35,204 nucleotides of DNA, taken from NCBI GenBank assembly GCA_964365515.1, contig CAYIQK010000001.1, positions 1 to 35,204 of the forward strand. Direction: 5' to 3'. This DNA comes from an uncultured Planctomycetales bacterium. GTDB lineage: Bacteria; Omnitrophota; Gorgyraeia; Zapsychrales; Zapsychraceae. The notes under the pieces were generated by a model that was given only the letters and a program-made list of their open reading frames with translations, had not been told where the DNA came from and did no database searches. The translations under genes and the position numbers were made by a program. Below are positions 1-35,204 of the stretch, piece after piece (the stretch's first letter is position 1; each line of letters opens with the position of its first letter).

Positions 1-155
1 TTGCCCGGGTCCATATACCCGACGGCAACCATCAAGCCCGGCCCGGCAAAGGCCAGCAACTTGCGCCAAAACCCCGCGTTAACCGGGACATGGATAGAGG
101 AAAACACCTCGGAAAGGCTCGGCGTTTTCAACTCTCGTTTCCATCCTGAAGTCAT
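1..155 (-). CDS. mntH: NRAMP-family divalent metal (Mn2+/Fe2+) transporter, N-terminal fragment; the 3' part lies beyond the window start
   Basis: Absent from the ORF track because fewer than 60 aa lie in the window. Minus-strand translation from the ATG at 155..153 gives [52 protein letters not shown] and runs off the window edge. GPG-x8-DPGN is the N-terminal Nramp/MntH signature. Confidence 0.75.
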
Positions 156-162
156 AGACAAA

Positions 163-171
163 GGGGGGGGG
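163..171. repeat. G9 homopolymer (C9 on the coding strand) inside the 17-nt spacer between the redoxin stop and the mntH start
   Basis: Direct reading of aaggggggggg at 161..171. The minus strand reads TGA-TCCCCCCCCCTTTGTCT-ATG. Confidence 0.9.
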
Positions 172-172
172 A

Positions 173-721
173 TCAACGCCACTTGATCGAACAGCCCATG
201 CTTGGCTTTTGATCCGTGGATATGGGTTGACCGGTGGCAAGATTATTCAATGCCTCCTTCAATTCTTCCCGGGTGACTTTGCTTTCATCCTGCCAATTAT
301 CGTCGACGCGGCCATGATAAACCAACTCATGATTTTTATTGAAAAGGTAAACATCCGGCGTGCACTGAGCCTTGAACGCTTTGGCGGTTTGCTGCGCCTC
401 ATCGACTAAGTACGGAAACGTGATCCCCATCTCTTTGATCTTTTCAATCATCTTCGCCGGGGCGTCATCGGGATAATTGGGATGAATATTGGGATTGATG
501 GCGATGGTACTGATTTTCAGATTCCTGGCGTAAGCGGCCAGGCGGATGACCCGCGGCCACACGGCAATAGCGTACGGACAATGATTGCAGGTAAAGACAA
601 CGAGCAAGCCCCGCTCGCCATACTGATCATCGCTGCGGTAGTCTTTCCCTGTAGGGTCTTTGAGCTCGAAGGCCGACATTTTTGTCCCCAAAGGAATCGT
701 GATGGATTCTAATAAAACCAT
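173..721 (-). CDS. Thioredoxin-fold thiol-disulfide oxidoreductase (redoxin/AhpC-TSA-like)
   Basis: ORF 173..745. It has a CxxC motif in FTCNHCPYA and a redoxin-like layout. The ATG at 721 is preceded by AAGAGGAGAAAGAC (Shine-Dalgarno), so I prefer it to the TTG at 745 used by the track. Confidence 0.8.
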
Positions 722-763
722 GTCTTTCTCCTCTTTTGATTTCAAATATCTCTGATTGCACCC

Positions 764-791
764 ATTATAATCGACGGTGTTTTCGTGTCAA
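764..791 (-). promoter_or_regulatory. Sigma70-consensus promoter candidate for the redoxin-mntH unit
   Basis: The minus strand reads TTGACA (791..786), a 16-nt spacer, then TATAAT (769..764). This lies about 40 nt upstream of the ATG at 721. Both hexamers match consensus perfectly. Confidence 0.45.
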
Positions 792-840
792 GTCAATTCC
801 AGACGCTCCCTGCGGGAACAACGGTCTCCAAAACATAATC

Positions 841-1413
841 TCACCAAAGTTGTCCGGAAAATCTGATACTGTCTTTGGCGGTTTCAAAGGCCGGGCGGTG
901 TTTTCCGAATCCATCGGGATCAGCGGTGAACTGGATTTTATACAGTTTGTTGATGTCGTTAACCATATAAAATTCCAAATTGAGCAGAGAAGTCTTTGGC
1001 TCCTGATAGAACACCCACCAGGAGATCATGGTATCGATTTTGATTTGTCCATGATCCTTAATCTGGTTTCCGGCTTTCGCCAAGGCCTCCAGAAGAGAAG
1101 GAAATTCGTCTTCCATCCATGTGGGCTGGGACAATTTGACGGTCAAAATCGAAAGACTGGCCTCGGGAACACCCGTGACCAAATCACGTTCCGGAGTGAT
1201 AAACGTGACTACCTCCGGCTTATCGGCAGACTGCAGTACTGGCCTCACACCCCTTTTCTCCTTGATTTCCTCCCATCCGGGCGGAGGGATCATGCTGTAC
1301 CCATTGCCCTTATGCACATTCGATTTGAACAACCCGCCGAAGAAAATAAACTTAACGGCAAGGACACCCAAGACAAACATCATCAAGGCATTCATCAATT
1401 TTTCACTGTACAT
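841..1413 (-). CDS. Hypothetical membrane-anchored protein (N-terminal TM helix plus a soluble domain; a PsbP/DcrB-like fold is only a guess)
   Basis: ORF 841..1479. The ATG at 1413 (MYSEKLMNALMMFVLGVLAVKFIFFGG, a hydrophobic helix) is preceded by AGGGGA 6 nt upstream. The ATG at 1479 has no Shine-Dalgarno. I recognised no catalytic motif. Confidence 0.5.
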   Translation of the reverse strand: MYSEKLMNALMMFVLGVLAVKFIFFGGLFKSNVHKGNGYSMIPPPGWEEIKEKRGVRPVLQSADKPEVVTFITPERDLVTGVPEASLSILTVKLSQPTWMEDEFPSLLEALAKAGNQIKDHGQIKIDTMISWWVFYQEPKTSLLNLEFYMVNDINKLYKIQFTADPDGFGKHRPAFETAKDSIRFSGQLW

Positions 1414-1469
1414 CCATTTTCCCCTAACGTTGAGCGATGATGATCGGCAACATCGATTGTTTGTTTTTA

Positions 1470-1478
1470 AGTATACCA
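1470..1478 (-). promoter_or_regulatory. Extended -10 promoter candidate (TGgTATACT) for the 841..1413 gene
   Basis: The minus strand reads TGGTATACT and the -35 region is weak. The TG belongs to the ATG at 1479, so this call and that upstream start are mutually exclusive. Confidence 0.25.
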
Positions 1479-1540
1479 TATCAATTCATTGTTTAGAAAA
1501 CATTGTCCCTATTGTATTCAGAAATTCACTTTGAAATCAT

Positions 1541-1569
1541 TTACCAGACCCGGATGGACATGCTATAAT
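1541..1569 (+). promoter_or_regulatory. Extended -10 promoter candidate giving a near-leaderless exeA-like mRNA
   Basis: TTACCA (1541..1546), a 17-nt spacer, then TGcTATAAT (1561..1569). The ATG at 1578 lies only 8 nt past the -10 element and has no Shine-Dalgarno. Confidence 0.4.
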
Positions 1570-1577
1570 TGAGACAA

Positions 1578-2399
1578 ATGTACAAGGAATTCTATAGCCT
1601 TCGGGAAGACCCCTTCAACGTCACGGCTGATCCTGATTTTTTCTTTTCAAGTTCGCGCCATATGGAGGCCTTCTCTCACCTGTTGTACGGCATCAAACAG
1701 CGAAAAGGCATCATCGTTATCACCGGAGAAATCGGGACTGGAAAAACCATCCTGTGCCGGACGCTCCTCAACCGCCTCGATCCAAGCATCAAGACCGCCC
1801 TCATTCTCAACCCAAGCTTTTCCGCCACTCAGCTTTTGCAGATCATCATCAAAGACTTAGGCATCGAAGGAGACCTCAAGAACAAATTTGCCCTCATCAA
1901 TGCCCTCAACATGTTTCTGCTAGAGGAGACAAGCCAGGGTAACAATGTCGTCATCATCATCGATGAGGCCCAAAACCTTGGGGTGAGACAACTGGAACAG
2001 ATCCGCCTTCTGTCCAATCTCGAGACCGAAAAGGAAAAACTCCTTCAGATCATCCTCGTCGGACAACCTGAACTCTGCGAGAAGCTCAAACTTTCGTCCT
2101 TACGGCAATTGAATCAAAGGATCACGGTTCGCTACCATATGATGCCGCTGGACCGAAATGAACTGCGGGACTATATCGCCCACCGTTTGAAAGTCGCGGA
2201 GCAGCCGTCTTCCAACCATCAAAATAGAGTTCGATTCACAGAAAGGGCCGTTGATCTCATCTACGAGAAATCCCGCGGGACACCGCGGATGGTCAACATC
2301 CTCTGCGACCGGGCCCTTCTGGCCGGGTACATTGCCGAGACCCATACCGTCGATGAACAGATCATTCAAAGGTCCGTTGAGGAGGTTGTCTTCGCATGA
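1578..2399 (+). CDS. ExeA/GspA/MshM-like AAA+ ATPase (AAA_22 type)
   Basis: ORF 1569..2399. The N-terminus reads MYKEFYSLREDPFNVTADPDFFF. Walker A is GEIGTGKT and Walker B is VVIIIDEAQ, with an ExeA-like layout overall. I prefer the ATG at 1578 to the TTG at 1569. Confidence 0.85.
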   Translation: MYKEFYSLREDPFNVTADPDFFFSSSRHMEAFSHLLYGIKQRKGIIVITGEIGTGKTILCRTLLNRLDPSIKTALILNPSFSATQLLQIIIKDLGIEGDLKNKFALINALNMFLLEETSQGNNVVIIIDEAQNLGVRQLEQIRLLSNLETEKEKLLQIILVGQPELCEKLKLSSLRQLNQRITVRYHMMPLDRNELRDYIAHRLKVAEQPSSNHQNRVRFTERAVDLIYEKSRGTPRMVNILCDRALLAGYIAETHTVDEQIIQRSVEEVVFA

Positions 2400-2983
2400 G
2401 CATCATCAATGACGCCTTAAAAAAAGCCCAAACCGATCTTCATCTCAAAAAGAAAAAAACGCCTGTCACGGCAGATGACCTGGCATGGACACAACGCATT
2501 GAACAGGAAATCACAACAGCCGTCAGCCCCTGCGATTGTGCTCCAACATCGAATGGAAAAAAAACGAGGAGGGGACATTGGTATGCCCTCGTCCTCCTGG
2601 AAATCTGCAGTGTTTGTGCGATTGCGTGGACCCTTTTCATTTTGCAGCCCCAATTATTCAACGCCTCTATGCGTAAGAATGCCGCGCCCAAAAGCGGCAC
2701 ACCCTCGCCACAACCCACTCCCATCCCCGCACAATCCTCTCCCCACTCTTCCCTTCAAACTAAAATTCCATCCGCAAAGCGAAACTTCCCCGACAGCATT
2801 GTCCTTAGCGGCACCATGGTCGTTGACAACCAAAGAGTGGCTCTCATCAATGGCGAGATCTATGAGGTTGGAGACTACATCAACGGCAAGAAGATTGTGG
2901 ATATCTCTCTGGAAAAAGTGGACTTGCTCAGCGGAGATGATGTCATTTCGTTGAGTGTCCGGCCCAAAAAAACCGGTATCTGA
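2396..2983 (+). CDS. GspB/ExeB-like bitopic membrane protein, partner of the ExeA-like ATPase
   Basis: There is an ATGA start/stop overlap with the upstream ATPase. The protein has one TM helix (WYALVLLEICSVCAIAWTLFIL), a Pro/Ser-rich linker, and a C-terminal segment IVLSGTMVVDNQRVALINGEIYEVGDYINGKKIVDISLEKVDLL that resembles the T2SS-B domain pattern. Confidence 0.55.
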   Translation: MSIINDALKKAQTDLHLKKKKTPVTADDLAWTQRIEQEITTAVSPCDCAPTSNGKKTRRGHWYALVLLEICSVCAIAWTLFILQPQLFNASMRKNAAPKSGTPSPQPTPIPAQSSPHSSLQTKIPSAKRNFPDSIVLSGTMVVDNQRVALINGEIYEVGDYINGKKIVDISLEKVDLLSGDDVISLSVRPKKTGI

Positions 2984-2984
2984 T

Positions 2985-4079
2985 TCATCGACCCATATGG
3001 CATTGGATGGCCCGTCGAATCACATCCGGCGGGATATCCTCGACAACCTCCACGCGTCCAATCTTGCGGGCCAACACAAAGCGGTTGCCCCCGGCCTTGA
3101 ATTTTTTGTCATATTGCATGATCCGAAGGATATCAAGAACTTGGACAGAGGGATTGATTTTCTGCGGCAGGCCGATATCGGACAAAAGCCGGCTGAGGAC
3201 TACGGCATCGTCCGGACGCAACATCCCCAGTTCACGGGAAATCTCGGCGGCCACCCGCATCCCCAAGGCAACAGCCTCCCCGTGATGATAATAGCTATAA
3301 CCGGCCGCGGCCTCAATGGCGTGGCCGACGGTGTGTCCGAAGTTGAGGATGGTCCGGATGCCCTTGGTCTCTTTCTCATCATCCATGACCACCCCTGCCT
3401 TGATACGGCTGCAACTTAAAACGACAGCCTCCAAGGCCTCGGATTGACCGTCTAAAATTTTCTTATAATATCCCGCGATGTAGTCAAATAACCTTGGATC
3501 ACAAATGACGCCGTATTTCACCGCCTCCGCCAGGCCGTTACGGATCTGCCGTTTGTCCAGGCTCGATAAGACAGAGATATCACTATAAACAAGACGAGGC
3601 TGATAAAACGCGCCCACCAAGTTCTTGCCAAAAGGCAGATCGATGGCGACCTTGCCGCCGATGGCCGAATCGATTTGAGCCAAGAGGGTCGTCGGCACCT
3701 GGATGTACGGAACGCCTCTTTTGTAAACCGCCGCGACATATCCGGCCAGATCCCCGATCACTCCTCCGCCGAAGGCCATGATAAAAATCTGCCTCAAACG
3801 GTCATAATAGGCGATCTCTTCCATCAAGGCGAACGCCACCTTCGCGGACTTACTCCCCTCCCCCTGCGGCACCTCAAAAGTTTTGACGCTGAAACCCTTT
3901 TTCTCCAAGCCCGCCGCCAAAGCCTTGCCATGATACCGCCTGATCCTAGGATGAGTGATAATCACCGCATCCCGTCCGATGTCCAAACGTTTGAGATGCT
4001 CTCCAAGTTCCGGCAAAATATCCCTGCCGATCATGATCGGATAAGCGTTGTCTTTGAGAGAGACTTTGACGGTTTTCAT
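2985..4079 (-). CDS. aroB: 3-dehydroquinate synthase
   Basis: 364 aa. It carries the GGGVIGDLAGYVAA nucleotide-binding motif and the metal ligands (HTVGHAIE...HGEAVALG) typical of AroB. Confidence 0.93.
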   Translation of the reverse strand: MKTVKVSLKDNAYPIMIGRDILPELGEHLKRLDIGRDAVIITHPRIRRYHGKALAAGLEKKGFSVKTFEVPQGEGSKSAKVAFALMEEIAYYDRLRQIFIMAFGGGVIGDLAGYVAAVYKRGVPYIQVPTTLLAQIDSAIGGKVAIDLPFGKNLVGAFYQPRLVYSDISVLSSLDKRQIRNGLAEAVKYGVICDPRLFDYIAGYYKKILDGQSEALEAVVLSCSRIKAGVVMDDEKETKGIRTILNFGHTVGHAIEAAAGYSYYHHGEAVALGMRVAAEISRELGMLRPDDAVVLSRLLSDIGLPQKINPSVQVLDILRIMQYDKKFKAGGNRFVLARKIGRVEVVEDIPPDVIRRAIQCHMGR

Positions 4080-4705
4080 GAGAATGACACTCCCAGCAGT
4101 TTTCCCATCAACTCGACGGCCGGCACAACAACTCCGTCAAACAGACCCAAATAAATCAAGATGATCACAATGAGAATGCCGTAACGTTCCAATCGGTTAT
4201 AAAGTACAGCCAATCGCCTAGGCAATAACCCCGTCACAAGACGCGAGCCATCCAAGGGCGGGATGGGGATCATATTGAAAGTGGCCAATAACAAATTGAT
4301 AAAGACCGCGGCCTCCATGAACTGACGGGCCAATGCGGGCATCTGTGTCTTAAGAAGTTGGCTGAACAAAATGGCCAGGACGACGTTGACCGCCGGTCCG
4401 GCCAACCCCACCCATATCATATCTCTTTTGGGGTGATGCAGCCGCGAGAAATCAACCGGCACGGGTTTGGCCCAGCCAAACATCAAAGTGCCTTTGCCCA
4501 ATAGACTCAACGTCAACAATATCCCTGGGATCAAAATTGTTCCGACCGGATCAACATGCTTAAGGGGATTCAACGTCAGACGCCCGGCCAATTTGGCCGT
4601 CGGATCTCCAAACTGATAGGCGACCCAGCCATGGGCATATTCATGGAGAATCACTGATGGAAACAAGATCGTTCCCAAAACGATGATTTCTATGATCACT
4701 GTCAC
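4076..4705 (-). CDS. Site-2 protease family (M50) membrane zinc metalloprotease, short form without PDZ
   Basis: HEYAHG (HExxH) in the first TM region plus NMIPIPPLDGS (NxxPxxxLDG). The protein is polytopic and hydrophobic. It uses a GTG start that overlaps the upstream stop (GTGA). Confidence 0.85.
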   Translation of the reverse strand: MTVIIEIIVLGTILFPSVILHEYAHGWVAYQFGDPTAKLAGRLTLNPLKHVDPVGTILIPGILLTLSLLGKGTLMFGWAKPVPVDFSRLHHPKRDMIWVGLAGPAVNVVLAILFSQLLKTQMPALARQFMEAAVFINLLLATFNMIPIPPLDGSRLVTGLLPRRLAVLYNRLERYGILIVIILIYLGLFDGVVVPAVELMGKLLGVSFS

Positions 4706-5487
4706 AATACCAGCCGTATCTTGGAAACGGTAATCACAGGACGAGGGTATGGGCCTTTTGCATCGATCACCCCTTCGATGTTCACCTTCCGATGCGCGAA
4801 TTCCTCAAGGATGTCCTGAAGACCTTGCACATCATAGGCAGGCCGATCATCGATCATCAGCTCATAACCCTCTTCTTTACCGCGAGGCCTCAAATAGCCG
4901 GTCACAGAGATCCGTTCAGCAGGAATCTTTTGAGAAGAAATCGAGTTGATCTCTTCGGCCTGCGGCGATTGGGGAGCCAAAACGCTGACAGGGGGGACAT
5001 CTTTCGATTTGAACGCCAAAAACTGATCAGACACCCAGCCGCAGACATTGGCCGGCGGTTCGATTTTGTACCATCCCTCCCGCTTCTCTCGGATATGCAG
5101 CCGTACACCCTTATCCAATTGACCGAGGATCGTCGCATTGACGTCGGATCTCGCGCGGACATTGACATGATCAACCGTCAGTTCTCCCTGGCGATAATCC
5201 AACAAACGAACATATTTGTCGCTGATATAGACCTCTGTCTCGGAAGGCAGCTGAATTTTATACCAGTTGTAATCGCGTCCGACAACCACAACCTCATCGG
5301 ACTTTTTCAGCCGGCAAAGCCGTTCAAAATTCGCGTTCTGTCCGGCCCGAACATTGACTCCATCGGCGGTGACTTCGGCAAGAAAAGGAAAGGACTCCTG
5401 TTCTGCGACAGCGGTCAAGCAGAAGGAACAAAAACTGAGAATCAAAAGGAGGGTCTGCGGATTCTTTCTTGGGGAGAAAATGATCAC
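4702..5487 (-). CDS. Secreted protein with two bacterial SH3-like repeats
   Basis: The signal peptide is LLLILSFCSFCLTAVAEQ. There are two repeats of the GVNVRAG...W(Y)KI type (TADGVNVRAGQN...NWYKIQLP and VDHVNVRARSD...GWYKIEPP). Confidence 0.65.
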   Translation of the reverse strand: MIIFSPRKNPQTLLLILSFCSFCLTAVAEQESFPFLAEVTADGVNVRAGQNANFERLCRLKKSDEVVVVGRDYNWYKIQLPSETEVYISDKYVRLLDYRQGELTVDHVNVRARSDVNATILGQLDKGVRLHIREKREGWYKIEPPANVCGWVSDQFLAFKSKDVPPVSVLAPQSPQAEEINSISSQKIPAERISVTGYLRPRGKEEGYELMIDDRPAYDVQGLQDILEEFAHRKVNIEGVIDAKGPYPRPVITVSKIRLVL

Positions 5488-5493
5488 CAGAGA

Positions 5494-5736
5494 TTATTTT
5501 GCCGCTGTTTTTCCTTTATTGGCCTCAGCGGCCGGAGCGGCTGCTCCTTCTTCTTCCTTCTTCTTGGATTTGGCGGTCTTGGTCTTTAGAATTTTCGTCT
5601 TCGGCAGGCCCGTCACAGACTGTGTCTGCGCCCAAAGCCCCTTTTTCATAAGGTCTTTGATCCGCTCGATCCTTGTCATGACCGTTCTCTGCTGGGCTGT
5701 GGCCGAGTCAACTCTCAAAGAGGGATGTAACGACAT
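5494..5736 (-). CDS. Small hypothetical protein with a Lys/Ala-rich C-terminal tail
   Basis: 80-aa ORF packed between neighbours (2-nt and 6-nt gaps). The tail reads KTKILKTKTAKSKKKEEEGAAAPAAEANKGKTAAK. I recognised no family. Coding status is inferred only from the tight packing and the open frame. Confidence 0.35.
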   Translation of the reverse strand: MSLHPSLRVDSATAQQRTVMTRIERIKDLMKKGLWAQTQSVTGLPKTKILKTKTAKSKKKEEEGAAAPAAEANKGKTAAK

Positions 5737-5737
5737 C

Positions 5738-6406
5738 TCATAATCTCCTTACCAAACAATCGTTATACTTATTTTTCAACTTATTCAAAAACTGTTTCGC
5801 TGCGTCTTTCTGCACGAACTTCCCCACGCAGACAACCGAATGACTGCCGCTGGGAAGGACAAATATATCATACCCTTTTTCTTTCAAACGCATCGCTTCC
5901 TTACGGGCATTCTCCTCGCGCTTGAACGACGCCACCTGGATCGTGAAATTCTTACCGGCATCCTGCAGGAGAGGTAAAAACTCTGATCCTTGATCCTGCG
6001 CTTGAGACAAAGAACTGTCCGCCACAATTACGGAAGAGGGTGGCGCGATCCGAAGTGCCGGTTGCGAGTTAACGGCCTTTCGCCCCGGGACACCAACGGT
6101 GATAACATCTTTCTTCTCCTGCCCCGGGGCCGCAGCCGCCGTGATGGGGGAACCAACCGCGAGCGGTTCTTGGACACCCTTAGTCAAGGGGCCTGAACCC
6201 ATGCGTTTTCCCTTTTCCACTCCGAAGGAGAAGAACAATATCAAAGACATCATACACAGAATGCATAAAACAATAATATTTTCTACCGAAAGTGTCAAGT
6301 CTTTTAACAGATAGCGCGGTTTGGCAGAAACCAATGGCCTGGCTGCGGAACCAGGAAAAAGTTCAAATTGAGCGAATTGAGGATGGATATCTTTATCGAT
6401 TTGCAT
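5738..6406 (-). CDS. SPOR-domain (septal peptidoglycan-binding) bitopic membrane protein
   Basis: One TM helix (IIVLCILCMMSLILFFSF), a low-complexity linker, and a C-terminal segment FTIQVASFKREENARKEAMRLKEKGYDIFVLPSG...VCVGKF that matches the SPOR pattern. Confidence 0.7.
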   Translation of the reverse strand: MQIDKDIHPQFAQFELFPGSAARPLVSAKPRYLLKDLTLSVENIIVLCILCMMSLILFFSFGVEKGKRMGSGPLTKGVQEPLAVGSPITAAAAPGQEKKDVITVGVPGRKAVNSQPALRIAPPSSVIVADSSLSQAQDQGSEFLPLLQDAGKNFTIQVASFKREENARKEAMRLKEKGYDIFVLPSGSHSVVCVGKFVQKDAAKQFLNKLKNKYNDCLVRRL

Positions 6407-6425
6407 AGAACCTATTATAAGAATA

Positions 6426-7496
6426 TTAACTCCCGGAACTCAAGTAATTTCTGAATTTTTTGTATTTCGCCAATTCCACGAAGGCGGTCACGACTTTGGG
6501 ATCGAATTGTGTGCCGCTATTCTCTTGCAATTCCTCGATGGCCTTAGAGATCGACAGCCGCGCCTTGTAAGCACGTTCCCGCGTCATGGCTTCAAACGCA
6601 TCCACGACCGCCATGATCCGCGCTCCGATGGGGATCTGCTCTTTCTTCAAGCCCGACGGGTATCCTGTGCCGTCGTAATTCTCGTGATGATAAAGGATGA
6701 TGGGCAAGACGGGCTTTAGAAACTCGACCGGTTTGATGAGTGCCACGCTCTTGGCGGGATGTTCGTGAATGATCTTGAATTCCTCCGGCGTCAACTGGCT
6801 GGTCTTGGCCAGGATATTGTACGGCACATCGATCGCGCCGGCGTCACGCAGCACACTCGCATAATAAAGATCGTCAATCTCATGCGGACTCGCCTTGAGT
6901 TCCTCCGCGATGGATTTAATGATTTTGAAATAAACAGGCGTGTGGGAAGTCAGAGACGAATATCCCTGGCGCTTGAGCAATTCCCCGATGAACTTCATAC
7001 TGCCTAAAATGATCCTTTGCTGTTCTTCATAGAGCTGGATATTTTTTAACGCCGTCACGGATTGCTCGACAATGACGGAGAGCATCTCTCTGTCAAACTC
7101 GCTGAAAGGGGGTTCCTCTTTCTTACGACGGACGAAAACCGCCCCGATGTTCTCATCAGCAACGAGCGGAAGGCCGATGAGATGTTTCTCAAAGATAGCG
7201 TATCCTTTGGCAACATTTCTTTCTTTCAAGGAAATGTTGTCGAGATCCTTGCGCTTGTTGAGGAGGATATTGATCTTATTGTCGAAGATCGCCGCCAAGA
7301 CGATCCGTTTCTTGTCCGGATCCAAGATGCAGATGCTCGAAGAGCTGGCCTTGATGAACTGACACAACAAACGTGTCAACCGTAACGCCAATTCCTTCAC
7401 ATCGTAAGTGGAATTGACCAGCCGGTAGACCATGTGAACAGCCGACAGGATCAGCTTATACTTTTTGGTAAGGGTTGAAGAGTTTTTTATGTTCAT
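6426..7496 (-). CDS. GAF-domain plus HD-GYP-domain phosphodiesterase
   Basis: The C-terminal half contains HEHPAKS...HHENYDGTGYP (HD and GYP motifs). The N-terminal roughly 160 aa look GAF-like. The start is uncertain: TTG 7505, ATG 7496 or ATG 7433. The first two overlap the dgt-like gene by 41-50 nt. Confidence 0.85.
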   Translation of the reverse strand: MNIKNSSTLTKKYKLILSAVHMVYRLVNSTYDVKELALRLTRLLCQFIKASSSSICILDPDKKRIVLAAIFDNKINILLNKRKDLDNISLKERNVAKGYAIFEKHLIGLPLVADENIGAVFVRRKKEEPPFSEFDREMLSVIVEQSVTALKNIQLYEEQQRIILGSMKFIGELLKRQGYSSLTSHTPVYFKIIKSIAEELKASPHEIDDLYYASVLRDAGAIDVPYNILAKTSQLTPEEFKIIHEHPAKSVALIKPVEFLKPVLPIILYHHENYDGTGYPSGLKKEQIPIGARIMAVVDAFEAMTRERAYKARLSISKAIEELQENSGTQFDPKVVTAFVELAKYKKFRNYLSSGS

Positions 7497-8637
7497 CGAG
7501 GGCAAACCTGTCCGTCATGGAAGCGATATGGTTACAGATGATCTCATATTTCTGCGCTTGCGTGTATTGGGCATTTCTGCGGTAGACCGAATAAGGCAGT
7601 TGATCGGGAGACTCCTTGTAAACCGCAAAAAGGTCGTTGATGATCCGTTTGGCCTTCTCCGTCATCCGGATCACCCGGTAATGCCGGTAAAGCCGTTCAT
7701 AGAGAAGCTGCTGCAAATCATCGCGCTGAGTTTTCATCACCGGACTAAAACTGATGGGCGAAGACCCTGGATTTTTGAAATTGTAGGATTTGACTTCAGC
7801 GGAAGACCCGAAATTCAGATCCTTCAGCCTCCGGTCCGAGAACTCCAAAAGGTCTTTGATCTGCATATCAATCAGAAACTTCACCATCTGATACTTAAAC
7901 ATCTCCCTATTGTTTGTCGGCGCAGAACAGCCGACCTTGCGGTGGGCGCCGTTCCAGAGTTCGCTGTCTTTGAGATCCTCCTCGCAGATACAGCTGGAGG
8001 TGAGTCCGTCGTCAATGTCGTGCGATAAATACGCCAGGGAATCCGCGATATCGACGACCTGGGCCTCGAGCGTTGGCCCCTTCCCGGCATAAATTTCGGC
8101 AATGCCCGGAGTATCATAAAGGGTCTTGTGCTTCAAGATACCCACCAGGACCTCTTCGGTGAGGTTGAGCCCGTCAAAATTCGGGTATCGTTTTTCATAT
8201 TTGGTGACGATCTCGAAACTGCGGACATTGTGATTGAACCCGGCGTCATTGACCTCCCTCATGATGTCGTTCAAGGCCTCTTCCCCGGCGTGACCAAAGG
8301 GCGGGTGCCCCAAATCATGCGCCAAGGCGACCGCCTCGATCAAGTCCTCGTTCAACTGAAGAGCGCGGCCGATGGTCCGGGCGATCTGGGCCACCTCGAG
8401 AGTGTGCGTCAGGCGTGTCCTATAATAGTCTCCCTCGAAGATGACGAACACCTGCGTCTTGTACTCGAGCTTTCGAAACGCCTCACTATGGACGACGCGG
8501 TCACGGTCTCGCTGATAGCACGTCCGCACCTCGTGCGGCGGCTCCTCATGGATCCGGCCGGCCGAATCCTTGCTTTTCATGGCATAGGAGGCCAAATTTT
8601 TCTCTTCGATGGATTCAACGTCTATTCGTGTACGCAC
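7456..8637 (-). CDS. dgt: dGTPase-like deoxynucleoside triphosphate triphosphohydrolase (HD superfamily)
   Basis: Contains CYQRDRDRVVHSEAFRKLEYKTQVF, RLTHTLEVAQIAR and HDLGHPPFGHAGE, the canonical Dgt-family blocks. It uses a GTG start that overlaps the HIT gene by 23 nt. Confidence 0.88.
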   Translation of the reverse strand: MRTRIDVESIEEKNLASYAMKSKDSAGRIHEEPPHEVRTCYQRDRDRVVHSEAFRKLEYKTQVFVIFEGDYYRTRLTHTLEVAQIARTIGRALQLNEDLIEAVALAHDLGHPPFGHAGEEALNDIMREVNDAGFNHNVRSFEIVTKYEKRYPNFDGLNLTEEVLVGILKHKTLYDTPGIAEIYAGKGPTLEAQVVDIADSLAYLSHDIDDGLTSSCICEEDLKDSELWNGAHRKVGCSAPTNNREMFKYQMVKFLIDMQIKDLLEFSDRRLKDLNFGSSAEVKSYNFKNPGSSPISFSPVMKTQRDDLQQLLYERLYRHYRVIRMTEKAKRIINDLFAVYKESPDQLPYSVYRRNAQYTQAQKYEIICNHIASMTDRFALDEHKKLFNPYQKV

Positions 8638-9106
8638 GGGTCAAGACCTCATACAACGCCTTCAGAGACTGGGAGATGACTTTCGTATGCGCCGTCACAG
8701 GCATAAAGTTCACATCCCCCTTCCAGCGGGGTACCAGATGAATGTGCAAATGCCCGGGAAAGCCGGCGCCCGCCACCTTGCCTAAGTTGATGCCGATATT
8801 ATAGCCTTCGGGTTTGAGCGCCCGTTCTATCAGGGATTTCGTCTCTTCCAGAAGATCGAATAACCCTTTTTTTTCCTCCCTGCTCAACTTGTCAAAATCG
8901 TCCGCATGACGGTTGGAAACAATCAGCATGTGACCATTGTTGTATGGATAAATATTCAACACGCAATACGCGTATTCCCTGCGTATCACGACGTAGTTTT
9001 TCTGATCGCTTTTCGCTTTCAAAATCCGGCAGAATACGCAATCTTTGTTTTTGCTCAGAATCTTCGTGATATACGTCACGCGCCAGGGCGCCCAGAGTTT
9101 ATCCAT
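8615..9106 (-). CDS. HIT-family nucleotide hydrolase/phosphorylase (Ap4A-phosphorylase-like branch)
   Basis: Histidine triad HLHIHLVPRW and N-terminal LWAPWRVTYI, as in the Ap4A phosphorylase-like HIT subgroup. The subgroup assignment comes from memory of the Rv2613c-type sequence and has not been searched. Confidence 0.85.
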   Translation of the reverse strand: MDKLWAPWRVTYITKILSKNKDCVFCRILKAKSDQKNYVVIRREYAYCVLNIYPYNNGHMLIVSNRHADDFDKLSREEKKGLFDLLEETKSLIERALKPEGYNIGINLGKVAGAGFPGHLHIHLVPRWKGDVNFMPVTAHTKVISQSLKALYEVLTRAYTNRR

Positions 9107-9590
9107 TGCGTGGTTTCACCCGTATGATTTTCCCGCTGATTTGACCTGCCTTGACCTCCAGAATCCCGTAAGAGCGGTACGGCGCCAAGACCAGATCGCT
9201 GGGACTGCCGGGATTAAAATACAAAACATCGTCAATGACTTGATGGAAAGGTTGATGGGTATGCCCAAAGACGATGGCGTCCACCTTGTCGTTTTTGAAT
9301 TCATCCCGAAGAACATCCCTGACACCCTCCGGCGCCCCTATCCCGTGAAACACGCCGATCGTGACACCCTCAACCTGAAAAACCTGGCGCCGGGGAAGGA
9401 CCCGGCGCAAATCATCGCCGTCCATATTCCCGCAAACCGCCTTCAACTCCTTAACACGGCTGAAGGCATTGAGATCCTCCATCGTGCAGAAATCACCGGC
9501 GTGAATGATGAGATCCGTATGCTGAAAATCATCCCAGAGTTGTTGGGGAACCTCCAGCGAATGGGTGTCGGAGACAACGCCTATCTTCAT
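9099..9590 (-). CDS. YfcE/MJ0936-type metallophosphoesterase
   Basis: Contains MKIGVVSDTHS, HAGD, GNMD, FGHTH and NPGS, the calcineurin-like phosphoesterase motif series in a 163-aa protein. Confidence 0.85.
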   Translation of the reverse strand: MKIGVVSDTHSLEVPQQLWDDFQHTDLIIHAGDFCTMEDLNAFSRVKELKAVCGNMDGDDLRRVLPRRQVFQVEGVTIGVFHGIGAPEGVRDVLRDEFKNDKVDAIVFGHTHQPFHQVIDDVLYFNPGSPSDLVLAPYRSYGILEVKAGQISGKIIRVKPRNG

Positions 9591-11224
9591 CGGACAATAT
9601 ACGGTTTGTCAAAAAGGGTCAGCAAGGTATTGACCTCTTCCTCGCTCCAAATCCAAAATTTTTCCTGCAGGGCCCTCACGCGCGTGTTTGCATCGAGCTT
9701 GTTCAAGGAGATGATCAGGCGCTTCTGTGGTCTGTGTCCCGTCTTACGGGATTCCTCCAAGACGGCGTTGACGTCGGCCTCGGCGAAAGGATCGTCCTTG
9801 AAGACAATCAGCCAGATGTTGTCTGAGGTCAAGGCCCGGATGACATTCACATCACTGCCTCCCTCGCCTTTCATCTTCCAAGGAACGATCTCCCGGAAAA
9901 GCGGCAGTTTATATCTTCGGCCGTTCAAGTCAAAGGCCTCATTGTCGAAACAGGACAAAAGCTCAACAATCCTTGACGACAAATCCTTGCAGGAGGCGGC
10001 CTTGAAATTCTCAACGAGACTGTGCAACTCTTCCTGGAACTGCCGTTTTTGCTTTTCGGGATCGAGTTCGAGATCCTTCAGGCGTTCTTGAAAGATATAT
10101 TTGACCCAATACTTAAAGAGTTTATCTTTGAAATAATGAAAATGGCCGTTCTTGACCACAATCCCGGCATCCATGAGACGCTTGATCTGGCTGGTCATTG
10201 GCGCCTTGCCGGCACTCAGATCATTAGAAAGCTCGTCGATTTTATGCTTTCCATTGGAGAGGGAGATGAGCACCGACGGCATGAGACGGATCCCCTTCGC
10301 GTGACAGAGTTCCTGCATGATGAGTTCAAAGTGCCGGCTGATCACTCCCCAACGATGAAAGAGGGTATTCTCCATGGCCTGGGTGAGAATGGGAATGAAA
10401 ATTTCGCTTTGTTTGTGAAAGACGCTCAGATTGACCAGCTCCCGGCATATGAGATGAATATAAAGCGGATGCCCGCCGGTAAAATCAATGAGAAAATTGC
10501 GCAGGGCCGCTGTGATTTTGATGTCCTTGAGTTGGGCGCCAATGAATTCCTGACTCGTTGCCGGATCAAAAGGCTCCACCCTGACCACTTCAAAATTGCC
10601 GAACAACAACGACAATTTCTCCGACAATATCTGACGGGCTATCTGAGGATAAGAGCTCGACACCAGATAAAGGCATTTTTTCTGCGTCATGATCTTCTGC
10701 CCGAGATGCTGAAACACATCCGGGATGCCGAGATCCCCGAGGTCTTGGAATTCATCTAAAATCAGGACACAGGAGCGCCCCGTTTCATTGGTGAAAATTT
10801 CAGGGATGGCCAGTAACCCCATGAACGAAGTGACCAGTTTCCCATTGGAAAAATCTTTATATATTTTCCGTATGACCTGAACCGTGTGAGGAATGGTCTT
10901 TTGGGTGCTCTCCAAAAGAAGGTTGATATCTTCGTGAAGAGGGAGCCCTTGACTTTTGGAGTAATGAGAGAGGAGGGCCGATGTGAACCTCCGCAAAAAG
11001 AAGTTCATGTCCCTGTTTTCCAGATCGACGTAGACAACCGTGACATCTTCATCAGCCAAGTTCGCGATGAAATTGTGCAAGATGGTACTTTTCCCGACGC
11101 AACGGTTCCCGACCAAAGCGACATTCTGCCGGTAGCCGTCTTTGAGATCCAACACCCGTTTCTTCAATAACTCCAAAATGGTACCCCGGCCGAAAAAATT
11201 CTGATCGGTGGACATCACCTTCAC
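9587..11224 (-). CDS. P-loop ATPase of the archaeal-type AAA+ (COG1672/Arch_ATPase-like) family with a wHTH and a DUF234-like C-terminal module
   Basis: Walker A is GNRCVGKST and Walker B is VLILDEFQD. A wHTH-like segment is followed by HYFKDKLFKYWVKYIF, the pattern seen before DUF234. The C-terminal SDVNVIRAL...WLIVFKDD resembles a degenerate PD-(D/E)xK core. The start is either GTG 11224 or ATG 11215. Confidence 0.7.
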   Translation of the reverse strand: MKVMSTDQNFFGRGTILELLKKRVLDLKDGYRQNVALVGNRCVGKSTILHNFIANLADEDVTVVYVDLENRDMNFFLRRFTSALLSHYSKSQGLPLHEDINLLLESTQKTIPHTVQVIRKIYKDFSNGKLVTSFMGLLAIPEIFTNETGRSCVLILDEFQDLGDLGIPDVFQHLGQKIMTQKKCLYLVSSSYPQIARQILSEKLSLLFGNFEVVRVEPFDPATSQEFIGAQLKDIKITAALRNFLIDFTGGHPLYIHLICRELVNLSVFHKQSEIFIPILTQAMENTLFHRWGVISRHFELIMQELCHAKGIRLMPSVLISLSNGKHKIDELSNDLSAGKAPMTSQIKRLMDAGIVVKNGHFHYFKDKLFKYWVKYIFQERLKDLELDPEKQKRQFQEELHSLVENFKAASCKDLSSRIVELLSCFDNEAFDLNGRRYKLPLFREIVPWKMKGEGGSDVNVIRALTSDNIWLIVFKDDPFAEADVNAVLEESRKTGHRPQKRLIISLNKLDANTRVRALQEKFWIWSEEEVNTLLTLFDKPYIVR

Positions 11225-11230
11225 ACTTTC

Positions 11231-11917
11231 TTAAGGCAGATAATAAAGCGGATTGTCTTCAAACGAATTTTTCCGGATCTCAAAATGCACATGATCGATA
11301 TGACCCGTGGTGGCGGCCTCGGCGATCTCCTGCCCTTGATGAACCGGATCATTGAGTTTAACAAAAAGCTTCGCGTTCCTGGCATACACCGAATAAAATT
11401 CGTCCGCGTGATCCAGAATCACGGTATAGCCATAACCGCTCAAGCGATCGGCGAAGACCACGCGCCCTCCACGGGCGGCCTTCACCGCATCCCCTGCCTG
11501 AGCCTGAATATCAATCCCCTTATTGAGCTGTGACCCATTGCGCTCGTGGAAATACCTCAAAACCTTGCCCTTGACAGGCCATACGAACTCGTTGGAGGCA
11601 TCCTGTTTCCCTGAGGCAACATCCTTAACCGTCTGAGCTCCTGGGATAAACACAAGTTGAGTTTCTTCGATTTTAGCGACATTGGGAATACGGTTGGTGC
11701 GGATGACATCCCCAATGGTTGCATTGTAAGTCTTGGCGATCTGCCAGAGCGTTTCCCCTTTTTTGACTTTATGGTAAACCCCCAACCGGTCCGGCTCAGG
11801 GAGATCCGTGACAAGATAATCTTTTTTCGTCTCCAATGTTGCGCATCCCGCAGCCGACACCAGAGCCATAGTCAAAATATATCTGAAGATCAACATTCGT
11901 CCGGCACCCGAAGACAC
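11231..11917 (-). CDS. LysM-domain plus M23-peptidase lipoprotein (NlpD-like)
   Basis: Lipobox VSAAGC, LysM segment YHKVKKGETLWQIAKTYNATIGDVIRTNRI, and M23 motifs GIDIQA...HVHFEIR. It starts at GTG 11917 or at ATG 11896. Confidence 0.85.
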   Translation of the reverse strand: MSSGAGRMLIFRYILTMALVSAAGCATLETKKDYLVTDLPEPDRLGVYHKVKKGETLWQIAKTYNATIGDVIRTNRIPNVAKIEETQLVFIPGAQTVKDVASGKQDASNEFVWPVKGKVLRYFHERNGSQLNKGIDIQAQAGDAVKAARGGRVVFADRLSGYGYTVILDHADEFYSVYARNAKLFVKLNDPVHQGQEIAEAATTGHIDHVHFEIRKNSFEDNPLYYLP

Positions 11918-11934
11918 GCAATCCCCTTAAACGT

Positions 11935-12008
11935 TGGAGCGAGGGACGGGAATCGAACCCGCATGATCAGCTTGGGAAGCTGACATTCTACCATTGAATT
12001 ACCCTCGC
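11935..12008 (-). tRNA. tRNA-Gly, anticodon CCC, with CCA encoded
   Basis: The minus strand reads GCGAGGGTAATTCAATGGTAGAATGTCAGCTTCCCAAGCTGATCATGCGGGTTCGATTCCCGTCCCTCGCTCCA. It folds by hand into a cloverleaf: 7-bp acceptor stem, 4-bp D stem, 5-bp anticodon stem with loop TTCCCAA, T arm GCGGG/TTCGATT/CCCGT, and discriminator U. Confidence 0.9.
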
Positions 12009-12013
12009 ATATT

Positions 12014-12652
12014 TCAGTGACCGCACATTTCTTTTTTAAGATCACTCACCGCTTTTCTAATATCACGTGCCTTGCAGATCGCACGGCAGACGGCAAACCT
12101 ATCAACCCCGATCGCTTGCAACTTCGCAATATTTTCTAACCCGATACCCCCGATCGCAAAAACAGGGATCCGGATATGTTTGACCACCCTGGCAAGCAAA
12201 TCCAAATCCATCGGCTGACGCCCGGGCTTAGTCAAAGTCTTGAACACCGAACCAAAACCGATATAATCAGCGCCTTCTTCTTGAGCTTGCTGAGCCTGCC
12301 GGTATGTCTGGCAGGAGACGCCGATCAAGGCCTGCCGTCCCATCATCCGGCGCGCCAATTTGCAAGAAAAATCGTCCTGTCCCAGATGAACCCCGCAGGC
12401 CCCGCTGGCTAAGGCCAGATCGACACGATCATTGACAATGAAAGGCGCATGCCCTCTGATCAACTTCAAAATCCTTTGCGCAAATTCCAGGATCTCCCTG
12501 GAGGTGCCTGCCTTGTCCCGCAGTTGAATCATATCCACCCCCGAGCGGATTGATTCCTTAGCGATTTCAAAGAGCCGGCCGTCATCGTTCACCTGGCGGT
12601 CCAGGATCAGATAAAGCCTAACATCCCGCAATAACTTTTCCTTCCAACGCAT
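12014..12652 (-). CDS. thiE: Thiamine-phosphate synthase
   Basis: 212 aa. Contains LYLILDR, IQLRDK, IGVSCQT and FAIGGI, in a ThiE TIM-barrel pattern. Confidence 0.9.
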   Translation of the reverse strand: MRWKEKLLRDVRLYLILDRQVNDDGRLFEIAKESIRSGVDMIQLRDKAGTSREILEFAQRILKLIRGHAPFIVNDRVDLALASGACGVHLGQDDFSCKLARRMMGRQALIGVSCQTYRQAQQAQEEGADYIGFGSVFKTLTKPGRQPMDLDLLARVVKHIRIPVFAIGGIGLENIAKLQAIGVDRFAVCRAICKARDIRKAVSDLKKEMCGH

Positions 12653-13085
12653 AGATCCGGTACCGCAGTTTCTTCAAATCTTGGGCGGCCTTTTTGTTTT
12701 TCAACTTGGCAAATTCTTCCAGCACGCGGATGGACTCTTTCACTCTTTGGATATTGGCATCAAAGATATCCCTGACCTTCGTCCTCCTGAATTCAGCCCC
12801 CGTGTCTTTTTTACCGACGTCCATTTCGATGTCACGGCATTCGATCAATCGTGGAAGACCCCACGGCGACATGACCTCTGTCAGCCGGTGGCGGACATCT
12901 TTGAAAGCCCTCGTCAACTCCTTCGCATCAAGAATGAAACGGCAGACATCCTCGCAAACCCTCAATCCCTCTTTGGCCCGATTGAAATTGGCATCAATGA
13001 TCCGATATATCTTTTTTTCATCTACGCAGCGCACTTCTTCAGAATCGCCTTGATCATATTGGTTGACGAGAACCCCGGAACGCAT
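12618..13085 (-). CDS. Uncharacterised protein resembling the domain often found N-terminally fused to ThiE (possibly 'ThiD2'-type; the name is from memory)
   Basis: Contains YRIIDANFNRAKEGLRVCEDVCRFILD...RVKESIRVLEEFAK. It overlaps thiE by 35 nt in a different frame. Its start is uncertain because the ORF overlaps hldC by up to 64 nt. Confidence 0.45.
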   Translation of the reverse strand: MRSGVLVNQYDQGDSEEVRCVDEKKIYRIIDANFNRAKEGLRVCEDVCRFILDAKELTRAFKDVRHRLTEVMSPWGLPRLIECRDIEMDVGKKDTGAEFRRTKVRDIFDANIQRVKESIRVLEEFAKLKNKKAAQDLKKLRYRIYALEGKVIAGC

Positions 13086-13525
13086 TGGACATATTCCACC
13101 CTTCCGCCGGATTGCTTGACAACATCGCTGCCGGCGATGCCCTTGTCTTTCCAGTCGGCCCCCTTGATCAGGACATCCGGTTTCAAAGTCGCGATGATCC
13201 GCTGAGGGGTTTCTTCATTGAAAATGGTCACATAATCCACACACGCCAATGCCGCCAGGACCGCCGCCCGCGCCTTCTGCGGGACAATGGGCCGCTTCGG
13301 ACCCTTGATCTTCCGGACGGAAGTGTCGCTATTGAGTCCCACGACCAGAATCCTGTCATTTCTCTTGGCCTGTTCAAGATACCGCACATGACCACAATGA
13401 AGGATGTCAAAACAGCCGTTGGTAAAGGCAATCTTCTTGCCCTGTTTGCGCCACCGGTTGAGGCGGCGTTTGAGCGTCGCCCATTGAACGATTTTATTTC
13501 TGGTATCCATTCTCATCCATTTCAA
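13022..13525 (-). CDS. hldC: D-glycero-beta-D-manno-heptose 1-phosphate adenylyltransferase (stand-alone RfaE domain II)
   Basis: Cytidylyltransferase-fold motif FTNGCFDILHCGHVRYLEQAK in a 167-aa protein. It is adjacent to gmhA with a 4-nt overlap. Confidence 0.85.
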   Translation of the reverse strand: MKWMRMDTRNKIVQWATLKRRLNRWRKQGKKIAFTNGCFDILHCGHVRYLEQAKRNDRILVVGLNSDTSVRKIKGPKRPIVPQKARAAVLAALACVDYVTIFNEETPQRIIATLKPDVLIKGADWKDKGIAGSDVVKQSGGRVEYVQCVPGFSSTNMIKAILKKCAA

Positions 13526-14097
13526 ACTGACAATTGATCCTCCACCAACTCACAGATCGTGTGAGCGATGCAGATATGCGACTCTTGAATCCTGGCGGTG
13601 TTCGACGAAGGAACAATCAGACTCAAATCCGTCAGTTTGGACAAAGCCCCGCCGTTGTGACCGGTCAAAGAAACCGTCTTCAAGCCCATCGCCTTGGCCT
13701 GTTTGATGCCTTCGATCACGTTTTTGGAATTCCCGCTCGTGGAAATGCCGAAGGCCAGATCCCCCCTGCGGCCTAAGCCTTCGATCTGGCGGGCAAAGAC
13801 GATATCGAATCCGTAATCGTTTCCGAGGGCCGTTAAGATGGAGGTGTCCGTCGTGAGGGCGATGGCTGCGAGAGCCTTGCGTTCTTTTTTGAACCGTCCG
13901 ATGAATTCGGCGGCGATGTGCTGGCTATCGGCCGCCGATCCGCCGTTGCCGAAGAACATGATCTTGCCGCCTTGCTCAAACACCTCCCGGATTTCCCGGA
14001 CGACGGCGGCGATGGTGTCGAGATTCGACCTTAGGGTTTCTTCCTTGACGCGGATGGATTCGCGGAAAATTTCTTCAATCGCTTTTTTCATGAACAC
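13522..14097 (-). CDS. gmhA: Phosphoheptose (sedoheptulose-7-phosphate) isomerase
   Basis: SIS domain with FGNGGSAADSQHIAAEF, ISTSGNS and a conserved C-terminal QE.H pattern. Confidence 0.9.
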   Translation of the reverse strand: MFMKKAIEEIFRESIRVKEETLRSNLDTIAAVVREIREVFEQGGKIMFFGNGGSAADSQHIAAEFIGRFKKERKALAAIALTTDTSILTALGNDYGFDIVFARQIEGLGRRGDLAFGISTSGNSKNVIEGIKQAKAMGLKTVSLTGHNGGALSKLTDLSLIVPSSNTARIQESHICIAHTICELVEDQLSV

Positions 14098-14109
14098 ACT
14101 TCAAATGGA

Positions 14110-15135
14110 TTATCCGGAAAAATCTTGAGCCAACCGGTAAAGATCTTCATCAATGGGTTTGTGCTGCCGGACCGCTTCCTCAATCTTGACGGAACGGATT
14201 TTGTTGTCTCGCAGACTGACCATTTCTCCGAATTTTTTCTCAACGACCATCTCCACCGCCTTGAACCCAAAACGCGTGCCGATGATCCTGTCAAAGGCGG
14301 TGGGTGTCCCCCCGCGCTGAATGTGCCCCAAGACACTGACGCGCGTTTCGTAGCCTGTGTTTTCTTCAATCAGATTCGCGATCAGTTCTCCAATTCTTCC
14401 GACGTGGTGATTGCGCTCCATGTCATCGCCTTCGGGAGTAACCGAATAACCGTGGATTTTCGCCCCCTCGGAGGCGACGACAATGCTGAAAGTCTTGCCC
14501 CGTTTGTGGCGCTCCTTCAAGGCATCACAGATGTCATTGATGTTCAAGGAAAACTCGGGGACACAAATGATATGAGCCCCGCCGGCGATGCCCGCCTCGA
14601 GGGCAATCCATCCCGTGTAACGGCCCATGACCTCAATGACCATGATGCGATGGTGGCTTTCGGCGGTTGTGTGAAGCCGGTCGATGCATTCGGTGGCGAT
14701 ATTGACGGCCGTATCAAATCCAAAGGTATAATCCGTTCCCGAGAGGGCATTATCAATAGACTTCGGAACCCCCACAATGGGGACATCATAACGTTTGTAC
14801 AGATCGAATGCAATCTTGAGCGTATTTTCCCCCCCGACCGCGATCAGGGCATCCATCCCGCTTCGCTTAAAATTTTCAGCCATGACGTCCATCTGTTCGC
14901 CGTCCAAAGGCGGAATGAGACGGCTTGTCCCCAGGATGGTTCCACCCCGGGCCAGGATGCCGGAGGTCAGCCGCAGGTCCACAATCCTCATATCATTCTC
15001 AACAAGGCCCATCCATCCGTTCTTGACACCGGTGACCACATAACCCTCCAGCATCGCCTTGCGGACGACGGCTCGGATGACCGAGTTTAATCCCGGACAA
15101 TCCGCTCCTCCCGTTAAAATGCCGATCTTCTGCAC
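14110..15135 (-). CDS. pfk: 6-phosphofructokinase (PFK-A family; ATP versus PPi donor unresolved)
   Basis: Contains IGILTGGADCPGLNSVIR, GGENT, VGVPKSIDNAL, MGRYTG and LGHIQRGG, which are aligned by eye to E. coli PfkA. Confidence 0.9.
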   Translation of the reverse strand: MQKIGILTGGADCPGLNSVIRAVVRKAMLEGYVVTGVKNGWMGLVENDMRIVDLRLTSGILARGGTILGTSRLIPPLDGEQMDVMAENFKRSGMDALIAVGGENTLKIAFDLYKRYDVPIVGVPKSIDNALSGTDYTFGFDTAVNIATECIDRLHTTAESHHRIMVIEVMGRYTGWIALEAGIAGGAHIICVPEFSLNINDICDALKERHKRGKTFSIVVASEGAKIHGYSVTPEGDDMERNHHVGRIGELIANLIEENTGYETRVSVLGHIQRGGTPTAFDRIIGTRFGFKAVEMVVEKKFGEMVSLRDNKIRSVKIEEAVRQHKPIDEDLYRLAQDFSG

Positions 15136-15147
15136 AATATTCTCCTC

Positions 15148-15762
15148 TTAAGCGCGATATCCCTGAAACGGGACGTCAGCCTCGGAGTCTTCCGCGTCTT
15201 GCTGGCGTTTGTTGGGACGTTTCTCTTTGGGACATTCAGAAATGATTTTTCCGATGTAAACACTCACATTCACAGGTTCATCCAATCCGATGATATCCTG
15301 AATCTTTCTTCTCGTCAATTCCTGCACCTTGGATGTGGCCTCGGGGATGTTGACCTCCGAACACAGCACCGACCGGATCCTCACCCGAAGTCCCCTCCCG
15401 GAAGCCCTGATGTTCACCCTGACGTCCTTGATCTCGGACAATCTCACAAGCGTGCGCCGGATCAGATCCTCCAAAGCCGCCAGAGCGACACTGACACGGC
15501 CGGACGGATTATCAAAGGCAATGATCTTCTCCCTGTGCGTATTGACCGAAAACAACTGATAAAAAATATAATTGATCAAAAGAAGCGCTCCCGTCATCCC
15601 GCCCACCGCCAACTGCAAGGTCTGATCGCGATCAATGGCGTAAAGCACAAACAAAACGTTTTGCAAGCTCACATAGTTCAAAACATACAGGATGGTGAAA
15701 CACCCGACAAACAAAACAAACGTCACATAAAACAAGACTGCCATACGGGTCAAGAATCTCAT
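15148..15762 (-). CDS. amaP: AmaP-like membrane anchor protein for Asp23
   Basis: Two N-terminal TM helices plus a soluble domain. It sits immediately downstream of the Asp23-family gene with a 4-nt overlap, which is the conserved asp23-amaP pairing. Confidence 0.6.
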   Translation of the reverse strand: MRFLTRMAVLFYVTFVLFVGCFTILYVLNYVSLQNVLFVLYAIDRDQTLQLAVGGMTGALLLINYIFYQLFSVNTHREKIIAFDNPSGRVSVALAALEDLIRRTLVRLSEIKDVRVNIRASGRGLRVRIRSVLCSEVNIPEATSKVQELTRRKIQDIIGLDEPVNVSVYIGKIISECPKEKRPNKRQQDAEDSEADVPFQGYRA

Positions 15763-16115
15763 TTCTCCCCCCTCTCTATGCCCTGGATACTGACATTGAT
15801 ATCCTTCAGATTGACATCCACGGTCTTATCCAGCATCGAACGGACCACATCCTGAATCTGCCGCGCCATATCAGGGATGTTCATCCCGTACCGGACAAAG
15901 ACTTTGACGCCGATGGTGACATCATTGTTGTCATCGATATTGATTTCTATGCCGGCGGCATTGGGGCATCCCAAAAGATCCTTGAGACCGCCCCAAAAAT
16001 TTTTAGGCATCAAACTCGCCCCGTCGATACTCTCAATGGCCGCAGAGACGATATCCGCGAAAACCTTCTTATGAACATGCACGGATCCCATGTTGAGCTG
16101 ATTCAAGTTTCTCAT
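15759..16115 (-). CDS. Asp23/Gls24-family envelope stress protein
   Basis: 118 aa. Contains [21 protein letters not shown]...[23 protein letters not shown], which matches the Asp23 pattern. Confidence 0.85.
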
Positions 16116-17473
16116 TTATGAACCTCCGCATCCGTTTTCATCATTTTCTCAAGAAAATGCGTAGAGATCTCGCCGTCCAAAAACAAATGGTGATTGACGA
16201 TCTCACTGTGCAGTCCAATCGTTGTCTTGATCGGACCCACGTAAAATTCCCCCAAGGCTCTGCTCATGATCTGGATGGCCTCGGGGCGGTCTTTCCCAAA
16301 CGTGATCAACTTCGCCACCATCGAGTCGTAGTGAGGACCGATTTCATAGCCCTGATAGATATGGGTGTCAACACGGACCCCGAATCCTCCGGGCAGGTTC
16401 AATTCCTCGATCCTCCCGGGGCAGGGCATGAAGTTATTCTGGGGATCCTCGGCATTGATGCGGCATTCGATGGCCGCCCCCCGGATTTGGACATCCTCCT
16501 GGCTGATTTTGAGTTTCTCTCCCGCCGCGATCTTGATCTGCTCTTTGACGATATCGATCCCTGTGACCATCTCCGTCACTGGATGTTCAACCTGGATACG
16601 GGTATTCATCTCCATGAAATAAAATTTACCGTTTTTATCCAGGAGGAATTCCACCGTCCCCACCCCCCTGTAGTCAACCGTTCGCGCGGCCAAGACTGCC
16701 GTCTCTCCCATGGTCTTGCGCAATGCGCTGTCTAAAGCCGGAGACGGTGCCTCCTCCAACAGTTTCTGATGACGCCTCTGGATACTGCAATCCCGTTCCC
16801 CCAAATGGATGACGTTCCCGTATTGATCCGCGACGATCTGAAATTCGATATGGCGCGGATCCTGGATGTATTTCTCGATATAGACATCCGAATTTCCGAA
16901 ATTCGCTTCCGCCTCGCTCTGCGCGACCGTAAAAGAACTCACCAGCGTGACGTCATTATGACAAACCCTCATACCCTTACCGCCGCCGCCCGCCGCCGCC
17001 TTGATGATCACCGGATACTTGATGTTTTTAGCAATCTCAATGGCCTCTTCCTTGCTTTTGATTATTCCCTTGCCGCCCGGTGTTAAAGGCACACCGATTT
17101 TACGCATGGTCTCCCGCGCCACGGCCTTATCCCCCATCGCCCGGATGGCCTGGGGAGTCGGACCGATGAAGGTGATGTTACACGACTCACAGATCTCGGC
17201 GAAATGGGCGTTTTCAGAGAGAAAACCATAGCCGGGATGAATCGCCTCCACATCCGTGATCTCGGCGGCGGAGATGATGGCGGGGATATTGAGGTAACTG
17301 TCTAAACTGGGCGGAGGGCCTATACAAACGGACTCGTCGGCAAACCGGACATGCAAAGAATCACGGTCGGCCTCCGAATAGACAGCCACCGTCTGAATAT
17401 TCAATTCCCGGCAGGCTCGGATCACCCTAAGGGCGATCTCCCCGCGATTGGCGATCAAAATCTTGGAAAACAT
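16112..17473 (-). CDS. accC: Acetyl-CoA carboxylase, biotin carboxylase subunit
   Basis: Contains [35 protein letters not shown] and an ATP-grasp layout. The track ORF (to 17593) carries a 40-aa upstream extension that overlaps accB. The ATG at 17473 is the canonical start. Confidence 0.95.
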
Positions 17474-17489
17474 ATTTCGGGATTCTTCC

Positions 17490-17942
17490 CTACACAGGTT
17501 CAACAGAAAACAAGGTCTGGCCGAATTCGACAGGCTGCGCGTTTTCCACGTGGATTTGGGTGATCTTTCCACGGATTTCGGATTTGATCTCATTCATCAG
17601 CTTCATCGCTTCGACGATACATACAACCTGACCCACCTCAACGACCTGACCAACCTCGACGAACGCGGGCGCCTCCGGAGAGGGGGAGAGGTAAAAGGTC
17701 CCCACCATCGGCGATTTGATTTCCTTGCGGTTGGAACCCGCCTTGGAGGATTCTTCCTCAGCCTGCCCCATAGCGTCCGGCGTCTCGAGATGATATTCAA
17801 AAGACGGCCGGCGTAAGGGTTCTACAGCTTCGGCAAATGTCTTTTTGACCTTGATCTTGGTCCCTTCCCGTTCAACCTCAATCTCCGAAAGGTCATTCTC
17901 ATTCATCAGATTGATAATTTCGCGGATTTCTTTCAGGTTCAT
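17490..17942 (-). CDS. accB: Biotin carboxyl carrier protein
   Basis: The C-terminal biotinyl domain carries [12 protein letters not shown] (biotin-lysine K113). Confidence 0.93.
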
Positions 17943-18505
17943 CTTTGCACCCTTTCCACATATCCGCCGGTTCTGGTGTCAATCTTGATCCGGTCGCCGA
18001 TATTGATAAACAGAGGCACCTGGATGACTGTGCCGGTATCGATGGTGGCCGTTTTGGTCCCCGAACGCGTCGAATCCCCTTTGAATCCGGGTTCCGTGTG
18101 GGTGATTTCAGCGAGAATGAAGTTTGGCAACACGATTTTCAAGACCTCGTTGTGGTAACAAACGCCCACCACCTCGAGATTTTCCTGCAAGAATCTTAAG
18201 CTCTCGCCAATCACGTCCTCAGGGACAACGACCTCCTCATAGCTTTGGTGGTCCATGAAATGAAACATCTCACCGCTGCGGTAAAGGTACTGCAGCCGCT
18301 TTTCATCCAAGATGGCATCTTCCAGCTTGTCTGCAGTTCTGAAAGTCCGATCGAGTACCTGGCCGGTTTTAACATTCTTGATTTTCACGCGGACAAAGGC
18401 GCTTCCCTTGCCCGGTTTCACATGGTGGTATTCCAAAACCAGAAAAATATCGTTGTCAAAACGAAGGCCGATCCCGGATTCAATCTGATTAATGGATATC
18501 GTCAC
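17939..18505 (-). CDS. efp: Translation elongation factor P
   Basis: Contains YHHVKPGKGSAFVRVKIKNVKTGQV and a C-terminal OB-domain pattern. It uses a GTG start with GAGG 6 nt upstream. Confidence 0.95.
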   Translation of the reverse strand: MTISINQIESGIGLRFDNDIFLVLEYHHVKPGKGSAFVRVKIKNVKTGQVLDRTFRTADKLEDAILDEKRLQYLYRSGEMFHFMDHQSYEEVVVPEDVIGESLRFLQENLEVVGVCYHNEVLKIVLPNFILAEITHTEPGFKGDSTRSGTKTATIDTGTVIQVPLFINIGDRIKIDTRTGGYVERVQR

Positions 18506-19571
18506 TTAAAACCTCGCATCCTTTCTTGGTTACAAGAACCATATCTTCAATACGGATACCGAATTGGCGGGGGATATACACGGCCGGCTCGACGGTGATC
18601 ACCATTCCCTCCCTGAGGAGGAATGGGTTGTCTGCGCTGAGGCGGGGATTTTCATGGATTTCGAGTCCGACACCGTGTCCGAGGGCATGCCCAAAGTATT
18701 GAGCTAACTTATGTTCTGCTAAATAGTTACGTGCCGCCCGATCGATTTGTGAGATAGGAACTCCGGGCGCGATCTGCTCGATGGCTTTCCGCTGAGCGGC
18801 GGCCACAACAGCGTCTGTTTCCCTAACGAGCGGTGGTATTCTACCTAAAAAGAACATACGTGTCAAGTCGGACTTATAGCCATTTTGGTCAATTCCCACG
18901 TCGACCAAGACCACATCATCCCGACGGATCTTGCGTTGCGTGACCTTGGCGTGCGGGTAGCAGGCATTCGTGCCGCCGGCCACAATCGGATCGAAGGAAA
19001 ACTTGACACCCCTCATCCTGATGAATTCCTCCAGACGCATCAAAATCTCATTTTCAGATAACCCAGGTTTAAGAATTCTTTTTAGAAAGGCGTGCATCTG
19101 CTTGTGAACGGCCAGGGCCTGACGGATTTTCTTAACTTCTTGAGGTTCTTTGAGTTCTCGCAAACGCTCGACAAGCTGATCCGTTCTGACTAAGTTCAAA
19201 GACGGCGGGCTTTTTTTCTTCAATGATTCAAACTGAAAGAGGCTCAGATGACGCGCATCAATGCCGACTCTCCTGACCCCCAAGCGGCGGGTGATCTGCG
19301 CAAAGGCCTCATCAATCGACTTTTGGTATTGAATGACAGTGACTCCCTTGAGCCCTTTCTTGGCCTCAAGAACATAACGAAAATCCGTGAGATAAAACAC
19401 CTCGTGAGGACACACCAAAAGCCAAGACTCCGAGGCCGGAAAAGTGGTGAGATACGAGATATTGATGTCCTTGGTGACTAAAAACGCATCGATCCCGCTA
19501 GGGGCAAAGGAAAATCTGAGTTTTTTGACTCTTGGATTCACAGTGGAAAAGTTATTTTTTGATAAGATCAA
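18489..19571 (-). CDS. pepP: Xaa-Pro aminopeptidase (M24B)
   Basis: The creatinase-like N-domain is followed by a pita-bread domain with metal ligands (VLVDVG..., [26 protein letters not shown]). The start is either TTG 19571 or GTG 19541. Confidence 0.88.
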
Positions 19572-19992
19572 TGATCGCGCGCAGTCCGAGGATATAACTG
19601 TTGGTCTTGAACCCGCTGATCTGGCCTTGGCAGACCGGGGCGATCAGGGATGTGCGGCGAAAGTCTTCCCTGGCATAGATGTTGGAGAGATGCACCTCAA
19701 CCGCAGGGATGTCCACGGCGGCAATGGCGTCGCGGATGGCGACGCTCGTATGCGTGTAAGCGGCGGGGTTGATGAGGATGGCCAGAAACCCATCCTTTTG
19801 GGCCCTGCCAATGGTGTCGACAATCTCCCCCTCATGATTGGACTGCAGGATATTCAGCTGAACCCCTTCGGTTTTGGCCAACCTTTGCAGTGCGTTGTTG
19901 ATCTCTTCAAGGGTGGTTTGTCCGTAAATGTCTTTCTCGCGTTGTCCCAGAAGGTTCAAATTTGGGCCGTGAATGACTAAAATTTTATTCAA
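19552..19992 (-). CDS. aroQ: Type II 3-dehydroquinate dehydratase
   Basis: Contains [37 protein letters not shown] and VEVHLSNI. It uses a TTG start with GGAGG 4 nt upstream. Confidence 0.93.
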
Positions 19993-20013
19993 TTTGCCTC
20001 CATTGTTTTATCA

Positions 20014-20175
20014 CTATTTACCCATCTGTGCTTCCTCCACCAGCATAATGGGGATGCCGTCTTTGACCGGATACCAGCGGCCGCATTGGGTGCAAACGAT
20101 TTTTTCGCCCTCTTGCCGCACACTCCCGCGGCAGGCGGGACAGGCTAAAATCTCCAACAGCTCTTGATCAATCAT
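20014..20175 (-). CDS. Trm112/YcaR (UPF0434)-like small zinc-ribbon protein
   Basis: Absent from the ORF track at 53 aa. The minus strand encodes MIDQELLEILACPACRGSVRQEGEKIVCTQCGRWYPVKDGIPIMLVEEAQMGK. The pattern LLxILxCPxC...C..C...Y.I.DGIP.ML is the Trm112 family signature. Its ATG overlaps the upstream TGA (ATGA). Confidence 0.75.
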   Translation of the reverse strand: MIDQELLEILACPACRGSVRQEGEKIVCTQCGRWYPVKDGIPIMLVEEAQMGK

Positions 20176-20609
20176 GCGATTCCCTCTTTCTGGACCAGAT
20201 CCACATATCGCATCTGCAATTCATAGGCCGCCGTATTAAGCACGTCGCTTTCCTTCTTGGTCAAATTCCCCTTTGTTTTTTCCTGAAGCAAGATCAATGT
20301 ATCAATGACAAACTTGGCCTGCTCCAAATTTTTTTCGCTGGCGTTCGTGGCGGGATTGGGAATTTCCCCTAAAAAAACCATCGCCTGATACCCCAGAGTT
20401 GTGATGTAGTTGAGAAAATCAGCCTCCCGGCCGCCGTGAGACTGATCGTCTTCGGCGCCAGGAGAAGATGCCGCGCCCTGTTCTTTGTCTGGACGAGCCT
20501 GACCGAAGGGTTTCTTCGCTTCTCCCTCATTCATCAGGATCTCAAGCCGATCCTTCTCCTGGGCGGCGCTTTCTTTCCACGATTCATCAACCGATTTTTC
20601 TCGTTCCAT
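20172..20609 (-). CDS. DUF1844-like protein of unknown function
   Basis: An acidic N-terminus is followed by FLNYITTLGYQAMVFLGEIPNP...EQAKFVIDTLILLQEKTKGNLT, which matches my memory of the DUF1844 consensus. Confidence 0.65.
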   Translation of the reverse strand: MEREKSVDESWKESAAQEKDRLEILMNEGEAKKPFGQARPDKEQGAASSPGAEDDQSHGGREADFLNYITTLGYQAMVFLGEIPNPATNASEKNLEQAKFVIDTLILLQEKTKGNLTKKESDVLNTAAYELQMRYVDLVQKEGIA

Positions 20610-20668
20610 ATTTGGTGTCCTTTAAGGTTACAAAGTTACCGTCAGAATATCACTCCTAAGCCCTGCTG

Positions 20669-21379
20669 TCAATTCTTCGAACTCTCCTCTCCCACCTCAA
20701 AAGAAATGATGACATTGAAAGTCAACTCCGGATAATCCAGTTCATGAGGAAATGAAGGAAACGGCGCGGAATTTTCGATGCTGCGCACCCCGATCTCCTG
20801 CAAATACCTGTTCGCGGAAGTCCGGCTGGCAATGACTTTCACATTCCGCAGGACTCCGCTGGATGCCAGCACAAAGGTCAGATACACCTCACCCGACGTA
20901 AAATCGGGGTGATCGACATAAGAATAAGCCGTCTGTTTGATCCTCTGGCGAATGTCTTCGTTATAATCCAAATACCTCGGGTTTGTGATCTTCTCCGATT
21001 CCAAAAGCGGGATGACAACCCTGCGGTCTAAATCCAATGTCTGAATTGTGGGGATCTTCTTTTTATCCAAATCCAACCTCTGCGTCAATTTGGAGATATC
21101 CTTGATGTCATTGGCGATGGAAGAAGAACCCTCGGATGTCTTGGAAAAAACCTTGATATCCTGCGCCGGCAATTTCTGTTTCATGACCCGCACATCCCTG
21201 AATGAGGCATCTTTTCTCGGAGCCGGCTCTTTCTTTACGGTCTGATAAGTCACCTCGATGGGCTTCAACGGTTTTGGAAATATCTTAACGCCTGCCGTGG
21301 CAACAGAAAAATAGAGAATGGTCAGAAGATGAATCGCAAACGAGGCCGTCAGGCCGCAATAAAAAAGTTTATTTTCCAT
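20669..21379 (-). CDS. TonB C-terminal-domain protein (TonB-like energy transducer)
   Basis: The N-terminal TM helix is LFYCGLTASFAIHLLTILYF. The C-terminus GEVYLTFVLASSGVLRNVKVIASRTSANRYLQEIGVRSIENSAPFPSFP...FNVIISFEV fits the TonB_C pattern. The ATG at 21379 is preferred; the track start at 21418 overlaps GT2 by 50 nt. Confidence 0.6.
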   Translation of the reverse strand: MENKLFYCGLTASFAIHLLTILYFSVATAGVKIFPKPLKPIEVTYQTVKKEPAPRKDASFRDVRVMKQKLPAQDIKVFSKTSEGSSSIANDIKDISKLTQRLDLDKKKIPTIQTLDLDRRVVIPLLESEKITNPRYLDYNEDIRQRIKQTAYSYVDHPDFTSGEVYLTFVLASSGVLRNVKVIASRTSANRYLQEIGVRSIENSAPFPSFPHELDYPELTFNVIISFEVGEESSKN

Positions 21380-22052
21380 GATCCTTTGAGGAACACAACT
21401 CTTTGGTAAAATAAGCAAGAAACCGAACGGTGTCTTTCAGGGGGTTGATCTTGCTTTCTTCATCCTGATAAATCGTTTTGATGGGGACGGAATAAATCCG
21501 GCATCCTCGCTTGGCCGCCTTCATGAGCATCTCGGTTTCGATCTCAAAGTCATCGCAATTCAAAGAGATGTTTCTCAAGACCCCGGTGTCGATATACCGG
21601 TATCCGCACTGGGTATCCGGAATCCTCTGTCCGCAGGCAAGGGAAATGATCGCAGACATCAAGCGGTTGGTCAGATACCGGATCCAAGGCATCCCGTCCG
21701 GTTTGGCCATCCGGTTGCCCACAATCACGCCGGGACGCTCCCGCTCGACCAGCCGGATGAACTGTTCTAAGTCCGCGGCGTCGTGCTGGCCGTCGCCGTC
21801 CATTGTGACAACGCCGTCATATCCGCGCTCGACGATGTGCCGGAACCCGTCGCGCAGGGACTGCCCCTTGCCCTTTTTGGTATCATGCCGGAGGACTGTC
21901 GCGCCCTTTTGGCTGGCAATCGCGCCGGAATCATCCGTCGACCCGTCATCGACCACAACAACATCCAGATTCCGCTTGCGCAGGGATTCAACCACAGACC
22001 CGATCGCCTGGGATTCGTTGAGAACGGGAATCAGGACGCAAATCTTAGTCAT
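21369..22052 (-). CDS. Family 2 glycosyltransferase (polyprenol-phosphate sugar synthase-like)
   Basis: Contains ICVLIPVLNE, VVVVDDGSTDDS and MDGDGQHD (DxD), which together form a GT-A/GT2 signature. Confidence 0.85.
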   Translation of the reverse strand: MTKICVLIPVLNESQAIGSVVESLRKRNLDVVVVDDGSTDDSGAIASQKGATVLRHDTKKGKGQSLRDGFRHIVERGYDGVVTMDGDGQHDAADLEQFIRLVERERPGVIVGNRMAKPDGMPWIRYLTNRLMSAIISLACGQRIPDTQCGYRYIDTGVLRNISLNCDDFEIETEMLMKAAKRGCRIYSVPIKTIYQDEESKINPLKDTVRFLAYFTKELCSSKDHGK

Positions 22053-22055
22053 AAA

Positions 22056-22940
22056 CTATTCTTTCTTGGATTCGGGGGATACGGCAAAATCCCGAAACAA
22101 TAGCCACTGGGTGGGATACCGGCGGATTTGCGCTTCAATCACGGCCAGATACCGGCGCATGATCTCCCGCACAGCCTCCTCTTCGGGAATCCCTTCCTCT
22201 TCTGCCGGTGGAAACATCGGTTCGAGAATGGAAAGCCGGAACGTATCATCCGGATCGCGGATCAGAAACGTCGGCAGAATCGGCGCCCCGGTCTTTTGGG
22301 AAAACATGGCGGCCCCTTTTGGGATGAGCGCCTTGACCCCAAAAAAATCCATCAATTCGCCGCCCTTGACCGTAAAATCGCGGTCGGCAACTATGGCGAT
22401 GATCTTATTGCCCTTGAGATGTTCCATGCATTTACGGATGGCGTTGTGAGTAGGGACAACCGTGATCCCCTTAAACTCCCTCTGGTGATTGAACAAATCA
22501 TTGACGGGCCGCTCCTTGTGCGGCAAGGCGACGGCCATGATCGGATACCCCAGCACACTCAACAGAACAGCTCCCAGTTCCCAGTTGCCGATATGGGCCG
22601 TGACGACAATGCCCCCCTTGCCCGCCTTGAGCGCCTGCTGGACACTTCCACTGTTTTCGATTTTGATTTTGCGCGCGATAAAATCCTTGTCGATCATCTG
22701 CTCCATGCGCAGGAATTCCACCAAATATTTCCCGAAATTCCGGAACACCTCGCGGGTCATGCCCTGAACATTTTCCACACCCGGCATAATTTTCTTCAAA
22801 TTCCTGCACACAGCCCTCCGGTCCCGAAATGAAAAAAGGTAATGCAAATCCGACAGGATGATGCCCAGCTGATACGAAGTCTGAAGCGACAGGCGGTTGA
22901 CGAGGCAATGGGCGAACTTATACATGCAATATTTAAACAT
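22056..22940 (-). CDS. Lysophospholipid/lipid A-type acyltransferase (LPLAT, LpxL/HtrB-like)
   Basis: 294 aa. Contains VTAHIGNWELG (the Hx4E/D acyltransferase motif), an N-terminal membrane-association segment and an LpxL-like length. Confidence 0.8.
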   Translation of the reverse strand: MFKYCMYKFAHCLVNRLSLQTSYQLGIILSDLHYLFSFRDRRAVCRNLKKIMPGVENVQGMTREVFRNFGKYLVEFLRMEQMIDKDFIARKIKIENSGSVQQALKAGKGGIVVTAHIGNWELGAVLLSVLGYPIMAVALPHKERPVNDLFNHQREFKGITVVPTHNAIRKCMEHLKGNKIIAIVADRDFTVKGGELMDFFGVKALIPKGAAMFSQKTGAPILPTFLIRDPDDTFRLSILEPMFPPAEEEGIPEEEAVREIMRRYLAVIEAQIRRYPTQWLLFRDFAVSPESKKE

Positions 22941-24372
22941 GACCGCTTAGGGCTTCACCGCAGTTTGTTGCCGCGGGGCACGCCGATCCTTCCGGCATAC
23001 TTAAGATCAGTCGGGCGATATCGAGCGCCGCTTGAGGCTTGGCATTCTCCAAGGCGGCCTTTCGCATGGCCGCCAGCCGCTCGGGGGATTTGAGCAGGAT
23101 CTCCACTTCTTCGCCGATGTCGTTGGTGTCATCGATGCGGACTCCTACCCCTTTTTTAAGAAGAAAATCCGTATTGCGCATTTCTTGACCCGGGATAGGA
23201 TTGATAATGATCATCGGCAGACCCTTGGCCAAGGATTCCGCCGTTGTCATGCCGCCGGGTTTGGTGATGATCAGATCGGCCACTTCCATCAATTCCTCGA
23301 CATTCGTGACGAATTCAAAAATCAATATCGTCTTATCGGTCTTACGGGCATACCGGCGCAGACTGTTGACGATCTTTGTGTTAACACCGGCGAGGACAAT
23401 GATCTGAAGCTGCATATTCACCTTGCCCAGCGATTTGACGATTTTCTTGATCGGGCCTAACCCCTGCCCGCCCCCCATCACAAGGATGGCCGGCACCTGC
23501 GGATTCAGCCCCAGCTTTTGTGCGATTGTTGCGCGCTCCAACGGCACGCCGAATCTCGGACGAAGAGGAATACCGTAAACCTTGATGATATCGGCACGGA
23601 CGCCCTTCGCCACAAGACGATCTTTCACCTCCGCGGACGGAACGACATAATAGTCCACCCCCTCGTTCAGCCAGTAGGAATGGGGCGCGAAATCCGTCAA
23701 GACCCCGATAATCTTAGTATTCAAATGGTGCACTATTTTGTAATCCGCCACCATCCCGCAGGGAAACGCCTGGGTGCAAACAATCACATCTGGCCGGTAG
23801 CTTTTGATCAAGTTGGCAATCTTCGCATGGCTTGTCTTGTGCAAAAATTTTTTGATGGGTTCGGATTGCTTGAATATCTGTGGATTGTCATAAAGGTAGT
23901 CCCAGACCTTCGGCGTCCTTTTGATGACGCTCATGTAGGCCTTATTGATTATCTTCTCAAGGATGGGATAAGTGTAGCCGAAGCCGTTGATCGCCGGGGC
24001 CTCGATGTCCGGGTCGATCTGATGCAGGGCCTGCTGGATCGCGAGGGTCGCCTGCCGGTGGCCGGAGACCTTCGTGATGTACATCAACAGAACGCGTCTT
24101 TTGTTCTGTGTGAGAGGTTCAGGCTCAATCGCCCCGAGGGCCTCGCCGATTCTCGCTTCCTGGCCGTCCTTGACTAAAATCTCCCGCAAAATTCCGCAGG
24201 CGCCAGCCGGGATATTGAACGAGGCCTTATCGGTCACGACCTCAACAACGTCATCATCCTCTTCCACTTGGTCGCCTTCCTTGCGATGCCAGCAGGCCAC
24301 GGTGGCCTTTTCGATTCCCTCGCCTAAGTCGGGCAGTGTGACAAAACTCATACAATCCTTATTGGTAACCAT
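22933..24372 (-). CDS. Fusion protein: N-terminal E2-type lipoyl-attachment domain plus an MGDG-synthase-like/GT28 diacylglycerol glycosyltransferase
   Basis: The N-terminus FVTLPDLGEGIEKATVACWHRKEGDQVEEDDDVVEVVTDKASFNIPAGACGILREILVKDGQEARIGEALGAIE is a canonical lipoyl domain with TDKA. After a PEPLTQNK linker comes RVLLMYITKVSGHRQATLAIQQAL...QAFPCGM (MGDG_synth-like N-domain), then ILVMGGGQG...ITKPGGMTTAESLAKGLPMIIINPIPGQE (GT28 C-domain). It is one uninterrupted 479-codon frame. Confidence 0.85.
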   Translation of the reverse strand: MVTNKDCMSFVTLPDLGEGIEKATVACWHRKEGDQVEEDDDVVEVVTDKASFNIPAGACGILREILVKDGQEARIGEALGAIEPEPLTQNKRRVLLMYITKVSGHRQATLAIQQALHQIDPDIEAPAINGFGYTYPILEKIINKAYMSVIKRTPKVWDYLYDNPQIFKQSEPIKKFLHKTSHAKIANLIKSYRPDVIVCTQAFPCGMVADYKIVHHLNTKIIGVLTDFAPHSYWLNEGVDYYVVPSAEVKDRLVAKGVRADIIKVYGIPLRPRFGVPLERATIAQKLGLNPQVPAILVMGGGQGLGPIKKIVKSLGKVNMQLQIIVLAGVNTKIVNSLRRYARKTDKTILIFEFVTNVEELMEVADLIITKPGGMTTAESLAKGLPMIIINPIPGQEMRNTDFLLKKGVGVRIDDTNDIGEEVEILLKSPERLAAMRKAALENAKPQAALDIARLILSMPEGSACPAATNCGEALSGHV

Positions 24373-24387
24373 TCACTATTCACCAAC

Positions 24388-25020
24388 TCACAGCAACCCA
24401 AATTCCCTGCTAAAACATTCAATCAGCCGTTCCTTGACATCCCTCATATCCACTTCTTCACCTTTGACACGGACCATCGAGGTCATCCGGACATCCAGCC
24501 CACAGGGTTTGATCCATTCAAACAATTTCAAATCCGTATGGACGTTGATTGCCAGACCGTGAAATGTCACCCACTTCTTGACCCCCACGCCGAGGGAGGC
24601 GATCTTCTCCCCGGCGACCCACACCCCGGTCAGACTAGAAATTCTATTAGCCACTATACCAAAACTCCTCAATAAATCAATGGCAACTTGTTCTAACTTC
24701 TGTATATAAAGCCGTAAATCACGACTGCTCTGCGCCAGGTTCAAGATTGGGTAAACCACCAACTGCCCCGGGGCATGGAGCGTCACATCCCCCCCCCGAT
24801 CAATGGGGACAACGCGGATGCCCGATCGCTCAATCGCCTCGCGGTCTAAAATGTTCGCCTCTTGGGCTAACCGGCCCAGAGTGATCACAGCCGGGTGCTC
24901 ACACAAAAGAATCGTCTGCGCCCCGCCCGCCAGCACCCGCATCACAGACTCTTTCTGAATCCGGTACGCCGCGTCGTAGTCAATCAGGCCTAAGTCTTGG
25001 ACTTCATAGATATTTTGCAT
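24388..25020 (-). CDS. lipB: Octanoyl-[ACP]:protein N-octanoyltransferase
   Basis: 210 aa. Contains LLCEHPAVITLGR, RGGDVTLHAPGQLVVYPIL and KIASLGV...HGLAINV, the LipB pattern including the catalytic C in KPCGL. Confidence 0.9.
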   Translation of the reverse strand: MQNIYEVQDLGLIDYDAAYRIQKESVMRVLAGGAQTILLCEHPAVITLGRLAQEANILDREAIERSGIRVVPIDRGGDVTLHAPGQLVVYPILNLAQSSRDLRLYIQKLEQVAIDLLRSFGIVANRISSLTGVWVAGEKIASLGVGVKKWVTFHGLAINVHTDLKLFEWIKPCGLDVRMTSMVRVKGEEVDMRDVKERLIECFSREFGLL

Positions 25021-25064
25021 AATACAAAACCCCGTTCCGTGATCTTGACGAAAACGAAACGAGG
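25021..25064 (-). terminator. Intrinsic-terminator-like hairpin between the IDH-family gene and lipB
   Basis: The minus-strand RNA CCUCGUUUCGU-(13-nt loop)-ACGGAACGGGG forms an 11-bp stem by hand pairing, including 2 G-U pairs. It is followed by UUUUGUAUU and then the lipB AUG. The 3' arm contains the only Shine-Dalgarno-like GGGG for lipB. Confidence 0.35.
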
Positions 25065-25101
25065 TTCCATGGTTCGAATCAGAGCGGATACCAACGGCCG
25101 T

Positions 25102-26307
25102 TCATTTGAAATTATAGACTTCTGCCTCCCACCGGGATTTGAGCGCGGGGTTATCGATCCAGGATAAAACATATTTCGTATATTCCTCACCCGTAACGCC
25201 TGTATCGCGTCCGGTGATCGTTATTTTTTTCTCGAACTGGCCGCAGACCTCTAAAGCCATTTCTACCTTTGCGGCTTTTTCAGGATAGCCGATATGCCGC
25301 AAAAGCATCGCGCTCGCCCGGATCATGGAACAAGGATCCGCGTATTGCGCGCGGCCTTCCTTGACCATCCGCGGCGCACTGCCGTGGATGGCCTCAAACA
25401 TCGACCATCGATCTCCAATATTGGCGCTTCCAGCGGTGCCGACACCCCCCTGCAACTGGGCCGCCTCGTCGGTCAAGATGTCACCGTAAAGATTGGGCAT
25501 CACCATCACCTTGAAATCCTTGCGACGCGCAGGGTCAATGAGTTTGGCCGTCATGATGTCAATATACCATTCGTCACACTGGATCGCGGGATATTCCTTC
25601 GCGATGCGCTTGGCCGCGCGCGAAAACCGGCCGTCGGTTGTCTTGATCACGTTCGATTTGGTGATGACCGTTACGCGGTCGATGTGATTCTTCTTGGCGT
25701 ATTCAAACGCCATGCGGATGATGCGCTCAGACCCTTGTTCGGTCGCCACCGTAAAATCAACGCTCAAATCTTTGGAGACATCAAAACCCTTCGATCCCAA
25801 GACATAGGCCCCTTCGGTATTTTCGCGGAAGAAACACCAGTCAACGCCCTCGCGGGGGATCTTGACAGGACGCACATTGGCGAACAAGTCCAGCGCCCGG
25901 CGCATCGCCACATTCGCGCTTTCGATATTTGGCCACGGATCGCCCGCCTGTGGAGTTGTGGTCGGCCCTTTGAGAATCACGTGGCACGACTTGATCGCAC
26001 TCAACACATCATCGGGGATGGCCTGATTGTGTTTGACGCGGTTTTCGATCGTGAGGCCGGCAATATCCTTAAATGTGATCTTGCCCTTGGCAGTCTCGTC
26101 CTTCAAAACATACTCCAAGACATGTTGGGCGTGTTTGGATATGATCTCTCCGATGCCGTCGCCGGGACAGACTCCGATTGTGATCGGACGTAACGAGGCG
26201 TAGTCCACCCTTTCAACCCCTTTTTTCATCGCTTCGACGCGCTTGAGTTGTTCCTCAAGGACGGCGCCGAATTTTTGTTGAGCGGCTTCAATCAATTCCT
26301 TGGACAT
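25102..26307 (-). CDS. Isocitrate/isopropylmalate dehydrogenase family protein (most like NAD(P)-isocitrate dehydrogenase)
   Basis: Contains GDGIGEII, NLYGDILTDEAAQLQGGVGTAGSANIG and HGSAP. It has an additional N-terminal helix of about 35 aa. Substrate cannot be fixed by eye. Confidence 0.8.
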   Translation of the reverse strand: MSKELIEAAQQKFGAVLEEQLKRVEAMKKGVERVDYASLRPITIGVCPGDGIGEIISKHAQHVLEYVLKDETAKGKITFKDIAGLTIENRVKHNQAIPDDVLSAIKSCHVILKGPTTTPQAGDPWPNIESANVAMRRALDLFANVRPVKIPREGVDWCFFRENTEGAYVLGSKGFDVSKDLSVDFTVATEQGSERIIRMAFEYAKKNHIDRVTVITKSNVIKTTDGRFSRAAKRIAKEYPAIQCDEWYIDIMTAKLIDPARRKDFKVMVMPNLYGDILTDEAAQLQGGVGTAGSANIGDRWSMFEAIHGSAPRMVKEGRAQYADPCSMIRASAMLLRHIGYPEKAAKVEMALEVCGQFEKKITITGRDTGVTGEEYTKYVLSWIDNPALKSRWEAEVYNFK

Positions 26308-26322
26308 CTTGAGAAACCTCTT

Positions 26323-27393
26323 TCATCTTTTCTTTCCCTTCATATTCAGCAGCTGTCTGAATTCCTCGACATTTTTCACCTGCGTGACCGCATCCTCATA
26401 AGTGATGATCCCCTGCTCAAACAAATTCCTCAATGAAGAATCCATTGTGTACATCCCGTACTGCATGCCGGTCTGGATGGAAGTGGGGATCTGTTCAATA
26501 GCCTTTTCCCTGATGAGATTTCGCACTGCCGGAGTGGCGACCAACACTTCCGTCACTAAAACACGTCCATCCCCTTCGGCCCGAGGGAGCAGTCTCTGGC
26601 ACACAATCCCCTGAAGGCAGGCGGAGAGCTGAAGCCGCACCTGCTGCTGCTGATGGGCAGGAAAAACGTCGATGATACGCTCAATGGTCTGGGCGGCGTC
26701 GGGGGTGTGCAATGTGGCCAAAACGAGATGTCCAGTTTCAGCTGCAGTCAAAACGGTAGCGATCGTTTCTAAGTCCCGCATCTCTCCCACCACAATGACA
26801 TCCGGATCCTGGCGCAGACAGCGTTTCAGGGCCTCGGCGAAAGAATGGGTGTCGCTGTAGACCTCCCGCTGTTTGATCACGGCTTTTTTATTCCGATGCA
26901 CATACTCAATGGGGTCTTCAATGCAGATGATCATGCAGGATTGCTCTTTGTTGATCAGATCAATCATCGCGGCTAGCGTCGTCGTTTTGCCAGAGCCCGT
27001 CGGCCCTGTCACCAAAACCAAACCGTCGGGTCTGCGCGCCAAATCAATGAAGATCGGCGGCAGTCCCAAATCATCGATCGACGGCACGATGAGAGGAATG
27101 CGGCGGAAGGCCGCCTCAACGGATCCCCTTTGGATATGGACATTGACGCGGAACCGCTCCATCCCTTCTAAGGCGAGAGAAAAGTCGAGCTCCCTGTCCC
27201 GCTCAAATTTTTCTTTTTGGTCATCCGAAAGGATACCGTAAATGGCTTTCTTCAATTCTTCTTTGGTGAAAGGCTTGTACTCCGTGAAAATGAGTCTTCC
27301 GTCGATCCGAAGGACAGGCGGGGCACTCTCGGTTAAGTGCAGGTCGGATGCATTGTTTTTGATGCACAATTTGAGAAGTTCCTTAAGATCCAA
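26323..27393 (-). CDS. pilT: Type IV pilus retraction ATPase PilT
   Basis: Contains ASDLHLTESAPPVLRIDGRL, Walker A GPTGSGKTT, IVVGEMRD, the His box LATLHT and AVRNLIRE. Confidence 0.9.
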   Translation of the reverse strand: MDLKELLKLCIKNNASDLHLTESAPPVLRIDGRLIFTEYKPFTKEELKKAIYGILSDDQKEKFERDRELDFSLALEGMERFRVNVHIQRGSVEAAFRRIPLIVPSIDDLGLPPIFIDLARRPDGLVLVTGPTGSGKTTTLAAMIDLINKEQSCMIICIEDPIEYVHRNKKAVIKQREVYSDTHSFAEALKRCLRQDPDVIVVGEMRDLETIATVLTAAETGHLVLATLHTPDAAQTIERIIDVFPAHQQQQVRLQLSACLQGIVCQRLLPRAEGDGRVLVTEVLVATPAVRNLIREKAIEQIPTSIQTGMQYGMYTMDSSLRNLFEQGIITYEDAVTQVKNVEEFRQLLNMKGKKR

Positions 27394-28579
27394 TTTTCCC
27401 TCCTGTTTTTTTCATCCACTCGCCGATGCGCTTGACCCCTTCGCGGATCCTCTCTGCGGAGGTCGCGAAACTCAGACGCAGGAATCCCGGTGCCCCGAAG
27501 CTGTCGCCGGGGATAACCGCGACCTTGACTTCATCCAAGATCCGTTGAGCCATCTCGGCGGATGGCATGCCAAAGTGCGAGAAATCACAAAACAGATAAA
27601 AAGCCCCTTGCGGCTTGAGGTAACTGACGCCGGGGATTGCATCCAACGAAGAGATCATGATATCCCGGCGTTTCTTGAATTCATCCCGCATCGCCAAAAT
27701 TGTCTGCTCCGGTTCCCGAAGGGCCTGCAACGCGGCCGCCTGGCTGATGGATGCCGGATTCGAAGTCGTGTGATCCTGGAAGTTTTTCACGTAATCCATA
27801 ATCTCTTGCGGCCCTGCGGCATAGCCGATCCGCCAGCCCGTCATCGAATACGCCTTGGAGACACCATTGACCGTGATCGTCAAATTCCATATGTCTTGAC
27901 CGAGGGACGCGATCGAAGTGTATGGATCCGCATCATAAGTCAACTTTTCATAAATTTCATCGCTAAGGACAAAAACATGATGACGAACACAAATTTCGGC
28001 AATGGCCTGTAATTCTTCCCTGGAATAGATCATCCCCGTCGGATTGGAGGGCGAGTTTAAAATCAACAATTTTGTTTTTGGCGTGATAGATTGGGAAAGC
28101 CCAGAGGCGGTGACCTTGAAATCGGTCTTGGCGCTCGTTGGGATGAATTTCGAGGCGGCACCCGTGATCTTGACCATCTCGGGGTAGCTGACCCAGTAAG
28201 GAGAGGGAATGAGCACCTCGTCCCCTTCATCGGTCAAGACCTGGATCACATTGAAGATCGAATGCTTGGCGCCGCAGGAGGCGACAATCTGGGAAGGTTG
28301 GTAATCGAGGTCGTTATCTTTTTTAAACTTGGCGGCGATGGCCTTGCGCAGTTCAACGGTTCCCGTGCTCGGCGTATATTTGGTGAATCCGTTTTCAATG
28401 GCCTTGATCGCGGAGGCTTTGATCGAATCCGGGGTATCGAAATCCGGCTCGCCGGCCGCGAAATTGACAACATCTTGGCCCTGGGCCGCGAGCTCCTTGG
28501 CCCTCGCCGTGATCGCAAGGGTTGTCGAACCGACGATGTCTTTGATCCGGCTGTTGATCTTGATCGACAACGTCTCCAA
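27383..28579 (-). CDS. Class I PLP-dependent aminotransferase (aspartate aminotransferase-like)
   Basis: Contains NFAAGEPDFDTP and NSPSNPTG, with SKAYSMTGWRIGY carrying the PLP lysine. It uses a TTG start with AAGGGA upstream. Confidence 0.88.
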   Translation of the reverse strand: METLSIKINSRIKDIVGSTTLAITARAKELAAQGQDVVNFAAGEPDFDTPDSIKASAIKAIENGFTKYTPSTGTVELRKAIAAKFKKDNDLDYQPSQIVASCGAKHSIFNVIQVLTDEGDEVLIPSPYWVSYPEMVKITGAASKFIPTSAKTDFKVTASGLSQSITPKTKLLILNSPSNPTGMIYSREELQAIAEICVRHHVFVLSDEIYEKLTYDADPYTSIASLGQDIWNLTITVNGVSKAYSMTGWRIGYAAGPQEIMDYVKNFQDHTTSNPASISQAAALQALREPEQTILAMRDEFKKRRDIMISSLDAIPGVSYLKPQGAFYLFCDFSHFGMPSAEMAQRILDEVKVAVIPGDSFGAPGFLRLSFATSAERIREGVKRIGEWMKKTGGKIGS

Positions 28580-28622
28580 GATTCCCTTCTCTTTCTACGC
28601 CACAATCATTCAGCAGAGGATA

Positions 28623-29186
28623 TCACTTCTCGGATGATCTTTGATTGAACATCCTGCGGATACCGCCGAGCATTCCCTTTTTTCCTTGATCCTTGTGATG
28701 ATCTGTCGCGTCCTTAGGAAGCTGGTGCCTGATCGCGTCCTTACCTGGAATCATCTCCTTGGCAGGAATGACTTCCGCTTTTTCCTTCTTGACCGCCGCG
28801 CTCGATTTGGGTTTGGCTATGATCACTTCTTCTTTCTCGGTGAGCTCCAAAAAAACCAGATGGGCGTTGTCCCCTCTTCGTGTCCCCAGGTGGATAATCC
28901 GGGTATATCCGCCGACCCGATTTTTGAAACGCACAGAGGTTTTGGCAAACAGATCCCTCACCAACCCGTGGTCACACAAAATCGCAAACGCCCGGCGTTT
29001 ATCCGACAGGCTCCCTTTTTTACCCAATGTGATAAGTTTGTCCACCAGCTTACGGGCTTCCTTGGCCTTGGCCTCGGTGGTGCAGATCCGTTGTTTGATC
29101 AGCGTTGCCTTGGCGAGATCCCTGAGGGTAGCCTTGCGCAAACTCGAATTCCGGCTCAATTTGTTTCCTGCAATCCCGTGTCGCAT
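28623..29186 (-). CDS. rplQ: 50S ribosomal protein L17 with a C-terminal extension of about 70 aa
   Basis: Contains MRHGIAGNKLSRNSSLRKATLRDLAKATL...TTEAKAKEARKLVDKLITLGK...GGYTRI. The canonical fold ends near ...LVFLEL, and a Lys-rich tail follows. Confidence 0.93.
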   Translation of the reverse strand: MRHGIAGNKLSRNSSLRKATLRDLAKATLIKQRICTTEAKAKEARKLVDKLITLGKKGSLSDKRRAFAILCDHGLVRDLFAKTSVRFKNRVGGYTRIIHLGTRRGDNAHLVFLELTEKEEVIIAKPKSSAAVKKEKAEVIPAKEMIPGKDAIRHQLPKDATDHHKDQGKKGMLGGIRRMFNQRSSEK

Positions 29187-29187
29187 G

Positions 29188-30174
29188 TTATTCCTTTTTT
29201 CTCAATTTTTTCGTTTCGACCTTCATCCCTAAACTCAACCCCATGACCTTCAAAAGATCATTGATCTCCGTCAGAGATTTCTTCCCGAAGTTGCGGAAGG
29301 TCAAAAGCTCCGATTCAGTCTTTTTGACTAATTCAGCGATCGTCTTGATATTCGCGTCCTTCAGGCAGTTGGCGCTTCGCACCGACAATTCCAGTTCGGA
29401 GATCGGCAGACGCAGTTTCTCATAAAGAGCCTGCTCTTCGGCGGAAATCTCTTCCTCTTCCTCCTCTTCCTCGGGAAGCTGTCCATAACTGACAAACACA
29501 TCCAGGTGTCTTTGAAGGATATTCGCGCCGTAAAGGAGCGCTTCCTTGGGATTGATCCCGCCGTTGGTCCAGATCTCCAGGACGAGGCGGTCATAATCCG
29601 TACGCTGGCCGACACGCGTATTTTCGACATTGAAGTTCACGCGGACAATCGGCGTGAAAATGGAATCGATGGCGATGGTATCAACGACCTCTTTCTTGTT
29701 TTGGTCGGACGGCACATACCCCCGGCCGCGCGCGATCTCCATTTCCACATAAAAACGCGTGTCCCGCGTCAGCGTGGCGATGTGAAGATCAGGGTTGAGA
29801 ACTTCAATCGTCTCATCGCAGATGATATCCACGGCCTTCACTTCACCTTTTTTCTCCGCTTTGATGTAAACGGTTTTGGGAACTTTGGAATAAGACTTCA
29901 AAATCAATTTCTTAATGTTTAAGATGATCTCGGTGACGGACTCCAAAACCCCAGGGATGGTTGAAAATTCATGACGGACACCTTCCACCTTGACTGAGGT
30001 GACGGCACTTCCCTCGATGGAAGACAACAAAATCCGCCGCAGAGAATTCCCCAACGTCACACCGTAACCCTTTTCAAATGGTTCCGCGAGAAATTTCCCG
30101 TATGTGTCCGTACAACTTGATTCATCGCAATCGAGCCGTTTAGGCATCTGAAAATCTCGCCACTTAACTCCCAT
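29188..30174 (-). CDS. rpoA: DNA-directed RNA polymerase alpha subunit
   Basis: The N-terminal domain ([18 protein letters not shown]) is joined by an acidic E8 linker to the C-terminal domain ([23 protein letters not shown]). A strong Shine-Dalgarno (AAGGAGG) lies upstream. Confidence 0.96.
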
Positions 30175-30251
30175 GTTTCCCTCCTTGAATGAAACCTGCC
30201 ATTTCTGGGCGGCATTTCACTTCGACTATTGCTCCGATGACACCGTCACTT

Positions 30252-30881
30252 TTACCGCGAATAAAGCTCGACGATCAGCTGTTCATTGACGGGAAACGTG
30301 ATGTCTTCCCGCTCAGGCATCCTCTTGACCTTGGCCTTGTAATGGCTGTGGTCCGCTTCCAGCCAGCCGGGGACAGCCCTGTCTTTGGAATACTGGATGT
30401 TCTCGTCAATGTTTTTCCTGCCCTTCTTCTTGAACTGTATGCAGATTTCGTCATTCGTTTTGACCAGAAACGACGGGATGCTCACCCTGCGGTCATTGAC
30501 AAAGACATATCCATGATTCACAATCTGCCTAGCCTCCCGACGGGAGGTCGCAAATCCGATCTGATAGATCGCATTGTCCAATCGGCGTTCCAAAAATTGA
30601 AGAAGGGCCGTGCCGGTCACACCCTTCCTGCGAGAAGCCTCATTGAAGTAATTTCTAAACTGTTTTTCAAGAATACCATAAATCCTTTTGACTTTTTGCT
30701 TCTCGCGCATCTGCAATCCGTAGTTGGAGAGCTTCGTACGCCGCGCGTTTCCATGCTGTCCGGGAGCATAGGCCCGGCGTTCGACAGCACAGCGGTAGGT
30801 GGTGCATCTGGCCCCTTTGAGGAAAAGTTTTTCACCTTCCCGCCGGCACAACCGGCAACTTGACCCAACGTATTTTCCCAT
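30252..30881 (-). CDS. rpsD: 30S ribosomal protein S4
   Basis: Canonical start MGKYVGSSCRLCRREGEKLFLKG at ATG 30881. The 34-aa upstream extension in the track ORF overlaps rpsK and I do not accept it. Confidence 0.95.
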   Translation of the reverse strand: MGKYVGSSCRLCRREGEKLFLKGARCTTYRCAVERRAYAPGQHGNARRTKLSNYGLQMREKQKVKRIYGILEKQFRNYFNEASRRKGVTGTALLQFLERRLDNAIYQIGFATSRREARQIVNHGYVFVNDRRVSIPSFLVKTNDEICIQFKKKGRKNIDENIQYSKDRAVPGWLEADHSHYKAKVKRMPEREDITFPVNEQLIVELYSR

Positions 30882-30927
30882 AGACCGTATCCTTCCTAAG
30901 AATCCCCAGAATGGAAATGAAATCCCG

Positions 30928-31353
30928 TTAAACCCGCCGTTGCTTCCTCGCCCGGCAGCCGTTGTGAGGCAAAGGAGTGACATCTTTGATCGATGTCACC
31001 GCCAAACCATTGGCCTGCAAAGCCCGGATGGCCGACTCCCGGCCGGAACCCGGCCCATTGACCAACACCTCGACGGTTCTTAACCCCAGGTCTTTGGCTC
31101 TGCGGGCCGCATCCGTCGCCGCCACCTGAGCCGCAAAAGGCGTCGATTTTTTCGAACCGCTAAAACCGACAACCCCCGGAGTTGACCAGACCAAGACATT
31201 GCCCTGATGATCGGTGATTGTAACAACCGTATTATTGAATGTGGCCTTGATATGGGCGATTCCCGATGTGATGCCCTTCAAATTCTTTTTCTTGGCCTTT
31301 TCTTTCTGCCGTGTGGTTGGGGTGGCGGCTTTCACCGGTTCTTTATTGACCAT
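30928..31353 (-). CDS. rpsK: 30S ribosomal protein S11
   Basis: Contains [18 protein letters not shown]...[14 protein letters not shown]...VKGPGSGRE-like blocks and [13 protein letters not shown]. Confidence 0.95.
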
Positions 31354-31375
31354 AGATCATATTCTCCTTAAACCC

Positions 31376-31750
31376 TCACTCCGTTTTACGGCCGCCGCCA
31401 ACGAGAGATTTTCTCCCTTTTCGCGTGCGGGCGTTGGTCTTGGTTCTTTGTCCGCGCACGGGCAAACCCTTGCGATGACGAAATCCCCTATAACTGCTGA
31501 TATCCGTAAGCCTCTTGATGTTCTGTCCTATTTCACGCCGGAGATCTCCTTCGACAATATAATTGGTCTGGATGATCGAGGTGAGCCTGGCGATCTCCTC
31601 ATCCGTAAGATCTTTGGCCCGCCGATTGCAGTCAATATTCGCCCGCTTCAAGACCTCCCGCGCCCGTGTCAGCCCAATGCCGTAGATATACGGCAGGGAA
31701 GCTTCGATCCTTTTCTCTTTTGGAACATCAACCCCCAAAATTCTTGGCAT
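31376..31750 (-). CDS. rpsM: 30S ribosomal protein S13
   Basis: Canonical start [26 protein letters not shown] at ATG 31750. The upstream extension in the track ORF runs through rpmJ. Confidence 0.95.
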
Positions 31751-31754
31751 AGTT

Positions 31755-31868
31755 TTACCCTTGTCTTTGTTTGTGTTTCGCGTTGGAACAAATGACCCGC
31801 ACGATTCCCCTGCGGCGGACAATCTTGCAATGACTGCAAATTCTCTTAACCGATGATTTTACTTTCAT
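31755..31868 (-). CDS. rpmJ: 50S ribosomal protein L36
   Basis: Absent from the ORF track at 37 aa. The minus strand encodes [37 protein letters not shown], with the zinc-ribbon C-x2-C...C...H pattern. It sits in the conserved infA-rpmJ-rpsM position. Confidence 0.9.
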
Positions 31869-31869
31869 T

Positions 31870-32088
31870 TCATTTGCACCTGAATGTTATTCTTCCCCGT
31901 GTCAAATCGTAGGGGGAAAGTTCCAGTTTGACCGTATCCCCCGGCAGGATACGGATAAAATTCTTTCTGATCTTCCCTGAGATATGAGCCAAAACCTTGT
32001 GGCCGTTCTCCAGTTCAACACGAAACATCGCATTGGGCAACGCCTCTTTCACGACTCCGTCGACTTCAATGAGTTCTTCTTTAGCCAT
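31870..32088 (-). CDS. infA: Translation initiation factor IF-1
   Basis: 72 aa. [70 protein letters not shown] is a near-consensus IF-1 sequence. Confidence 0.96.
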
Positions 32089-32851
32089 ATTCCTCTGTCA
32101 GAATCTCTGGACCACCGACGGCGATAGCGATGGTATGCTCAAAATGGGCTGATGGCTTCCCGTCCGCGGTCCGCACCGTCCATCCATCACTCGAAATTTT
32201 CGTCTGCCACGTCCCCAGGTTGACCATGGGTTCGATGGCGAAAACCATTCCTTCCTTCAGAAGAGGCCCCGTATGCGGCGGACCGAAGTTCGGGATCTCA
32301 GGATCCTCGTGAAGATTCTTACCGATCCCGTGCCCGACAAAATCCCTCACAACCGAGAGATCATGAGATTCCACGAATTCCTGAATGGCATGCGAAATAT
32401 CCGAGACGTGATTGTTCACCCGTGCCTCTTTGATTCCCTCATACAACGATTGATACGTCACCTCCAACAGATGCCGCAATGCCTTGCCGACCTCACCCAT
32501 GCCGACCGTCACCGCCGTATCGGAGTAATAATCCCGGTAGATAATTCCGACATCAATGCTGACGATATCACCGTCACACAGCAGTCTCGAACCCGGAATC
32601 CCGTGGACGACCTCATCGTTAACGGAGACGCACACACATCCCGGGAATCCACGGTATCCTTTGAAGGCGGGTACAACGCCCTTGCGTTTCATGAGATCTT
32701 CCGCCTTCCCATCGATCTCTTGAGTCGTGATGCCGGATTTTAAAGAACGCTTCAAATCTTGGATGATCTCAGATAAAATCTTCCCAGCATCCCGAAGGAT
32801 CTGCAGCTCTTGGGAGGTCTTAATGCTGATAGAGCTTGTTGTCTTCATCAA
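32081..32851 (-). CDS. map: Type I methionine aminopeptidase
   Basis: Contains [32 protein letters not shown] and FEHT, which are the metal-ligand blocks. The start region overlaps the end of adk by about 30 nt. Confidence 0.93.
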
Positions 32852-33488
32852 ACATCCGCATCAAAATTTCCTGGACCTCTCGCGAATCCTTATCAGCATC
32901 CACCTTCTTCAATTTGGCCTGCCGCTTATAGTGAGCAACAATCGGTGTCATGTTTTTGAGATACACATCCATACGCGTCTTGATCGTCTCTTCGTTGTCA
33001 TCTGCCCGCTGATAGAGCGTCCCTCCGCAAGCATCACAGATACCTGCCTTCTTCGGCAGTTTGTTGCGCATATGAAAAAGAGCCCCGCAGCTACGACACA
33101 CCCGCCGGCCCGTCAGACGCTGGATAATGACAGGCAACGTTGATTCCAAATAAAGCGCGTAATCCAATGGCTTTCCAATGTGATTCAAAATACGGTCGAG
33201 ATCTTCGGCCTGTTTCCTCGTCCTTGGAAACCCATCCAGCATATACCCTTGGTCACTCGGAAAGTCGTCGCTCAGTTTCTGTTCAATCAGCTTGGTGACC
33301 ACCTCATCAGGAACAAGTTCGCCGTTGTCGATGTATTTTTGGGCTTGCTTGCCGAGTTTTGTATTGTTCTTTATTTCTTCCCGGAGGATATCCCCTGTCG
33401 AAATATGGACAACCCCCAAGCTTGCCTTCAATAGAGCCGCCAACGTCCCTTTACCGGCACCGGGAGGTCCCAACAAAACCAGCCTCAT
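32820..33488 (-). CDS. adk: Adenylate kinase with a Cys4 zinc lid
   Basis: Contains MRLVLLGPPGAGKGT and the lid CRSCGALFH...CDACGG. Confidence 0.95.
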   Translation of the reverse strand: MRLVLLGPPGAGKGTLAALLKASLGVVHISTGDILREEIKNNTKLGKQAQKYIDNGELVPDEVVTKLIEQKLSDDFPSDQGYMLDGFPRTRKQAEDLDRILNHIGKPLDYALYLESTLPVIIQRLTGRRVCRSCGALFHMRNKLPKKAGICDACGGTLYQRADDNEETIKTRMDVYLKNMTPIVAHYKRQAKLKKVDADKDSREVQEILMRMFDEDNKLYQH

Positions 33489-34837
33489 CGCCGCCCCCTG
33501 ATCTGACCGGATCGCATAAAACCGTCGTAATGGCGCGTCAGAAGATGTGATTCAATCTGCTTCATCGTATCGAGCATAACCCCGACGGTGATAAGAACTC
33601 CGGTTCCCCCAAAAAAAGAGGCGACCAAATACGGCACCTTGAACGAAGCCATGATGGCATCAGGCATAATCGCAATCGCGCAAATGAAAAACGCTCCCGC
33701 CAAGGTGATGCGCGTGATCACAAAATCAAGATAATCCGAGGTCTGCGTGCCGGGCCTCACGCCGGGAATGAACCCACCATGTTTTTTCATGTTCTCGGCA
33801 ACATCCACAGGATTGAAAACAATAGCCGTATAAAAATAGCAAAAAAAGACGATCAGCAATCCATAAATCGTATAATACCAAAGGTTACCCCTCGAAAAAA
33901 TGCCAGCCAAGGATTGAAATCCGGGGTGAGGGATGAAACTCGCCAGCGTGGCCGGAAACAAAATGAGCGACTGCGCAAAAATGATGGCGATGACACCGGA
34001 GGTGTCCACTTTCAACGGGATGTAGGTATTCTGCCCGCCATAAACCCTTCGCCCAACGATGCGCCGTGCGTACTGGACGGGGATCTTCCTCTGGGCCTGG
34101 GTGATCAGGGTGATGGAAACAATTACAAAGATCAAAAACCCAACCATGATGAGTAACATCAACGGCTGCAATTGGCCGGCCTGGCCTGCCTGCGGCGACA
34201 TCAGGCGCACCAACATCTGGATGGCCGCCGGGGCCGAAGAAATGATGCCCGAAGTAATGATGAGCGAAATGCCGTTACCGATTCCTCTTTCCTGGATCTG
34301 TTCCCCCAGCCACATCAGAAGCAGTGTCCCGCTTGATAATGTGAGTACCGTCAACAAGCGGAATCCCCAGCCGGGGTTATTGACTACCTGCAAACCCTGA
34401 AACACACTGCCGGATTTGTCTTCAAGCCAAAGAGCGATAAAAAACGACTGAACAAGCGATAAAATCAGAGTGCCATAACGCGTGTATTGATTGATCTTGT
34501 GGTATCCCGCCTGCCCTTCCTTGGCCAACCGTTCCAAAGCCGGGATGACGGCCGTCAAAAGCTGCATGATGATCGAACTCGAGATGTAGGGCATAATCCC
34601 CAAGGCAAAAACAGTCGCCTTCTCAAGCGCCCCGCCGGAAAACATATTCATGATCCCGAATATGCTTCCGCTACCCGTCGAACTGATGCGCCGGAAGAAT
34701 TCGGCTAAAACGGCCCCATTGATCCCGGGAATAGGGAGATAACATCCGATCCGATACGCCGCAATGATCGCTAAAGTGAAAACGATCTTCTTTTTAAGAT
34801 CCGGTATTTTGAAACAATTGACAAAGGAAGCCAGCAT
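33485..34837 (-). CDS. secY: Preprotein translocase subunit SecY
   Basis: 450-aa polytopic protein. Contains LGIMPYISSSIIMQLL and GISLIITSGI, and sits in the conserved rplO-secY-adk position. Confidence 0.96.
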   Translation of the reverse strand: MLASFVNCFKIPDLKKKIVFTLAIIAAYRIGCYLPIPGINGAVLAEFFRRISSTGSGSIFGIMNMFSGGALEKATVFALGIMPYISSSIIMQLLTAVIPALERLAKEGQAGYHKINQYTRYGTLILSLVQSFFIALWLEDKSGSVFQGLQVVNNPGWGFRLLTVLTLSSGTLLLMWLGEQIQERGIGNGISLIITSGIISSAPAAIQMLVRLMSPQAGQAGQLQPLMLLIMVGFLIFVIVSITLITQAQRKIPVQYARRIVGRRVYGGQNTYIPLKVDTSGVIAIIFAQSLILFPATLASFIPHPGFQSLAGIFSRGNLWYYTIYGLLIVFFCYFYTAIVFNPVDVAENMKKHGGFIPGVRPGTQTSDYLDFVITRITLAGAFFICAIAIMPDAIMASFKVPYLVASFFGGTGVLITVGVMLDTMKQIESHLLTRHYDGFMRSGQIRGRR

Positions 34838-34838
34838 G

Positions 34839-35204
34839 TCAATGCGGTCTTATCTTTGCTGTCTCGGTCTCTGACGAGGGGTCTTGCCTCTTACGGGAAT
34901 TCTCCTTCGGGATTTCGATCCTCCCACCCGCTTGGATAATCTTCTCTTGCGCCGCCTTAGAAACACTTCCCTCACCGATAACTAGAGATTTTGTGATTTC
35001 CCCGTCTCCCAAAATCTTGAAAGGTTTGTTGAGACTTTGGATCAACCCGCGCGACTTTAGCAATTCCGCGTTGATAACAGTCCCTGCCTCGAACTGATTC
35101 AAACCCTCGATCTTCACGACCTGATTAAGGATCGGACGATGACTTCTGAAACCCACTTTGGGGATACGTTTCATCAATGGCATTTGGCCGCCTTCCGACC
35201 CAAT
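34839..35204 (-). CDS. rplO: 50S ribosomal protein L15, 5'-truncated by the window edge
   Basis: The frame stays open to base 35204 (IGSEGGQMPLMKRIPKVGF...), matching the FEGGQMPL.RR.PK.GF block of L15. The N-terminal roughly 40 aa lie outside the window. There is a short C-terminal tail after ...QAGGRIEI. Confidence 0.9.
   Translation of the reverse strand: MGSEGGQMPLMKRIPKVGFRSHRPILNQVVKIEGLNQFEAGTVINAELLKSRGLIQSLNKPFKILGDGEITKSLVIGEGSVSKAAQEKIIQAGGRIEIPKENSRKRQDPSSETETAKIRPH

Follow-up and report, generated by a model that had tools for sequence, protein, structure and literature searches.

The lipoyl domains (LDs) of 2-oxoacid dehydrogenase E2 subunits (the pyruvate dehydrogenase E2p among them; 9y7v, 1lab, 2l5t, and 1qjo) share family and fold with the LD described here, and in both the modifiable lysine lies in a TDKA hairpin, and the domain precedes a flexible, proline-containing linker and is of the LipB substrate type. 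Unlike E2 subunits, however, the present LD comes without a peripheral-subunit-binding domain, an E2 catalytic core, or a nearby E1, and in the Omnitrophota it was ancestrally a free-standing protein of ~76 aa that is attached here to a glycosyltransferase (GT). N-terminal LDs linked to an enzyme other than an acyltransferase are known from Neisseria P64k E3 (1gjx, 5u25) and from the LD-E1beta fusion found in some PDH complexes (NCBIfam NF008854), both of which were among the matches to this LD, but their partners belong to 2-oxoacid dehydrogenase complexes, whereas the LD here is joined to a GT of membrane lipids for which no use of lipoate is known. GcvH and the LbpA of sHdr systems (PMC10332631) are small mobile lipoyl carriers encoded beside their own attachment and sulfur-insertion genes, and they offer what we regard as the best analogy for the ancestral lpd-lipB-lipA-LD module of Omnitrophota; this LD is nevertheless E2-type (PF00364) where LbpA is GcvH-type, is accompanied by canonical lipB and lipA instead of sLpl(AB), LipS1, and LipS2, and has no GcvP, GcvT, or sHdr genes beside it.

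The GT half shares its GT-B fold, the MGDG_synth and Glyco_tran_28_C domains, and the G-loop histidine with MGD1 (4wyi, 4x1t) and UgtP/YpfP (9wde), but its identity to MGD1 is only 23 to 25% and it carries an N-terminal LD. A lipoyl carrier alongside a lipid-modifying enzyme and TonB-C proteins also occurs in an FCB-group operon that encodes VanZ-2, an SprA-like channel, a GcvH-like lipoyl carrier, and TonB-C proteins, which Aravind and colleagues read as an uncharacterised envelope lipid modification (bioRxiv 10.1101/2025.01.14.632903). That operon differs in its GcvH-like carrier, its other enzymes, and its phylum, and both systems are known by gene neighbourhood alone.

The fused reading frame and its two halves

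The window, by which we mean the whole 35,204-nt stretch of Omnitrophota DNA that was analysed (contig CAYIQK010000001.1), encodes the LD and the GT as one polypeptide within a cluster on the minus strand:

24388..25020, minus strand: lipB, octanoyl/lipoyl transferase, 210 aa (Pfam LplA-B_cat, 144.5 bits)
22933..24372, minus strand: fused ORF of LD, linker, and GT28, 479 codons counted from the first ATG
24124..24351, minus strand: E2-type lipoyl domain, residues 8-83 (Pfam Biotin_lipoyl, 57.4 bits)
24226..24228, minus strand: lysine codon of the TDKA motif; the modifiable residue is K49, or K42 when counted from M8
24100..24123, minus strand: linker PEPLTQNK, placed by aligning the junction with unfused sister L170 and with L002
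22993..24099, minus strand: GT-B glycosyltransferase of the MGDG-synthase/UgtP (GT28) type, residues 92-460 (Pfam)
22056..22940, minus strand: LPLAT, an LpxL/PatA-like acyltransferase (Pfam Lip_A_acyltrans, 142.4 bits), overlapping the fused ORF by 8 nt
21369..22052, minus strand: GT2, polyprenyl-phosphate glycosyltransferase-like (Pfam Glycos_transf_2, 85.8 bits), 3 nt after LPLAT
20669..21418, minus strand: TonB-C-like protein (synteny, and weak TonB_2 and tonB_Cterm matches, both below cutoff)

The initial annotation had described a single 479-codon frame that joins an N-terminal lipoyl domain to a complete two-domain GT28, with K49 as the modifiable residue, and each of these statements held. 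A Pfam profile search recovered three domains in the ORF, all exceeding their gathering scores: Biotin_lipoyl (residues 11-81; cutoff 22.1 bits), MGDG_synth (residues 105-269; 92.9 bits, cutoff 25), and Glyco_tran_28_C (residues 296-449; 53.6 bits, cutoff 22); K49 is the lysine of VVTDKASF. The true start is likely M8 (ATG at 24351), giving a product of 472 aa, because a Shine-Dalgarno-like AAGGA lies 5 nt upstream and homologues begin there. From M8 the gap to lipB is 36 nt, and the gap between the lipB stop and the first ATG, originally given as 16 nt, is 15 nt.

Several observations identify the LD as a lipoyl, not a biotinyl, attachment domain of E2 type. The modifiable lysine is flanked as MKM in biotinyl domains and, at the tip of the hairpin, as DKA in lipoyl domains; the AccB encoded in the window has EAMKLM, unlike the VVTDKASF of the LD, and no BLASTP similarity was detected between the two. 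Across 83 Omnitrophota LDs the lysine, T47, and A50 are conserved in all 83 and D48 in 82. The top NCBIfam matches were E2 N-termini, and the sequence matches in the PDB (best, 9y7v_D at 9e-23) were all named lipoyl domains of E2, E3BP, or E3 except for one, 6l1q_C, which is labelled CbbQ. An AF2 model of the LD by itself was all-beta with a pLDDT of 90.5, and the first 14 Foldseek matches of that model in the PDB were all lipoyl domains of OADH complexes (query TM of ≤0.91), so that the predicted fold is the flattened beta-barrel, or barrel-sandwich hybrid, of this family.

The GT half has the SGH catalytic-loop histidine, His105, and a CTQAFPCG motif. H105, the G-loop histidine, does not vary within the clade, and among the 60 aligned representatives shown only 2 lack it, both having a gap at that position. 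PDB sequence matches included the processive diacylglycerol beta-glucosyltransferase 9wde (3e-42) and MGD1 (4wyi; 8e-35), and in the AF2 model this half (pLDDT of ~90) had MGD1 as its top Foldseek matches (4wyi and 4x1t, with E values of 1.6e-20 and 2.9e-20 and target TM of 0.84 and 0.88, respectively). The score on the UgtP equivalog model (NCBIfam NF010135) was 229.3 bits against a cutoff of 500, and by its profile matches we class the enzyme as a member of the GT28 MGDG-synthase/UgtP family, not as a named orthologue. The earlier proposal of a lipoyl-acceptor domain on a flexible linker preceding a glycolipid GT in one polypeptide is supported by these results.

Gene neighbourhood and origin of the fusion

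The gene upstream of the fused ORF had been called LipB, and it passes two NCBIfam equivalogs (TIGR00214, 153.5 versus 83.55; NF010925/PRK14345, 170.4 versus 155) and carries the motifs RGGDVTLHAPGQ, VKKWVTFHG, and KPCG. The downstream order proposed at the same time, with an LPLAT overlapping by 8 nt, a GT2 after a 3-nt gap, and a TonB-like protein, was likewise confirmed. The best NCBIfam matches of the LPLAT were PIM acyltransferase and LpxL, and those of GT2 were AglJ/PpgS-like, all below cutoff. Across 80 GTDB species-level loci, all from the class that contains the window, the unit lipB-LD-GT-LPLAT-GT2 is unbroken in 80 of 80, and the genes that flank it vary; 77 of these loci have lipB upstream of the LD, and the other 3 are contig ends. 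In both locus sets the LPLAT gene comes directly after the GT in virtually every locus, and the median LPLAT-to-GT2 gap is -4 nt. The TonB-C-like gene is a conserved downstream neighbour with a looser link, as insertions separate it from GT2 in some genomes and 10 of 67 loci have a GT2-to-TonB spacing above 150 nt. The wider region is a long run of unrelated housekeeping genes, from rpoA/L17 to accBC. A Pfam sweep of the 38 large ORFs judged to be genes in these 35 kb found no E1, E2 core, E3, GcvH, or LipA, bearing out the initial annotation as regards E1, E3, and GcvH; the ORF itself has no subunit-binding domain or 2-oxoacid_dh core, and a role of the LD as an E2 subunit was rejected on these grounds.

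Such a fusion could also come from a chimeric assembly or from an error in sequencing by which a stop or frameshift between two genes was lost: the relatives are MAGs and metagenome contigs, the window contig is presumably metagenome-derived as well, and the neighbouring LD and GT genes are separate in almost all relatives. We give this account almost no credence, since an independent NCBI assembly (GCA_040960315.1; L001) has the same fusion with an identical linker, at 92% amino acid identity and with ~90 synonymous differences between the two fused ORFs, and since one 34-nt deletion (remainder 1 mod 3) exactly fits the frame offset between the two genes of the sister genome. Both halves are under purifying selection, with dN/dS of about 0.09 to 0.10 (LD, 0.088; GT, 0.103; each versus L001). 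The LD-GT fusion is confirmed as genuine.

The fusion is also a rare, derived, and recurrent state. A direct stop-codon test found a separate LD ORF, ending in a stop codon, in all 80 GTDB loci, where it is a gene of 75 to 90 aa between lipB and the GT; with 0 of 80 loci fused, LD plus GT28 does not qualify as a conserved ancestral architecture. A further 80 metagenome loci, to which the stop-codon test was not applied, showed no fused ORF, and all 98 LD relatives were stand-alone proteins of 75 to 89 aa. Fused proteins made up 3 of the 240 GT clusters listed (two lists of 120), P0001 and P0002 were the only ones of the 120 best GT homologues with PF00364, and residues 1-74 of the query were matched by none of the best 150 representatives (50% identity). 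By these comparisons the LD was ancestrally, and is nearly everywhere today, encoded by its own gene of ~76 aa. A literature search for the LD plus GT28 architecture returned no matches, and the statement that it is not a described one stands, supported by its absence from those 150 representatives. The fusion is not, as we read it, the design of the system but an accident, rare and recent, where two genes meet.

The three fused clusters belong to two lineages that are not related to each other and whose junctions are of different types. The lineage of the window and P0001 was monophyletic with P0002 in 0 of 200 bootstraps, and each has closer unfused relatives. In the window lineage ~34 nt were deleted, comprising the LD stop, a ~10-nt spacer, and the GT start codon, and PEPLTQNK consists of the old LD C-terminal tail (PE) and the old GT N-terminus (PLTQNK). 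The P0002 junction, known from one 2-kb contig whose DNA was not inspected, is a read-through in which the ancestral Met is kept.

The lipoyl module in other Omnitrophota classes and its possible clients

Omnitrophota of other classes carry the LD in an lpd-lipB-lipA-LD module, in which lpd scores 469 bits on TIGR01350 (cutoff, 409) and lipA scores 316 to 343 bits on TIGR00510 (cutoff, 310). A system of the sHdr-LbpA type was considered and rejected, given the E2-type carrier, its neighbours lipB, lipA, and lpd, and the scores of the module lipA ORFs on the LipS2 model (33 to 42 bits against a cutoff of 270). The LD adjoins the GT in 27 of these other-class loci, where the genes upstream of it are shuffled (lpd-LD-GT, lpd-lipB-LD-GT, and lpd-lipB-lipA-LD-GT); in 18 loci an Lrp-type regulator and/or an aminotransferase lies between LD and GT, and in 10 no LD was found within at least 2.5 kb upstream of the GT. 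The GT-LPLAT pair, unlike the LD-GT boundary, is never split.

That lipB adjoins the LD here, as lipA and lpd do in relatives, suggests that the LD lysine is lipoylated, with LipB, by its adjacency, as the obvious modifier; the initial proposal that the LD is a dedicated LipB substrate gains support from this arrangement. Because its gene accompanies lpd, lipB, and lipA in other classes, the LD would be a lipoylated, E3-cycled redox carrier and not an octanoyl relay.

Which enzyme such a carrier serves is less obvious. OGDH is reportedly missing from every one of 176 complete Omnitrophota genomes, and Omnitrophota are reported to use PFOR for pyruvate. Within the part of the Seymour et al. table that we counted by hand, 23 of 53 rows have lpd but none of gcvH, gcvT, and gcvP; GcvH is common in some orders, and the table reports its absence from many others. 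The possibility raised initially, that conventional substrates encoded elsewhere explain lipB, is therefore borne out where GcvH is common and not in the many orders from which it is reported absent. On this reported gene content the LD would have no evident conventional client in many lineages, with the glycolipid operon as the sole positional clue. A stand-alone lipoyl carrier conserved beside lipid genes throughout the phylum, with no known enzyme to serve, is a new puzzle, and we find this orphan carrier of a whole phylum more interesting than the rare, recent fusion.

The LD might alternatively receive octanoyl or lipoyl groups only to pass them on to other proteins such as GcvH, making its adjacency to the GT irrelevant. 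GcvH itself is a lipoyl-relay or maturation intermediate in Bacillus or mitochondria, the LD always accompanies lipB (and lipA in other classes), and many Omnitrophota have GcvH along with the other components of glycine cleavage. We nonetheless judge such a relay improbable: no LipL-type amidotransferase was seen adjoining the module, many lineages in the part of the published table that we used are reported to lack GcvH yet keep lpd, and the position of lpd next to the LD speaks for redox cycling of the LD itself. LipB has moreover been described as an all-purpose transferase for which no relay is needed (PMC10332631).

Separate or coupled functions of the two halves

Our preferred reading, held with moderate confidence, is that two operon genes merged by accident, that the merger was tolerated, and that the halves most likely keep their separate jobs on one chain. 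Small mutations can merge these ORFs because the LD-GT boundary is operon-tight (median gap of 9 nt, overlap in 17 of 79 loci, and ≤30 nt in 68 of 79). The ~34-nt deletion joined LD and GT in frame, turning the old tail and N-terminus into a flexible linker of 8 residues, and the product may have been tolerated in that lipoyl domains put up with tethering. LipB would then octanoylate the LD lysine, LipA (encoded elsewhere in this genome and next to the LD in other classes) would insert the sulfurs, and Lpd (E3) would cycle the dithiolane with NAD(H), while the GT half would make a glycosyl-diacylglycerol at the membrane together with LPLAT and GT2. The two halves would have no mechanistic coupling, and the predicted structure has no confident LD-GT packing, with a pLDDT of <50 across the flexible linker. 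Counting against an accident are the intact lipB-LD-GT-LPLAT-GT2 unit in every species of the class of the window, the many lineages in which the LD has no evident conventional client, and the persistence of two independent fusions under purifying selection. Independent, persisting fusions are the textbook "Rosetta stone" hint that two proteins are functionally linked.

A coupling of this kind, in which a lipoyl-LD arm whose dithiol/disulfide state is set by Lpd and NAD(H) activates or gates the glycolipid pathway, for example via cysteines of the GT28, and in which the fusions hard-wire an LD-GT partnership that already existed, appears rather unlikely to us. It would account for the two independent fusions, for the co-operonic LD and GT in all species of the clade with their short median spacing, for the 27 further loci in which the LD stays directly upstream of the GT despite shuffled upstream genes, and for the many lineages without another obvious LD client, and the adjacency of lpd indicates a redox-cycled LD. 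The most conserved motif of the GT, V-C199-TQAFP-C205-G, contains two cysteines found without exception across the clade, and there is a precedent in the regulation by thioredoxin of plant MGDG synthase, a member of the same fold family (PMC8375268). The cysteine pair, however, occurs in 66 of 150 GT28 representatives, reaching down to ~35% identity, and also in GTs with no LD nearby (L099, L128), and it is therefore not specific to LD-linked clades. Unrelated genes interrupt LD and GT in 18 loci, 10 have no nearby LD, and a docked LD-GT arrangement is not predicted. Coupling of the LD to the GT, and with it the dithiol redox switch on glycolipid synthesis suggested in the initial annotation, is at present unproven.

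The initial annotation also put forward an acyl relay, in which an octanoyl group or S-acyl-dihydrolipoyl thioester borne by the LD is handed to the adjacent LPLAT and acylates the glycolipid. The gene order lipB-LD::GT-LPLAT, with its overlapping ORFs, and the ability of the LPLAT family to move acyl groups onto sugars and lipids speak for the idea, yet we regard it as very improbable. The lipA and lpd genes in the LD module of related classes point to a dithiolane redox cofactor and not to a terminal octanoyl group, which disfavours the relay. Ester formation calls for an activated acyl donor, which an N6-octanoyl amide is not, and no E1-like generator of an acyl-lipoyl thioester was found in the window or in neighbouring loci. 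A glycosyl-diacylglycerol is, from its gene context, the probable product of the GT; in one other locus (L168), gpsA comes after the GT-LPLAT pair.

The fused gene and its surroundings

The initial annotation described a single reading frame that joins a lipoyl domain (LD) to a GT28 glycosyltransferase (GT); this observation was confirmed, and the accompanying interpretation, in which a glycolipid synthase carries a swinging octanoyl or lipoyl arm, was supported in part. Pfam called Biotin_lipoyl, MGDG_synth, and Glyco_tran_28_C, all three above their gathering scores, in one frame of 479 codons. The gene directly upstream is indeed lipB by curated LipB cutoffs, but the distance between the lipB stop and the first ATG of the fused open reading frame (ORF) is 15 nt rather than the 16 nt reported. 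The proposed downstream order, ending in a TonB-like protein, was likewise recovered.

Features of the fused ORF and its neighbors in the window
22933 to 24372, minus strand: fused LD::GT ORF, one frame, 479 codons
Residues 11 to 81 of this ORF: Biotin_lipoyl (Pfam, 57.4 bits; gathering cutoff, 22.1)
Residues 105 to 269: MGDG_synth (Pfam, 92.9 bits; above gathering score)
Residues 296 to 449: Glyco_tran_28_C (Pfam, 53.6 bits; above gathering score)
24388 to 25020: lipB, upstream neighbor, passing curated LipB cutoffs
Downstream: LpxL/PatA-like acyltransferase (LPLAT; 8-nt overlap), then GT2 (3-nt gap)
Beyond GT2: a weak TonB-C protein and a DUF1844 protein

Pfam searches of the 38 large ORFs judged to be genes in the window identified no E1, E2 core, E3, GcvH, or LipA, which agrees with the earlier statement that E1, E3, and glycine-cleavage genes are missing here. 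The true start of the fused ORF is probably M8 (ATG at 24351), which has AAGGA 5 nt upstream and is the start of 65 of the 78 homologs with a residue at that position. A scan of positions 20000 to 26500 for promoters and terminators gave counts near the shuffled expectation.

By family, the LD is an E2-type lipoyl domain. In NCBIfam the N terminus best matches the lipoyl domains of SucB and AceF, and all but one of its PDB sequence matches (best E value, 9e-23) are named lipoyl domains of E2, E3BP, or LD-bearing E3, the odd one being 6l1q_C, labeled CbbQ. Modeled alone from 41 homologs, the LD has a pLDDT of 90.5 and the expected all-beta structure; the first 14 Foldseek hits of this model in the PDB are 2-oxoacid-dehydrogenase lipoyl domains, with biotinyl domains ranking after these. 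Residues E44, T47, K49, A50, and F52 (counted from the first ATG) are present in 83 of 83 Omnitrophota LDs, and D48 is present in 82 of 83. The fused ORF nevertheless differs from E2 proteins in that it is without a catalytic core, a subunit-binding domain, or an E1 partner. For the remainder of the ORF, the best NCBIfam matches are diglucosyl-diacylglycerol synthases, albeit at 229 bits versus an equivalog cutoff of 500, and the closest PDB entries by sequence include a processive diacylglycerol beta-glucosyltransferase (9wde; 3e-42) and Arabidopsis MGD1 (4wyi; 8e-35). The GT half of the full-length model (pLDDT of ∼90) superposes on MGD1 with a target TM score of 0.84 to 0.88. Over the LD the same model reaches a pLDDT of only 47 to 63, with 3 sequences covering, so that LD-GT contacts are not reliably readable from it, and the linker falls below 50. 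Conservation within the GT family peaks at V-C-TQAFP-C-G (window positions 23758 to 23778; GT residues 199 to 205), the motif that served as the search pattern in both collection scans.

Several other features of the window were recorded. Nearly all of its genes are on the minus strand, and it is a segment of an extended gene order that is conserved in Omnitrophota (secY-adk-map ... S4-rpoA-L17-aminotransferase-T2SSE ATPase-Iso_dh-lipB-LD::GT-LPLAT-GT2-TonB-like-DUF1844, continuing as aroQ-pepP-efp-accB-accC-Asp23-...-pfk-...-thiE). A second Biotin_lipoyl-family domain belongs to AccB, a genuine biotin carrier followed by the biotin carboxylase AccC (16112 to 17942, minus strand); it carries EAMKLM where the LD has TDKA, and BLASTP detected no similarity between the two. 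Three ORFs of 195 to 212 amino acids (841 to 1479, minus; 2396 to 2983, plus; 15148 to 15762, minus) are without a Pfam match at an E value of ≤1e-4. A peroxiredoxin of the Redoxin/AhpC-TSA family is encoded at 173 to 745 (minus strand), 23 kb from the LD; relays of Lpd (E3) and a lipoyl-protein peroxidase are known in mycobacteria.

Rarity and origin of the fusion

The source names of related sequences place the organism in Candidatus Omnitrophota. Among the best 120 GT homologs, the lipoyl family PF00364 occurs in only two protein clusters, P0001 (92% identical; NCBI assembly GCA_040960315.1) and P0002 (66% identical; on a 2-kb ENA contig), and the others are about 390 amino acids each. In an exhaustive HMMER search of 1.84 billion cluster representatives, none of the best 150 matches covered the LD region. 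Unfused relatives instead encode, in order, lipB, a separate Biotin_lipoyl protein of 76 to 85 amino acids, GT28, LPLAT, GT2, the TonB-like protein, and DUF1844. Scanning one genome per GTDB species recovered 307 with a GT relative, and tblastn analysis of the best 80 of these loci found an LD coding region directly 5' of the GT, with a stop codon between them, in all 80. At these loci lipB lies 5' of the LD in 77 (the remaining 3 end at a contig edge), and LPLAT and GT2 follow the GT wherever the contig extends. All 98 LD relatives detected are stand-alone proteins of 75 to 89 amino acids, either unnamed or called "E2 component" by JGI. The fusion is real, yet it is the exception. Literature searches turned up neither an LD::GT28 architecture nor an Omnitrophota lipoyl module as already described, and nothing relevant on stand-alone lipoyl domains or lipoate in Omnitrophota. 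Many of the GTDB records with the locus (L009, L011, L013, L014, and others) are titled "uncultured Planctomycetales bacterium," probably a legacy label of PVC bins.

Within the five-gene unit, spacing is operon-tight at each of the four junctions, with median gaps of 4 nt (lipB|LD), 9 nt (LD|GT), 6.5 nt (GT|LPLAT), and −4 nt (LPLAT|GT2), and 17 of 79 loci have overlapping LD and GT genes. L170 is the nearest unfused sister; its LD ends in ...VEGPGEKRG(stop) and is followed by a 10-nt spacer and the GT start MDTPSAGEKRRILLMY, while the junction in the window reads ...IEPE-PLTQNKRRVLLMY. Alignment of the two implies a deletion of ∼34 nt, with the stop, the spacer, and ATG-GAC-ACG gone; 34 modulo 3 is 1, the exact offset of the LD and GT frames in L170. 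The P0002 junction is longer (...QPVVSTPRAT-M-QLTKVDKKRVLL) and keeps the ancestral GT start methionine, which points to stop loss or read-through. At positions 1450 to 1510 of L170, near-identical short repeats (GGAGAAAAGAGA and GGAGAAAAAAGA), encoding GEKR on both sides of the junction, flank the LD stop and GT start. Repeats of this type could promote junction deletions, though the end-points in the window do not coincide with them.

A neighbor-joining tree of the GT parts placed the window/P0001 pair and P0002 each among unfused sequences, and none of 200 bootstraps recovered the three fused proteins as monophyletic. The window is 77.7% identical to its nearest unfused relative and P0002 is 79.4% identical to its own, versus 69.9% between the two. 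Given these separate positions and the differing junctions, the merger seems to have occurred on two occasions, of which the second is documented by one short contig read as protein. The linker is identical in the window and in L001, the locus of the P0001 assembly, and comparison of these two fused genomes gives dN/dS values of 0.088 (LD) and 0.103 (GT), with dS at 0.3 to 0.6, indicating that both halves have been maintained since fusion. That the fusion is an assembly artifact is, in our estimation, extremely improbable.

The lipoyl module in other Omnitrophota classes

A wider set of 80 further loci was drawn from other Omnitrophota classes (e.g., Gorgyraia), with GT relatives 44 to 53% identical to that of the window. 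Almost all of these loci keep GT-LPLAT(-GT2) together, and the upstream genes vary.

Upstream arrangements at the further loci
lpd-lipB-lipA-LD-GT
lpd-lipB-LD-GT
lpd-LD-GT
lipB-lipA-LD, Lrp-type regulator, aminotransferase, GT
lpd-lipA-LD, aminotransferase, GT

Both enzyme identifications are firm: the flavoprotein of the module scores 469 bits against the dihydrolipoyl dehydrogenase equivalog TIGR01350 (cutoff, 409), and the radical-SAM genes score 316 to 343 bits against TIGR00510 for lipA (cutoff, 310). We found lipA in 29 and lpd in 25 of the 80, and neither within 5 kb in the window's own clade. No LD was present within 2.5 to 4.5 kb upstream of the GT at 10 of the further loci. In the window's clade the boundary between LD and GT is fixed; in the other classes it is loose. 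In wider views S11, S4, rpoA, L17, an aminotransferase, aconitase, Iso_dh, and Mdh precede lpd, lipB, lipA, and LD, and GT28, LPLAT, and then GT2 or gpsA follow, a string that the window matches; the lipoyl module is embedded in a long run of unrelated housekeeping genes. The LD closes a lipoyl-carrier module, in which LipB and LipA are predicted to build the carrier and Lpd to cycle it, and the GT opens a glycerolipid module.

A compact lpd-(lipB)-(lipA)-LD form lies 3' of aconitase-Iso_dh-Mdh and 5' of the GT28 operon at L088, L091, L095, L153, L168 (6856 to 9974), and L169 (8383 to 9998); its products would be enough to make a lipoyl protein and to cycle its redox state, and none of E1, an E2 core, GcvP, or GcvT is encoded alongside. 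In L168 (11101 to 12997), gpsA, encoding an NAD-dependent glycerol-3-phosphate dehydrogenase, replaces GT2 after GT28-LPLAT, which fits a glycerolipid role of the operon.

These arrangements bear on the earlier idea that the LD relays octanoyl or other acyl groups to the neighboring acyltransferase. The two genes are adjacent, but lipA and lpd belong to the LD module, no E1-like loader is found nearby, and an N6-acyl amide is not an activated acyl donor; we regard such a relay as very improbable.

Possible clients of the carrier

To our knowledge, lipoate is used in only a handful of systems, namely the 2-oxoacid dehydrogenases, acetoin dehydrogenase, glycine cleavage, and sHdr sulfur oxidation. 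Omnitrophota are a widespread, uncultured phylum of mostly anaerobic, PFOR-using bacteria. 2-Oxoglutarate dehydrogenase (OGDH; K00164, K00658) was reported to be wholly absent from 176 complete Omnitrophota genomes (2026 preprint), and many lineages are reported to lack the glycine cleavage system as well (PMC10066038). According to Seymour et al. 2023 (PMC10066038), PFOR serves pyruvate oxidation in most Gorgyraia and Velamenicoccia, lipA and lipB occur in the KO lists, and Table S5 assigns a complete glycine cleavage system, with gcvH and lpd, to Omnitrophia, Fredricksoniimonadaceae (order Zapsychrales), and Velamenicoccaceae. By hand count, 23 of the 53 rows in one section of Table S5, mostly Gygaellales, list lpd (K00382) without gcvH, gcvT, or gcvP; together with the reported OGDH absence and PFOR use, this leaves an E3 without its usual partners in many Velamenicoccia/Gygaellales. 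On this literature, some lineages may have no lipoyl protein other than the stand-alone LD. The possibility that other substrates account for lipB, anticipated by the initial annotation, would apply in part where GcvH is present and would not in the many lineages reported to lack gcvH. That the LD is purely a relay toward GcvH seems to us quite improbable; GcvH is reported in some lineages only.

Across Omnitrophota, lipB and a stand-alone E2-type carrier are conserved, with adjacent lipA and lpd in several classes, and this conservation implies that something uses the carrier. More broadly, the analysis exposes an orphan lipoyl carrier throughout the phylum, accompanied by LipB, LipA, and Lpd, that sits next to a glycolipid operon and has apparently fused with it twice. 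For the fused protein itself, the best explanation is probably an accidental merger whose halves are functionally independent: the fusion is rare, two distinct mutational routes have bridged a gap of 9 nt, other classes do not keep the LD|GT boundary fixed, the surrounding synteny consists of housekeeping genes, and no docking is predicted across the low-confidence linker. The fused protein is, most probably, an evolutionary by-product.

A genuine coupling of LD and GT that the fusions hard-wire is a less likely alternative. All 80 species analyzed (the best 80 of 307) keep the five genes together though the flanks vary, the LD stays beside the GT through several upstream rearrangements, fusion recurred under purifying selection, many lineages have no other obvious LD client, and plant MGDG synthase, of the same family, is thioredoxin regulated (PMC8375268). 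Against it, the Cys199/Cys205 pair is nondiscriminating, with both cysteines in 66 of 150 distantly related GT28 representatives; as the pair is also found in GTs without a nearby LD, it was rejected as a marker of an LD-dependent redox switch. More specifically, and less likely again, the LD could be a swinging dithiol (or acyl-dithiol) arm for the GT28-LPLAT-GT2 glycolipid pathway, matured by LipB/LipA and cycled by Lpd, a partnership that the fusions would hard-wire. If so, protein-bound lipoate would gain a fourth, undescribed job. The fused gene makes the orphan-carrier question experimentally tractable, as one recombinant protein would address lipoylation, reduction by Lpd, and glycolipid dependence.

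Among known systems, Neisseria P64k E3 and LD-E1beta, both among the matches, also fuse an LD to a non-E2 enzyme, but their partners are dehydrogenase-complex components, unlike the GT28 here. LbpA of the sHdr system (PMC10332631), a carrier encoded with its own maturation genes, offers the closest analogy to the ancestral module, although carrier type and enzymes differ. A looser parallel is an FCB-group operon of a GcvH-like carrier with lipid-modifying VanZ and TonB-C proteins, known from gene neighborhoods alone (bioRxiv 10.1101/2025.01.14.632903). Stand-alone LDs of 76 to 85 amino acids (P0419, P0425, P0438, P0443, P0454, and P0485) carry the JGI label "pyruvate/2-oxoglutarate dehydrogenase complex E2 component," so automated reconstructions may over-call dehydrogenase complexes in Omnitrophota.
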